Source of the DNA: an uncultured Fibrobacterota bacterium
Lineage (GTDB): Bacteria > Fibrobacterota > Chitinivibrionia > Chitinivibrionales > FEN-1185
Length of the DNA: 64,000 bases
NCBI GenBank assembly: GCA_963753345.1
Contig: CAVWBU010000041.1
Coordinates: forward strand, 192,001 to 256,000
Reading direction: 5' to 3'
Numbering within the stretch: position 1 is the first letter of the stretch; each line of letters begins with the position of its first letter. Made by a program: the position numbers and the translations under genes. Below the pieces are notes generated by a model. It did not search any database, had not been told where the DNA came from, and was given only the letters and a program-made list of their open reading frames with translations. Shown here in pieces: positions 1 to 64,000 of the stretch.

Positions 1-4
1 AACA

Positions 5-433
5 CTACGCGGGCATTGAATTCATGCAAACAAATTTCATCTTTCCCAGATTATACTTAACAACATCTCCCTCACTCGTCGTTAATGAGATTTCGAAAAG
101 AATTATTCCAGAAGTTCGCGGTATGGAAAAATTCTGTACAGAAATTACCAAGTCCACGTACTTAATATCATTATTGCTCTTTAGCCTTCCTTTGCAAACG
201 ACTTTGGAACCTTCATTCTGATCGAAAGATGCAGTGAAAATGAAATCCTCAGGCACAGCTTCCTTCTCATCATCCTTCAGGAACCGAATGAAGAAAGCCA
301 ACGGCAGGCTTACGGCCAAATTAGTGTCCGCAGGTACCACAATAATCGAGTCGCTGTAAACACCCACCAAAATATGCTTGTTGGTTCTCTCCTGTCTTAC
401 TGTATCACAAACGATGAAGTTATTTAGTTTCAT
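5..433 (-). CDS. Hypothetical beta-rich protein (DUF6941-like), third gene of a putative TA module
   Basis: Likely start MKLNNFIVCD at 433 overlaps the upstream stop (ATGA). N-terminal CDxVRQE..NKHILVGVY pattern resembles DUF6941 proteins from memory. Confidence 0.55.
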   Translation of the reverse strand: MKLNNFIVCDTVRQERTNKHILVGVYSDSIIVVPADTNLAVSLPLAFFIRFLKDDEKEAVPEDFIFTASFDQNEGSKVVCKGRLKSNNDIKYVDLVISVQNFSIPRTSGIILFEISLTTSEGDVVKYNLGKMKFVCMNSMPA

Positions 434-1038
434 GCTTCCACCCTTTGCTCTAGTGCACCTGCAATTGCAGTTGTTGTCATAGTTGCACCCACTATACAAC
501 AACAGTCAATGTGCTCGTCCGTTCTTGTCGCTCGAACAAAAACACCCTTTCTTTGAGGGTCTTCTTCGTTAGCCTTTCTCAAACGATCAAATTCATTGAG
601 AGCAGCATTTACGATAGCACCCCTCGCGTATACAACATCAAAATCATTATCTCCAACCTCGATCAGCCATGGCATTAATCTGATAAACTTGAAAAGCGTT
701 TTCCCAGCCGCACTCGGCAAGTTTCCCGCGCTCCACCTTGAAATCGTTCTGACAGGCAAATCCAGCGCTCTCTCCATTTGTGCCAGGGAATAGCCCTTCT
801 TGAGCAATTCGGATATCGTTACACCAAATGATTTCCCTTCGTATGCCCTGATGGCTTTATCTGATTCCTCCTCGTTCGTGATATCATTATCCTCACCGCA
901 ATTTTTGCACCTGCAAATCTTCTGATCGTACGCTATCTCTTCGCCAAAAGAGCCTTTTAGTGTCACCCTCTTGGTCACAACTTCAGTATCTTCAGAGTCA
1001 CAAAAAATGCACTTTACCTTCTTGGCAATATTTTCCAT
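430..1038 (-). CDS. MqsA-like antitoxin (Zn ribbon + XRE HTH) with C-terminal extension
   Basis: CIFC...CKNC zinc ribbon, then HTH (SLAQMERALDLPVRTISRW), then a ~70 aa tail. Confidence 0.75.
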   Translation of the reverse strand: MENIAKKVKCIFCDSEDTEVVTKRVTLKGSFGEEIAYDQKICRCKNCGEDNDITNEEESDKAIRAYEGKSFGVTISELLKKGYSLAQMERALDLPVRTISRWSAGNLPSAAGKTLFKFIRLMPWLIEVGDNDFDVVYARGAIVNAALNEFDRLRKANEEDPQRKGVFVRATRTDEHIDCCCIVGATMTTTAIAGALEQRVEA

Positions 1039-1042
1039 TGAA

Positions 1043-1451
1043 TCACCCCGTTTTGAAGTTTTTCGGCAATCCCAATTCCTTCAGTGTCCTTAGCATCGGA
1101 GGAGATTTCGATGGATCTCCTAGCTGTAAGTCATTTTCCTTGAACGACTTTACTTTCCAAATTCCCCTGCGTTGAAAAAATGCAAGATACCCTGTCTTCC
1201 CGCCAAGCTCAAAATAGTAGACATCGATCGGAACCTTAAATATTCGATGCTCCACCTGCTTTTCGTGCCGAAGATTCCTCAATTCGTCATTTCCAATGCT
1301 TCTCTTTATATCTGCTTTCGTTTTTATTTTGGGGTAAAACTCGTTCGCCTCTTTTACCACAGTCACCAACGACCACCATATCCGGCGCCGACAGGCAGGC
1401 TGCTTTCAACTCCTCGTAGCAATACGCCCTGTCAGGATTCGCCTGCGACAT
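1043..1451 (-). pseudogene. Putative MqsR/RelE-fold toxin, apparently frameshifted near 1370
   Basis: ORF 1043-1369 (IDVYYF..GYLAFF..WKVKSFK) starts at a TTG with no SD. An ATG at 1451 encodes MSQANPDRAYCYEELKAAC..MVVV one base out of frame. Lies directly upstream of the MqsA-like gene. Confidence 0.5.
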
Positions 1452-1603
1452 TTCTAAATACTCGCGCCAAGGCTAAATATTGTATTATTATACTACGTGA
1501 AAGTCCATATGTTTATACAATATAATACATATGCTTTATCCGATAGCAGGGTATTTGTAGAGCACTTCTGTTACCTGGAACATTCTATCTGCGAGCGTTA
1601 TCT

Positions 1604-1960
1604 TCACACAAAAACTCCCGCATTCACCTTGAATATCCCGGCAAACCTCTTCGCGTTCTTCCTGCTTATCGCCCGCTGCCCTGTTTCCAGGTCGGACAAA
1701 TAATTCACGCGAACGCCGATTTTCTCCGCAAGGTCTTTTTGCGTGATGCCGTGCGCTTCCCGGAAGTTGCGCAGGTAATCGCCCGGCTTCATGCCTGCGG
1801 CGATTTCCTTGTGCAAATCGGTCTCGAACCAGTCCTCGTATTCGTCGCTCGAATCTATGATATACTCGGAAAACTGCCTTTTTACGGAACGAATTATCCT
1901 TGCGGGAGTCCGGGGCCTTAACCGGATATTAATAGGGTGCATCCTCACGGCTACCGACAT
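1604..1960 (-). CDS. XRE-family HTH antitoxin (HigA-like)
   Basis: C-terminal HTH LRNFREAHGITQKDLAEKIGVRVNYLSDLETG; overlaps the end of the upstream toxin. Confidence 0.8.
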   Translation of the reverse strand: MSVAVRMHPINIRLRPRTPARIIRSVKRQFSEYIIDSSDEYEDWFETDLHKEIAAGMKPGDYLRNFREAHGITQKDLAEKIGVRVNYLSDLETGQRAISRKNAKRFAGIFKVNAGVFV

Positions 1961-2198
1961 AGTACACCTCAATGGTTATGGTTTTCTTTTCGTGCCGCCA
2001 GCAGGCGGCGTAATGATAGGTCAGGTGACAATGATATTCGTTTTCACTTAATTTTCCGTAATTCGGCCATCCATGCGGCCCTGTTGGACCTCCATCGCGG
2101 AGCGCCACCGCAAGGGCTTCGAACCGTTGCCGTACGTTCAACGGCAATTTCCAAAGCTGCTTCTTTATCGCCTTTTTCAAAACAACCGTATAGACCAT
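1929..2198 (-). CDS. RelE/HigB-like toxin
   Basis: 89 aa; YTVVLKKAIKKQLWKLP...WPNYGKL..YHCHL...IEVYYVGSREDAPY; toxin-first order. Confidence 0.8.
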   Translation of the reverse strand: MVYTVVLKKAIKKQLWKLPLNVRQRFEALAVALRDGGPTGPHGWPNYGKLSENEYHCHLTYHYAACWRHEKKTITIEVYYVGSREDAPY

Positions 2199-2351
2199 GA
2201 CAAAATATACCCTTTTTTGGGGTGACCAGCAACAATTATTTTCTTCAGCAGTCGCCGGTGCACATGGAAACAAGCTGCACAACGTTTGAAGGCATATTAT
2301 TTGTCAAACAGCATCTAATGCTCCACGCTGTTTCCTGTATCCTGTGCCCTT

Positions 2352-2825
2352 CTATTGAGCCGTCAACTTCTTCTTTGCCGCATCTCCCGGCGACCAAAAC
2401 CATCCCTTCGGGTCCCAGCAGCGGCCGTATTTGAGTTCCGCAGCCCCCTTGAACGCTTCCTGAGACATTGTCTTGTATTTCATGGCTTTTGACGTTTCGT
2501 AAAGATGTTCCGCGGATTCCCCTTTTATCCAATATGCCGTTGCGACGTCGTTGAGAAGACCTCTTGAGAAAATCAGATTTTTCTGCGCTTCATCCTCAAC
2601 CTTGCCGGCTGGCGGAACCGGGATGTTGTCCTTTTCCAGCTTTGCCTGCTGGTCCCGCGCAAGGGCGCCGAATTTTTTTATGCAGGTGTCGCAATACCCT
2701 ATCGCGCTCCTGTAATCCTTCTTGCCGAACGCGGACCAGGCGTTTTTAAGACAACCTTCCTCGGAAAAAGAGAAGAAACAGCTGGAGGATGAAAGCAGGA
2801 GAAGAAAGGCGAATGCAAGACGCAT
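2352..2825 (-). CDS. Secreted/lipoprotein TPR-like hypothetical protein
   Basis: AAGGAGG SD before MRLAFAFLLLLSSSSC; helical body; C-terminal CWDPKGWFWSP. Confidence 0.6.
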   Translation of the reverse strand: MRLAFAFLLLLSSSSCFFSFSEEGCLKNAWSAFGKKDYRSAIGYCDTCIKKFGALARDQQAKLEKDNIPVPPAGKVEDEAQKNLIFSRGLLNDVATAYWIKGESAEHLYETSKAMKYKTMSQEAFKGAAELKYGRCWDPKGWFWSPGDAAKKKLTAQ

Positions 2826-2959
2826 GATTGACCTCCTTGGAAAACGATAAAAGCATTCTTGGCTTGATTTCCGAGTATAATCACAAAATAGATTTAGCTG
2901 AAGCAATGGTACGCGGGAATACCTATATTTTTCCGGGAAAGCATTAAATCAATACTTTC

Positions 2960-3098
2960 GGTGGAGCCCGCCGACAGGAGTCGGCGGCACCAAAAATTTC
3001 CTTCGGCTCCGGGAGCCGAATGCTACTTGTGCGACATCCCGAAGCAGAAGGCGCATTCATCCCCGACAAAATCGGGGGCCTTCTGCATAGTGGGTAAA
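2960..3098. repeat. Cluster of three hairpins; the third resembles an IS200/IS605-type terminal hairpin
   Basis: CCGCCGAC-AGGA-GTCGGCGG; TTCGGCTC-CGG-GAGCCGAA; GCAGAAGGC..CCCCGA-CAAAA-TCGGGG-GCCTTCTGC. Confidence 0.45.
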
Positions 3099-3108
3099 AT
3101 GGTGACGC

Positions 3109-3612
3109 ATGATCCTGACGAAAAACGAGATACTGAAACAAATAAGGGCTGGTGAGCTGAAGATAACTCCCTTTGATCCAAGGTCTGTCGGCCCTGCATC
3201 CATTGACCTGTCTCTGGATAAACACATCCGGGTATTTGACGAACAGAACGTGTCGATAATTGATGAATTGATCAATTACAAATCAATCACAAGGGTGGTT
3301 AACATTGCCAGGGGATATATTCTCAAGCCGGGGGTACTGGTGCTTGGAATAACCAAAGAGACAGTGACGCTGCCGGGCAATGTCTGCGGCTGGATAAACT
3401 CCCGATCACGGTTTGCTCGAATCGGCTTGATGAGCCATATTGCCGCCCCATTCATCAGCCCGGGAGTTTCCAACAAACAAGTCCTGGAAATATTCAATGC
3501 GGGCAACCACCCGATCAATCTGGTTCCAGGGGTAAAAATCTGTCATTTGGTGCTGCAGGAATGCAAAGGCTCTGCAATTTATAAGGGAAAGTTCATGAAG
3601 CAAACCCTTTAA
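3109..3612 (+). CDS. dcd: dCTP deaminase
   Basis: MILTKNEI..VGPASIDLSL..RSRFARIGL..LEIFN..GVKICHL motifs. Confidence 0.88.
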   Translation: MILTKNEILKQIRAGELKITPFDPRSVGPASIDLSLDKHIRVFDEQNVSIIDELINYKSITRVVNIARGYILKPGVLVLGITKETVTLPGNVCGWINSRSRFARIGLMSHIAAPFISPGVSNKQVLEIFNAGNHPINLVPGVKICHLVLQECKGSAIYKGKFMKQTL

Positions 3613-3723
3613 ATTGAATCCAAGAGCAAGTGCCCTGACGATTTTCCCTTGAAAACAACCACTTTTTTGTGACTATATCCCCTCTATTTCCGTATATTAT
3701 TAAATACAAACAAAGGACAGGGT

Positions 3724-4419
3724 ATGAAAAATAAAATGTGGTATGTGGTGATGGGGTTGAGCCTCCTCATTATGCTCTCCGCAAATGATGCATCTGCCAG
3801 AAATTCATCTACTGCCCAGAATGCATCTGTTCGGAGTTCCTCAAGCGGATCTCAAAGTGGCGCCAGGGCCGCTGTTCGGGGAGGTTCTTCCAGTGCCGGA
3901 TATCGAGGAGGTCTTGCCAAAGCCGCAGCCACGGGAACTACCTCTGGCGGAAGTGGGTATCGAGGAGGAGGGAACCATTACTATTCCGGTTCCTATCACA
4001 GGCATTATCATGGCTACTACGGATGGGGATCATATTGGCCCTATTGGTCTACGGGTGATTATCTTGCCTACATTCCCGACTACTACACCACAGTTTATGT
4101 TGACGGGACTCCATATTATTATTGCGATGGATCCTACTTCATGCCCTATTCGAATGGCTATATGGTTGTACCTCCGCCTACGGCGGCAGTATCTGAGGAC
4201 CAGGAAGCGCCAGCACAGGCTCCTCCAGAGGAAAAACCGGTTGCAGCACAACCGAAATCGGCCTCAAACGACACAACAACAGTTGGTGTCCCAAATTCAA
4301 AGGGAGGATTTACACCGGTGCGGCTGGTGAAACACAAGAATGGATATATAGGGCCTCAGGGAGAGTTTTACACCGGCCATCCGACAGTAGCTGCGCTCAA
4401 GGCATTGTACGGGGATTGA
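3724..4419 (+). CDS. Secreted Gly/Tyr-rich hypothetical protein (DUF6515-like)
   Basis: Signal peptide, low-complexity G/S/Y region, YTTVYVDGTPYYYCDG, C-terminal GPQGEFY motif shared with the next gene. Confidence 0.65.
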   Translation: MKNKMWYVVMGLSLLIMLSANDASARNSSTAQNASVRSSSSGSQSGARAAVRGGSSSAGYRGGLAKAAATGTTSGGSGYRGGGNHYYSGSYHRHYHGYYGWGSYWPYWSTGDYLAYIPDYYTTVYVDGTPYYYCDGSYFMPYSNGYMVVPPPTAAVSEDQEAPAQAPPEEKPVAAQPKSASNDTTTVGVPNSKGGFTPVRLVKHKNGYIGPQGEFYTGHPTVAALKALYGD

Positions 4420-4448
4420 CAGCAGCTAATTCGGAGGGATAGCGACAG

Positions 4449-5027
4449 ATGCATGATCGGAACCAGGTACTGAAAAATCACCCGACAAAAAAGACAGGGC
4501 TCATTGCGCTGGCAACATGCCTTTTTGCCGCAATGTTTCTCTCGTGCATGATTCCCCCAGGGTTCCGTCATGTCCCTCTTGTCCCTCGCAGTTTTCCTGT
4601 ATTCCTCAAACCATTGTTGGTTGCGGGGGCTTTCGTTGCTCGCCTGCCACGGGGGTGTACCGTGGTTGTTGTGGGAAATGCTTCTTACTATTACCATGAC
4701 GGCACCTATTACCGGCCCGAATCATCGGGATATGCGGTCGTCCCTAATCCGACGGTAAACACTGCCCCAACACCGGCACCAGTACAATCCCAAATGACAT
4801 CCGAAGACACGGATACTGATGCCAAATCACTATCGACCACCAACGCACCCCAGACAACAACAGATCAATCGGCATCGGACACGACCGTGGTCAATATCCC
4901 GAACTCAAAAGGCGGGTTCACACCGGTGACGCTGATAAGACGGGGAGACGGATACGTAGGGCCTCAGGGAGAGTTTTACACCGGCCATCCGACAGTAGCT
5001 GCGCTTACAGCATTGTATGGGAATTGA
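4449..5027 (+). CDS. Paralogous secreted/lipoprotein hypothetical protein (DUF6515-like)
   Basis: Signal-like FAAMFLSC, VVVGNASYYYHDGTYY, same C-terminal PNSKGGFTPV..GPQGEFYTGHPTVAAL motif. Confidence 0.65.
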   Translation: MHDRNQVLKNHPTKKTGLIALATCLFAAMFLSCMIPPGFRHVPLVPRSFPVFLKPLLVAGAFVARLPRGCTVVVVGNASYYYHDGTYYRPESSGYAVVPNPTVNTAPTPAPVQSQMTSEDTDTDAKSLSTTNAPQTTTDQSASDTTVVNIPNSKGGFTPVTLIRRGDGYVGPQGEFYTGHPTVAALTALYGN

Positions 5028-5181
5028 TAGTATTGCCCGTGTTGCTGGAGATGAAGCTCATCTGCATTTGATCCCGGAAGTCAAGACCCGTTTTCAATCG
5101 CGGCAAATTCCTCCGGAATCCGCTCACGCCGCGTTATCTCGCTTGATTCAATTCATTCCATAACAGCTTCTTGCCACCATC

Positions 5182-5601
5182 CTACGATTTTGCCAGTTTG
5201 ACGGCAAATTCTTTTGCAGCGGATAATTCCTGATCGGTTGGATGCGTCCGGTTGAGTATCCACCACGATTTCCCCCGGCAAGAAAAGCATTCCTGCGCAA
5301 CCGGGACTCCCTGTTCCTTGAGCAATTGTTTCAGAATCGCATTTGCAATATCCTGTCCGCCAAAAGTGCTGAACACGGCTGCTTTCTTGATGGTCGATCC
5401 CTTGAGCGATTTGATGAATTTCTTCGTTTTCCTATGAACTGTTCCAGCGTAAACTCCATCGCCGATAAAAAGCAAATCCGTGCCTTCCACGGCAGGGAAG
5501 TTCCGTATAGGCGTTGCCACAGCTCCAACGGCCGTCGCAATCGCTTCGGCAACTTTCTTGGTGTTTCCCGTTGTCGTATGATAGATTACCTTGCAATTCA
5601 T
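5182..5601 (-). CDS. Flavodoxin-family protein
   Basis: VIYHTTTGNTKKVAEAIA FMN-binding loop; AAVFSTFGG. Confidence 0.85.
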   Translation of the reverse strand: MNCKVIYHTTTGNTKKVAEAIATAVGAVATPIRNFPAVEGTDLLFIGDGVYAGTVHRKTKKFIKSLKGSTIKKAAVFSTFGGQDIANAILKQLLKEQGVPVAQECFSCRGKSWWILNRTHPTDQELSAAKEFAVKLAKS

Positions 5602-5653
5602 GTAGCTACCTCCGGCTCACAAATATTGTATGCCAATTGTGTGAAAAGTAATG

Positions 5654-5689
5654 AAAAAAGGCCCGACATTTCTCTCTGTCAAGCCTTTT
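5654..5689 (-). terminator. Intrinsic terminator downstream of tRNA-His
   Basis: Minus strand GGCTTGACA-loop-TGTCGGGCC followed by T6. Confidence 0.6.
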
Positions 5690-5723
5690 CCTTCGAAAAC
5701 CGCAGAATGAACGATTATTTTAT

Positions 5724-5801
5724 TGGGGTGGCTGACGGGGCTCGAACCCGCAACACCTGGAACCACAATCCAGGGCTCTAGCCTGTTGAACTACAGCCAC
5801 C
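5724..5801 (-). tRNA. tRNA-His (GTG)
   Basis: Cloverleaf GGTGGCTGTAGTTCAA...CTGGATTGTGGTTCCAG...GGTTCGAGCC...CAGCCACCCCA with G-1 and encoded CCA. Confidence 0.95.
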
Positions 5802-5814
5802 ATGAGCCGATGTG

Positions 5815-6744
5815 CTATTTGTCCAATACGACGCTCGACCACGATCCCGGCAGCAGCAGCTTTGCCTTGTCCGGATAAGCGGCAAGCGATGTTCCTTTTT
5901 CGTCAACCGAATATGCCGAGAAGCCGATCACACGCTCGTCCTGACCCACCAGGCCGATGTCGTACATCGGAATATTGACAACCACAAATTCCTTTGCGGT
6001 GAACGTCTTGATCTCGGTCGGCCACTGCTTCGTGGGATAGCTGATGCTGTCGGTCACGGCCAGGCGGTTGTGCATGAACGAATTGACCGAATCCTTTGCC
6101 GTGAACAGGTCCACCACCCTGTCCGAATAGGCGATAAACGCGTTCTTGCCGTTCTTGCCGTCGAACGCGAATCTCAGAATGCCGCCGGCCTGGCCCTTCT
6201 TGCACACGATCGAGAGAACCGTGGGGTTCCAGAACAGCGCGAATTCGCATCCCTTGAGGGGTGTGAACTTCGCCTTGGCGCAGAGATCCGCGACCGAATT
6301 CTGGTCCACCGGCGCGGCGACTTTGGCCGCGTGGAGCGGCGCTGTTTTCGCAAGCTTGTCCACATCGACGATGCCCACGGGAAAGAGCGAACCCTTGTCC
6401 TTGGTGCCGGGGAGCGACCATTCGATCTTAAGGAAATCCTTGCCGCCCAAAAGGCTGGTGCCGGCGGAGCCGAGCGCGAATTCCTGGGAATAATCCGTCA
6501 CCTTGAACGTCTTCTTCGCCACGACCTTCTTCTTGCCGCCTTCCACCTTCGAGAGAACAACGTCAACTTTCTTCTGCGGAATCTTCGATGTGTCAAGCTG
6601 GACCTTGAGCACGATCTTGTCGGAACGTTCGGTGAGCCACTGGCCGGGGCTGTTGAAGGTCACGATATCGCCAAAGGCCGATTTGCACAACCACCCTGCA
6701 ACAATCAAGCACACAAATCCTGCACAAGCCGCTTTCATACGCAT
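5815..6744 (-). CDS. Secreted hypothetical protein
   Basis: Host-like codon usage, SD and signal peptide MRMKAACAGFVCLIVAG. Confidence 0.65.
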   Translation of the reverse strand: MRMKAACAGFVCLIVAGWLCKSAFGDIVTFNSPGQWLTERSDKIVLKVQLDTSKIPQKKVDVVLSKVEGGKKKVVAKKTFKVTDYSQEFALGSAGTSLLGGKDFLKIEWSLPGTKDKGSLFPVGIVDVDKLAKTAPLHAAKVAAPVDQNSVADLCAKAKFTPLKGCEFALFWNPTVLSIVCKKGQAGGILRFAFDGKNGKNAFIAYSDRVVDLFTAKDSVNSFMHNRLAVTDSISYPTKQWPTEIKTFTAKEFVVVNIPMYDIGLVGQDERVIGFSAYSVDEKGTSLAAYPDKAKLLLPGSWSSVVLDK

Positions 6745-6857
6745 TGTTCCTTTTCCTCCCTGCGATGTCCGTTTCTGCAAATGAGGCTCAACCGGAATAC
6801 GACGCCTCTGTTTTAGAACTCCAAATATAATTAACGCGCACCCGCTTTCTTCAACTC

Positions 6858-6887
6858 AAAAGGCACGGCGGATGTCCGCCATGCCTT
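6858..6887 (-). terminator. Putative terminator ending the r-protein/fba transcript
   Basis: Minus strand AAGGCATGGCGGA-CA-TCCGCCGTGCCTT then a short T run, just after the fba stop. Confidence 0.45.
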
Positions 6888-6917
6888 CGTGCAAACCGTG
6901 GTTTTATTGCACAACGG

Positions 6918-8036
6918 TTACTTTTTTCTCTTGGCTGCTTTCTTTGCCGGCTTTGCCTTCCTGCGCGCCGTCTTTTTCGCGGACTTTGTTTTTTTCGAAG
7001 CCGCCTTGGCCTTGACCGGGAAATACACCTTGAGCATGTCTTTGGTCGTGACCGGCTTGTAATCTCCCGCATGTCCTGCGGTGCCGAACGCCTTCATCTC
7101 TTCGAGCATCCACGCCTTCACGGCCTCGCGGGCGGGCCCGAGATAGTCGCGCGGATCGAATTTCTGCGGCTGCTCCACAAAGACCTTGCGGATCGCGCCG
7201 GTGATGGCGAGACGGCCGTCGGTGTCGATGTTCACCTTGCGCATGCCGCGCTTGATGGCGTCCTGGATCATGGCGGTCGGAACGCCCACCGCGTTGGGAA
7301 CCCTGCCGCCGAACTGATTGACAAGATCAACCATCTGCTTGGGCACGGAAGAGCTGCCGTGCATCACGAGCGCGGTGGCCGGCGCGCGGCGATGCACGTC
7401 GTCGATGATGTCGAGCGCGAGCCGTATTTCGTGGCCCACGGGGAACTTGTACGCGCCGTGCGAGGTTCCGATGGCGAGCGCCAAAGCGTCCACACCCGTC
7501 TGCTTGACAAATTCCTCGGCCTCGGCAGGGTTGGTAAGATGCACGGCGCCGGCCACCGTGTCGTCTTCGATGCCGCCGAGCGTGCCTATTTCGCCTTCAA
7601 CGGTCACGCCCGCCGCATGGGCTATTGCCACGGCCTCTTTGGTTATCTTCACGTTGTCGTCGAACGAGCGGGCAGGGTGCTTGCCCTTTTCGTCCTTTCT
7701 CCCGTAGTCAAGCGAGCCGTCGATCATCACCGATGTGAACCCGAGCTTCACACATTCGACGACGGTCTCGAGGTCGGGACCGTGGTCGAGGTGGAGCGAC
7801 ATCGGAATCTGCGGGTATTTCTTGAGCGCCATGTAGGAAACCATGGCGGCAAGAAGGCCCTTGTCGGCATACTTGAGCGCGTTCCGGCTCACCTGGATGA
7901 TGACCGGCGAGTTCGTTTCCGCGGCCGCGGCGCAGATCGCCTGCAGCTGCTCCATGTTGTTGACGTTGAATGCGCCAACGCCGTATCCGGCCTTGTTGGC
8001 TTCGTCGAGAATGAGTTTCATCGGAACGAGAGACAT
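6918..8036 (-). CDS. fba: Class II fructose-1,6-bisphosphate aldolase with Lys/Ala-rich tail
   Basis: GAFNVNN, LHLDHG, SVMIDGS, GTSHGAYKF, VMHGSSS, KVNIDTD motifs. Confidence 0.95.
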   Translation of the reverse strand: MSLVPMKLILDEANKAGYGVGAFNVNNMEQLQAICAAAAETNSPVIIQVSRNALKYADKGLLAAMVSYMALKKYPQIPMSLHLDHGPDLETVVECVKLGFTSVMIDGSLDYGRKDEKGKHPARSFDDNVKITKEAVAIAHAAGVTVEGEIGTLGGIEDDTVAGAVHLTNPAEAEEFVKQTGVDALALAIGTSHGAYKFPVGHEIRLALDIIDDVHRRAPATALVMHGSSSVPKQMVDLVNQFGGRVPNAVGVPTAMIQDAIKRGMRKVNIDTDGRLAITGAIRKVFVEQPQKFDPRDYLGPAREAVKAWMLEEMKAFGTAGHAGDYKPVTTKDMLKVYFPVKAKAASKKTKSAKKTARRKAKPAKKAAKRKK

Positions 8037-8065
8037 AGCATCACCCCTTATTGCGGTTGTGAAAC

Positions 8066-8689
8066 TTACTTCTTGTTTTTATCCTTGTTCTTGTCCTTGG
8101 ACGCGTCACCGCCCTTTGGCTCGGCTTTTTTCTTCTTGGGGGCCGCTTTGGGCTTTTCGCTCTTCGTTTCTGTCCCGGCTTTTGGCGGCTTTTCTTTCTT
8201 TTCCTCGACCGGAGCGGGCGCGGCCTTTTCTTCGGCGGCCGGTTTTTCCTTTTCCGGTTCAGCCGCGGCGCCTACCGGCGCGGCCTGGGCCGTTTTTCTT
8301 TTCTTCTTTCTTTTCCGCGCCGTTTCCCCGCTGTTCCTGCCCGTCAATTCCAGAATGCACGTCTCGGCATTGTCTCCCCAGCGCACGCCCAGCCTGAGAA
8401 TGCGGGTGTAGCCGCCCTCGCGGGTCTTGTAGGAAGGCCCGATGTCGGCAAACAGCTTCTTCAGAATGTCTTTGTCGGTGACGGTCTTTGCGGCAATGCG
8501 GATGGAATTGAGGCCGCCCTTCTTGGCGAACGTGACAAGCCGTTCAACGACGCTCCTCACCGCCTTCGCCTTGGCGACCGTGGTGATGACCCGTTCCTTG
8601 TCCAGCACCGCCATGGCAAGATTCGCGAGCATCGCACCGCGATGATCCGCGGTCCGGCTCAGTTTGTTTCCAGATTTCAAATGTCGCAT
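8066..8689 (-). CDS. rplQ: 50S ribosomal protein L17 with long C-terminal extension
   Basis: MRHLKSGNKLSRT..GGYTRI; follows rpoA. Confidence 0.97.
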   Translation of the reverse strand: MRHLKSGNKLSRTADHRGAMLANLAMAVLDKERVITTVAKAKAVRSVVERLVTFAKKGGLNSIRIAAKTVTDKDILKKLFADIGPSYKTREGGYTRILRLGVRWGDNAETCILELTGRNSGETARKRKKKRKTAQAAPVGAAAEPEKEKPAAEEKAAPAPVEEKKEKPPKAGTETKSEKPKAAPKKKKAEPKGGDASKDKNKDKNKK

Positions 8690-8731
8690 GTTGTACGTCT
8701 TCCTTTACAGCGATCGCTTCCCCGCCCGTGA

Positions 8732-9721
8732 TTACTTTTCTTTCGTCTCAGCCCCGACCAGTTTCTCAACTTCCATGCCGAAGGCAAGTCCGAGGTTGGC
8801 AAGAATCTGGTTGAGCTCGATGAGAGACTTTCTGCCGAAGTTCTTGTATTTGAGCATGTCCGATTCCTGGTTCTTGACAAGATCCGCGAGCGTGTGAATG
8901 TTCGCGGCCCGCAGGCAGTTGGCCGAACGGACCGAAAGTTCCAGTTCGTCAACACGCATCTTGAGAAGCTGGCGCAGTTTCTCGGCCTTCTCGTCCTTGA
9001 TGATCTCTTCGACCGGCTCGAGCTCCCCTTCGAAGTTGATGAAGATGGCGAGATGGTCCGACAGCAGTTTGGCAGCGTAGGCGACCGCGTCTTCCACCGA
9101 AATGCTCCCGTCGGTCCACACGTCGAAGATAAGCTTGTCGAGGTCGGTCCTCTGTCCCACGCGCGCGTTTTCCACCGAATAGTTCAACTTGACGATGGGA
9201 GAAAAAATCGCGTCGATCGGAATGGTCCCCACGGGATCGTCCTCGCGCTTGTTCTGCTCGGCCGGCACGTAGCCGCGTCCGTCCGACACGTGCATTTCTA
9301 TCTTGAGCTTTGCGTCGGCGTTGATGGTGGCGATATGGAGGTCCGGGTTCAGGATCTCCACGTCGGGATTCTTCTCGATGTCGGAAGCCTTCACCTCGCC
9401 TTCCCCGCTCACGTCGAGACGCAGCGTGGCGTCTTCGTCGGCGTTCAGCCTGACGCGCAGTTTCTTGATATTCAGGATAATGTCGGTCACGTCCTCGACC
9501 ACGCCCTCAATGGTCATGTACTCGTGGAGGACGTTTTCGATCCGAACCGAAATCACCGCCGCGCCCTGGAGCGACGACAGCATGATGCGGCGCATCGAAT
9601 TTCCTACGGTGTGTCCCCACCCGCGTTCAAGCGGCTCGACGATCACTTTCCCGTAATTCGGAACATCGTCGGGATTCTCAACCTTTATCGCCTTGGGCAT
9701 CAACAAGCTTTTCCACTTCAT
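8732..9721 (-). CDS. rpoA: RNA polymerase alpha subunit
   Basis: EPLERGWGHTVGNSMRRI; ELSVRSANCL; KNFGRKSL. Confidence 0.98.
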   Translation of the reverse strand: MKWKSLLMPKAIKVENPDDVPNYGKVIVEPLERGWGHTVGNSMRRIMLSSLQGAAVISVRIENVLHEYMTIEGVVEDVTDIILNIKKLRVRLNADEDATLRLDVSGEGEVKASDIEKNPDVEILNPDLHIATINADAKLKIEMHVSDGRGYVPAEQNKREDDPVGTIPIDAIFSPIVKLNYSVENARVGQRTDLDKLIFDVWTDGSISVEDAVAYAAKLLSDHLAIFINFEGELEPVEEIIKDEKAEKLRQLLKMRVDELELSVRSANCLRAANIHTLADLVKNQESDMLKYKNFGRKSLIELNQILANLGLAFGMEVEKLVGAETKEK

Positions 9722-9739
9722 GTAGCCTGCTCTCCTCTG

Positions 9740-10363
9740 TTATTTGGAGTACAATTCCACGATCAACTGTTCCTGAAGGGTCACGGGGATATCGGCGCGC
9801 GCGGGCAGCCGCACCACGGTGCCCGACAATTGCACTTTGTCAATTGACAGCCATTCCGGAATATCCTTGGCGTTCTTGAGCGCGCTGTGAATGAGGTCGA
9901 GGTTCTTGCTCTTCTCGCGCACCAGGACGACGTCGCCCTCCGACAACTGGTAGGAGGGCATGTTGACCCGCTTGTTGTTGACGCGAAAATGATTGTGCAG
10001 CACGAGCTGCCTCGCCGCGCTTCTCGACGGCGCGAACCCGAGCCGGTATACGATGTTGTCAAGCCGCATCTCGAGCATGCGCAGCAGCAGTTCGCCGGTG
10101 ACGCCCGTGCTCCTGGCGGCCTTCTTGAAATAGGTGTGAAACTGGCGTTCGAGAATCCCGTAGGTGCGGCGCATCTTCTGCTTTTCCCGCAGCTGGACAT
10201 TGTATTCGGACGTCGAGCGGCGCCGTTTGGTCATGCGCATGCCGGGCGGAAAGGGCCTGCGTTCCACCGCGCACTTCTCGCTCTTGCAGCGCTCGCCTTT
10301 GAGCATCAATTTGACCCCTTCCCTGCGGCACTGCCTGCATCGGGGGCCGTGATAAACTGCCAT
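9740..10363 (-). CDS. rpsD: 30S ribosomal protein S4 (Zn-binding type)
   Basis: Start MAVYHGPRCRQCRREG; LEMRLDNIVYRLGFA; IVELYSK. Confidence 0.97.
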   Translation of the reverse strand: MAVYHGPRCRQCRREGVKLMLKGERCKSEKCAVERRPFPPGMRMTKRRRSTSEYNVQLREKQKMRRTYGILERQFHTYFKKAARSTGVTGELLLRMLEMRLDNIVYRLGFAPSRSAARQLVLHNHFRVNNKRVNMPSYQLSEGDVVLVREKSKNLDLIHSALKNAKDIPEWLSIDKVQLSGTVVRLPARADIPVTLQEQLIVELYSK

Positions 10364-10377
10364 GTCGTTGTCTCCTC

Positions 10378-10872
10378 TTACACTCTTCTTCGCTTGGGTG
10401 GACGGCATCCGTTGTGCGGAATTGCCGTGTAGTCTTTGATCGCCGTTATTTTAAGCCCGGCCGAGGCGAGCGCCCTAATCGAACTCTCACGCCCGTTGCC
10501 TGCGCCCTTGATATGAACCTCAATTTTCCGGACGCCAGCCTCAAACGCGGCTTTGCCCACGGACTCGGCCGCTATCTGCGCGGCAAAGGGCGTGCTCTTG
10601 CGCGACCCTTTGAATCCGGATTTGCCCGGCGAGCCCCACGCGACCACGTTGCCCTGCAGGTCGGTAACATTGATGAGCGTGTTGTTGAACGTGGCCCTGA
10701 TGTGCGCCAAACCCTCGGCAGACACCTTCTTCCTTATTTTCTTTACCGCCGGCGCTTTTTCCTTGCCCTCGGGCCTTCCCTCGCCCCTGCCTTCGGCTTT
10801 TCCTTCGCCTTTGCTGTCGCCTTTTCCTTCGCCTTTGCCCTCGGGCTTGCCTTCTGTCTTGCTTTCTGCCAT
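10378..10872 (-). CDS. rpsK: 30S ribosomal protein S11 with repetitive N-terminal extension
   Basis: [33 protein letters not shown]. Confidence 0.97.
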
Positions 10873-10900
10873 TGTCGTACTACCCCTTATGGTCTAGCTG

Positions 10901-11284
10901 TTATCCTTTGGACGGAGCCTTCTTCTTGCCGGCAATTGTCTTGCGCGGTCCCTTGCGCGTGCGGGCGTTCGTGCGCGTCCGCTGCCCGCGGACCGGCAAC
11001 TGCCTGCGGTGCCGGAGCCCGCGATAGCACCCGATATCCATGAGGCGCTTGATATTGAGCCGGACGTTCGACCTGAGGTTTCCCTCAACCGTGAACTCGC
11101 TGTCGAGGATCTTCCTTATTCTGTCAAGTTCGTCCTCCGACAGGTCACGGATCTTCTTGTTCTTGTCGACATTCGCCTTGGCGCAGATCTTCAGCGCCGA
11201 CGATTTTCCGATGCCGAAAATATAGGTGAGCGCGACCTCGGCCCTCTTGTTGTTCGGTACTTCGACCCCTGCTACACGTGCCAA
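10901..11284 (-). CDS. rpsM: 30S ribosomal protein S13
   Basis: [27 protein letters not shown] start with SD. Confidence 0.97.
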
Positions 11285-11311
11285 AATCGGACTCCTTTCG
11301 CCTGCCCAGCT

Positions 11312-11428
11312 CTAGCCCTGGCGCTGCTTGTGTTTCGGATTCTTGGAGCAAATGACGCGCACCACGCCGCGCCGCTTTATCACCTTGCAGCCGTTGCACA
11401 ATGGCTTTACCGATGCTCTCACTTTCAA
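11312..11428 (-). CDS. rpmJ: 50S ribosomal protein L36 (not in ORF track)
   Basis: Hand translation [41 protein letters not shown] start after AGGAG. Confidence 0.96.
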
Positions 11429-11448
11429 GGTAACACTCCTGGTTATTT

Positions 11449-11540
11449 CAGATTTGAGATTTTAGATTGACGATTGACAATTTCAAAGGAACACTCTTGG
11501 TCTTCTTCAATCTACAATCTACATTCTACAATCTACAATT
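11449..11540. repeat. Inverted arrays of heptamer repeats (GATTGAC-like / AATCTAC)
   Basis: Four GATT-nnn units and four AATCTAC-like units directly after the infA stop. Confidence 0.7.
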
Positions 11541-11758
11541 TATTTGTATCGGTACACGATTCTTCCCCTTGTCAAGTCGTACGGGGAAAGCTCCACAAGC
11601 ACCTTGTCTCCGGGAAGAATGCGTATATAGTTCATCCTCATCTTGCCCGATATGTGGGCAAGTACAACGTGCTGTTTTTCAAGCTCGACGTGAAAGGAGG
11701 CATTGGGCAGGGTCTCAACCACGGTTCCTTCGACCTGAATTGATTCCTGCTTCGACAT
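11540..11758 (-). CDS. infA: Translation initiation factor IF-1
   Basis: [34 protein letters not shown]. Confidence 0.97.
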
Positions 11759-11788
11759 AAAACTTCCTGCACCCCGTCCGATTGACAG

Positions 11789-13114
11789 TTAGTAATACCG
11801 TCTGCCGCGCAGACGGCCCTTCTTGAGAAATCCTTCGTAATTATGCATTTGCAAATGATACTCGAGCTGCTGCAGTGTGTCGAGGGCCACGCCAACGACA
11901 ATGAGAACGCTGGTGCCGCCGAAGTAAAACGAGACGTTGAATCCGCCCATGATGAGAAAAGGCACCACCGCCACAAAGGCAAGGAAAAAAGATCCCGGCA
12001 AGGTGATTCGCGAGAGCACCGTGTCGAGGAATTCGGCCGTCTTCTTACCCGGCCGTATGCCCGGCACGAAACCGCCGGACTTCTTGAGATTGTCGGCAAT
12101 GTCCATGGGGTTGAAAATGATGGCGGTGTAGAAATAGGTGAAGAAGACAATCAACAATGCGTAGAGCGCGTCATGCACGGGTCTGCCGGGCAGAAACATG
12201 TTTGTAAAGTCTTCCATCACCTGGGATTCGGGGAAGAAATTCTTGAGCATGCTGGGCAGGAACATGAGCGACGATGCGAAAATGATGGGAATCACGCCCG
12301 CCATGTTCACCCGGAGCGGCAGCACGGTGTTCTGGCCCGCGTACATCTTGGTCCCCACGACTTTCTTGGGCGTCTGGATCGGAATGCGGCGGGTCGCCTG
12401 GGTCATGAGAACGATGAATGCGGTCATGAGAAAAATGATGCCGAGCACCATGATTTCGACGAACAGGTTCCTGGTGCCGGCCGCAAGCTGCTGGACCTCC
12501 CCGAAAATCGCCGTGGGGATGCGGTCGACGATGCCGATGAATATAATAAAGGAAATGCCGTTGCCGATTCCCTTGTTGGTAATCTGTTCGCCCAGCCACA
12601 TGATGAACACCGTGCCCGTGGTAAGGCTGATAGCGGTGATAAAGGTGAAAATCGGACCGGCGATCGCGGGGAGAACCGCGTGCTGGCCGGTCGTCTGCGA
12701 CACGATGCTCTGAAGGAAGACGCTCACGCCGACGGCCTGGACAAAAGAGAGAAGCACGGTGCCGTATCTGGTGTACTGGGTGATCTTCTTTCTTCCCTCG
12801 CCGCCTTCCCGCTGCAGCTTATGGAAATACGGGAATACCGTGGCAAGGAGCTGGATGATGATTGACGCGCTGATGTACGGCATGACGCCCATGGCAAACA
12901 CCGTTGCCTTGCCGAACGCGCCGCCGACGAACATGTCGTACAGGCCGAACAGCGTGTTGCGGGACTGGGCCCAGAACTCTGCGAGAACGCTGGAATTGAT
13001 GCCCGGCGTCGGGATGTGGCCGCCGATCCTGTAAATAAAGATTATAAGAAGGGTAAACAATACCTTCTTGCGGAGGTCCGGTATCCGGAAAACGTTTTGG
13101 AAGGTTTCAAGCAC
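11789..13114 (-). CDS. secY: Preprotein translocase SecY
   Basis: GVMPYISASII, GNGISFIIF, VPGIRPG, FGGTS motifs. Confidence 0.98.
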   Translation of the reverse strand: MLETFQNVFRIPDLRKKVLFTLLIIFIYRIGGHIPTPGINSSVLAEFWAQSRNTLFGLYDMFVGGAFGKATVFAMGVMPYISASIIIQLLATVFPYFHKLQREGGEGRKKITQYTRYGTVLLSFVQAVGVSVFLQSIVSQTTGQHAVLPAIAGPIFTFITAISLTTGTVFIMWLGEQITNKGIGNGISFIIFIGIVDRIPTAIFGEVQQLAAGTRNLFVEIMVLGIIFLMTAFIVLMTQATRRIPIQTPKKVVGTKMYAGQNTVLPLRVNMAGVIPIIFASSLMFLPSMLKNFFPESQVMEDFTNMFLPGRPVHDALYALLIVFFTYFYTAIIFNPMDIADNLKKSGGFVPGIRPGKKTAEFLDTVLSRITLPGSFFLAFVAVVPFLIMGGFNVSFYFGGTSVLIVVGVALDTLQQLEYHLQMHNYEGFLKKGRLRGRRYY

Positions 13115-13562
13115 TCGCCACGACCTCGGCTTTCCCTTTTGCCTTTTCGATTTTTTCGCGGGCCGATTTTGAGAACGAATGTGCCCGTATCACAACGCTC
13201 TTTGCGCAGTCGCCGTCGCCGAGTATCTTAACCGGCTCCGCTTTCGAGCGGATGAGGCCGTTTTCGTACAGCCATTCGGCGGTGACTTCCTTGTCGAGCG
13301 GATCTTTCTTGAATATGTCGGCCAAATTTACAATCTGGAAGCTCTTCTTGAAAACACTGACGAATCCCCGTTTGGGGATCCTGCGGGTGAGCGGCGTCTG
13401 ACCGCCTTCGAAATAGAGCTTCTTCTTGGTCCCCGAACGCGAACCGGCGCCTTTGTGGCCGCGTCCTGCGGTCTTGCCGTTGCCCGACCCGGTTCCGCGG
13501 CCGCGCCGTTTGGAGTCCCTTGTGGACCCTGCGGCGGGACGGATTTCGTTCATTCTGAACAT
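13107..13562 (-). CDS. rplO: 50S ribosomal protein L15
   Basis: RRGRGTGSGNGKTAGRGHKG..FEGGQTPL..PKRGF. Confidence 0.97.
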   Translation of the reverse strand: MFRMNEIRPAAGSTRDSKRRGRGTGSGNGKTAGRGHKGAGSRSGTKKKLYFEGGQTPLTRRIPKRGFVSVFKKSFQIVNLADIFKKDPLDKEVTAEWLYENGLIRSKAEPVKILGDGDCAKSVVIRAHSFSKSAREKIEKAKGKAEVVASA

Positions 13563-13564
13563 AA

Positions 13565-13759
13565 TCAGTTGCCTTCCTTGACTTCATCAACCTTGACAAT
13601 ATGCTTAACCACCTCGATCATGCCGCGGAGCGCCGGCGAATCGCTGTACACCCGTGCGTGCCGTATCCGCCGCAAGCCGAGCGCCACAAGCGTCCGCTTC
13701 TGGGGCGTGATGTTCCCAACGATGCTTTTCACCTGTTCTATTCTCAATTTCTTTGCCAT
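13565..13759 (-). CDS. rpmD: 50S ribosomal protein L30
   Basis: MAKKLRIEQVKS..LGLRRI..RGMIEVVKHIV; between rpsE and rplO. Confidence 0.93.
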   Translation of the reverse strand: MAKKLRIEQVKSIVGNITPQKRTLVALGLRRIRHARVYSDSPALRGMIEVVKHIVKVDEVKEGN

Positions 13760-13773
13760 GGTCTCCCGCCGTG

Positions 13774-14280
13774 TTACTGCTGAACCGCCGCGTGGCGGAG
13801 CTGGGTGATCTGTTCCCGGGTCTTGAGCCTGAGAAGACCGTTCATGGTGGCCTTCACCACATTGTGAGCGTTCCTGGTCCCGATGCACTTGGTGAGGATG
13901 TTGTGGATCCCCACGAGTTCAAGCACGGCGCGCGCCGGCCCGCCCGCGATGACGCCGGTGCCGGGTCCCGCAGGCTTAAGCAGAATTTTTCCGGCCCCGA
14001 ACGTGCCGATGATTTCGTGAGGAATCGTGCCGTGCACCACGCTCACGGTCTCGAGATTCTTTTTGGCGTTGTCGACCGCCTTGCGTATCGCATCCGTCAC
14101 ATCGTTCGCTTTTCCCATGCCGATGCCCACCGTGCCGGCCGAATCGCCCACGGCGACGAGCGCGTTGAATCCGAACCTGCGGCCGCCCTTGACGACTTTT
14201 GCCACCCTGGTGACCGCAATAAGCCTGTCAACGAGCTTCGATTCTTCGCCCGTGCCGGTTTTTTTTCCTTCGTAATCCAA
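13774..14280 (-). CDS. rpsE: 30S ribosomal protein S5
   Basis: [25 protein letters not shown] start. Confidence 0.97.
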
Positions 14281-14304
14281 CGGAAATCCCCTTTCGTCAA
14301 TGCT

Positions 14305-14673
14305 CTAGAACTGCAGGCCCTTCTTGCGCGCCGCTTCCGCAAGCGCCTTCACGCGGCCATGGTAGGCATACCCTTTTCTGTCGAACACGACCCGCTCGAT
14401 CCCCTTTTCCTTGGCCTTCTCGGCCACGAGCTCTCCCACCAGTCTCGCCACGTCGCTCTTGGAAGTCTTGGCCTTGTCGGTGATCTTCCCTGAAATCTCC
14501 TTGCACGTGCTCCCGGTCTGGACAAGCGACTTTCCTGTTATGTCGTCGACGATCTGGGCATAGATGTGGCTCAGGCTTCTCCGCACGCACAGTCTCGGCC
14601 GCTCCGATGTTCCGGAAATTTTTTTGCGTATCCGAATCGACCGTCGCTGCCGCTGGTTGAGTTTCCTATTCAT
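14305..14673 (-). CDS. rplR: 50S ribosomal protein L18
   Basis: [26 protein letters not shown]. Confidence 0.97.
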
Positions 14674-14714
14674 AACCCCGTCCCGGTTTCCCTCTCTTGT
14701 TTGTCTGCCCGGTT

Positions 14715-15254
14715 CTACTTGCCCGCCGCCTTGCCGACCTTGCGGCGTACGCGTTCGTCAAGATACCTGATTCCCTTGCCTTTGTACGGTTCGGGTCCGC
14801 GGAGCAGCCGGATGTCGGCGGTCACCTGGCCCACCGCCTGCTTGTCGGTCCCCTCGACGACGATTCTTGTTGCCGTCTCCATCTTAAAATTGATGTTTTC
14901 CGGCGCCTTCACGATGACGGGGTGGGAGTATCCCACGCTGATGTTGAGGTCTTTTCCCTTCAATTCCGCCTTGTAGCCCACACCCTGTATGTCGAGCGTC
15001 TTCCGGTACCCTGTGGTGACTCCTTCAACCATATTGCAGATGAGTACCCGCCACAGGCCCCACACCGATTTTGACAAACGGTCACCGGCCTCGCTCGAGC
15101 AGCGCACGGCACCGTCTTCCACAGCCATTTTGACTGAAGGGTGCGCCACCTTCGCAAGCGAGCCCTTGGGACCCTTTACCGTGATCTTCTGGCCTTCTAT
15201 CTTTACCTCGACTCCCTTGGGAATCGGAACCGGTTTCCTGCCTATGCGAGACAA
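14715..15254 (-). CDS. rplF: 50S ribosomal protein L6
   Basis: [23 protein letters not shown] start. Confidence 0.97.
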
Positions 15255-15329
15255 ATCAAGACTCCCCTGAAAAGATTACCTATTGCAAATTCCAGATTCC
15301 AAATAATACCTTCTGGAATTCTTTTCCTC

Positions 15330-15722
15330 TTACCAGACGGTACCGATGACTTCTCCACCGACATTAAGTTTCTTGCAGTCGACGTCGGTCATGAGGCCTT
15401 TGGATGTTGACACAATAGAAATTCCCATGCCGCTCATCACCTTGGGAACCGCCGACACCGCGGCATATTTTCTGAGGCCCGGCGTGCTGATCCTCTTGAG
15501 ACCCTGTATCGCGTTCTGCATCTTGTCGTCGTACTTGAGAAGGATCTTGATGACTCCCTGCCCGCCGTCGTCGACGAACGCATACTTGGCCACGAAGTGA
15601 TTCTCGAACAGCAGGCGCGTCACTTCCTTCTTCAGGCTGGAGGCGGGAATGCTCACGGTCCTCTTCTTCGCCTGAATGGCGTTCCGTATCCTTGTAAACA
15701 TGTCAGCAATCTGGTCCGTCAT
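15330..15722 (-). CDS. rpsH: 30S ribosomal protein S8
   Basis: MTDQIADMFTRIRNA..STSKGLMT..GGEV. Confidence 0.97.
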   Translation of the reverse strand: MTDQIADMFTRIRNAIQAKKRTVSIPASSLKKEVTRLLFENHFVAKYAFVDDGGQGVIKILLKYDDKMQNAIQGLKRISTPGLRKYAAVSAVPKVMSGMGISIVSTSKGLMTDVDCKKLNVGGEVIGTVW

Positions 15723-15770
15723 GCCTTTGTCCCCTTCAGTTCCGCGTTATCTACAGTAAGAAACCGTTAC

Positions 15771-15956
15771 CTACCAGCTTGCTTTCACCACGCCGGGTAT
15801 CAGGCCGAATAGCGCCATTTGCCTGAAGCAGATCCTGCACAGGCCGAACTTCCGAAGGTACCCTCGCTGGCGCCCGCAGCGCTGGCAGCGATTGTAGGTC
15901 CGTGTCTTGAACTTCGCGGGCTTCCTGCATTTCTCGATCATTGCTTTTCGTGCCAC
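15771..15956 (-). CDS. rpsZ: 30S ribosomal protein S14, type Z
   Basis: 61 aa, CQRC..CRIC zinc motif, IPGVVKASW. Confidence 0.96.
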
Positions 15957-15980
15957 TATCGGATCTCCCCTGTGAAAGTG

Positions 15981-16544
15981 CTACTTTCTGAACGGCATGC
16001 CCATTTCTTCGAGCAGTGCAAGCCCGAGCTCGTCCCTGCCTGCCGTGGTGCATATGCAAACGTCGAGACCGGTGATGTTGGTTATCTTGTCGCGGTCGAC
16101 TTCCGCAAAAACGATCTGCTCCTTGATGCCGAGCGTGTAGTTGCCGTGCCCGTCAAACGATTTACGGGAAATCCCCCTAAAATCGCGGATGCGGGGCATG
16201 GTGACGGAGACGAGCCTGTCGAAGAACTCATACATTCGTTCGCCCCGCAGCGTCACTTTGACGCCGATGGGAAGATTCTTCCGCAGCTTGAAATTCGATA
16301 TTGCTTTCTTCGCCCTGGTCACGACGGGCTTCTGGCCGCTGATGTTCTGCAGCACCGTTACCGCTTCGTCAATAAGTTTTGAATCCTGCACCGCCTTGCC
16401 GACGCCCATGTTCAATACGATTTTGTCAAGCCGTGGCGCCTGCATGACGTTTTTCAGGCCGTGCTTTGTCATGAGCGCCGGAACGACCTGCTTCTGGTAG
16501 AACTCCCGCATGCGCGGCACTGTTTTTTTCTTGTCGGGGCTCAA
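15981..16544 (-). CDS. rplE: 50S ribosomal protein L5
   Basis: [33 protein letters not shown]. Confidence 0.97.
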
Positions 16545-16858
16545 TCTATCAACTCCTTGGCCTTTTTGGAATACCGGACCCTTTTTCCTGTGTCAAGAAT
16601 TCTCACGCCCACTCTCGTCGCCTTGCCCGTCTTGGGGCACACGAGCATGAGGTTGGACATGTGGATTGAAGCTTCCTTCTCAATGATCCCGCCCTGCTGC
16701 ACTTTGCGGCTCGGCTTGGTATGACGCTTTACCATGTTCCTGGCTTCGACGACCGCGCGGTTCTTATCGGTGAGCACCTTGATGATGCGTCCCGTTTGAC
16801 CTTTATTGTCTCCCGACACGATCATCACCGTGTCGTTTTTTCTCAAGCGTAACGGCAT
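16541..16858 (-). CDS. rplX: 50S ribosomal protein L24
   Basis: [26 protein letters not shown]. Confidence 0.95.
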
Positions 16859-16874
16859 TGCCTGTTCTCCCCTG

Positions 16875-17243
16875 TTAGAGCACTTCCGGCGCAAGCGACA
16901 CGATGCGCATGAACTGTTTGTCGCGCAGCTCGCGCGCCACGGGCCCGAAAATACGCGTGCCGCGCGGCTCGTTTGTCTCGTTTATCAAGACGGCTGCGTT
17001 GTCGCTGAACCTGATGTAGGTGCCGTCGTTGCGGCCGTATTCTTTGGTGGTGCGAACGATCACCGCTCGCGCCACTTCCCCTTTTTTCACGGCCGCATTC
17101 GGAAGCGCGCTCTTTACGGCTACGATAATCACATCCCCCACATAGGCATATCGCCGGCGCGTCGCTCCCAGAATCCTGATGCACTGCACCTGCTTCGCCC
17201 CGGAGTTGTCGGCGACATTCAACCTTGTTTGAACCTGAATCAT
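16875..17243 (-). CDS. rplN: 50S ribosomal protein L14
   Basis: [35 protein letters not shown]. Confidence 0.97.
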
Positions 17244-17278
17244 TGTGTCCTCGTCACGCTGATAAATGCGATGCTGCG

Positions 17279-17536
17279 TTATTTCGCTTTCAACAATATC
17301 TCGCTCACGCGCCAGCGCTTCGTCTTTGAAAGCGGCCGCGTTTCCACGATGGTCACCTTGTCGCCCATGCCGCATTCGTCCTTTTCATCGTGCGCGACAT
17401 ACTTCTTGTTCCTGCGGATGGTCTTCCCGTACTGGGTGTGGATGAAACTCCGTCCGACGCTCACCACAACCGTCTTGTCCATCTTGTCGCTGATCACGAC
17501 GCCGACTCTCGATTTTCTCATGTTCCGGTCTGCCAT
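17279..17536 (-). CDS. rpsQ: 30S ribosomal protein S17
   Basis: [22 protein letters not shown]. Confidence 0.97.
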
Positions 17537-17545
17537 TGTTCCCTC

Positions 17546-17770
17546 TTACTTCGATGGTTCTTTCGGCGCCGCTGTTTTTTCGGTGCGTGTTTTTTCGGTG
17601 AGCACGGTCTTGGTGCGGGCGATGTCCTTGCGCACGATCCGCTGGCGCACCGGATTGCTCAGCTGTCCCATCTTCGCCTGGAAACGGAGATTAAACAACT
17701 CCTCCTCGAGGCCCGCTACCCTTTCGGCGAGTTCCTTGGCCGACAGTTGACGCATTTCGTGTGTCTTCAT
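17546..17770 (-). CDS. rpmC: 50S ribosomal protein L29
   Basis: ELFNLRFQ..RKDIARTKT. Confidence 0.95.
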   Translation of the reverse strand: MKTHEMRQLSAKELAERVAGLEEELFNLRFQAKMGQLSNPVRQRIVRKDIARTKTVLTEKTRTEKTAAPKEPSK

Positions 17771-17779
17771 GATTCCGTC

Positions 17780-18190
17780 CTAATCTTCTATCTCGATGAA
17801 CCGGCTCAGAATGGGGAGCTTCTGCGATGCGAGCCGGATTGCGTCCTTCGCGACGTCGGCCTTGACGCCGGCCATTTCGAACATCACCGTGCCGGGCTTG
17901 ACAACCGCAACCCACCCTTCCGGGATCCCTTTCCCTTTTCCCATCCTCGATTCGGCGGGATGCTTGGTGTACGGCTTGTCGGGAAACACACGGATGAATA
18001 TCTTGCCCCCGCGCTTGAGAAAACGTGCCATTGCGATACGCGCGGCCTCGATCTGTTTGCTGTCCACCCATCCCGGCTGGATGGCCTGGAGCCCGTATTC
18101 CCCGAACGCAAGCGTGTTGCACCGGGTGGCCTGCCCTCTCATGCGGCCCCGCTGCTGTTTTCTCCATTTTATTTTCTTCGGCGCTAACAT
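17780..18190 (-). CDS. rplP: 50S ribosomal protein L16
   Basis: [19 protein letters not shown]. Confidence 0.97.
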
Positions 18191-18202
18191 CGTCTGCCCT
18201 CC

Positions 18203-18877
18203 CTACGCGGCGCGCGCTGTCTCGTTCTGCTTTTGAGCGTTCTTCTCGGCCCGGTTGATCACTTCGCCTTTGCAAATCCACACCTTCACACCGATGCACC
18301 CGTAGGTCGTCACCGCCGTTGACGCGGCATAATCGATGTCGGCGCGCAGCGTGTGGAGCGGAATCCTGCCTTCCTTGAACATTTCCCTTCGCGCGATTTC
18401 GGCACCGTTGAGGCGGCCGTTCACCCCGATTTTTATGCCTTCGGCGCCCATCCTCACCGCGGTTGCAATCGCCTTCTTGATGGCCTTCTTGTACGATACG
18501 CGCTTCTCGAGCTGCCGGGCGATATTGTCGCCAACAAGCTGGGCGTCCATCTCGGGCTTCTTCACTTCCTTGATATTGATCTGGATATCTTTCCCGGTCA
18601 GGCGCTGAAGCTCGCCCTTGAGACGTTCGACCTCCTCACCCTTCTTCCCGATCACGATGCCCGGCCGCGACGTATGGATGGCCACCGTTACCCGTTTCGC
18701 CGTCCTTTCGATTCCAATGACGGAGATGCCGCCATGCTCGAGCCGCTTCTTGAGATAATTCCGGATAAGCAGATCTTCATGGATGTATTCGGCCAGCTTG
18801 TCCTTTGTGAACCAGTTTGAAATCCACGTTCTAGTAATGCCAAGCCGCAGACCGATGGGATTGGTTTTCTGACCCAA
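18203..18877 (-). CDS. rpsC: 30S ribosomal protein S3
   Basis: MGQKTNPIGLRLG..GRIPLHTLRADIDY; TTG start. Confidence 0.97.
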   Translation of the reverse strand: MGQKTNPIGLRLGITRTWISNWFTKDKLAEYIHEDLLIRNYLKKRLEHGGISVIGIERTAKRVTVAIHTSRPGIVIGKKGEEVERLKGELQRLTGKDIQINIKEVKKPEMDAQLVGDNIARQLEKRVSYKKAIKKAIATAVRMGAEGIKIGVNGRLNGAEIARREMFKEGRIPLHTLRADIDYAASTAVTTYGCIGVKVWICKGEVINRAEKNAQKQNETARAA

Positions 18878-18889
18878 CTGTTACCCCCT

Positions 18890-19231
18890 TCAATTCGCCA
18901 CGACAACTTTGAGGTGACACATCCGCTTGAGAATCCGGTATGCGCGTCCCTGGGCACGCGGCCGGAACCGCTTGAGCGTGGGGCCGACGCCCACTTGAAT
19001 GTCCTTAATGACAAGTTCGTCCACGTCGATATGCGCCTCGGCATTCTTGTTCTGCAGATTCGCCACCGCCGATTTGATCAGCTTCGAAAAATCCTTTGCA
19101 ACGGTCTTTCTGATTCCGAATTCGAGAAGACTGAGCGCTTCGCCCACTTTTTTTCCGCGCAGCTCGTCGGCCACAAGCCGTGCTTTTCTTGCGGTCTTTC
19201 TAAGATATTTGCAGGTTGCAGTTGCTTCCAC
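18890..19231 (-). CDS. rplV: 50S ribosomal protein L22
   Basis: RKARLVAD..GPTLKRFRPRAQGRA. Confidence 0.96.
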   Translation of the reverse strand: MEATATCKYLRKTARKARLVADELRGKKVGEALSLLEFGIRKTVAKDFSKLIKSAVANLQNKNAEAHIDVDELVIKDIQVGVGPTLKRFRPRAQGRAYRILKRMCHLKVVVAN

Positions 19232-19251
19232 TGTAGTTCCTCCCGGAACAT

Positions 19252-19605
19252 TTATGCGTTACTGGTGCTCGCCGCTGGTGCAGCCGCAGGAGCCGGCGCC
19301 GACCCCGATCCTGCCGGCGCTTCCTCCGCAACTTTGTCGGTCTTGATGTGGCCGCTGTGTCCGCGAAAGGTTCTTGTGGGAGAAAACTCCCCCAGTTTGT
19401 GACCGACCATGTTCTCCGTCACATACACCGGAATAAACTTGTTTCCGTTGTGAACGGCAAAGGTGAGGCTCACGAATTCGGGCAGGATGGTTGACCGGCG
19501 GGACCAGGTCTTGATCACTTTCTTCTGTCCCGACTTGTTCATCTCATCCACCTTTTTCGCAAGATGGTCGTCTACAAAAGGACCTTTTTTGATTGAACGG
19601 GCCAT
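19252..19605 (-). CDS. rpsS: 30S ribosomal protein S19 with Ala/Pro-rich tail
   Basis: [24 protein letters not shown]. Confidence 0.97.
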
Positions 19606-19636
19606 GTGAATTCCTTATGATTCCTGTTAGTGCCTT

Positions 19637-20464
19637 CTACTTCGTTCTGCGGCTGATGATATATTTGCTCGACAGCTTCTTCCTCGTTCTGGTCTTGAGG
19701 CCCTTTGCCTTCTGAGCCCACGGCGACATCGGATGGTTGCCGCCCTTCGACTTCGCCTCGCCACCGCCCATGGGGTGATCCACCGGATTCATGGCGACGC
19801 CGCGCACATGCGGCCTGCGCCCGAGCCAGCGCACGCGTCCCGCCGACCCAAGAACCACGTTCATATGCTCAATGTTACTCACCTGGCCGATAGTGGCCGT
19901 GCAGCGCTCACGCACATTGCGGATCTCGCCCGAGGGGAGGCGCAGCTGGACCATGTTGTTTTCGCGCGCGACTATTTCGGCGTACGATCCCGCGCTGCGG
20001 GCCATCTGGCCGCCCTTGCCCTCCTTGAGCTCAATATTGTGGACCATGGTCCCGGAAGGCATGTTGACAAGCGGCATAGTGTTGCCTTCGGACAGTTCGG
20101 TCGTCTCGCCAGCCATCACCTTCATGTCGGTCTTCATATTTACGGTGGCGAGAATGTAACGCCGCTCGCCGTCGGCATACTTGACAAGAGCGATAAAACA
20201 CGTTCTGTTGGGATCGTACTCTATCGTCTCGACAATACCCGGAATGTCGCGTTTGTTCCTCTTGAAATCGATAATCCGGTAGTACTTCTTCGATCCGCCG
20301 CCCCGGTGCCTCACCGTCATGTGCCCATCGACGTTGCGTCCGCCCATTCGCTTCTTGGAAACGCACAGAGGACCATACGGCGCGTCTGCCGTCAGCTGCG
20401 AAAAATCGAGCGTGGTTTTGTACCGGAGAACCGGTGTCAACGGTCTGTATGTCTTGAGTGCCAT
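19637..20464 (-). CDS. rplB: 50S ribosomal protein L2
   Basis: EYDPNR..RGVAMNPVDHPMGGG. Confidence 0.98.
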   Translation of the reverse strand: MALKTYRPLTPVLRYKTTLDFSQLTADAPYGPLCVSKKRMGGRNVDGHMTVRHRGGGSKKYYRIIDFKRNKRDIPGIVETIEYDPNRTCFIALVKYADGERRYILATVNMKTDMKVMAGETTELSEGNTMPLVNMPSGTMVHNIELKEGKGGQMARSAGSYAEIVARENNMVQLRLPSGEIRNVRERCTATIGQVSNIEHMNVVLGSAGRVRWLGRRPHVRGVAMNPVDHPMGGGEAKSKGGNHPMSPWAQKAKGLKTRTRKKLSSKYIISRRTK

Positions 20465-20512
20465 GCTGGAGCTCCGAAATGAAAACGAAAACGTTGTTCT
20501 TGTTGTTTTTCC

Positions 20513-20601
20513 AACTCACCCTAACACCCCGCCCTTCGGGCACCCCTCTTCCCCTCTCTCGTGAGAGAGGGGAAGAGGGGCCGGGGGTGATGGGGTGAGT
20601 T
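20513..20601. repeat. REP/MITE-like palindromic element, copy A
   Basis: 9-bp terminal IR AACTCACCC/GGGTGAGTT and 18-bp internal IR CCCCTCTTCCCCTCTCTC; abuts the rplW TAA. Confidence 0.85.
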
Positions 20602-20890
20602 ACACCTCGCCGAACTTGCTGATGGTCTGGCCCGCCGCGATGCGCACGATTGCCTTTTTCCAATTGGAACGGTAGCCCGAAGTCCGTCCCTGACGTTTGA
20701 GCTTTCCCTTCACGACCATGGTATTCACGGAAAGCACTTTCACGCCGAAAAGTTTCTCAACGGCCTCCCGTATCTGCGGTTTCGTGGCCGTCGGAAGAAC
20801 CTCAAACACGTACTTGTTCTGCCCGGTTCTCAGCTGGGTGTTCTTTTCGGTGATTGAGGGATGGCGAATGATTGAATGATAGGTGCTCAC
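20600..20890 (-). CDS. rplW: 50S ribosomal protein L23
   Basis: ITEK..KYVFEV..ATKPQIREAVEKLFGVKV..WKKAIV. Confidence 0.96.
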   Translation of the reverse strand: MSTYHSIIRHPSITEKNTQLRTGQNKYVFEVLPTATKPQIREAVEKLFGVKVLSVNTMVVKGKLKRQGRTSGYRSNWKKAIVRIAAGQTISKFGEV

Positions 20891-21516
20891 AGCGCCGCAG
20901 CCTCCTCGATCTTCCTGACGATTTCTTCGGACCCGAACACTATTGCGTCGTTGTTCAGCACATCGTAGGCATTGATTTCAGAAGAAGGTCTCACCGTAAG
21001 GTTACGTATGTTCCTGCCCGAAAGATACACGTTCTTGCTGGCCGGATCGATAACGAGCAGAATGCGCTTCCCGCCGAGCGAAAGGGCGTCGATCATCGAT
21101 GCAATGGTCCGCGTTTTGGGAGCATCGCAGGTGATGCCCGACACCACCGAGATCTTCTCTTCCTTTGCCCGCGAGGACAGGGCCGACGCGAGGGCAATTT
21201 TCCGCAATGTCTTTGGAATCGCACCGTAATAGCTTCTCGGAGAGGGGCCGAAGGCCTTGCCTCCGCGCACCCATAACGGCGAGGTGTTTGATCCCGCGCG
21301 GGCATTTCCCGTGTGCTTCTGCTTCCATGGTTTCCTTCCGCCGCCGCTCACCTCGGACCTGCCCTTTGTCTTGGCGGTGCCCTGGCGCCGGTTCGCGAGA
21401 TACGACTTGACAACCAGGTACATCACCTGTTCGTTGACGTCAGCGTTAAAGACGCCGTCGGCAAGATCGATCTCGCCCTTGACTTTTCCGTCCTGATGAT
21501 AGACTTTTGCTTTCAT
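20887..21516 (-). CDS. rplD: 50S ribosomal protein L4
   Basis: RQGTAKTKGRSEVSGGGRKPWKQKHTGNARAGS. Confidence 0.97.
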   Translation of the reverse strand: MKAKVYHQDGKVKGEIDLADGVFNADVNEQVMYLVVKSYLANRRQGTAKTKGRSEVSGGGRKPWKQKHTGNARAGSNTSPLWVRGGKAFGPSPRSYYGAIPKTLRKIALASALSSRAKEEKISVVSGITCDAPKTRTIASMIDALSLGGKRILLVIDPASKNVYLSGRNIRNLTVRPSSEINAYDVLNNDAIVFGSEEIVRKIEEAAAL

Positions 21517-21540
21517 GGGTGCCGTGCCTTCGCGAAGCTG

Positions 21541-22173
21541 CTATTTCTTGACGATCTTGTTGATAACAACGATTCCTTTATTGGGACCGGGCACCGCGCC
21601 CTTGATGAGAACAAGCCCGGCTTCCTTGTCGAGCGCAACCACCTCAAGGTTCCGGATGGTTACCTGCGCGTTGCCGTAGTGGCCTTCCATGCGCAGACCC
21701 TTCCACACGTGGCCGGGCGTGGTATTGGCGCCGGACGATCCGCGGATGCGGTGCGCCTTGCATCCGTGCGTCTCGCGGCCGCGCTGAAAATTGTGACGCT
21801 TGATGCCGCCCGTAAACCCGCGGCCCTTGGTGATTCCCACGACATTCACAAACTTGACATTCTCAAGAACCTCCACGCCGATCTTCTGCCCGGGGGAAAC
21901 TTTCTCTTCCGGCGAATCCAGGTCAAACTCCCTGATCACCCTTGTGGGCACCGAGTTGCACTTCTTGAAATGACCCAAAAGAGGTTTGTTGACCTTTTTG
22001 TCGGACATGATGTCAAACCCGAGCTGCACCGCGCTGTACCCGTCGCTCGCCGCGGTCTTCACCTGATGCACGACATTTGTTCCGGCCTGAATCACGGTGA
22101 TCGGGATATATCTCCCCGAATCCGGCGAGAACACCTGCGTCATCCCGATTTTCTTTCCAATAATTCCTTGCAT
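21541..22173 (-). CDS. rplC: 50S ribosomal protein L3
   Basis: GKKIGMTQVF..DGYSAVQLG..KGAVPG. Confidence 0.97.
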   Translation of the reverse strand: MQGIIGKKIGMTQVFSPDSGRYIPITVIQAGTNVVHQVKTAASDGYSAVQLGFDIMSDKKVNKPLLGHFKKCNSVPTRVIREFDLDSPEEKVSPGQKIGVEVLENVKFVNVVGITKGRGFTGGIKRHNFQRGRETHGCKAHRIRGSSGANTTPGHVWKGLRMEGHYGNAQVTIRNLEVVALDKEAGLVLIKGAVPGPNKGIVVINKIVKK

Positions 22174-22227
22174 TTTGGTACCCGGTTTACGGTTAATATG
22201 CGACTTGAATCTCGTTTTCGTTTCCGA

Positions 22228-22319
22228 AACCTCACCTCTTCACCCCCGGCCCCTCTTCCCCTCTCCCACGGGGAGAGGGGAAGAGGGGTGCCCGAAGGGC
22301 GGGGAGTTGGGGTGAGGTT
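22228..22319. repeat. REP/MITE-like palindromic element, copy B (inverted relative to A)
   Basis: Terminal IR AACCTCACC/GGTGAGGTT and 18-bp internal IR; abuts the rpsJ TAA. Confidence 0.85.
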
Positions 22320-22626
22320 ACACCTTTATCTCGACGTCGACGCCCGCCGGAAGATCCAGCTTCATAAGCGAATCAACCGTCTGCGGGGTCGATTCAAGAA
22401 TATCGATCAGCCGTTTGTGGATCCGGATTTCGAACTGTTCCCTCGATTTCTTATTGACATGGGGCGACCGCAACACCGTGTAAATCGACTTTTCCGTCGG
22501 CAACGGAATAGGGCCCGAGATTCTTGCGCCCGTTCCCTTGGCGGTGCGCACGATGTCGGACGTCGATTTGTCAAGAATGTTGTGATCGAACGACTTCAAC
22601 CTGATTCTGATTCTTTCGCCCGGCAC
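22318..22626 (-). CDS. rpsJ: 30S ribosomal protein S10
   Basis: [31 protein letters not shown]. Confidence 0.97.
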
Positions 22627-22683
22627 GGTTTCTCCTTTGGTACTCTTTATTCTGATGAGAGTTCTTTGTGTTTTCTCGACCTC

Positions 22684-22773
22684 AACTCATCCCTCTACCC
22701 CTGACCCCTCCTCCCCTCTCTCGTGAGAGAGGGGAGGAGGGGTGGCCGTCAGGCCGGGGTGGAAGGGTGAGTT
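22684..22773. repeat. REP/MITE-like palindromic element, copy C
   Basis: Terminal IR AACTCATCC/GGGTGAGTT and 18-bp internal IR with a compensatory change; abuts the fusA TAA. Confidence 0.85.
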
Positions 22774-24856
22774 ACCATATTCTTCCGATGCGTTTGAGAA
22801 CCTCGTCCTGGACCGTCTTGGTTGTCCGCTCGTAATGGTCGAATTGCATTGTGTAAACGGCCCTGCCCTGTGTCAAAGAGCGCAGCATGGTCGCATACCC
22901 GAACATCTCCGACAGCGGCGCCTCGGCATCGATGATCTGCGCGTCGGTGCGCGCCGCAATGCCGCTTATTTTCCCCCGCCGCGCATTGAGATCGTTGATC
23001 ACCGCCCCCATGTAATCGGCAGGCACCACGACCTCGATCTTCATCACCGGCTCCAAAAGCGTCGGCGTGCACTTGACGCATGCCTTTTTAAACGCCATCG
23101 AACCGGCGATCTTGAACGCCATCTCGGTGGAATCGTCCTCGCGGAAGGTCATCCCCTTGAGGATTGTGCGAACACCGGTGAGCGGATACCCCGACATCAC
23201 GCCGCCGCTCGACGTCTCGACAATTCCCTGCTGCGCGGCCTTGACAAATTCTGCAGGAACCGACTTCTCGGCGATCGTGCATCTGAATTCGGTCCCGAGC
23301 GAAGGGTCGATGGGCTCAACGGACAAAACAAGCTTGGCGTACTGGTTCTTGCCGCCGATAAGCTGAGACATCTCAAACGTTTCCGATGCGCCCGCGATAA
23401 CCGTCTCCCGGTAGGAAACCTGCGGTTTCCCAATGTGCGCTTCCACGTTGAATTCGCGCACCAGTCTGTCTATAAGAATCTCCAGGTGAAGCTCTCCCAT
23501 CCCGGAGATGATTGTCTGTCCCGTTTCCTGGTCGACATTAACCGTGCAAGTGGGATCTTCGTCGGCCAACCGCGCCAGGGCGATGTTGAGCCGCTCCTCG
23601 TCGCTCGTGCTCTTGGGTTCTATCGACCGGGATATCACGGTCTGCGGAAACGTCATCCGCTCAAGCGAAATCGGGTGATCGGGATCGCAAATGGTGTCGC
23701 CCGTCGACGTGTCCTTGAGTCCGGCCAGCCCCATGATTTCACCGGCGTGCATGCTCTGCTCAGGTTTGCGCTTGTTTGAATGCATCCGGAAAATCCGGGT
23801 GATGCGCTCCCTTGAATCGGTCCGCGGGTTGAGAAGCGTGCTCTTGAGGTCGATAACGCCGGAATAGGCCCGCGCAAACGCCAGACGCCCGATGTGCGCA
23901 TCAGCAACGATCTTGAACACCAACGCGCAGAACGGTTCGGCGTCATTGGCGTTTCGCACCACCTCGTGGCCGGCCTTGGGATCGAACCCGTGCACAACCG
24001 ACCTGTCCAGCGGACTCGGAAGATAATCCACAATTGCCTCTATCAACTGCTGCACTCCCTTGTTCTTGAAGGATGCACCGCACAGAACGGGGTTGATCTT
24101 TCCCGCCAGAACGCCGGTGCGAATCGCCTTCTTGACAAGTGCTGCATCGGGTTGTTTATCCTCAAGCAACTGATGCATAAGCTCCTCGTCAAAGTCGCAG
24201 ATTGCTTCGAGCATCATGTGCCTGCGTTTCTCCGCTTCCACGACATATGCCTGAGGGATTTCAGACTCGACAACCGTTGCACCGCAATCTTCCTCGCCGT
24301 ACTGATACTGTTTCATCCGGATGAGATCGACAATGCCGGTAAACGTGTCCTCTTTGCCCACCGGCAGTTGGAGAGGAACCGCCACCGAATTCAACTTCTC
24401 CTTCATCATCGCGACCACATTGTTGAAATCGGCACCAGTACGGTCCATTTTGTTCACAAACGCGATTCGGGGAACGTTATACTTGTCGGCCTGTCTCCAG
24501 ACCGTTTCCGACTGAGGTTCCACGCCTCCGACCGAATCGAATATGGCTACTGCGCCATCCAGAACTCTCAAAGAACGCTCTACTTCAATCGTAAAATCGA
24601 CATGCCCGGGAGTATCGATGATGTTGATCCGAACGCCCTTCCACTCGGTGGTGATCGCCGCAGAGGTGATGGTGATTCCCCGCTCACGCTCCTGCTGCAT
24701 CCAGTCCATAACGGTGTTGCCGTCATCGACTTCGCCAATCCGGTGGATAATGCCCGTATAATACAGTATCCGCTCGGTGGTGGTTGTCTTCCCCGCATCG
24801 ATATGGGCCATGATCCCGATATTGCGCACGTTGCCAAGCGAAAATGTCTTTTCCAT
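22772..24856 (-). CDS. fusA: Elongation factor G (divergent domain IV)
   Basis: Start [49 protein letters not shown]; follows rpsG. Confidence 0.95.
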
Positions 24857-24995
24857 AGTTTCCTGCAACCGCCGAACCGTTTTGCGAAGTACCACCGCAC
24901 GTCCCCGCCCCTGCCAGCTTGTCAAAAGCGAAAGACATGCATTCCCGGACTTTAAAAGAACAAAAAGGAGGCACACGCTCCCCGCACGGAAGCGC

Positions 24996-25466
24996 CTACC
25001 ACCTGAATATGACGAATGCCCTGTTTGCCTCGGCCATCTTGTGCGTATCGACCTTCTTGCGCACTGCGCCGCCCTCATTTTTGGACGCCTGAACGAACTC
25101 GTTGGCGAGTTTCTCGGCCATGCTCTTTTCGGTCCGTTCCTTGGCGTACGTGATGATCCACCGGATTGCCAGGGCGGTCCTGCGGTCCTGCGGCACCTCC
25201 ACGGGAACCTGGTAGTTGGCCCCGCCCACCCGCCGCGACTTGACCTCGACCGTCGGCTTGACATTGTCGAGCGCCTTCTTGAAAACGCCCAGGCCGTCCT
25301 GGCTTGTGCGCTGGCCGGCAAGCTCGATCGCATCGTATACCATGGTCTCCGCAAGACGTTTCTTCCCCCGGCGCAGGAGATTGTTGATGAACTGCGTCAC
25401 CAGCACGCTCTTGTATTTCGGGTCGGGAACAAAGTCTTTCCTGTGCGAACTTCTTCGTCGTGACAT
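24996..25466 (-). CDS. rpsG: 30S ribosomal protein S7
   Basis: [25 protein letters not shown]. Confidence 0.97.
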
Positions 25467-25478
25467 AGTGCGTTGTCC

Positions 25479-25856
25479 CTATTTCTTCTTCGGTTTCTTT
25501 GCGCCGTATTTTGAGCGTCCCCGCCGCCGGTCCTCGACGCCCTGCGTGTCGAGCGCACCGCGGATGATGTGGTACCGAACGCCCGGCACGTCTTTGACGC
25601 GGCCGCCTCTGGTGAGGACGATCGAGTGCTCCTGCAGATTGTGGCCTTCTCCCGGTATGTACGCGTTCACCTCGATATGATTGGTGAGACGGACGCGGGC
25701 CACTTTGCGAAGCGCCGAGTTCGGTTTCTTTGGCGTCGTCGTGAAAACCCGGATGCAAACACCGCGCCGCTGCGGGCATTTCTGCAGAGCGCCTGCCTTG
25801 CTTCGGGAAGAAAGGATCCTTCTCCCATGACGTATCAGCTGACTTATTGTGGGCAC
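25479..25856 (-). CDS. rpsL: 30S ribosomal protein S12
   Basis: [27 protein letters not shown] start. Confidence 0.98.
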
Positions 25857-25886
25857 TACCGTCCTCCGGAAAAAGACAATTTTTTG

Positions 25887-25915
25887 AAAATAGTATTTGC
25901 CAACTATTATTACAA
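25887..25915 (-). promoter_or_regulatory. Putative sigma70 promoter for rpsL
   Basis: TTGTAA-17 bp-TATTTT in the AT-rich rpoC-rpsL spacer. Confidence 0.5.
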
Positions 25916-25928
25916 CTCTTCGGCCCGC

Positions 25929-30005
<4,077 letters not shown>

Positions 30006-30046
30006 CAGTAATCCTCCTTCTGGTGTAAAAAGCCCCACTCCATTCG

Positions 30047-33826
<3,780 letters not shown>

Positions 33827-34026
33827 TCGGGTGTCCCCTCAGTTTTTGCGTTGAAGACATCAGCGCGCACAACACACCATATGATGAAAACGCGGAAAGA
33901 AATCCGCATTTCCAATAGCGAGCACGAAACGCTCTTCTGAGCATTCCGTGCCCACGCTGAAAGGAAGAGATTGTTGTATGGATACGAACAACGGGTATCA
34001 GGATTCCTTGGGTGATGAGCGCGTGC

Positions 34027-34413
34027 TCACTTGATTTCAACAACCGCGCCGTTTTCTTCCAACTGTTTCTTGATGCTTTCGGCCTCTGCCTTGGGAATGC
34101 CTTCCTTGACGGCCTTGGGAGCGCCTTCAACAAGGTCCTTCGCCTCTTTGAGGCCGAGTCCGGTCACTGCGCGAACGACTTTGATCACTTGGATCTTCTT
34201 TGCGCCGCCCTCTTTGAGAACAACGGAAAATTCCGTCTGTTCCTCTGCGGGGGCCGCTGCCGCCGCGCCTGCCGCAGGTGCTGCGGCGGCCGCGACCGGT
34301 GCAGCGGCTTTTACGCCGAATTTGTCCTCGATGGCCTTGATCAGATCGCACAGCTCAAGAACAGTCTTGCCGCTGATTGCATCAACCAGTTCCTCATTTG
34401 TTAAAGTCGCCAC
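34027..34413 (-). CDS. rplL: 50S ribosomal protein L7/L12
   Basis: Ala hinge; [19 protein letters not shown]. Confidence 0.97.
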
Positions 34414-34465
34414 AGTAATACCTCCGTATCTGATAAGTTAAAGTTTTGGTTTTCAATGACACCCG

Positions 34466-35023
34466 TCAGGATGCCGGGGGTTCCGATTCCTTCTTCCGCC
34501 TTACGGCATCCAGCGTGCCGGCAAACGCGGTAAGCACGCCGTTCAGCGTACCGGCGAACTTTGCCATAGGGGCCTGCAGCACGCCGAGCAACTGCGACAG
34601 CAGCACATCCCGCGAAGGGATGTCCGCAAGCCGCGCCGTGTCTTTCCCGCTGAAGGTGGTGCCGTCGACATAGGCCACCTTCACCGGCAGCAGTTCAATG
34701 TTCTTAATGTCTTTGGCGCATTCTCTCTGGAAGTCCCTGATGATTTTTGCGGGCGCCATGCCTTCCTGATGAGCCACGACAACGCCGATCTGCCCCTTGA
34801 GGAAAGGCGTGAGGTCTTTTTTTCCGCACCGTTCGAACGCGATCCTGGCAAGGGTGTTCTTTACAACGATATATTTCATGCCCTTCTTGCGGATTTCGTT
34901 GCGCAGCTTGGTGATCCTCGCCACATCGATCCTGTTGATGTCGGTGAGATAGATGCCCTTTGCGTCCTTGAATTCCTTTTCCAGGACTTCTATTGTTTTT
35001 GTCCGCTCGGTCCGAGTCTCCAT
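34466..35023 (-). CDS. rplJ: 50S ribosomal protein L10
   Basis: VVKNTLARIA..LADIPSRDVL; between rplA and rplL. Confidence 0.95.
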   Translation of the reverse strand: METRTERTKTIEVLEKEFKDAKGIYLTDINRIDVARITKLRNEIRKKGMKYIVVKNTLARIAFERCGKKDLTPFLKGQIGVVVAHQEGMAPAKIIRDFQRECAKDIKNIELLPVKVAYVDGTTFSGKDTARLADIPSRDVLLSQLLGVLQAPMAKFAGTLNGVLTAFAGTLDAVRRKKESEPPAS

Positions 35024-35104
35024 TGATATGCAACTTTCTTAAAAGTGACGGTGTTCCCTATCCTATTATTATTTCCATCCGTTATAAAATCCGGAGCGCC
35101 CCGG

Positions 35105-35803
35105 TCACGCCTTTGCTTCCACGACCGTGGCGAGCTTAACGCCCTGGCCCATGGTGCTTGTCAAAACCACTTTCTTGAGAAATTGTCCTTTTGCGGACGA
35201 CGGCTTTGCCTTTGAAAGCGCTTCCAGAAAAGCCTTGACGTTCTCGTTCAGTTTTCCCGCTTCAAAGGAAAGTTTGCCGAGCGGCGCGTGCACGATGCCG
35301 CCCTTTTCGGCCCTGAATTCCACTTTCCCCCGCTTGAGTTCCTTGATGGCCTTGCCGATGTCCATGGTGACGGTCCCCACCTTCGGGTTAGGCATGAGGC
35401 CCCGCGTTCCCAGGATCTTTCCGAGCTTTCCGACCACTTTCATCATGTCGGGAGTTGCGATGCATGCGTCAAACTCAAGCCATCCGCCGGTGATCTTCTC
35501 CGCCATATCTTCCGCGCCCACGTAATCGGCCCCGGCGGTCTTGGCCTCTTCGGCCTTCGCGCCCTGGGCGAATGCGAGAATGCGCACTGTTTTTCCGAGA
35601 CCGTTGGGAAGTACCACGGCGCCACGGACATTCTGATCGCTCTTCTTCGGATCAATGCCGAGGTTGATAGCCACCTCGAGCGTTTCGTCGAATTTCGCGG
35701 CCTTGTTTGCCTTGAGAAAATCGATCGCTTCGGAAAGCGAGTATTCCTTTGTTTTGTCGATCTTGGCCCGCGAGGCCTTCCACTTCTTGCCGTGACGTTT
35801 CAT
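35105..35803 (-). CDS. rplA: 50S ribosomal protein L1
   Basis: [26 protein letters not shown]. Confidence 0.97.
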
Positions 35804-35832
35804 GTATCCGGTCTCCCTTTGTAAACTTGGCT

Positions 35833-36258
35833 TCAGTCGGCCACGTTGACGCCCATGCTGCGCGCCGTCCCGGCCACCGTCCGCATCGCCGCGTCGAGGC
35901 TTGCCGCATTGAGATCGGGCATCTTGATTTCCGCGATCTTTTTCACCTGTGCCTTGTTGAGGGTCCCCACCTTGTCCTTGTTGGGAACGCCCGACCCTTT
36001 CTCCAGCCCCAACTCCTTGAGAATGAGGACCGACACGGGAGGAGTCTTGGTGATGAACGTGAACGAACGGTCGGAATACACCGTGATGACGGCCGGAATG
36101 ATCATTCCGTTGGCGTCCTTTGTTCTGGCGTTGAACGCCTTGCAGAACTCCATGATGTTGACACCATGCTGACCGAGCGCAGGCCCCACGGGCGGAGCGG
36201 GATTGGCCTGGCCGCCCGGGATCTGCAGCTTTATGATTGCATTTACTTTCTTTGCCAA
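35833..36258 (-). CDS. rplK: 50S ribosomal protein L11
   Basis: [25 protein letters not shown] start. Confidence 0.97.
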
Positions 36259-36322
36259 AGGACGTACCCCTTTCGACGTTGATTCGCTATCGCTGCCGAA
36301 TGCCCGCGGTTCTTAGTTTTGG

Positions 36323-36853
36323 TTAGCTGATCGGATTCACGTGCATGAAGTCGACCTCCACGGGCGTCGACCTTCCGAACACGCTCACCATAACCTTGAT
36401 CTTTCCCTTTTCCGGATGAATCTCATCAACCACGCCGTCGAAGTCCTTAAAAGGACCTTCCTTGATCTTCACCGCATCGCCGATTTCGAACGGAACCTCA
36501 GAAATCTGCTGACGCGTGCTTTTCTCGGTCTGGCCGAGGATCCGGTTCACTTCCTCTTCGCGAAGCGGTTGCGGCTTCTTGCCGCCGACGAACCCGGTCA
36601 CCCCGTTTATGTTGCGGATAAAATGCGACGTTTCCTTGTTGAGTTCCATCTCCACGATAATGTAGCTCGGAAAAAATTTGCGCGTTGTCTTGATCTTCTT
36701 GCCGTTCTTGATATGCACGACATCGTGCGTCGGCATGAGCACCTGACCGATCAGGTCTTTCATCTCGCCGGCCGCGATGAGGTCGGTTATGTATTCCTGC
36801 ACCCTGGCTTCCTGACCCGAGTACGTGTGGACGGCATACCAACGTTTTGCCAT
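36323..36853 (-). CDS. nusG: Transcription termination/antitermination factor NusG
   Basis: WYAVHTYSGQE..GVTGFVG..KOW..VFGRSTPVE. Confidence 0.97.
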   Translation of the reverse strand: MAKRWYAVHTYSGQEARVQEYITDLIAAGEMKDLIGQVLMPTHDVVHIKNGKKIKTTRKFFPSYIIVEMELNKETSHFIRNINGVTGFVGGKKPQPLREEEVNRILGQTEKSTRQQISEVPFEIGDAVKIKEGPFKDFDGVVDEIHPEKGKIKVMVSVFGRSTPVEVDFMHVNPIS

Positions 36854-36874
36854 GCAGATTCCTTGAAACTGGTA

Positions 36875-37066
36875 CTAAAGATTTATCCTGAGCAAAAGAC
36901 CCACAAACCGGTTGATCACCTGGTCGCACAGGTAAACGTACACTGCCATGAGGAGGCTGAGAACGATAACAAGCAGCGTGGCGCCGAACAGCTCGTTCCT
37001 GGTGGGCCAGCTCACCTTGAGCATTTCCGCCCGGACGTCTTTGAGGTACTGAATGATTTTCTGCAT
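36875..37066 (-). CDS. secE: Preprotein translocase SecE
   Basis: EMLKVSWPTRNE plus one TM helix, upstream of nusG. Confidence 0.93.
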   Translation of the reverse strand: MQKIIQYLKDVRAEMLKVSWPTRNELFGATLLVIVLSLLMAVYVYLCDQVINRFVGLLLRINL

Positions 37067-37088
37067 TGCTGTTCTCAGTCTGTTGAAT

Positions 37089-37161
37089 CAGGTCTGGAGG
37101 GACTCGAACCCCCAACCAATGGTTTTGGAGACCACTACTCTACCAATTGAGCTACAGACCT
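37089..37161 (-). tRNA. tRNA-Trp (CCA)
   Basis: AGGTCTGTAGCTCAATTGGTAGAG..GTCTCCAAAAC..GTTCGAGTC..CAGACCTG; 3' CCA not encoded. Confidence 0.95.
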
Positions 37162-37295
37162 AATAGGGCCTCACTTCACGACCGAAATCCGACATACTCA
37201 AGACACCGTACTTTTCTGACGGGACACTCCCGGCCATTTTCGATTTCGCATTGATACTCGCACGCAGCAGGGAAACAAAGAGAGGCAATCGGTAC

Positions 37296-37448
37296 TCAAC
37301 GCGCTTCTTTATGAGCCGTACGCTTCCGCTCGAACGGGCAGTATTTTTTTAATTCAAGTCGCTCCGAATGCTTGCGCTTGTTCTTGTACAGCGAATAATT
37401 GTGCCTTTTGCACGATGTGCATTCCAACTGGATGATCTCTCTTGCCAT
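37296..37448 (-). CDS. rpmG: 50S ribosomal protein L33 (not in ORF track)
   Basis: Hand translation MAREIIQLECTSCKRHNYSLYKNKRKHSERLELKKYCPFERKRTAHKEAR. Confidence 0.95.
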   Translation of the reverse strand: MAREIIQLECTSCKRHNYSLYKNKRKHSERLELKKYCPFERKRTAHKEAR

Positions 37449-37530
37449 CTGTACCGCCGATACGTTGTGAACTTGTTACAAAAACGTTGCTGCACGGGTG
37501 TGCCGCAGGGCACACCCGGCCTTTTCTAGG

Positions 37531-38736
37531 TTACTCGATGATTTCCGCTACCACGCCGGACCCGACCGTCCTGCCGCCCTCGCGGACGGCAAATTTGAGT
37601 CCCTTTTCCATGGCGATCGGCGCAATGAGTTCCACCTCAAGCGTTGCGTTGTCGCCGGGCATGAGCATTTCCACACCCTGGGCAAGCGAAAGGTTTCCGG
37701 TCACGTCGGTGGTGCGGAAATAGAACTGCGGCCGATACCCGGTGAAAAACGGTGTGTGGCGTCCGCCTTCCTCTTTGGAAAGAACGTACACCTGCGCCTT
37801 GAATTTCTTGTGCGGCGTAATCGAGCCCGGCTTTGCAAGCACCATGCCGCGCACGATATCGTCCTTTTCCACGCCGCGCAACAGACAGCCGATGTTGTCG
37901 CCGGCTTCGGCGCGGTCGAGCAGCTTGCGGAACATTTCCACGCCCGTCACGACCACTTTGCGAGTGTCCTTGATTCCCACGATTTCCACTTCGTCCCCGA
38001 CCTTCACGGTGCCGCGTTCCACCCTGCCCGTGCCCACCGTGCCGCGGCCGGTGATGGAGAACACGTCCTCGATGGGCATGAGGAAGGGCTTGTCGGTCTC
38101 GCGCTTCGGCGTCGGAATATATTTGTCCACGGCCTCCAAAAGATCGAGGATGGGCTTTGTCTTTGAGGCATCTTCGGGATTCTGGAGCGCGGCCATGGCG
38201 CTTCCGCGGATGATGGGAATCGTGTCGCCCGGGAATTCGTACTTGGTGAGGAGTTCGCGAACTTCGAGCTCAACGAGCTCGAGAAGTTCCGGATCGTCAA
38301 CCACGTCGACCTTGTTGAGGAACACCACGATGTAGGGAACGCCCACCTGACGAGCAAGGAGAATGTGCTCGCGCGTCTGGGGCATGGGGCCGTCGGCCGC
38401 GCTCACCACGAGGATGGCGCCGTCCATCTGGGCCGCGCCCGTGATCATGTTCTTCACATAGTCTGCGTGGCCGGGGCAGTCGACATGAGCGTAGTGACGG
38501 TTCTCGGTCTCGTACTCCACATGCGACGTCGCAATGGTGAGGATTTTTGTTTCGTCGCGGCGTCCCTGGGATTCCGACGCCTTGGCAACTTCGTCGTACG
38601 AAACGTATTTCGCCAGACCCTTGGCGGACATCACGCGCGTAATCGCGGCCGTCAATGTGGTTTTACCATGGTCCACGTGGCCGATGGTTCCGACGTTCAC
38701 GTGCGGCTTTGTGCGTGAAAACTTTTCCTTTGCCAT
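37531..38736 (-). CDS. tuf: Elongation factor Tu (variant switch I)
   Basis: [29 protein letters not shown]. Confidence 0.98.
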
Positions 38737-38804
38737 TGAAGCTCCCCTTGATATTGTGAAAAGAACAGGTTGTTGGTTTTATCCAGACTCGTTCGTTTCC
38801 GAAA

Positions 38805-38878
38805 AGCCCACGACCGGGGTCGAACCGGTGAACCTCATCCTTACCAAGGATGTGCTCTACCAACTGAGCTACATGGGC
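38805..38878 (-). tRNA. tRNA-Thr (GGT)
   Basis: GCCCATGTAGCTCAGTTGGTAGAGC..CCTTGGTAAGG..GGTTCGACCC..GTGGGCT. Confidence 0.95.
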
Positions 38879-38891
38879 GACAAATTCCAAG

Positions 38892-38964
38892 AGCGGGCAA
38901 TGAGACTCGAACTCACAACAGCCACCTTGGAAGGGTGGAGCTCTACCAATTGAGCTATGCCCGC
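38892..38964 (-). tRNA. tRNA-Gly (TCC)
   Basis: GCGGGCATAGCTCAATTGGTAGAGC..CCTTCCAAGG..GTTCGAGT..GCCCGCT. Confidence 0.95.
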
Positions 38965-38974
38965 TTGAGGAAAT

Positions 38975-39057
38975 TGGGTAGGGATGGTTTCGAACCACCG
39001 CAGGCGTCAGCCAATGGATTTACAGTCCATCCCCTTTAACCACTCGGGCACCTACCC
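38975..39057 (-). tRNA. tRNA-Tyr (GTA)
   Basis: GGGTAGGTGCCCGAGTGG..GACTGTAAATCC, long variable arm, GTTCGAA..CCTACCCA. Confidence 0.95.
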
Positions 39058-39090
39058 AGTATCTTGCTAAATCGTAATACCGCTCTCGAA

Positions 39091-39166
39091 TGGAGCCGAT
39101 GGAGGGACTCAAACCCCCGACCATCCGATTACAAGTCGGATGCTCTATCAGCTGAGCTACATCGGC
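39091..39166 (-). tRNA. tRNA-Thr (TGT)
   Basis: GCCGATGTAGCTCAGCTGATAGAGC..GACTTGTAATC..GGTTTGAGTCC..ATCGGCTCCA. Confidence 0.92.
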
Positions 39167-39224
39167 GTTTTGGCGCAAAAAAGTTTTCTAAATATACTAT
39201 ATGTTGATAATCAAAGCCAAAGGA

Positions 39225-39815
39225 TTATAGTTTTTTTACGATCGTATCGATAAGGCCGTATTTGACCGCTTCTTCGGACGACATGAAGTAGTCCCTGTCG
39301 GTGTCTTCTTCGATCTTCTTGAGGGGCTGGCCTGAGTGGTCGGCAAGGATCTGGTTGAGCTGATCGCGCACCTTGAGCATCTCCTCGGCCTGGATCTTGA
39401 TCTCCGAGGCAGGGCCGAAGAAATTGCCCGCGATGAGAGGCTGATGGATCATGATCCTCGCGTTCTCCCAGCTCTGGCGCTTTCCTTTTGCGCCCGCGCA
39501 CAGCACCACCGCTCCCATGCTCGCCGCCAGGCCCATGCACACCGTTCTGATATCGGACTTGGCATACTGCATGACGTCGTAGATTGCGAGCCCGGAGCTT
39601 ATCATGCCGCCCGGGCTGTTGATGAACAGTGTGATGTCCTCGCTGTTCTGGCCGTCGAAGTAGATGATCTTCTGGACCACCGACGCCGCAGACTCGTCGT
39701 TGATTTCTCCCCACAGAAAGATCTCCCGGCGTTTGAGCATCTGCTCTTCGATGTCGCTGCCGACCACCATTTTCCTGAGTTCATCGGCCAGGGAATTTAC
39801 TTTTGCATTCATCAT
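39225..39815 (-). CDS. clpP: ATP-dependent Clp protease proteolytic subunit
   Basis: INSPGG, AASMG (Ser), MIHQP (His), DTDRD (Asp). Confidence 0.95.
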   Translation of the reverse strand: MMNAKVNSLADELRKMVVGSDIEEQMLKRREIFLWGEINDESAASVVQKIIYFDGQNSEDITLFINSPGGMISSGLAIYDVMQYAKSDIRTVCMGLAASMGAVVLCAGAKGKRQSWENARIMIHQPLIAGNFFGPASEIKIQAEEMLKVRDQLNQILADHSGQPLKKIEEDTDRDYFMSSEEAVKYGLIDTIVKKL

Positions 39816-39839
39816 GGTTGATCTCCTGTTTCGAACCTT

Positions 39840-41321
39840 TTATGAGTGAGCGCCGATCCGGCATTCCGCAACGCCGCCCGGCAGGTCTTTTATCGCCACG
39901 CCCATGCCCAACAATTCCTTGCGGATGGAATCCGCTTTGTCAAAGGTCTTATTCTTCCGGGCCTCCGTGCGCTGCGCCATGAGCGCAGCGATCTGCTCCA
40001 CGAGCGACTCCTGCGGCGCCGTCTGCGAAACGATCCTCAGCCGCACGCCGTTCTTTTCGATTTCGGAAACGGCCTCCTGCGTACGGTCGTCCTTGAGCAG
40101 ATCGAGGCCGAGCACGGCATCGGCGCGCTCGACCGCACTGTATTTCTCCTCGGCGCCGACGGCAGGGTCTTTCAGCAGCGTCCACAGGTGCGCGCAGGCG
40201 ACCGGTATGTTCATGTCGTCGCAAAGCGCGTCGTAGAAGGGCGCGAGAATCCGGTCCAGCGCCTCGCTGGACACGGCATCAGCCGACGGTGGCTTCCTGG
40301 TTTCGGCAAAAATCAGTTTCTTCAGGTTCGCAAGGCCATGTCCGGCGGCCTTGAGCCCTTCCCACGAGAACATGAGGGGGCTACGGTAATGCGCAGAATA
40401 GCAGAACATCCGGTACGCAAGCGGCGATATCCCGGCTTCCTTGACAGAGTCCAATGTGAGAAAATCGCCGGAAGACTTTGCCATTTTTCCCTTGTCGAGC
40501 ACCAGGAATTCACCGTGCAGCCAGTATCGCACGAATGGGTTTCCCGTGGCTGCTTCAGCCTGCGCAATTTCGTTGGTGTGGTGCACGCGCACGTGGTCCT
40601 GGCCGCCGCAGTGGATGTCGAGCGGCTGCGGGCAATAGGCAAGCGACATGGCGCTGCACTCGATGTGCCAGCCCGGAAACCCCTTTCCCCACGGGCTGTC
40701 CCATTCCATCTGCCGCTGTTTGTCTTTGGGTGAAAACTTCCACAGCGCGAAATCGGTCGGGCTCTTCTTTTCTCCCATGTCAACCCGGCTGCCCGCTTGC
40801 AAATTCTCGATGTCGAGTCTTGCGAAATCGGCGTAGGCAGGGAATTTGGCGGTGTCGAAATAAATGCCGTCGCCCGTCCTGTAAGTAAACCTCTTCTTCT
40901 CGAGCGCCTTCACCATTGCTATCATCTGGGCGATGTGGTCGGTTGCCTTGGGCCAGAGATCGGGATCGAGGATATTGAGGTCTTTGATGTTCTGTTTGAA
41001 GACTTTTGTGTAGTGGTCGGCGATCTCCCAGACGGTTTTCCCCTCCCGGGTCGCCCCTTTTTCCATTTTATCTTCGCCTGAATCTGCGTCGGAAGTGAGA
41101 TGCCCCACGTCGGTGATGTTGACAATATGCTTTACCTTGTACCCGAGCGCAATCAGCAGCCGTTTGAGCACGTCCTCAAAAATATAGGTGCGGAGGTTGC
41201 CGATGTGTGCGTAATTGTACACCGTGGGGCCGCAGCAGTACATGCAGACAGGGTCGTGCAGCGGCACGAACTCCTCTTTGGTGCGCGAGGCGGTGTTGTA
41301 TAGAAAAAGTCTGGGCTGCAT
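39840..41321 (-). CDS. cysS: Cysteine--tRNA ligase
   Basis: [28 protein letters not shown]. Confidence 0.97.
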
Positions 41322-41334
41322 AATTTCCTGTTAG

Positions 41335-41457
41335 GAAGTTAAAAGTTGAATGTTGGATGTTGAAAGCTGGACCAGCAGAACATTCCCATATTCCGATCCG
41401 CCATCCGCGCCATGTTCCTTCCTGCTTTCAACTTTCAACTTTTAACTTGCAACTTTA
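41335..41457. repeat. Inverted heptamer arrays (GAAAGTT-like / AACTTTC-like)
   Basis: About five units per arm between cysS and purM; the right arm contains the purM stop. Confidence 0.7.
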
Positions 41458-42495
41458 AAACGTAAGCTTCACTTTTCCATTTCCCGCTACGACAGTTCCC
41501 ACTACTCTGGGTTCGAATTTCGAAATCTCTTTTGCCCGTAAAACCTTGTCCGCGTCGGCAGGCCTTACCGCAAGCACCATTCCGATGCCCATGTTGAACG
41601 TCCGGTACATCTCGTGATTTTCCACGCCGCCCTGTTTCTGCATCCACGTGAAAATCGCGTCGGGCGTCCATGTCCTGCAATCGATCGCGGCATCGCAGGA
41701 TGTCGGCAGAATACGGTCGACGTTGTCGGTGAATCCGCCTCCGGTGATATGCGCGCACCCGCGAATGAGGCCGCGTCTCATAAGCGAAAGCACCGGGGAA
41801 TACGGCCGGTGCGGCCGCAGGAGCTCTTCGCCGAACGTGCGGCCCGTTTCCGCGAACACGTCGAAATACGATTTCTTCGCGACGTCCTTGACGATTTTCC
41901 GCGCAAGGCTGTAGCCGTTGGTGTGCAGGCCGTTGGACGTGAGCCCGATAAGCACATCGTCTCTCTTTATTTTGCTCCCGTCAATCACGTCCTTTTCGTC
42001 AACAACACCCACGATGGTTCCCGCGATGTCGTAATCGCCCGCCTGATACATGCCCGGCATTTCGGCCGTTTCCCCGCCGATGAGCACGCAGCCGGCGGCC
42101 CGGCAGGCTTTGGTGAGGCCCGAAAGCACCTTGACAAACACGTCAGGCTCGAGTTTCCCCGTGGCGATGTAGTCGAGAAAGTACAGCGGCTTTGCGCCGA
42201 GAACGAGGATGTCGTTGATGCAGTGGTTGACAATGTCCATGCCCACGGTGTGGTGGATGCCGGTCTCGGCCGCGACCTTGAGCTTGGTCCCGACCCCGTC
42301 AACCGAGGACACAAGAATGGGCCGCTTGTAGCTTTTGAGCGACGCGATGGAAAACATTCCGCCGAAGTGGCCGAATTTGCCCACCACGTTCTTGTTGAAC
42401 GTTGATTCGACAAGCTTTCCGATGCGCTTTCGCGCGGCGTTCCACACGGGAATGTTGACGCCCGCATCGGCATAACTGAGGGACGTGGATGCCAT
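41455..42495 (-). CDS. purM: Phosphoribosylformylglycinamidine cyclo-ligase
   Basis: DGVGTKL, GGETAEMPG, GLHTNGYSL, AHITGGG, TFNMGIG. Confidence 0.97.
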   Translation of the reverse strand: MASTSLSYADAGVNIPVWNAARKRIGKLVESTFNKNVVGKFGHFGGMFSIASLKSYKRPILVSSVDGVGTKLKVAAETGIHHTVGMDIVNHCINDILVLGAKPLYFLDYIATGKLEPDVFVKVLSGLTKACRAAGCVLIGGETAEMPGMYQAGDYDIAGTIVGVVDEKDVIDGSKIKRDDVLIGLTSNGLHTNGYSLARKIVKDVAKKSYFDVFAETGRTFGEELLRPHRPYSPVLSLMRRGLIRGCAHITGGGFTDNVDRILPTSCDAAIDCRTWTPDAIFTWMQKQGGVENHEMYRTFNMGIGMVLAVRPADADKVLRAKEISKFEPRVVGTVVAGNGKVKLTF

Positions 42496-42653
42496 AGTAG
42501 GTTCTCTGGTCTGGAAAATTGTTGGACAAAGGCCTGGCTTCCGCCTTTGTGATTCGACCGCATATTTGCAGGGGGCAAAACGAAAAAAAACTTAAGACAG
42601 CGTTATCCCCGGATTTACGGGCCGCCCCACCGGGGGTCATCGCAAGGCGCTAT

Positions 42654-42682
42654 AAAATAGGTCTGGCAGCAAACGAAGTCAA
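42654..42682 (-). promoter_or_regulatory. Putative sigma70 promoter for purM-cysS-clpP
   Basis: TTGACT-17 bp-TATTTT. Confidence 0.55.
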
Positions 42683-42761
42683 CCGCCTGGTGCAGTTGGC
42701 GCAAACTCGGCGGGGTCAGGAATCGGCCGTGCGGAAGACAGGCGCGGAACGCGAGCGCGCT

Positions 42762-43106
42762 TCACTGCGCGCGCGTGTAATACACCGTTACGCCTTCTTC
42801 AATACTCTGCGCGCCCATCCTCACCTTGAAAATGGCAGCATACGAATTTGGATTGTCGGGAATAGGGATATGTCCCCCGAAATGGCCCGTGTCGTCAACC
42901 GTGAAAAGAATGCCGGTGTCCGCTTCGGTCTCAGAAACATGTACTACGGCGCCCACGGTGGTGAGTCCTTCGATGGGGATGGACGTCGTGTGAACGGTGT
43001 CGCCGTCGCGCGGCTGCAGAATTGTCAGGAAAAGCCTAGAACCATTGTTGGGAGCGCAGGTCATCAGAACCGCAAAAAGAGCAAGTGCACATTTTCTCAT
43101 ATTCAT
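42762..43106 (-). CDS. Small lipoprotein-like protein, probable Ig-like fold
   Basis: Signal peptide ending VLMTC; LTILQPRDGDTV..IEGLT..GAVV..VDDTGHF. Confidence 0.6.
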   Translation of the reverse strand: MNMRKCALALFAVLMTCAPNNGSRLFLTILQPRDGDTVHTTSIPIEGLTTVGAVVHVSETEADTGILFTVDDTGHFGGHIPIPDNPNSYAAIFKVRMGAQSIEEGVTVYYTRAQ

Positions 43107-43269
43107 GCTCTGTCTCCTTTGGTGATAAACCGGCCGTGTGATTTACTGGAAAGATATACTACCCGCGGCGGGAAATCAAGAAACGATGATGTCCGGTGAC
43201 TGGGTTGCAGGACAATGCAATTTGTCAATAATCCCCGCGCTGTCAATCCGCGGTAAGAAATCCGAAATC

Positions 43270-44946
43270 CTAGTCAAATTCCCGGTACTCAATCTCGTAG
43301 GAATACCCCTGCTCGGTGAGAAACAGCTGTCTGTTCATCGCGAAATCGAGTTCTCTGGATTCGCGCGTGACAATTGAATAGAACACTGCCTGTTCTCCCG
43401 GCTTCTTGGGCCGCAGGATGCGGCCCAGGCGCTGGGCCTCCTCCTGCCGCGAGCCGAACGAACCGGAAATCTGGATGGCCACGTTCGCGTCGGGCAGGTC
43501 CACGGCGAAATTTCCCACTCTGGAAAGAATAAGGACGCGTATCTCGCCGGTGCGAAACTTTGCGTACAGCTCGTCGCGCCGGTCGTTGGGCGTTGCGCCC
43601 GTGATCACGGGCACGGAAAACTGCGCCGCGAATTCGTGGAGCTGCGAAAGATACTGGCCCATGATGAGCACCTGGTCATCCTTGTGCCTCTGCAAAAGTT
43701 CCTTGGCAACAGGGACCTTGCGGGTGTTCTCGTAGGCGAGGCGGATTTGTTCGCGGGGGCTCATGCCGAAGTACCTAAGCTTGTCGTCATGGGGCAGGTC
43801 CACGCGGATCTCAACGCACCGCGCCGTGGCGATCCATCCCTGGCGTTCAAGGTCTTTCCATGGTACATCGAACTTTTTAGGACCGATAAGCGTGAACACG
43901 TCGTTTTCGTGCCCATCCTCGCGGATGAGCGTCGCGGTGAGCCCGAGCCTTCGCCGCGCCTGTATCTCGGCCGTGAACTTGAACACCGGCGCCGGAAGCA
44001 GGTGCACCTCGTCGTAGATGATGAGTCCCCAGTTCTGCGAATTGAAAATGCCGTAGTGGACAAAGGGGTCGGTTTTCTTTTTGCGGTAGGTAAGGATCTG
44101 ATAGGTGGCCAGCGTGACCGGCCTGATGTCCTTGGATTCGCCCGAGTACTCGCCGATCGCCTCTGCAGGGATATCTGTTTTGTCAAGAAGCTCCCGTTTC
44201 CACTGGCGGGCCGCGGTCACACTCGTGACAAGAATGAGCGTTCTTCGGCGCAGCAGCGACATTACATACATTCCCACAATGGTCTTGCCCGCGCCGCACG
44301 GCAGCACCACCACCCCGCTGCCTCCCGGCATCTGGGGGTTGCCAACATAGCTCTCTGCGGCCTGAACCTGGTATTCCCTTATTGTAAACTGTGCCCCGCT
44401 CAAACATTCTTTTCTAAGGGCGAGCGTGAATGGGTCGCCGTCCACGTACCCTGCAATGTCGTGAACCGGGAACCCCAGAGAAATGAGAACCTGCTTGATG
44501 ACCCCGCGGTTCTGCTCCGGCACGAGGAAGCGGTTCTCGTCGATGCGCTCGCCCAGCAGGCCGGCAAGTCTGGCGTTGCGGCTGAGGTGATGGAGCATGC
44601 CGGTATCGGAGCAGCGCAGCGCAAGCCCGGCCTCGTGGTTCTCGAGCACGAGTTTGCCGAACCTTCCCATGAGTTCGGCTATCCCTTCAGGGACGTTTTT
44701 CGGGAGGTCGTACTTTGAGAATTTTTCCAGGTTCGCCACCACGTCCGCGGGCGTCATGCCCAGTGCCGCGGCGTTCCACAGCGACAGCGGCGTGATGGCA
44801 TAGGTGTGAATATGCTCCGGACTTTTTTCCAGGTGCGCGAACATGGTGACCGCGTCTCTCGCATCTGCAAAGAGCGGGCTGTTCACTTCGAGGAGAAGCG
44901 AGCTGTTGCTCTGGACAATAAGGGGATTGGCAAGGTTTATCGGCAC
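43270..44946 (-). CDS. XPB/Rad25-like SF2 DNA helicase
   Basis: LPCGAGKT, DEVH, LGLTATLIREDG (RED motif), QRLGRILR. Confidence 0.93.
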   Translation of the reverse strand: MPINLANPLIVQSNSSLLLEVNSPLFADARDAVTMFAHLEKSPEHIHTYAITPLSLWNAAALGMTPADVVANLEKFSKYDLPKNVPEGIAELMGRFGKLVLENHEAGLALRCSDTGMLHHLSRNARLAGLLGERIDENRFLVPEQNRGVIKQVLISLGFPVHDIAGYVDGDPFTLALRKECLSGAQFTIREYQVQAAESYVGNPQMPGGSGVVVLPCGAGKTIVGMYVMSLLRRRTLILVTSVTAARQWKRELLDKTDIPAEAIGEYSGESKDIRPVTLATYQILTYRKKKTDPFVHYGIFNSQNWGLIIYDEVHLLPAPVFKFTAEIQARRRLGLTATLIREDGHENDVFTLIGPKKFDVPWKDLERQGWIATARCVEIRVDLPHDDKLRYFGMSPREQIRLAYENTRKVPVAKELLQRHKDDQVLIMGQYLSQLHEFAAQFSVPVITGATPNDRRDELYAKFRTGEIRVLILSRVGNFAVDLPDANVAIQISGSFGSRQEEAQRLGRILRPKKPGEQAVFYSIVTRESRELDFAMNRQLFLTEQGYSYEIEYREFD

Positions 44947-45224
44947 AATCTTTCCAGGTTTTTCTGCGCGAATAGCGCAAGACTTCGGAAAATAACCTAT
45001 GCCGGGAATTTTATAAACCTCTATTAGTCATGTTTTCATATTTTTCGGGGGAGAAGTATCTCCCCCGGCCTCGGCCCTACGGTCCTCGGCACTCCCCTCT
45101 CCAGGGTGCACCCCAAGTAGAAACAGTTGCAAAACCAGACAACTGTGTGGGGGCACCCACGAAGAGCAGTTGAAAAGTTGAAAATTTCAGGGGAAGCCAT
45201 GGGTTATTTATTTAGGTCACCGAT

Positions 45225-45420
45225 TGGCGCGAGAATAATATTCTTGACTGAATAGAATCCATCTGCCGCTGCGTTAGGGGGACCGGAGGGTGAGCTGAAG
45301 CGAATTGCCGCCTGACCACGGCCCGCAGGGCCCTCGTGGCAGGCGGCAACGAGGCGAATAGCCGAGCCCGTAGGGAGACCGACCCGCCCCTCGTTTTTTA
45401 TGAGGGGCGGGGAACGCCCA
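45225..45420. repeat. Structured ~190-nt dispersed repeat, copy 1 (candidate ncRNA/MITE)
   Basis: Shares ordered motifs and hairpin geometry with 50675-50858. Confidence 0.7.
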
Positions 45421-45493
45421 TTTTCTCCTGCATACTATCAAGTGGTGTCCCCACCAAGAATTTCATTAATTATTATTGGCTCTTGTCGTACCA

Positions 45494-45522
45494 TTGACTA
45501 TTGATTTTACAATTAGTAATTT
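45494..45522 (+). promoter_or_regulatory. Putative sigma70 promoter for purA
   Basis: TTGACT-17 bp-TAATTT. Confidence 0.5.
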
Positions 45523-45615
45523 ATAAACGAATCTTTTTTGGCGACACATTGTGGCGAACAAACATATGCCGCTTCATTTCCAAAGCGGTATTTTGTTTTT
45601 TGGGGGGATTCCATC

Positions 45616-46902
45616 ATGCCAAACGCAGTTGTGGTCGGCACGCAGTGGGGCGACGAGGGCAAGGCAAAAGTCATCGACTACCTTGCGAGGCAGAGCGACA
45701 TCGTCATCCGTTTTCACGGCGGCGCAAACGCGGGCCATACCGTTATTGCCGACGGGAAGAAGTTCGTTTTCCACATGGTCCCCTCGGGCATCATGTACCC
45801 GGGCAAGACCTGTGTGGTGTCCAACGGCGTGGTGTTCGACATCGAACAATTCCTCAGGGAAATCGACGAGCTGCTTGCCAAGAACGTGCAGGTGGAGGGA
45901 AGGCTTTTCGTTTCCGACCTCGCCCATCTCGTGATGCCTTATCACAAGCTCCAGGACAGCGCCAGCGAAACGGCAATGGGTTCGCAGAAGATCGGCACCA
46001 CCGGCCGCGGCATCGGGCCGGCCTACGCGGACAAGGCGATGCGCACCGGGCTGCGGGTCGGCGACCTTGTCGACGGGGAATCCTTTGCGGCAAAGCTTGC
46101 AAAGACTTTTGAGAGCAAGAAGCAGCTTCTCTCATTTTATAAGCAGCCTTTCACCCTGGACCTCGACCAGATGACCGAAACCTACCGCGGGTTCCGGAGG
46201 CGGATGCTCCCGTTTATCGCGGACACCGGCGACCTGCTTTACAAAGCGGTGCAAGGCGGCAAGAGCCTGCTGTTCGAGGGCGCGCAGGGCACGTTTCTCG
46301 ACATCGACCACGGCACCTACCCGTTCGTCACGTCGTCGAACACGGTCGCCGGCGCGGCATGCACGGGCGCCGGTGTCGGCCCGTCGCTTGTCAACCACGT
46401 GATCGGCATCGTAAAGGCCTACACCACGCGCGTAGGGAACGGTCCGTTCCCCACCGAGATTCCGGGCGACCTCGGCGAACGCATCCGGACCATGGGCGGC
46501 GAATTCGGCGCGACAACGGGACGGCCGCGGCGCTGCGGCTGGTTCGACAGCGTGCTCCTGCGGCGTTCCGCCCAGTTAAACGGCCTCACCCGGCTGGCGC
46601 TCACCAAGCTCGACGTTCTGAGCGGCCTTGACGAAATACAAATCTGCACGCATTATGAAGTGGACGGGAAAAGGGTCGATTTGTTCCCTACCTCTTTGGA
46701 CGCCGTCCAGAAGGCCGTCCCGGCGTACGTAACCATGCCGGGATGGAAGACTGATCTCTCGAAATGCAAACATCTCACCGACCTGCCCGACAAAGCGCTC
46801 GCATACGTCAAGAAGCTGCAGTCGGTCTGCTACAACATTCCGCTGCTGCTGGTGTCGGTGGGACCCGAGAGGATCCAGACGATCGAGGTGGAAGCGCTGT
46901 AG
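45616..46902 (+). CDS. purA: Adenylosuccinate synthetase
   Basis: QWGDEGK, GANAGHT, GTTGRGIGPAY, EFGATTGRPRRCGW. Confidence 0.97.
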   Translation: MPNAVVVGTQWGDEGKAKVIDYLARQSDIVIRFHGGANAGHTVIADGKKFVFHMVPSGIMYPGKTCVVSNGVVFDIEQFLREIDELLAKNVQVEGRLFVSDLAHLVMPYHKLQDSASETAMGSQKIGTTGRGIGPAYADKAMRTGLRVGDLVDGESFAAKLAKTFESKKQLLSFYKQPFTLDLDQMTETYRGFRRRMLPFIADTGDLLYKAVQGGKSLLFEGAQGTFLDIDHGTYPFVTSSNTVAGAACTGAGVGPSLVNHVIGIVKAYTTRVGNGPFPTEIPGDLGERIRTMGGEFGATTGRPRRCGWFDSVLLRRSAQLNGLTRLALTKLDVLSGLDEIQICTHYEVDGKRVDLFPTSLDAVQKAVPAYVTMPGWKTDLSKCKHLTDLPDKALAYVKKLQSVCYNIPLLLVSVGPERIQTIEVEAL

Positions 46903-46918
46903 GAAAAGGGAGATTCCC

Positions 46919-47647
46919 TTGCGTCTCAAGCTCCTTGCCTGCGAGGTCTTCACCCGCGAAATCGGCCTCTGCTTGGCGGAAGTACCGCATACCGTCGATG
47001 TCGAGTTCACCGCAATTGATTCGCACGACAGCCCCGACGCTTTGCGACAGTCGCTGCAGGCCGCGATTGACAAGGCGGAAGCATCCGGCCGCGACTGCGA
47101 CGCGGTCCTGCTGTGCTACGGCCTGTGCGGAAACGCAACCGTGGGGCTTGTCGCAAGATCCGCGCAGCTCGTTATTCCCCGCGCGCACGACTGCTGCACC
47201 ATTCTCCTCGGTTCGAAGAGGCTCTTTAGGCAGCATTTTGGGGCGTGTCCGAGCCAGTCGTTCTGCTCGCGCGGGCACATCGAGCGCGGCTCGCGAGCGC
47301 ACGTTCATCACGCGTGGATGCTGTCGGCCGGGAAGCGGCGGGAACTGCTGGCGAGGCTTTACGGAGAAGAAAATGCGGACGATCTCGCGAAAGCCATGGC
47401 CGGGCCCGATACCGGGCGGCTTGTCTATGTCAACGTGAAACCCACCGAGAGCAGGGAATGTATTGACGCATGCGGAAAAACAGCTGCCGATGAGAACCGG
47501 GAGTTTGTACAGCTTGACGGAAGCCTCGCACTTATTCGCAACCTTATTTCGGGCAATTGGTACCCTGATGATTTTCTTGTTGTAAACCCCGGTTGCAGGA
47601 TTTCCGGCGTTTACGACTGGGACCGTGTGATGGAAGCCGCTGAGTGA
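46919..47647 (+). CDS. DUF1638-family protein
   Basis: LACEV, H..PDALR..LQ, YGLCGN, PRAHDCCTILLGS. Confidence 0.75.
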   Translation: MRLKLLACEVFTREIGLCLAEVPHTVDVEFTAIDSHDSPDALRQSLQAAIDKAEASGRDCDAVLLCYGLCGNATVGLVARSAQLVIPRAHDCCTILLGSKRLFRQHFGACPSQSFCSRGHIERGSRAHVHHAWMLSAGKRRELLARLYGEENADDLAKAMAGPDTGRLVYVNVKPTESRECIDACGKTAADENREFVQLDGSLALIRNLISGNWYPDDFLVVNPGCRISGVYDWDRVMEAAE

Positions 47648-47719
47648 TGGGCTGCATCAGCGCAATCAGCGGTGATTGACGGAAGGCAATCCCCTCCTTG
47701 ATTGATCCTTCTGCCGAGA

Positions 47720-48478
47720 CTAATCGCCGGGAGGATGGTCCTTTGTCAGGTCATCAACAATACTCTTCAATTTTCCAAAATGGCTCCCCTGCCAGTACAC
47801 CTTGCCGCATGACGCACATCGGTGGAATTCTCGATAGCATTCCTTGGTCTTCCGCGGCACCAGCGCAAGAACCGATTCCGCGGACGCCCGTTCCATGGCG
47901 CCGTTGCACAGCATGCACCGCGAAAACGGCCTCATGGCAGGCACGAGGTCGAACCGCCGCACCACTTCGCGGGCCTGCTCGCGCGGCCGCGTGCTGCGCA
48001 CGCAGTACCCGCGGCTGACTGCTTTACGCTTGAGAATTCCCCTGTCGCGGGTGAGAACACACCGTTGGTGCGAAACGGCGGCCTCAACAATTTCCTCATC
48101 GGCGTAATCGTTTTTGTACAGGGTATCGAATCCCGCAAGGCGCAGCAGGCGCGCAAGCGCGCCCAGGTGCACGTCGCAGATAAACGAAGGCTCCCGCAGC
48201 GGCGCCGGCCGCAGCTTTACGACAGGAGATATGTCGAGCGATTCGAACAACGGATACACCGCCGCCGCATCGCCGTTTTCGAGCCGGTGGCCGAACTCGA
48301 CGGAAACGCCGTTCACCACGATCAGGTCGATTTCGGTGTGCGGCACGCCGAGCGCCTCTACGGCGTCCTTTACCGAAGGGCTTCCGTCGAAACGGTACTC
48401 AAACCGCTTTCTGCGCTTGTCCAGCGGCAGAAAATCGTTGAGCTCCTCGTAGAACCTGAAGGTGCAGGCGGACCACAT
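47720..48478 (-). CDS. Mut7-C RNase (PIN) domain protein with N-terminal ubiquitin-like domain
   Basis: FRFYEELNDFL..GVPHTEID; FICDVHLGALARLLR..LTRDR; RCxxCNG..CxxCGKVYWQGSH. Confidence 0.88.
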   Translation of the reverse strand: MWSACTFRFYEELNDFLPLDKRRKRFEYRFDGSPSVKDAVEALGVPHTEIDLIVVNGVSVEFGHRLENGDAAAVYPLFESLDISPVVKLRPAPLREPSFICDVHLGALARLLRLAGFDTLYKNDYADEEIVEAAVSHQRCVLTRDRGILKRKAVSRGYCVRSTRPREQAREVVRRFDLVPAMRPFSRCMLCNGAMERASAESVLALVPRKTKECYREFHRCASCGKVYWQGSHFGKLKSIVDDLTKDHPPGD

Positions 48479-48643
48479 GACGAAAGAATAATTCGCGCCG
48501 CGGTATCGGAGAAACGTGTGCCTGCGGTTTCGTCTGATCCCCCGTTCCTGTCCGCCCGCGATTATTTTATTGATGCGCGCACCCCTTCCCTGTCACTAGG
48601 GACGAGGTTCTTCAATATTTTCCACCTATATCCGAGAGGCCAT

Positions 48644-49582
48644 ATGAAGAACAGGTTGGCACTGCTGTTTCTCATATTTCTTGCCACCGCTGCAACCGCC
48701 GGGAAACCGAAACGCGACGTGTTTGTTTTTATTCCGGACCTCACTGAACGAAAGCTTGGCTTTGCGCTTTCCCCGGAGGAAAAGGCGGAGAACAAGGACT
48801 TCATAGCGCGCAGGATCGGGCGGCTTGCAAAAGGGGTTCCGTGCATTGCGAAATGCAACACGGCATCTGTGGATTCGGCGAAAGCGAAACGCGCCATAGT
48901 CGCCGTTTTTCTGATCAAACAATTCTTCCTGTCCTATTACAGCATCGGTTATCGTCAGGGAACAACAAACGCGCTGCTCGCGGTTTTTGATACTGCGAAC
49001 GGGTATTCCCGGCCTTGTTTTACCGTCTCCGGCTGCGATACGGGAACCACCTGGTGGGGCAACTACAAACCTTTCACCACGTCTCTGAGATCGGTGATCT
49101 ATTCTTTCGAAGACTCTTTCAAGAAGGCGAAGGACCGAGGTCAATCCATATCATCAGGAACTATTGAGGAACTTGCGCTTTCATCGCCGACCGCAGATTG
49201 CGATGCCACGGTGTATTTGAGAACGCCGCAGTTCACGCCCGAAACCATAGGGTATGCGCCGACCGATGAGGAGATGCACGATTTCTCGAACGAAATAGCG
49301 TATTATCTTGAATCGATAACCGGAAAACGCGTCCTCATTTTCGAAAAGGGTGCGGAAGACAGCATTTCCTCTTGCGCAAAACAATTCGCGGAATTCGAAA
49401 TTTCCCGGAAGAACAGCACTTTCTCTCTTTTGTTGTTTCCAAAATCCACAGAAGCCGGCATTACATTCAAGAAAAGTCTTGTGGCAGGAAAAGATGCCGA
49501 TTGGAGTGACAGTGAACTCTTCTGCAACCTCATCTCCGATGCGTTCCTAAGGTTCTCCAGAGACTTTTTGGCAAAGAAATAA
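48644..49582 (+). CDS. Secreted hypothetical protein with internal domain duplication
   Basis: GAGG SD and signal peptide MKNRLALLFLIFLATAATA; two similar segments. Confidence 0.6.
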   Translation: MKNRLALLFLIFLATAATAGKPKRDVFVFIPDLTERKLGFALSPEEKAENKDFIARRIGRLAKGVPCIAKCNTASVDSAKAKRAIVAVFLIKQFFLSYYSIGYRQGTTNALLAVFDTANGYSRPCFTVSGCDTGTTWWGNYKPFTTSLRSVIYSFEDSFKKAKDRGQSISSGTIEELALSSPTADCDATVYLRTPQFTPETIGYAPTDEEMHDFSNEIAYYLESITGKRVLIFEKGAEDSISSCAKQFAEFEISRKNSTFSLLLFPKSTEAGITFKKSLVAGKDADWSDSELFCNLISDAFLRFSRDFLAKK

Positions 49583-49605
49583 TCCTGAAAACAGGGTGAA
49601 CTACT

Positions 49606-50613
49606 ATGACAAACATTGCCAGAACTTCAAATCCCCTTTTTGCACTCACCATGGGCGACCCCGCCGGCATCGGTCCGGAAATCGCCCTCAAGGCGCTTTC
49701 TTCTCCGGAACTTCCCGCCGGATGCGATGTTTTCATCATCGGCGATTTCTGCATCTTGGAAAAAACCTCGGCTCAACTCAAACGTGCAGACAGGTTCCAC
49801 GCAATGTCGTCCGCTCAGGATTTCCGGCGCGGCAGCATCAACATACTTGACATGAAGGAGATCGACTGCAAAGATTTCGCCGTGGGAAAAACACAGGCGG
49901 CATGCGGAAAGGCATCGTTCAATTATATAATTAAGGGAATTGACCTGTGCCTTGACAAGCAAATAGGCGGCATCATAACCAACCCCATCAGCAAGGAAGC
50001 GCTTCACCTCGCCGGCATCAACTACCCCGGCCACACCGAAATCCTCGCCGACAAGACCGGCGCCACAGATTTCTCCATGGTGTTCGCGCTTGACAATGTC
50101 TATGTCGCGCATGTCACCACGCACGTGAGCCTGCGCGACGCCATCGGACTTGTCACCTGCGACAGGGTGCTCATGAACATCCGTCTTCTGCACACAACGC
50201 TCAAACGCCTCGCCGTAAAGGCGCCCCGGATCGCGGTGGGCGGACTCAACCCGCATGCTGGCGAGAACGGGCTGTTCGGCGACGAGGAAATAAAACACAT
50301 TGCACCCGCGGTGGAACTTGCCAAAAAGGAAGGCATCGGCGCTTGGGGCCCGTATCCGCCCGATACAGTATTTTCGCGCGCGTTCAAGGGCGAATTCGAC
50401 GGCGTGGTTGCCATGCTGCACGACCACGGGTTCGTGGCGCTCAAGTCGCGCGATTTTGAGAACGGGGTGAACATCACCGTCGGCCTTCCCATTATCCGCA
50501 CGTCGGTGGGCCACGGGACCGCATTCGACATTGCAGGAAAAGGCATCGCTTCGGAAAAGAGCCTGCTGGCGGCGATCAGGGCGGCGGTGATGCTGTGGAA
50601 AAATAAGAGTTGA
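49606..50613 (+). CDS. pdxA: 4-hydroxythreonine-4-phosphate dehydrogenase (PdxA family)
   Basis: TMGDPAGIGPE, GHTE, LNPHAGE, PPDT, IRTSVGHGTAFDIAG. Confidence 0.92.
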   Translation: MTNIARTSNPLFALTMGDPAGIGPEIALKALSSPELPAGCDVFIIGDFCILEKTSAQLKRADRFHAMSSAQDFRRGSINILDMKEIDCKDFAVGKTQAACGKASFNYIIKGIDLCLDKQIGGIITNPISKEALHLAGINYPGHTEILADKTGATDFSMVFALDNVYVAHVTTHVSLRDAIGLVTCDRVLMNIRLLHTTLKRLAVKAPRIAVGGLNPHAGENGLFGDEEIKHIAPAVELAKKEGIGAWGPYPPDTVFSRAFKGEFDGVVAMLHDHGFVALKSRDFENGVNITVGLPIIRTSVGHGTAFDIAGKGIASEKSLLAAIRAAVMLWKNKS

Positions 50614-50643
50614 CAGTTGACGGTTGGCGGTTGACAGTTGAAA
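50609..50643. repeat. Tandem heptamer GTTGACA-like x5 overlapping the pdxA stop
   Basis: GTTGACA GTTGACG GTTGGCG GTTGACA GTTGAAA. Confidence 0.65.
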
Positions 50644-50674
50644 AAGCCCGGAAGGATGACCCAAAGCTTCAGTC

Positions 50675-50858
50675 TGGCGCGAAACAAAACTTGACAGATT
50701 TGATTTCCTCTGCCGCGCGTTAGGGGCGACTGAAGTGGTCCCGCCATAGCGGGATTGCCGCCTGATCCCTCCCCGAAGGGGACTAGGGACAGGCGACAAC
50801 GAGGCGAACAGCCGAGCCCGAAGGAGAACCGACCCGAGCGCAGCGAGGGAAACGCCCA
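50675..50858. repeat. Structured dispersed repeat, copy 2
   Basis: Homologous to 45225-45420 with compensatory stem changes. Confidence 0.7.
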
Positions 50859-50882
50859 ACTCTTTTCCTTCTTATTTATCTA

Positions 50883-51707
50883 CTAATTACCGCTTGCGCA
50901 CCTAAACCCGATCATACTGTCCCTGGTCTTCGGCTCGTCGCTCCCGCGCGCCGCGCACCTGACCCTCTTTGCATCGTCCATCCACGAGCCGCCGCGCTCG
51001 ACCTGGAACCGTCCCGTGCTTGACAAAGGATTTCGCACCGTACTCGTGCGGTACATGTTGTCCGAAAACTTGTCGGCGCACCATTCGCGTACGTTGCCGA
51101 GCATGTCGTACAGGCCAAGCGCGTTGGGCCGTTTCTGGCCCACCGGATGGGTCCTGTTTCGGGAATCGCCGGCGTACCACACGCACCCCGTGTCCATGAC
51201 CACGCCCCAGTAGTACCGTGTGGTCGTTCCCCCGCGGGCCGCAAATTCCCATTCGGCCTCGGTGGGCAGGCGCTTGCCCAGCTTGTCGCAGTACTCTCTC
51301 GCTTCATACCACGACACGTATTCCACCGGGCAGTTCGGGCACTTGCCGAACGTCGAAGGGTTTTTCTTTGTTGCGCGCTCGTATTCGGTCTGCGTCACTT
51401 CGTATCTGTCAATGTAAAAACCGTCAACGCACACCTGGTGCTGGGGCCGCTCGTCGGCGTCACCCTCGCCCTCCGGACTCCCCATCACAAAACACCCGCC
51501 CTCGACATGCGCCATGTTGACATGCGAGGGTCCCGCCGGAACTTCGGCCTGCAGCGCCTGGGCGTTGATTGCCGAATCGGATTCGGAATCGGGCTGGACG
51601 GTGTCGGCGACGCCGGGAATGCGGAGGTACATCTTGACTTCTCCGGCGTGAGCGGACAATGCCGTAAGAAAGACAATGGTTGATATGATTGCAAGGAAGA
51701 GTCTCAT
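50883..51707 (-). CDS. Secreted formylglycine-generating enzyme (SUMF1/FGE-sulfatase) family protein
   Basis: Signal peptide; FVMGS, YEVT, RLPTEAEWE, NALGLYDMLGNVREW, RGGSW, GFRC. Confidence 0.9.
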   Translation of the reverse strand: MRLFLAIISTIVFLTALSAHAGEVKMYLRIPGVADTVQPDSESDSAINAQALQAEVPAGPSHVNMAHVEGGCFVMGSPEGEGDADERPQHQVCVDGFYIDRYEVTQTEYERATKKNPSTFGKCPNCPVEYVSWYEAREYCDKLGKRLPTEAEWEFAARGGTTTRYYWGVVMDTGCVWYAGDSRNRTHPVGQKRPNALGLYDMLGNVREWCADKFSDNMYRTSTVRNPLSSTGRFQVERGGSWMDDAKRVRCAARGSDEPKTRDSMIGFRCASGN

Positions 51708-51791
51708 TGATCCCGCTTCTTTGACTGATTGGTATTTATGCGCTTCACTTGACAATTGCACTTTTCCCATTCTTGTGCACCGCGTATACGG

Positions 51792-52439
51792 TTACTTGGC
51801 TTTCTGCGACAACGTGTCTTTTGCGGCCGGCACGGTCTTCTTTGCGGCAGGTACGGCCGCGACCTCAACCAGCGACACCTTGGTAATCACGACGGGCGTT
51901 ACGGGCACGTCCTGGTACATGCCCGAATTTCCCGTGGGCTCGTTCTCGATGGCCGTCACCACGTTGAGTCCCGACACCACTTTTCCGAAAACGCAATAGC
52001 CCCACCCTTCCGGGTCCTTGCTCCTAAAATTAAGGAACGCGTTATCCTTGACGTTGACAAAAAACTGCGCGGTCGCGGAATTGGGGTCGGGCGTTCGCGC
52101 CATGGCAAGCGTGCCCAGGCCGTTCTTGAGGCCGTTGTCCGCTTCGTTGACCACCGGCGGCCTGGTGGGCTTTTCGGTCATGTCCTTTGTAAAGCCGCCG
52201 CCCTGGATCATGAAATTCTTGATGACGCGGTGAAAAATGGTGCCGTCGTAAAATCCGTCATGAACATACTGGAGAAAATTCGCCACGGTCTTCGGGGCCG
52301 CCTTGGAGAAAAGCTCGGCAACAATGGTGCCCTTGGTGGTCTCGATCTTCACGCGCGGGTTTGCTGCGCCGTCGGCGGCGAATGTGGTCAATGACCCAGC
52401 GAGAACTGCGGCTGTTGCAATGGCAATCAACTTCTTCAT
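51792..52439 (-). CDS. ppiA: Periplasmic cyclophilin-type peptidyl-prolyl isomerase
   Basis: Signal peptide; FHRVIKNFMIQGGG, AMART, SATAQFF, GYCVFG. Confidence 0.9.
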   Translation of the reverse strand: MKKLIAIATAAVLAGSLTTFAADGAANPRVKIETTKGTIVAELFSKAAPKTVANFLQYVHDGFYDGTIFHRVIKNFMIQGGGFTKDMTEKPTRPPVVNEADNGLKNGLGTLAMARTPDPNSATAQFFVNVKDNAFLNFRSKDPEGWGYCVFGKVVSGLNVVTAIENEPTGNSGMYQDVPVTPVVITKVSLVEVAAVPAAKKTVPAAKDTLSQKAK

Positions 52440-52459
52440 GAAAGACTCCTTGCTAATAC

Positions 52460-52596
52460 TTGTTGATGAATTGATGGGTTATTGGGTTAATGATTGAACG
52501 CGCTCATGAGTTGTTGGATTGAAGGGTGAAGAGCGATAAAGAAGATATGCCTTCCGGTGACGCTTCAATTCATCAACCATGCAACAGTTCACTTCA
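52460..52596. repeat. Imperfect inverted octamer arrays (TTGATGAA-like / TTCATCAA-like)
   Basis: Degenerate 8-mer units on both sides of the spacer, ending at the stop of the 52594-52878 gene. Confidence 0.45.
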
Positions 52597-52878
52597 GTCC
52601 CACTTGAACGGCGACTCGTAATCGCCTTCGATCTCCTCGGGTTTTTCCTTTGCCGTCTTGAACTTCTGCTCGATCTCGGCCTTGCGCTTCGCCTTTTCCT
52701 CCGCCGCTTTCTTGAACTTGTCCTCCCACTGGGAGCTCTTTTCCTTCTGCTGCTTTACAAAATCATCAAAATCAGTCTTCTTCTGGTCGGCCGACTTGTG
52801 GTCCACCACCCTGCCGGTCGACTGGTCCACCCAGAGGGTTCCCTTGCACAGGGGACACTTCACTTCAAAAAGGCTCAT
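52594..52878 (-). CDS. Small CxxC + coiled-coil hypothetical protein
   Basis: EVKCPLCKGTLWVD..GRVV then charged helix; GGAGG SD. Confidence 0.75.
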   Translation of the reverse strand: MSLFEVKCPLCKGTLWVDQSTGRVVDHKSADQKKTDFDDFVKQQKEKSSQWEDKFKKAAEEKAKRKAEIEQKFKTAKEKPEEIEGDYESPFKWD

Positions 52879-53129
52879 TACATGCCTCCGGCTTTCGGGT
52901 GAGAACCGGGAACGCGCTCCCGGATGCTCGATGACTAGTCTCTAAAATAACTTTTAAATGATTTCCCCGACCACTTTTTTCCCTGCCGCCCCGAAGTTCG
53001 GCTCAAGACACTACAACCTTGCCCGGCGGCCAATTTATATTATTGCGGACCTTCCACCGCGCCAAGCCTGTCTGCAACCGAATCGGGTGCCGCCCCGGGC
53101 GGCGCCACGTGGAACCATTTCGTCGTATT

Positions 53130-53987
53130 ATGGAAAATCAATCCGAACTTCCCTTTGAAGGATTTAAGCGCTTCGTTCAGGAACCGCTCGAAGCGGACGA
53201 CCCGCTTTCCTTCGACCGGGTGAAGAATATCCTCCTCGAAAACCCCGGCGCGCAGAGCGACCCGTTCAGGTTTCTCGTGCAGCGCTTGACAGGAAAGACT
53301 TTCCGCGGCCGGGACGCGCGCGACCGCTGGCAGAAGATCCTTGCGCACAAGGCCGACATGCAGGCGAAACTCGGGCGCCCCGTCACCATCGGGGTCGCCG
53401 CCGCCGACTACTTCGACGTCATCGGACCCGCTGGAACCCCGATGCTTGACGACCCGGCGCTTGCCGACCCCGCCCTGCCCGGAAGCGGCGTCGACCGCGA
53501 GGAATGGATCAACCGCGCGTACGCGCCCGGCTACCACCTGGAAAAGCTCAAGGAGGAAATGATGCGCGCCAAACGGTACCGGCATGCGCTGTCGGCGCTG
53601 TTGCTCGACGTCGACCATTTTCACAAAATCAACCAGGATTTCTCGTTCAAGACCGGAGACGAAGTGCTCACCCTTATCGTGAAGATCATCAAGAAGACGG
53701 TCCGTGCGGTCGACATCATCACGCGCTATTCGGGCGACCGGTTTCTTATCATTCTCCCCAACACCAACCGACGGGAGGCCTGCGAGCTCGCCGAGCGCCT
53801 TCGCGCCAACGTCGGGGAACGCACCGGCCGCATCAAGGGGCTTTCGGCCGGCGTGACGGCAACGCTCGCGGCGGGCCAATCCTCAAAGGAAAGCGCGTCC
53901 GCGGAATTCATGAAATCCCTTGAATGCACCCTGGAAGAGGGCAAGAAGAAAAGCCGGAACGCGGTATACATATGCGAGGGATGTTAG
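53130..53987 (+). CDS. GGDEF-domain protein with degenerate active site (SGDRF)
   Basis: LLLDVDHFHKINQ..GDEVL..RAVDIITRYSGDRF. Confidence 0.85.
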   Translation: MENQSELPFEGFKRFVQEPLEADDPLSFDRVKNILLENPGAQSDPFRFLVQRLTGKTFRGRDARDRWQKILAHKADMQAKLGRPVTIGVAAADYFDVIGPAGTPMLDDPALADPALPGSGVDREEWINRAYAPGYHLEKLKEEMMRAKRYRHALSALLLDVDHFHKINQDFSFKTGDEVLTLIVKIIKKTVRAVDIITRYSGDRFLIILPNTNRREACELAERLRANVGERTGRIKGLSAGVTATLAAGQSSKESASAEFMKSLECTLEEGKKKSRNAVYICEGC

Positions 53988-54068
53988 CGAATTTGTTTTT
54001 GCGGCCCGGTGATTTTGATTATATTAGTACGTTGTGTTTCAAGTCTTTAAAATCGGGGTGGTACGGCT

Positions 54069-54413
54069 ATGGAAATCGGCGGCCGGGAATCGAACAAGTT
54101 TCATATCATCGATGTTGTCGGAAAAATAGACAGACTCAAGGACTCGATCATTCTCAAGTCGTACATCAACACGCTGCTTGAGAAGAACATTCTCAACATC
54201 GCGCTCAACCTGTCCCAGGTCACCTATCTCGACAGCGGCGCGCTCAACGTTCTCATTTACAGCCACAACACCCTCAAAAAACGCGACGGAGTGCTGGTCA
54301 TTATCGAACCGAACGAATACGTCAAAGACGTGCTCGACGTTGTTGGACTCAACAAACTGGTCAAAATCTACGCGACCGAGGAGGAGTTCGAGAATGAAAC
54401 AAAGCGTGGTTAG
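54069..54413 (+). CDS. STAS-domain anti-sigma factor antagonist
   Basis: LNLSQVTYLDSGAL motif, 114 aa. Confidence 0.9.
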   Translation: MEIGGRESNKFHIIDVVGKIDRLKDSIILKSYINTLLEKNILNIALNLSQVTYLDSGALNVLIYSHNTLKKRDGVLVIIEPNEYVKDVLDVVGLNKLVKIYATEEEFENETKRG

Positions 54414-54741
54414 CGTCCTTACCTGCATGCTGGTCCTGGCAGTGGCCGGCGGCTGTTTCATGAAGCCGTTTATCAAGCCGACCCAGGAAAAAATCGATCA
54501 GTATCTGCAAGCCCACCCGGACCTTCCCGATCTCGACAAGCAATGCATCACCGACGGCAGGTTCGAAGTCGGCATGAAAGTGGAAACGCTGGAATTCCTG
54601 CTTGAAAAGCCGGACAAACTCGAAGTCGTGAAGCAGCCGTGGGCCACCCAGGAGAACTGGATCTACAACAAGAACGGGAAAAAGACGTTCATCATCGAAG
54701 AGAAACATGTGGTGGGCATTCTCGAAACGGCCAAGAAATAG
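54394..54741 (+). CDS. Lipoprotein, hypothetical (SmpA/BamE-like body)
   Basis: Lipobox-like VAGGC; VGM....LLEKP..ENWIY. Confidence 0.6.
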   Translation: MKQSVVSVLTCMLVLAVAGGCFMKPFIKPTQEKIDQYLQAHPDLPDLDKQCITDGRFEVGMKVETLEFLLEKPDKLEVVKQPWATQENWIYNKNGKKTFIIEEKHVVGILETAKK

Positions 54742-54817
54742 CGGCCGCTTCCGTTTGATGTAAGCGCATCAGGGCGAGAAAACCATCTCGCCTTTTTAAT
54801 TTGCAAAGGGATCTGAC

Positions 54818-55450
54818 GTGCACATTTTCGACATTGTCTGCGGGTGTGTTGCGCTCATCTTTGTCATTCTCGGCATCAGGCGGGGGCTCGTGGAGGAGGT
54901 GGGCCGCGTCGCGGCCGTTGTGGGCGGCTTTTTTGCGGCCCTGTCGCTGTACCGGCAGGGCGCCGTGTACCTCAGGTTCCTGCGCCTTTCCGACACGGTG
55001 CTGTCCATTATCGCATTTCTGGTGATCTTCCTTGCCTGCCTCATTGTCATCGCGTTGCTCGGCATGGTCATCAAGAAGATCGTGCACTTCACCATGCTGG
55101 GCTGGGCCGACCGCCTGTGCGGCGGCCTGCTCGGATTTGTAAAGGTCTTCTTCCTCGTGTGGATCGTCGTGATCGCCGTGCGGTCTTTTCCGATCGGCCG
55201 CGTGCAGAACTGGTTCAAGCCCTCCATATCCTATTCGTTCTTCGTTGCGATATCGCCCGTTTTGCGCGCCCGCGGGCTGATGCCCTCCTACGGGCCGGTG
55301 CAGAATATTCTCAAGGCGAACCCGGTTCCCGCGATCACCAAAGCGATCGAAACAGCGGCGGCCGGTGCGGACTCGGCGCTGCGGAAGCAGGAGCATCAGG
55401 CATCTGTCAAGAGTCCCGCCAAACCGGCCGCAAAGGCCCCGGCACGGTAA
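54818..55450 (+). CDS. cvpA: CvpA-family membrane protein
   Basis: GIRRGLVEE..LGWADRLCGGLLG; several TM helices. Confidence 0.85.
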   Translation: MHIFDIVCGCVALIFVILGIRRGLVEEVGRVAAVVGGFFAALSLYRQGAVYLRFLRLSDTVLSIIAFLVIFLACLIVIALLGMVIKKIVHFTMLGWADRLCGGLLGFVKVFFLVWIVVIAVRSFPIGRVQNWFKPSISYSFFVAISPVLRARGLMPSYGPVQNILKANPVPAITKAIETAAAGADSALRKQEHQASVKSPAKPAAKAPAR

Positions 55451-55458
55451 GGGGCATC

Positions 55459-56277
55459 ATGGACCTTTTCTTTTCCATCGTTTCGGTTCTCTTCGGCCTT
55501 GTACTGGGGTCGTTTTTCAACGTCCTCATTTACCGCCTGCCGCGACGCGAATCAATTGTAAAGCCCGGATCGCATTGCCCGAACTGCAACAGGCCGGTAA
55601 GGCCCTGGGAAAACATTCCCCTGGCAAGTTTCGCGTTCCTGCGGGGAAAATGTGCGGGCTGCGGCTGGAAGATTCCCCTGCGCTACCCTCTTGTCGAGGC
55701 GGCAACCGGCGCGGCAGCGCTGGTGCTTTACATCTGCGTTGTTGCCCCGGCTGTCAAGACCGGGCTCACTCCAGTGATCGCGGCAACCCTCGCGCTTCAG
55801 GTGATAATCCTGCTGCTCATGATCCCCATCGCGATCATCGATTTTTCGCACTTTATCATTCCGGAGGTGATCACGGTGCCGGGAATTCTCCTCGCGGTCC
55901 TCGTTTCGTTCCTGCCCGGCGGCATAACACCTCTGCAGTGCGGCCTCGGCATTCTCATGGGCGGCGGATTTCTTTACAGCGCGGGATTTGTCGGACGGCT
56001 TGCATTCAGGAAAAAGGAAACCATGGGCTTCGGCGATGTGGAATTGCTGGCTCTCGCAGGCGCCGCGTTCGGATGGAAAATCGCCTTTCTGACCATATTG
56101 TTCGGGACGCTTGCGGGACTTGTCGGCGCTTTTGTGATATGGCGCATGGGGAAGCTGGCAAAGAGCCACATCATGCCGTTTGGCCCGTATCTTGGATTTG
56201 GGCTCTGGGTCGCCGCGCTGGCGGGAGATCCGATTGTGAAGTTTTATTTTTCCATTTTCGACAGGCTGCTTAGGTAG
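55459..56277 (+). CDS. pilD: Prepilin peptidase (A24, PilD-like)
   Basis: GSFFNVLIYRLP, SHCPNC..GKCAGC, RYPLVE, IID, MGFGD, PFGPYL. Confidence 0.92.
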   Translation: MDLFFSIVSVLFGLVLGSFFNVLIYRLPRRESIVKPGSHCPNCNRPVRPWENIPLASFAFLRGKCAGCGWKIPLRYPLVEAATGAAALVLYICVVAPAVKTGLTPVIAATLALQVIILLLMIPIAIIDFSHFIIPEVITVPGILLAVLVSFLPGGITPLQCGLGILMGGGFLYSAGFVGRLAFRKKETMGFGDVELLALAGAAFGWKIAFLTILFGTLAGLVGAFVIWRMGKLAKSHIMPFGPYLGFGLWVAALAGDPIVKFYFSIFDRLLR

Positions 56278-56675
56278 GGCGAAGCCGGTCTTTGAGGGTC
56301 AAGGAAATCTAATAATAGAATCAAATTCAAGATATGGAAGGGCCTAGCCGGCCCTTAGACCCGCCAAGGAAAATGCTTATTAAATCGCCCCACCAACCTC
56401 CCCCCGGGGAGGCTTTTTTCAGACGACTTTTCAAATTTCATGCCCAATAACGCAAGCCAAAAATACAGGGTGCGGTAATTCTAATTTCGCGGATTGATAA
56501 AGTGAAGTGTTTATCAGCAAGATTTTTCCAATTAGGCAAATTATGTGCAGTGTGTGCAATGACGGTATTCACCAGATACTTATTAATGCTTTGGACTTGA
56601 ATGGATACAACATTTTTACTTCACAACTGCCGCTCCAAGGGTGCGCGCTTGTGTAAATCCATTTCCATATTTTCT

Positions 56676-56708
56676 CCCTCTCCCCATGGGAGAGGGCGGG
56701 GTGAGGTT
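56676..56708. repeat. Truncated member of the CCCTCTCCC/GGGAGAGGG palindrome family
   Basis: CCCTCTCCC-CAT-GGGAGAGGG followed by CGGGGTGAGGTT, matching the terminus of copy B. Confidence 0.6.
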
Positions 56709-56812
56709 TTCGGCCTTGCCACAGACCCAACCACGCTGCACCCCGCGAAGCTCCTAAAAGAATTTGAATTTATTGGTTTAATTGTGGCAATTCTCCCCAT
56801 AGTCCGCATGCA

Positions 56813-58168
56813 ATGACAAACACATCACCAAAACAAACCCTCGGCGGCGTGGACATCGGCTCCCCGATTCTTCGTCAAGCACTTGTCTACAGCCTCTGCG
56901 ACGGCATGTTCGCCTCGGTGATGACCGCCCTTGCCGAAACGTTTTCGGTGGCCGCGGCCGTGCGCCTGCAGGCGCCCGCAATGACCATTGCGCTGCTGGG
57001 CAGCGGGCCGCTTCTGGTGGGCTCGGTTGGTCAATTCCTTTTGCCGCTGTTTCTTGACAAAAGGCATTCGCGCAAACACTATGTGGTCGCCAGCGTGCGC
57101 GTTCAGGCGATGTTTCTGATACTGGCGGGCCTCACGGGCTGGCTCCCCCCACCGCTCAACGCCTGGGCCTACGTATTCGCCTTTGTGCTCTACGGCTCGT
57201 CGGGAAACCTCTTTGCAGGGATCTGGACATCGTGGCTGCGCGACTGCGTCCCGCCCGCGGTTCGCGGAAGGCATTTCGCCTGGAGAAACAGGTTCTTCGC
57301 GCTCACGCAATTGCTGTGCGCGATAACCGTCGGCGTGCTATCGCGCAAATACAGCTCCCAGAACGCGCCCTGGATGTTCTTTACGGTAATCTTTTTCGTC
57401 GGGAGCCTTTTCCGGTTCGGTTCGGCGCAGTTTCTGTCGATGCAATACGAGCCGAACCCGTCCTGCCTGCCGGACAGATCCCAGGTGTTCGGCTTCAGGC
57501 CTTCAAAGAACTTCCTGTGGTTCTGTGCCTCGGTCGCGCTTTTACAGGGGACCACGGCCATTGCAGGGCCGTTCTTCAACGTGTGGTTTCTCCGCGACCT
57601 CAGGTTCGATTACCTGACCTTCACCATAGGGACTGCGTCCATGATCGTCGGGACCATCGCGTTCCTGCCGGTCTGGGGCAGGCTTGTCGACGCGGTAGGA
57701 ACGTCGCGCGTGCTGCGGATAACCGCGCTCATGTGCGCGTTTGTGCCCGTTCCGTATCTGTTCGGCTCCACCCCGCTCGTGGTGTGGCTGTCCAACTTCT
57801 ATTCGGGCATTTCGTGGGGCGGGTTCAACATTGCAAATGTCAACTACCTGCTGCACATGACCGAAAAGGACAAATCGGACCACTACATCGGATTCGCGGC
57901 GGCCGTCACCGCGGTATCGATGTTCGTGTTCAGCCTGCTTGGCGGCTTTCTTTCCACCAGGCTCCCCCTTCTGTTCAGCTATGGGCTTCAGACGCTCTTC
58001 TTCGTTTCCTTTGCGGCGCGGCTTGTGGTGGTCCTGTTCTTCTTCAGGAAGTTCCGCCAGCCCCAGATGAGAGTGGAGGCGGGCGCAGTCGAACTTGTCA
58101 ATGAGGCGGGCTGGTACAGACTGGGAATGGAAATCATACGGCAGGTGTTCAGGCCGGTGGGGAAATAG
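56813..58168 (+). CDS. MFS transporter
   Basis: About 12 hydrophobic segments; PPAVRGRHFAWR; WGRLVDAVG. Confidence 0.88.
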   Translation: MTNTSPKQTLGGVDIGSPILRQALVYSLCDGMFASVMTALAETFSVAAAVRLQAPAMTIALLGSGPLLVGSVGQFLLPLFLDKRHSRKHYVVASVRVQAMFLILAGLTGWLPPPLNAWAYVFAFVLYGSSGNLFAGIWTSWLRDCVPPAVRGRHFAWRNRFFALTQLLCAITVGVLSRKYSSQNAPWMFFTVIFFVGSLFRFGSAQFLSMQYEPNPSCLPDRSQVFGFRPSKNFLWFCASVALLQGTTAIAGPFFNVWFLRDLRFDYLTFTIGTASMIVGTIAFLPVWGRLVDAVGTSRVLRITALMCAFVPVPYLFGSTPLVVWLSNFYSGISWGGFNIANVNYLLHMTEKDKSDHYIGFAAAVTAVSMFVFSLLGGFLSTRLPLLFSYGLQTLFFVSFAARLVVVLFFFRKFRQPQMRVEAGAVELVNEAGWYRLGMEIIRQVFRPVGK

Positions 58169-58171
58169 GTT

Positions 58172-58663
58172 ATGCCTTGGTATCTCCGCATCCTGGTCGG
58201 CACGTCGCCGCGGCGAACGCTCGTTCGCACGGCAATCGTTGCCGTTGTCGCCTTTGTCCTTTTCCGGTACTTCTTCATCCCCATTCACCTGGCGGGCGCA
58301 AGCATGGAACCTGCGTTTAAGGACGGGTCGGTGAACATCGTCAACACGTTCAGCTACAGGTTCCGGCCGCCAAGCCGGGGTGACGTGGCAGCGATAAGAT
58401 TGGCTGGCACCCGGGTGATGCTCTTCAAGCGGATCGTAGGGCTGCCGGGCGAGCGCATCGGGTTTCGCAACGGGGTCCTTATTGTCAACGGCCGCGAATG
58501 GCCGGAGCCCTATGTCGTATACCGCGAGAAGTGGAACATGCCGGAGGTGACGGTGGGCAGCGGAGAGTATTTTGTCGTCGGCGACAATCGCGGCACCGAT
58601 ATTTCGGGCCACGCGCTGGGAAGGGTTGACAAACGCAGGATCGTGGGAGGGCCGCTGTTTTGA
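58172..58663 (+). CDS. lepB: Signal peptidase I
   Basis: GASMEP (Ser), FKRIVGLPGE (Lys), YFVVGDNR. Confidence 0.88.
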   Translation: MPWYLRILVGTSPRRTLVRTAIVAVVAFVLFRYFFIPIHLAGASMEPAFKDGSVNIVNTFSYRFRPPSRGDVAAIRLAGTRVMLFKRIVGLPGERIGFRNGVLIVNGREWPEPYVVYREKWNMPEVTVGSGEYFVVGDNRGTDISGHALGRVDKRRIVGGPLF

Positions 58664-59169
58664 GAATACCGGGAAAGGCAGTTGCTGTTGTCGTCCTGAT
58701 GGCGGCCGCGGCCGTGGTGGTGTGGCTCGTGACCCAGGACTGGGACCAGCGCCGCATCCGTAAGAACCTCGACCGCCTGGCCGCAGCCGCGTACAAGCCG
58801 CGGGGCGCGGCTATCGAAGGCATGGACCTTTTCAAGCGCGTCGCAATCATCCAATCGCTTTTCACCACGGACTGCGTGATTTCCGCGGGCGAGCCTGCTC
58901 CGGAGATGAAAGGAACGGACGAGCTGTGCGCGCTATTCGCACAGGGAATCAAGACGGTTAAGGAGCTCAAGATCCTCTTCAAGGACGTATCGGTGACCGT
59001 GGCGCCCGATCATCTAAGCGCAACAGCCGCCATGACCGTGGAAGCGATCGGCGAGGACTTTTCGGAAGGCAATAGAAAATTCGACGCGAGAGAAGTCGAG
59101 GTGGCCTGGAAAAAAAATGAAGGCAAGTGGAAAATAGCGGGGGTGAAGGAGGTGCAGACACTTCATTAA
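58660..59169 (+). CDS. Membrane-anchored NTF2/SnoaL-like protein
   Basis: N-terminal TM helix; C-terminal WKKNEGKWKI typical of NTF2-like folds. Confidence 0.6.
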   Translation: MRIPGKAVAVVVLMAAAAVVVWLVTQDWDQRRIRKNLDRLAAAAYKPRGAAIEGMDLFKRVAIIQSLFTTDCVISAGEPAPEMKGTDELCALFAQGIKTVKELKILFKDVSVTVAPDHLSATAAMTVEAIGEDFSEGNRKFDAREVEVAWKKNEGKWKIAGVKEVQTLH

Positions 59170-59212
59170 GATTGAAAAAGTTTGCCGCGAGTGAAGAGTA
59201 CGGAGACTTGGA

Positions 59213-59752
59213 CTATGATGAAAGTAGTTGCCTGTTAGCAGTTAGGATATTCAAGTTTGTGGATGAAAAATCTGAATCATCTGTTATCAGTGTAAGATTA
59301 TTTTCCCCACATATGCTTTCGATCACTTGGTCATTAAAGTCGGTTGTTCCGGTCTCCATATGTTGGAGCATGCTGTCAATATCTAGTGTGAGGAATTTTG
59401 ACTCCACTCGTGTGCAATAGGCAAGTATGCTGTTTACTGCTTGCCTTAAATCCACCACAACCGAAGTAAAAGTGGGAGTCCTTCTGAACTCCTTGAAACC
59501 AATATTTCTGTTACCGGTTTGCACCTGTTCAAGTTTTGCGTATCGATATACAAATTCAGACAGTACAATCAAGTCTATGTATACGGCACAGCTCATGTTG
59601 CACATATTGCGCCATGCGGCCGAGTAAATACGTGTTCTTCGAGGTGTGGCTGGTGATGGACCATACACAAGTAGCCATATGTTTGCATCAAGAAAAATGC
59701 GCTCGTTTGCTAAAAAAGTATAAGTTTCTATGTCCTGTACGTTTCTACTCAT
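59213..59752 (-). CDS. PIN-domain ribonuclease
   Basis: IFLDANIW, VLSEF, DFNDQVI, LITDDSDF acidic tetrad. Confidence 0.88.
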   Translation of the reverse strand: MSRNVQDIETYTFLANERIFLDANIWLLVYGPSPATPRRTRIYSAAWRNMCNMSCAVYIDLIVLSEFVYRYAKLEQVQTGNRNIGFKEFRRTPTFTSVVVDLRQAVNSILAYCTRVESKFLTLDIDSMLQHMETGTTDFNDQVIESICGENNLTLITDDSDFSSTNLNILTANRQLLSS

Positions 59753-60101
59753 CACTACCCAACTCCTGTTTCGCAGCTTCCTGATAGCGTTGTGGATTTT
59801 TGAAGAAATCCTTTGCCCTATCCACTACCCTCTTGAGGATGATAAGGTCTTCCGGTTTAGCATCAATTGGAGGAAGCATAGTCTCCTTTAATCTCTCTTC
59901 ACTAAAAGTCCCATAGAGTTGCCCAACGGCACTATTAAGGAAGGATGATGTAAGGTCCCTTACTCCATCAAATGAAAGGCGGACTTTGTCACCTTTGTCA
60001 AGAGCGGTTTTTATCCGTGTGTAGACTACCTCACCGTCCTTGGCAGACACACATAGGCCGTCCTTTATGTCGAATGCGATTTTAACGACTTCTTCGTTCA
60101 T
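59745..60101 (-). CDS. Stand-alone STAS-like (DUF4325-like) protein
   Basis: VRLSFDGVRDLTSSFLNSAVGQLY; overlaps the PIN start by 8 nt. Confidence 0.8.
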   Translation of the reverse strand: MNEEVVKIAFDIKDGLCVSAKDGEVVYTRIKTALDKGDKVRLSFDGVRDLTSSFLNSAVGQLYGTFSEERLKETMLPPIDAKPEDLIILKRVVDRAKDFFKNPQRYQEAAKQELGSDE

Positions 60102-60130
60102 ACAGGGTGATTCTCCTTCTGATACTGATG

Positions 60131-61030
60131 CTAAAATATACTATTCGGGTCAACTTCCTCCGCAAGGCAATACGACCTCTTGTCAGCTGTATTTATTTCT
60201 ATATTGACTATAGTACCCGGGAAACTCTTGCAGAGCGTTCTAAGCGACTCCTTGTTGTCATGAAAGCACCAGTATCCAGAATCGGAAACAATAAGGATTT
60301 TGCCGCCATTGAGCGTAATGAATTCTTTGATTAGCTTAAGCCCCAATCCACCAGGCCTTCCTTCTGTTGTTTTCTTAGTAGTATTATTCTCTTGGAGCGT
60401 CCACCTTATGGCTTCCTTGGATGTAAGATCAAGCCCCAATTCATTGAATATGTTCTTACGCATACCAATTCCGAGGTCAACAATCGAGAAATCCAAACGG
60501 TTCTGCTTGGGAAAATACTGTCCGCAAGCAAAGATGCCCCTTTCACCTGTAGACGAATGGTCCACCGCATTCTGATATAGTTCGGCGATGCTTTCCCTGA
60601 ATTTCTTATGGAGGGCCTCACTCATGTTTGGTATCCCTTTGCCCACAAAATGCTTAGCAATATACTCTCTAAATACCTCCGTCTTACCAATTTCAAATCT
60701 CTGATATTCAATGGTAGTTCCTTCCAAATCTTTCTCTCTTGGTACGTCAAAACCAAAATTGGTAAGAAAACCATTAATTGATAGCTCGTTTCGTAAACCG
60801 TGCCTCATTTTGAAAAGCCTGATATTTCCGCGACCTACAAAATGGAAAAGAATGGCGCCAAAGGGAGCACACATGTTCGCATCCATCCAATCCACTCCAG
60901 CCATATTAATCTCTAGCGTGCCATCATGGCGCGCTTGTACAGTGTGGTATAGCTTAATGATCCGTTCAAAGCCTTTCAAATCCGTGTAGATGGATCGTAT
61001 TGAGATTTTCATATTGGGATCTTTAACCAA
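60131..61030 (-). CDS. GHKL/HATPase_c ATP-binding protein (anti-sigma kinase-like) with STAS-like N-terminus
   Basis: N box ELYQNAVDH, G1 DLGIG, G2 GGLGL, G3 PGT; no HisKA helix. Start is 61030 (TTG) or 61012 (ATG). Confidence 0.8.
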   Translation of the reverse strand: MVKDPNMKISIRSIYTDLKGFERIIKLYHTVQARHDGTLEINMAGVDWMDANMCAPFGAILFHFVGRGNIRLFKMRHGLRNELSINGFLTNFGFDVPREKDLEGTTIEYQRFEIGKTEVFREYIAKHFVGKGIPNMSEALHKKFRESIAELYQNAVDHSSTGERGIFACGQYFPKQNRLDFSIVDLGIGMRKNIFNELGLDLTSKEAIRWTLQENNTTKKTTEGRPGGLGLKLIKEFITLNGGKILIVSDSGYWCFHDNKESLRTLCKSFPGTIVNIEINTADKRSYCLAEEVDPNSIF

Positions 61031-61249
61031 AAGCCTAATTTGGTATATCGGCCAACCGGTTAAGAGAAAGTAGAAATTGGAGTTGTTGCGCTCAGGCTAA
61101 TGGGATTTTTTGCGCGCCATGGCAGTATGTATATTCAAGAAACTCAAATTCGTCGCATTCAGGGCAATAATATAGTATTTCTGCGTTGGTTGTTTGCTTT
61201 TTTCCATTCGGAAATACCTACAGGCGATTCACATAATCGAGGTAATGTG

Positions 61250-61573
61250 GTGGCTACCAATTTAGAAATCGGAATGGCTGGCGAAAAAGCTGTTGTCGAC
61301 TACCTAAGAGATGCGAAAGGGTTTTCCAATATTATTTGGGATACCACACAGTCTGGCGCATCAGACATAGAGGCTGTGGGAAGCAAAGTTCGGCTCCTCA
61401 TCCAGGTAAAGACAAGCGTTCACCCGGACAAACCTGTGCAACTAAGCAGTGAAGAACTAAGTGCAATAATATCCCGCGCATCTGCGAAAGTAGCACAGGC
61501 ATGGGAGGCCAGAGTTGTGCTGGATCGCAATCTAAAACCCAAGGGTGACGTTGAGTGGAGAAGGCTCTCGTAG
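61250..61573 (+). CDS. Small PD-(D/E)XK nuclease (Hjc/YraN/Mrr-like)
   Basis: GMAGEKAVVDYL..GF..SDIEA..LLIQVK; likely GTG start after GAGGT. Confidence 0.7.
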   Translation: MATNLEIGMAGEKAVVDYLRDAKGFSNIIWDTTQSGASDIEAVGSKVRLLIQVKTSVHPDKPVQLSSEELSAIISRASAKVAQAWEARVVLDRNLKPKGDVEWRRLS

Positions 61574-61603
61574 ACCGATGGGCGTTTTCTTTCTTAACTC
61601 AGC

Positions 61604-62959
61604 CTACGCTTTCGTTCCCAGCCCGACGCCGCAGTAAACGGCCACTTTCGCGCGGAATGCCGCGTCGTAAATCCTGCGTCCGTCGATGATGACGGAACGC
61701 TTCATGAGCCTGTTGAACGTTTCCGCGCCCAGTTTCTTGAACTCATCCCATTCCGTGACCACGATACAGCAATCGGCCCCTTTGAGGCATTCCTCCGTGC
61801 TTGACGCATAGGAAATCCTTATCGTGTCCTTGATGAACTTCTTCTTGGCATTGGGAATGGCCACCGGATCATAGGCGACGACATCAGCATCTTCGGAAAA
61901 GAGATGGTTTGCTATCTTGACGGCAGGCGACTCTCTCATGTCATCGGTTCCCGGCTTGAAGGAAAGTCCGAGCAGGGCGATCCGCTTCCCCTTGAGGTCA
62001 CCGAGCGCCTTGCGCGCGAGGCTGACAACATGAGTTGCCTGCTCGATATTGACTTCCTCAACAGTCTCAAGAATGGCGGGTTCGATCTGCCTCAGTTGGG
62101 CGAAGGAGATGAGCGCCTTCACGTCCTTGGGGAAACAGGAACCGCCGTAGCCGGCCCCGGCGTTGAGAAAGACCGGATTGATGCGCCAGTCCGCGCCGAT
62201 GCCCTTGACGACTTCGTAAATGTCGATTCCCGGAATGGTCTCCGCAATCCTGGCCATCTCATTGATATATGAGATATTCATGGCCAGAAACGTGTTGCGG
62301 CCGTACTTGACCATCTCCGCGCTTTCCAGGTTCATCCGGAGCACGGGCACCTTCTGGCCCTTGTACAGTTCATTCGCGAATTCCTCCAGGAAATCTCCGG
62401 ACCTTGTGTCGAACTCACCGACAACCACGCTGTCGGGTTGAGAGGTGTCCTTAACCGCCGCTCCCTGTCGCAGGAACTCTGGACTCATGCAGACGCCGAA
62501 GTCCTTTCCCGCTTTTTTTCCGGAATGTTCTTCAAGAAGGGGAATGATGACATTGCGAGTCGTGCCCGGGACTATGGTACTGCGGGCAACGATAACGGAG
62601 TATTTGTCCTTTTTCTTCAGGGCCTTCCCTATTGCAATTGCGGTGTCCCTGACAAGGCTCAAATCCGCTTCTCCGCTCACCAGGCTTGGCGTGCCAACGG
62701 CGATGAAGCAGATATCGGCATTCAGGACCGCCTCCTCCCGACCGTGCACCGCCCTGAGCGTGCCTTTCTTCACCGTCCTGGCAATGATAGGCTCAAGATC
62801 ATTCTCAAAGAAGGGCGCTTTGCCCGCATTGATGGTGTCGACTTTTTCCTTGTCCTGGCTCGACGTAAGGACTTTGAAATCCCTGTCCGCGAATACCGCC
62901 GCCGCGACCAGTCCCACATACCCGGTTCCCAGGATCGCGATGCATTTTCCCTTTGCCAT
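61604..62959 (-). CDS. ugd: UDP-glucose 6-dehydrogenase
   Basis: GTGYVG, AVGTP, PEFLRQG, GYGGSCFPKD, FKPGTDDMRESP, IDGR. Confidence 0.95.
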   Translation of the reverse strand: MAKGKCIAILGTGYVGLVAAAVFADRDFKVLTSSQDKEKVDTINAGKAPFFENDLEPIIARTVKKGTLRAVHGREEAVLNADICFIAVGTPSLVSGEADLSLVRDTAIAIGKALKKKDKYSVIVARSTIVPGTTRNVIIPLLEEHSGKKAGKDFGVCMSPEFLRQGAAVKDTSQPDSVVVGEFDTRSGDFLEEFANELYKGQKVPVLRMNLESAEMVKYGRNTFLAMNISYINEMARIAETIPGIDIYEVVKGIGADWRINPVFLNAGAGYGGSCFPKDVKALISFAQLRQIEPAILETVEEVNIEQATHVVSLARKALGDLKGKRIALLGLSFKPGTDDMRESPAVKIANHLFSEDADVVAYDPVAIPNAKKKFIKDTIRISYASSTEECLKGADCCIVVTEWDEFKKLGAETFNRLMKRSVIIDGRRIYDAAFRAKVAVYCGVGLGTKA

Positions 62960-63098
62960 GACGAAGCTCCTTTGCAGATATGGAATGATAACACCAAGAA
63001 ATTTCTGATTCAGGCCGAAGAAAGATCTTGACTGATAGGCATTATTATTTTCGGAAGCGGGCGGAAGTGTTCGGTATTGGCTGATTTCAAGACTAGAT

Positions 63099-63128
63099 AA
63101 TATAGGTGTCTTGGCGCGTCATTGTCAA
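63099..63128 (-). promoter_or_regulatory. Putative sigma70 promoter for ugd
   Basis: TTGACA-18 bp-TATATT. Confidence 0.5.
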
Positions 63129-63233
63129 ATTCGGGAAAAGCGGGCAAGGTCAGCGCCGGCTATCAAGAGCGCGAAGCGCCATACCTTTGCATTGGGAAGT
63201 GAAACGACAAAGCGCGAAGGTCGCAAGGCCACC

Positions 63234-64000
63234 CTACCTCACCAGAAAAAACGGCACGACGGTCCGTTGTTCGCCATGCTTCACCTGCGCAAAAAATATC
63301 CCCGTAAAAGCCGCGTCGTGCCACACGGCAGCGTTGTTCACAACAGGCAATTGCGCAACCGACCTTCCCCGCACGTCCACAATTTCCAGGAGAGCCGTTT
63401 CACCAGAGACGGAAAATGTCACCCGGGCGGCACGGGCACAGGCGGTCAGCCTCGACGGCGACCTCCGGGAGGGCGGCGCCGCAAAAGTGGCGTTCATCGG
63501 CCTTTGGCGGCAGTTGACAAAAAGGTTGAACGTGACCGTGTCCGCACCGCCGCTGTCGGAAACGAGGCACGCGACACGGAACACATACGCCGAATCGGCG
63601 GCAGGCGTCCACGAGAGCGTGCCGCTCGGGCCCAAGGCCATGCCGGAGGGAATTGACACGGGCGAGAACGCACGGCCGAGGGTGTCGCCGCGGACCGGAA
63701 GCCTGAAGACGAAAAGAGAGTCTTTCTTTGCATACTTGTCGTCGACAATGCAACGGAATTCGCCGCCGCCGGCCCTCACCCGGGCAGCGAGGTAATTGCC
63801 GCTGCCGTCCGGCGCAATCGCGACAGCGCTGAACCCGGAATCGCCTTGAGGAATCGTCCAGTTCGTGTCTCCCGCGGAATTGATTTTTGCGATCACGCCG
63901 CCCGCAGCGATACATCCGTTGTCCGCCGTTTGCACCATTGAAAACGGGCCTGCGGCCCGGCCGCAGGTCTTTGTCCAGAGCGTGTCGCCGCCGGCGCCGA
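63234..64000 (-). CDS. Partial secreted protein: propeller-like repeats, Ig-like domain, T9SS-like C-terminal domain
   Basis: Frame is open to the window edge; GDTLWT/GDTNWT repeats; PSGMAL..GTLSWTP; LEIVDVRGRSV..GIFF. Confidence 0.7.
   Translation of the reverse strand, partial: GAGGDTLWTKTCGRAAGPFSMVQTADNGCIAAGGVIAKINSAGDTNWTIPQGDSGFSAVAIAPDGSGNYLAARVRAGGGEFRCIVDDKYAKKDSLFVFRLPVRGDTLGRAFSPVSIPSGMALGPSGTLSWTPAADSAYVFRVACLVSDSGGADTVTFNLFVNCRQRPMNATFAAPPSRRSPSRLTACARAARVTFSVSGETALLEIVDVRGRSVAQLPVVNNAAVWHDAAFTGIFFAQVKHGEQRTVVPFFLVR

Follow-up and report, generated by a model that had tools for sequence, protein, structure and literature searches.

A probable VapKSC family locus on a low-GC islet of an uncultured Fibrobacterota bacterium

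A 64,000-nucleotide stretch of DNA from an uncultured Fibrobacterota bacterium, referred to here as the window, contains three tightly linked genes on its minus strand at 59213-61030. These genes encode a STAS and GHKL domain kinase, a DUF4325/STAS protein, and a PIN nuclease. The locus appears to be a member of the VapKSC family, with a probability that we put at about 0.85. As such, it would be a three-gene toxin-antitoxin and anti-phage module on a small horizontally acquired islet, with a PIN nuclease that is released by a kinase. The vapKSC system was described in Escherichia sp. E4736 (Chambers, Rani, Min, Villa, and Corbett, EMBO J 2026;45:5079; PMC13373217). An earlier, sequence-only reading of the window had stated that no characterised system with this architecture was known. 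That statement falls, since the locus matches a system already characterised and published in 2026 (PMC13373217), an outcome that the reading itself had named as deciding against it.

Gene layout and the low-GC islet

The ORF listing places the three genes at 60131-61030, 59745-60101, and 59213-59755, and the features of the locus are given in Table 1. The first ORF opens with a TTG at 61030 and would encode 299 amino acids. Its homologues begin at the ATG at 61012, which gives a protein of 293 amino acids. There are 29 nt between the vapK stop and the vapS start, and vapS is preceded by a ribosome site of the AAGGAG type. vapC starts at either GTG 59755 or ATG 59752, in overlap with the vapS stop.

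Table 1. Features of the vapKSC locus and the surrounding islet in the window
Feature	Position	Strand	Description
vapK	60131..61012	-	STAS-like N-domain (~1-89) and SpoIIAB-like GHKL Ser/Thr-kinase domain (~97-278); 293 aa
vapS	59745..60101	-	STAS (DUF4325) putative antitoxin with short helical C-terminal region; predicted phospho-acceptor Ser52; 118 aa
vapC	59213..59755	-	PIN-domain nuclease, predicted toxin, putatively of PIN.4 subgroup type; 180 aa
Small divergent ORF	61100..61573	+	Hjc/Mrr_cat-like PD-(D/E)xK nuclease fold; conserved part 61244-61573
Low-GC islet, ~2.4 kb	59197..61603		vapKSC and small nuclease gene

The GC content is 0.40-0.44 across 59200-61399, and the flanks are at 0.55-0.64 (56800-58999) and 0.54-0.57 (61400-62999). 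The flanking genes were identified through Pfam as housekeeping genes for an MFS transporter, a signal peptidase, a SnoaL-like protein, and a UDP-glucose dehydrogenase (ugd). The base composition, the ORF positions, and these flanks agree with the earlier description of three tightly linked, AT-richer genes among housekeeping genes. The ORF listing and Pfam showed no sigma-factor or PP2C gene in the islet. Scans for promoters and terminators found 3 and 4 sites, where 4.3 and 3.1 were expected from shuffled sequences, so that there was no excess of either.

The window's own genome possesses a single copy of vapKSC, and none was found in the 40 related genomes that were searched. Its distribution is patchy. 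The window and one related locus, L001, have four genes in common (window 61573-59222 corresponds to L001 1253-3580) and their flanks are unrelated. Homology between the window and a genome of the same genus (G002) stops at 59171-59196, and on the ugd side homology to another relative (G005) sets in at window 61611. Two of five relatives, G002 and G005, possess the SnoaL-like flank, and one of four, G005, possesses the ugd flank, the two lying on different contigs. A search for an empty site in the relatives found no uninterrupted site, and none could be demonstrated because synteny breaks exactly at the edges of the islet.

The small divergent ORF is only poorly matched by the Pfam Hjc family (0.047). 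Its AlphaFold2 (AF2) model has a pLDDT of 87 and was matched by Foldseek to the Hjc structure 2wcw (TM 0.66-0.68, E ~6e-4). Feature matches of 0.94-0.95 to Mrr_cat/Hjc clusters were found in a protein atlas. The family consists of two proteins in a library of 5.8 billion proteins, one of them being the window's own. A homologue divergently adjoins vapK in L001 only, which is one of the best 80 related loci. The small Hjc-like gene is probably cargo of the islet and no conserved part of vapKSC.

The three proteins and their relatives

From the letters alone, the sequence-only reading had recognised a GHKL ATPase lacking HisKA and having a STAS-like N-terminus, a stand-alone STAS protein with Ser/Thr (LTSSF) at the acceptor position, an intact PIN nuclease overlapping the STAS stop, and the lack of a DNA-binding antitoxin. 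All of these points were borne out by the family searches, alignments, and structure comparisons that follow. The NCBIfam search added only histidine-kinase and VapC matches, all of which were far below threshold.

VapS provides the clearest tie to the published family. Its sole Pfam family is PF14213 (DUF4325, "STAS-like", 1.4e-15), and its 118 amino acids consist only of DUF4325 and a helical tail. The crystal structure of the Escherichia VapS2-VapC2 complex is available as PDB 9z7o, and VapS is reported to leave the active-site Mg2+ of VapC in place (PMC13373217). Window VapS alone matches chain 9z7o_A, "Escherichia VapS", with an E-value of 2.2e-8. The family profile matches the same chain at 2.8e-22 and covers positions 3-117 of 119. 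DUF4325 and the solved VapS are its only matches, which leaves no DNA-binding domain. By hand reading of the alignment, the window protein is about 30% identical to Escherichia VapS across the aligned stretch. At this identity, some details may not be the same, among them what the C-terminal helix does. Ser52 of the LTSSF motif aligns with residue 66 of the 134-amino-acid 9z7o_A chain. This chain has 18 extra residues, so that its residue 66 corresponds to the native phospho-site S48. The acceptor position, where the second STAS helix starts, is occupied by S in 72 and by T in 9 of 81 sequences.

VapC was identified as a PIN protein by Pfam (3.4e-5). Window VapC alone had no match in the PDB at E 0.01, and 9z7o_C, "Escherichia VapC", was reached only through the family profile (E 2.8e-12), in which D23 of the window protein is aligned with the catalytic D28. 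The acidic residues D23, E67, D139, D142, and D160 are invariant wherever they are covered (77-78 of 78 sequences).

VapK possesses a HATPase_c domain (Pfam 5.5e-7, residues 143-251 in the numbering of the first ORF protein), and no HisKA was found in it with Pfam. A homologue search returned 901 proteins of about 290 amino acids, and the entry for the window protein itself has 293. The AF2 model has a pLDDT of 88 and a pTM of 0.87. In a VIA-align comparison of this predicted model, residues 97-278 matched SpoIIAB (1l0o_A) with Z 13.2 and rmsd 3.0 over 137 aligned residues, and SpoIIAB is the closest structure to the GHKL domain (Z 13.2 versus 9.7 for the next row). Residues 1-89 matched RsbV (6m36_B; Z 9.7, rmsd 2.3, 86 aligned) and TM1442 (Z 9.6). 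The family profile gave weak matches to TM1442 (0.032) and RsbS (0.23) on the N-terminal part and to histidine kinases on the C-terminal part. A Foldseek search of the PDB with the two-domain model returned only generic GHKL proteins (Topo VI-B, Hsp90/TRAP1, and histidine kinases; E ~4e-5, TM 0.2-0.3), and it was the exhaustive VIA search that resolved the two domains. The STAS domains of both VapK and VapS resemble antagonists of the RsbV, SpoIIAA, and TM1442 type in structure comparison.

The residues that VapK would need for ATP binding are intact. The N-box (E144/N148/H152/S153), the G1 box (D179/G181/G183), and the G2 box (G221/G222/G224) are fully conserved in all 25 aligned sequences. 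In the same alignment, the acceptor position in the STAS domain of VapK is taken by A-N, which cannot be phosphorylated, W42 is found in every sequence, and F or L stands at position 51. A conserved aromatic residue of the VapK STAS domain, F54 in Escherichia, has been proposed to contact ssDNA (PMC13373217), and W42 or position 51 might be its counterpart. The model of window VapK opens with a STAS strand at residue 2, and no HTH family was matched in Pfam.

Conservation and neighbourhoods in other genomes

Among bacteria and archaea sampled at one genome per species, 386 stretches encode a relative, and the best 80 loci were examined. The triad is present in 77 of these 80, across many bacterial phyla and in Methanothrix archaea, and the three misses are contig ends. 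This linkage is far beyond chance, and the gene-neighbourhood check that had been proposed earlier came out in favour of a conserved triad. The order is K-S-C in 73 of the 77 complete loci, and four have the permutation S-C-K (L046, L063, L072, and L080). The junctions between the triad genes are short or overlapping in the related loci.

A plasmid of Deinococcus gobiensis I-0 can serve to connect the window with the published set. Its VapK is 32% identical to window VapK over 99% of the length (E 1e-42), its VapS is 40% identical (9e-23), and its VapC is 27% identical (2e-23). In RefSeq, the triad on plasmid P5 is annotated as ATP-binding, STAS-like, and PIN proteins. The Deinococcus gobiensis I-0 genome is listed in Dataset EV3, and we assume that the P5 triad is that entry (PMC13373217). 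Dataset EV3 contains no Fibrobacter-named genome. In the collections that were searched, vapKSC is not mainly plasmid- or phage-borne, since at least 80% of VapK was covered by only one of four plasmid matches and two of ten phage matches.

The same proteins could serve chiefly for addiction or stress response, as a toxin-antitoxin module that would stabilise the islet or respond to DNA damage and would have no meaningful anti-phage role in this host. The window copy has no defence-island context, because PADLOC defence models matched none of the 20 ORFs within about 10 kb, bar one beta-galactosidase-type match. It is also reported that 64% of the published instances are without a nearby immune gene, that the boundary between stress response and immunity is blurred, and that protection by the Escherichia operon was demonstrated against a single phage only (PMC13373217). 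On the other side, the nearest neighbour is an R-M, defence, or toxin gene in 29 of the best 80 loci, by hand classification of Pfam matches, and many copies are nested in R-M operons. The Escherichia operon gives approximately 2-log protection against phage Bas42, and this was lost in VapC D28A, VapS S48A, and VapK F54A (PMC13373217). We consider it unlikely that the role is mainly one of addiction or stress response. PADLOC v2.0.0 found no system match for the three proteins and the small ORF, its only match being to the GHKL region of DrmA (1.3e-3). This result carries no information on vapKSC, because the library predates its description (PMC13373217).

In other genomes, vapKSC often lies within Type III R-M systems, where it separates mod from res, or within Hma operons. 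In the Type III systems, the mod stop overlaps the vapK start and res begins 5-12 nt past vapC. In the Hma operons, vapKSC lies between HmaA and HmaB. The main text of the published description does not mention such nesting (PMC13373217). It is conceivable, if rather doubtful, that the nesting in DNA-modification operons reflects a wired two-layer defence. Breaks or ssDNA that arise when restriction fires or fails would trigger VapK, and the PIN toxin would serve as a back-up abortive response. The Hjc-like nuclease of the window might then be a fourth component, either signal-generating or accessory.

Proposed mechanism and relation to known systems

The present analysis establishes the gene anatomy, the folds, the intact catalytic and acceptor residues, the family membership, the strict conservation of the triad, and its patchy distribution. 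In the likeliest mechanism, VapS, which has a STAS fold, would bind VapC and keep it inactive, and the C-terminal helix of this antitoxin may reach towards the PIN active site. A stress signal, which in the published model is ssDNA from DNA damage or phage infection, would switch on VapK. VapK would then phosphorylate VapS at Ser52, within the predicted VapS-VapC interface. Phosphorylated VapS would leave, and VapC would cut cellular RNA and cause growth arrest.

Several of these steps are carried over by analogy from the Escherichia homologue. There, the toxicity of VapC was abolished by D28A, and rescue was achieved by VapS, although not by VapS S48E or by VapS with a C-terminal deletion (PMC13373217). 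The VapS-VapC complex, the toxicity and rescue, the effect of the phosphomimetic, and the phage protection were demonstrated with the Escherichia proteins and are predicted for those of the window. The transfer of phosphate from VapK to VapS, ssDNA as the signal, and RNA as the target are steps that we infer for all members, Escherichia included. In Escherichia, neither direct phosphorylation of VapS by VapK nor binding of VapK to ssDNA could be shown, the former because Escherichia VapK is insoluble (PMC13373217). The sequence-only reading had proposed that partner switching between a kinase and a STAS protein controls a PIN RNase, with a likely anti-phage role. This agrees with the published vapKSC model, to whose family the window proteins belong and in which phosphotransfer is likewise a proposed step.

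VapK could instead be an ATP-dependent binder or sequestering partner, as SpoIIAB is when it holds sigma F, or it could phosphorylate VapC or another target. The missing demonstration of phosphotransfer leaves room for this, and the STAS domain of VapK, with A-N at its acceptor position, could compete with VapS. The predicted complex of VapK and VapS also has weak support, with a score of 0.53 (best control 0.00), and no interface was reported for it. The runs share at least 55% of their contacts, and the partner has a pLDDT of 78 or more. Of 157 solved complexes, 116 reached the pass mark, as did 2 of 215 mismatched pairs. Scores of 0.60 or less, such as this one, were given to only 18 of the 157 solved complexes and to both of the mismatches that passed. 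The pass may reflect likeness only, since similar SpoIIAB-SpoIIAA complexes have been solved. Against a binder or a different target stand the S or T at the acceptor position of VapS in 81 of 81 sequences and the invariant ATP-binding motifs of VapK. The S48A and S48E phenotypes and the direct phosphorylation of CapS by CapK likewise point to phosphotransfer (PMC13373217). A VapK that does not act as the VapS kinase seems very improbable.

The islet is low-GC and foreign and has no recognisable promoter above chance, but it is scarcely credible that it is what remains of a mobile element in decay and has lost its function. All three frames are open at full length, none of the invariant residues for catalysis, ATP binding, or phosphate acceptance is missing, and the translationally coupled junctions are preserved.

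The reading of the locus as a VapKSC member can also be compared with other known systems. SpoIIAB-SpoIIAA and RsbW-RsbV resemble it in the kinase fold, which is nearest to SpoIIAB, in the STAS folds, and in the placement of the acceptor Ser. In SpoIIAB/RsbW modules, the kinase is at the same time an anti-sigma factor, and genes for a sigma factor and, as a rule, for a PP2C phosphatase belong to the operon. The window operon has neither, its kinase possesses its own STAS domain, and the proposed output is the release of a nuclease in place of a sigma factor. Type II VapBC systems share a PIN toxin with acidic active-site residues and a small antitoxin whose gene lies directly before the toxin gene and overlaps it. 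In canonical type II VapBC, the DNA-binding domain of the antitoxin autoregulates the operon. VapS, in contrast, has a STAS fold without AbrB, RHH, PHD, or HTH, and a kinase gene is obligate in the module. The PIN.4 subgroup fits the vapS-vapC pair found here in its description (Matelska, Steczkiewicz, and Ginalski, NAR 2017; PMC5499597), in which the kinase was not noted and no mechanism was proposed.

The sister system CapK/CapS also pairs a STAS and GHKL kinase with a STAS substrate that bears a conserved Ser, and in it the kinase phosphorylates CapS directly and is activated by ssDNA (PMC13373217). CapK has an N-terminal HTH, and CapS has a C-terminal wHTH and represses a downstream immune operon. 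The window proteins possess neither of these DNA-binding domains, and a PIN toxin gene follows instead. Filing the locus as a SpoIIAB/RsbW module, as CapKS, or as VapBC was rejected, because each assignment misses a defining feature (no sigma factor or PP2C; no HTH or wHTH; no DNA-binding antitoxin). The Escherichia VapKSC system shares the homology of VapS and VapC, the correspondence of S52 with S48 and of D23 with D28, and the lack of a DNA-binding antitoxin. The window copy differs from it as a distant branch on a stand-alone islet with an extra Hjc-like nuclease gene.

The window copy appears to be one more example of a system whose description, structure, and protective effect against a phage were published in 2026, and it adds little itself. 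Its value is in confirmation, as the published mechanism was reconstructed from sequence alone. Since Escherichia VapK is insoluble, a soluble homologue from the present environmental branch, which is well conserved, could be of use for work on the phosphotransfer, the activating signal, and the RNA target. A separate study of how vapKSC is nested, both in Type III R-M systems and in Hma operons, may be worthwhile. The 289 instances reported from IMG (PMC13373217) understate the size of the vapKSC family and the strictness of its conservation, as 386 stretches encode a relative and the triad is complete in 77 of the 77 loci that could be judged among the best 80.

Identity of the window operon

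The three linked genes of the window, vapK (a kinase with a STAS domain), vapS (a STAS antitoxin) and vapC (a PIN nuclease toxin), are a further member of the published VapKSC system and not a new one. This system was described by Chambers, Rani, Min, Villa, and Corbett (EMBO J, 2026; PMC13373217; preprint February 2026), and VapC is a PIN protein there as well. The name was found only in that paper and its preprint in the literature searched. An older hint is found in Matelska et al. (2017; PMC5499597, Table 1), where the account of the PIN.4 subgroup matches the vapS-vapC pair. The sequence-only reading had known of no characterised system with this architecture, a statement that does not stand given the homology of all three genes to VapKSC.

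The proposed profile search led to this identification. A profile of the window STAS protein and its counterparts from 49 of 80 related loci (alignment A2) had one strong match among PDB sequences, Escherichia VapS (9z7o chain A, 2.8e-22). A profile of the PIN protein with 48 of 77 loci (alignment A3) likewise had one, Escherichia VapC (9z7o chain C, 2.8e-12). The window STAS sequence by itself matches VapS at 2.2e-8; the single PIN sequence has no match among PDB sequences at E 0.01. In the HMMER alignments, window S52 aligns with the serine at chain position 66 of VapS, which corresponds to native S48 because the chain has 134 residues and the native protein 116. Window VapC D23 aligns with Escherichia VapC D28. 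The window VapK also retrieved a triad on plasmid P5 of Deinococcus gobiensis I-0 that is annotated as ATP-binding, STAS-like, and PIN proteins (VapK 1e-42, VapS 9e-23, VapC 2e-23). This genome appears in Dataset EV3 of the Chambers paper (PMC13373217), and the plasmid triad, presumably the instance listed there, is an independent link of the window genes to the published family.

Coordinates of the vapKSC operon, its surroundings, and selected loci in other genomes
Feature	Position	Strand	Remarks
vapK (kinase-like)	60131-61030	-	ORF listing; ATG 61012 from homologue starts
vapS (STAS protein)	59745-60101	-	ORF listing
vapC (PIN protein)	59213-59755	-	ORF listing
Small ORF in low-GC islet, divergent from vapK	61100-61573 (conserved part 61244-61573)	+	Hjc/Mrr_cat-like PD-(D/E)xK nuclease fold
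ugd	61604-62959	-	UDP-glucose dehydrogenase flank
mod-vapKSC-res, L042	2758-9483		PADLOC MTase_III ~1e-113 and REase_III
mod-vapKSC-res, L057	2692-9470		PADLOC MTase_III ~1e-113 and REase_III
mod-vapKSC-res, L068	2905-8751		PADLOC MTase_III ~1e-113 and REase_III
mod-vapKSC-res, L071	2372-9002		PADLOC MTase_III ~1e-113 and REase_III
HmaA-vapKSC-HmaB, L031	1420-9496		both junctions overlapping
Javan172 kinase-STAS pair, L084	2396-3674		Streptococcus prophage

The earlier observation of three AT-richer, tightly linked minus-strand ORFs among housekeeping genes was correct in every particular, since coordinates, spacing, GC content, Pfam domains, and neighbours all agree. There are 29 nt between vapK and vapS, with an AAGGAG-type site preceding vapS, and the start of vapC overlaps the vapS stop. 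GC content is 0.40-0.44 across ~59200-61400, compared with 0.55-0.64 to the left and 0.54-0.57 to the right. The products match Pfam HATPase_c (5.5e-7, residues 143-251 of VapK, with no HisKA domain), DUF4325 ('STAS-like', 1.4e-15), and PIN (3.4e-5), in keeping with a GHKL ATPase, a stand-alone STAS protein, and an intact PIN nuclease. Pfam identifies the surrounding genes as those for an MFS transporter, a signal peptidase, a SnoaL-like protein, and UDP-glucose dehydrogenase.

The window vapKSC is a stand-alone, horizontally acquired islet among housekeeping genes, in agreement with the sequence-only reading. It is single-copy in the source genome, and a search of 40 relatives did not find it; five of these share its genus, a further two its family, and a further 33 its order, and 29 have a completeness of at least 90%. 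DNA homology to the same-genus genomes ends at the islet edges, but no uninterrupted empty site could be shown in those genomes. The region around the islet is itself variable, as ugd was found at the DNA level in only one of four same-genus genomes, on a contig differing from that of the left flank. A defence-island setting was not borne out for this copy: PADLOC found defence genes among 0 of 20 ORFs within ~10 kb, bar one glycosidase-type match.

Together with the small divergent ORF, vapKSC forms a ~2.4-kb cassette common to a Fibrobacteraceae MAG (L001), with VapK 69% identical and the flanks unrelated. The small ORF is a near-orphan, with one relative beside the window's own entry in a library of 5.8 billion proteins and the L001 copy in the same position. 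Its confident AF2 fold (pLDDT 87) resembles an Hjc-like PD-(D/E)xK nuclease (Foldseek, Hjc 2wcw, TM 0.66-0.68, E ~6e-4), and its protein-language-model neighbours are Mrr_cat/Hjc clusters. It is not a component of the vapKSC family, because it adjoins vapK in only 1 of 80 other loci (L001).

Conservation of the triad and its proteins

In a large protein library, 901 relatives of the kinase-like protein score E <= 1e-3, and nearly all have ~290 aa; the best 120 are 45-69% identical. An alignment of 25 relatives (A1) was used to scan one genome per prokaryotic species and 386 stretches encoding a relative were found. The best 80 of these (L001-L080) come from Nitrospirota, Binatia, Thermodesulfobacteriota, Planctomycetota, Elusimicrobiota, Poribacteria, Chloroflexota, Pseudomonadota, and others. 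Complete triads are present in two archaeal MAGs of Methanothrix/Methanotrichaceae (L003 and L022). The text of the Chambers paper speaks of 'diverse bacterial groups', but Methanosarcina and Methanococcoides are among the entries of its Dataset EV3 (PMC13373217).

When the window proteins were compared by phmmer with all ORFs of the 80 loci, the triplet proved to be conserved elsewhere. All 80 encode the STAS protein and 77 also the PIN protein; in the other three (L012, L050, and L075) the contig ends within or just past the STAS gene. The three genes form an obligate module. Of the 77 complete loci, 73 have the order kinase-STAS-PIN and four have STAS-PIN-kinase on one strand (L046, L063, L072, and L080); three of these four are Thermodesulfobacteriota MAGs. 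An overlap of 11-20 nt is commonest at the STAS-PIN junction, with starts chosen near the upstream stop.

The 293-aa VapK was modelled confidently by AF2 (pLDDT 88, pTM 0.87). In an exhaustive structural comparison, its C-terminal kinase domain (residues 97-278) is closest in fold to the anti-sigma kinase SpoIIAB (1l0o_A, Z 13.2, rmsd 3.0, 137/141 aligned), well above the following matches. The STAS-like N-terminus that had been noticed is also supported, with residues 1-89 matching RsbV (Z 9.7), TM1442 (Z 9.6), RsbS (Z 8.2), and SpoIIAA (Z 8.1); it carries A-N where STAS antagonists have the acceptor serine. The ATP-binding motifs, namely the N box (E144/N148/H152/S153), G1 (D179/G181/G183), and G2 (G221/G222/G224), are invariant in all 25 sequences of A1.

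The VapS family has an invariant core (A2). Position 52, the suggested counterpart of the SpoIIAA phospho-acceptor, is always S (72) or T (9) in 81 sequences. In VapC, D23, E67, D139, N141, D142, and D160 are invariant (A3), and D23, E67, D139, D142, and D160 are retained wherever covered in 78 sequences. A predicted VapK-VapS complex gave weak support, with a score of 0.53 (best control 0.00). The pass mark was reached by 116 of 157 solved complexes and 2 of 215 mismatched pairs, and the range up to 0.60 holds only 18 of the 157 but both of the mismatched pairs that passed. This pass may reflect likeness to known complexes only, because SpoIIAB-SpoIIAA complexes are solved.

Neighbours of vapKSC in other genomes

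In the 80 loci, the closest ORF to either side of vapKSC with a length of 100 aa or more was surveyed; 76 were annotated upstream and 74 downstream. By hand classification of Pfam matches, vapKSC directly adjoins an R-M, helicase-nuclease, OLD/AbiL-type ATPase, Schlafen, or toxin gene in 29 loci. In 10 loci the nearest upstream ORF encodes ~700-770 aa with Pfam N6_N4_Mtase, and its end overlaps the start of vapK in all but L079. In L028, a shorter ORF of that BLAST cluster (200 aa, no Pfam family) likewise overlaps the start of vapK. PADLOC identified 7 of 7 scored methylase genes as MTase_III (~1e-110). The nearest downstream ORF is a ResIII protein in eight loci, six of these starting 5-12 nt past vapC, and PADLOC called 8 of 8 scored proteins of that cluster REase_III (including one upstream of mod in L060; the L037 protein was left out).

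Four loci (L042, L057, L068, and L071) have the exact Type III R-M order mod-vapK-vapS-vapC-res, with the mod stop overlapping vapK and res starting 5-12 nt past vapC. In L031, vapKSC sits immediately between HmaA, upstream, and HmaB, a DUF1156 methylase, downstream; Hma components also flank it in L032, L038, and L067. Further PADLOC neighbours are Type IIG enzymes, PD-T4-4, IetAS, ZorD, and AbiLi. Term searches found neither 'Type III' nor 'Hma' in the Chambers main text, nor 'RM_type_III' in its supplements, though R-M-adjacent placement is discussed there for CapKS, a sister kinase-STAS system (PMC13373217).

Streptococcus prophage Javan172 has a kinase-STAS pair beside an integrase and a regulator. 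In a table for Francisella prophage KIRK, a 293-aa protein adjoins a DUF4325 protein (PMC7924643). Both pairs consist of a ~300-aa kinase-like and a ~112-114-aa DUF4325-type protein without PIN, between repressor region and integrase. They may be effector-less or differently wired.

The VapKSC model and the window copy

The Chambers paper counts 289 vapKSC instances in IMG, of which 36% have a PADLOC immune gene no more than 10 kb away (PMC13373217). In a 3.4 Å structure, VapS and VapC form a VapS2-VapC2 complex in which the conserved S48 is buried at the interface. VapC is toxic and its D28A mutant is not; VapS rescues this toxicity, and VapS S48E or a C-terminal deletion does not. The operon protects against phage Bas42 by ~2 logs, and VapC D28A, VapS S48A, and VapK F54A each abolish this protection (PMC13373217).

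The window copy possesses all of the features that are visible from sequence and fold, and the published VapKSC model is the best-supported account of it. We infer phosphotransfer from VapK to VapS, in the Escherichia system as well. For VapK, ssDNA is a putative signal, suggested by AF3 modelling and by the phenotype of the F54A mutant; activation by ssDNA was demonstrated biochemically only for CapK, the kinase of the sister system (PMC13373217). RNA is the presumed target of VapC in the published model. The idea that a kinase-driven STAS partner switch controls an RNase is supported by that model and by the homology of all three proteins. VapS would keep VapC inactive until ssDNA from DNA damage or infection activates VapK, which would then phosphorylate the conserved VapS serine. 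VapS would dissociate, and the freed VapC would cleave RNA and stop growth (PMC13373217).
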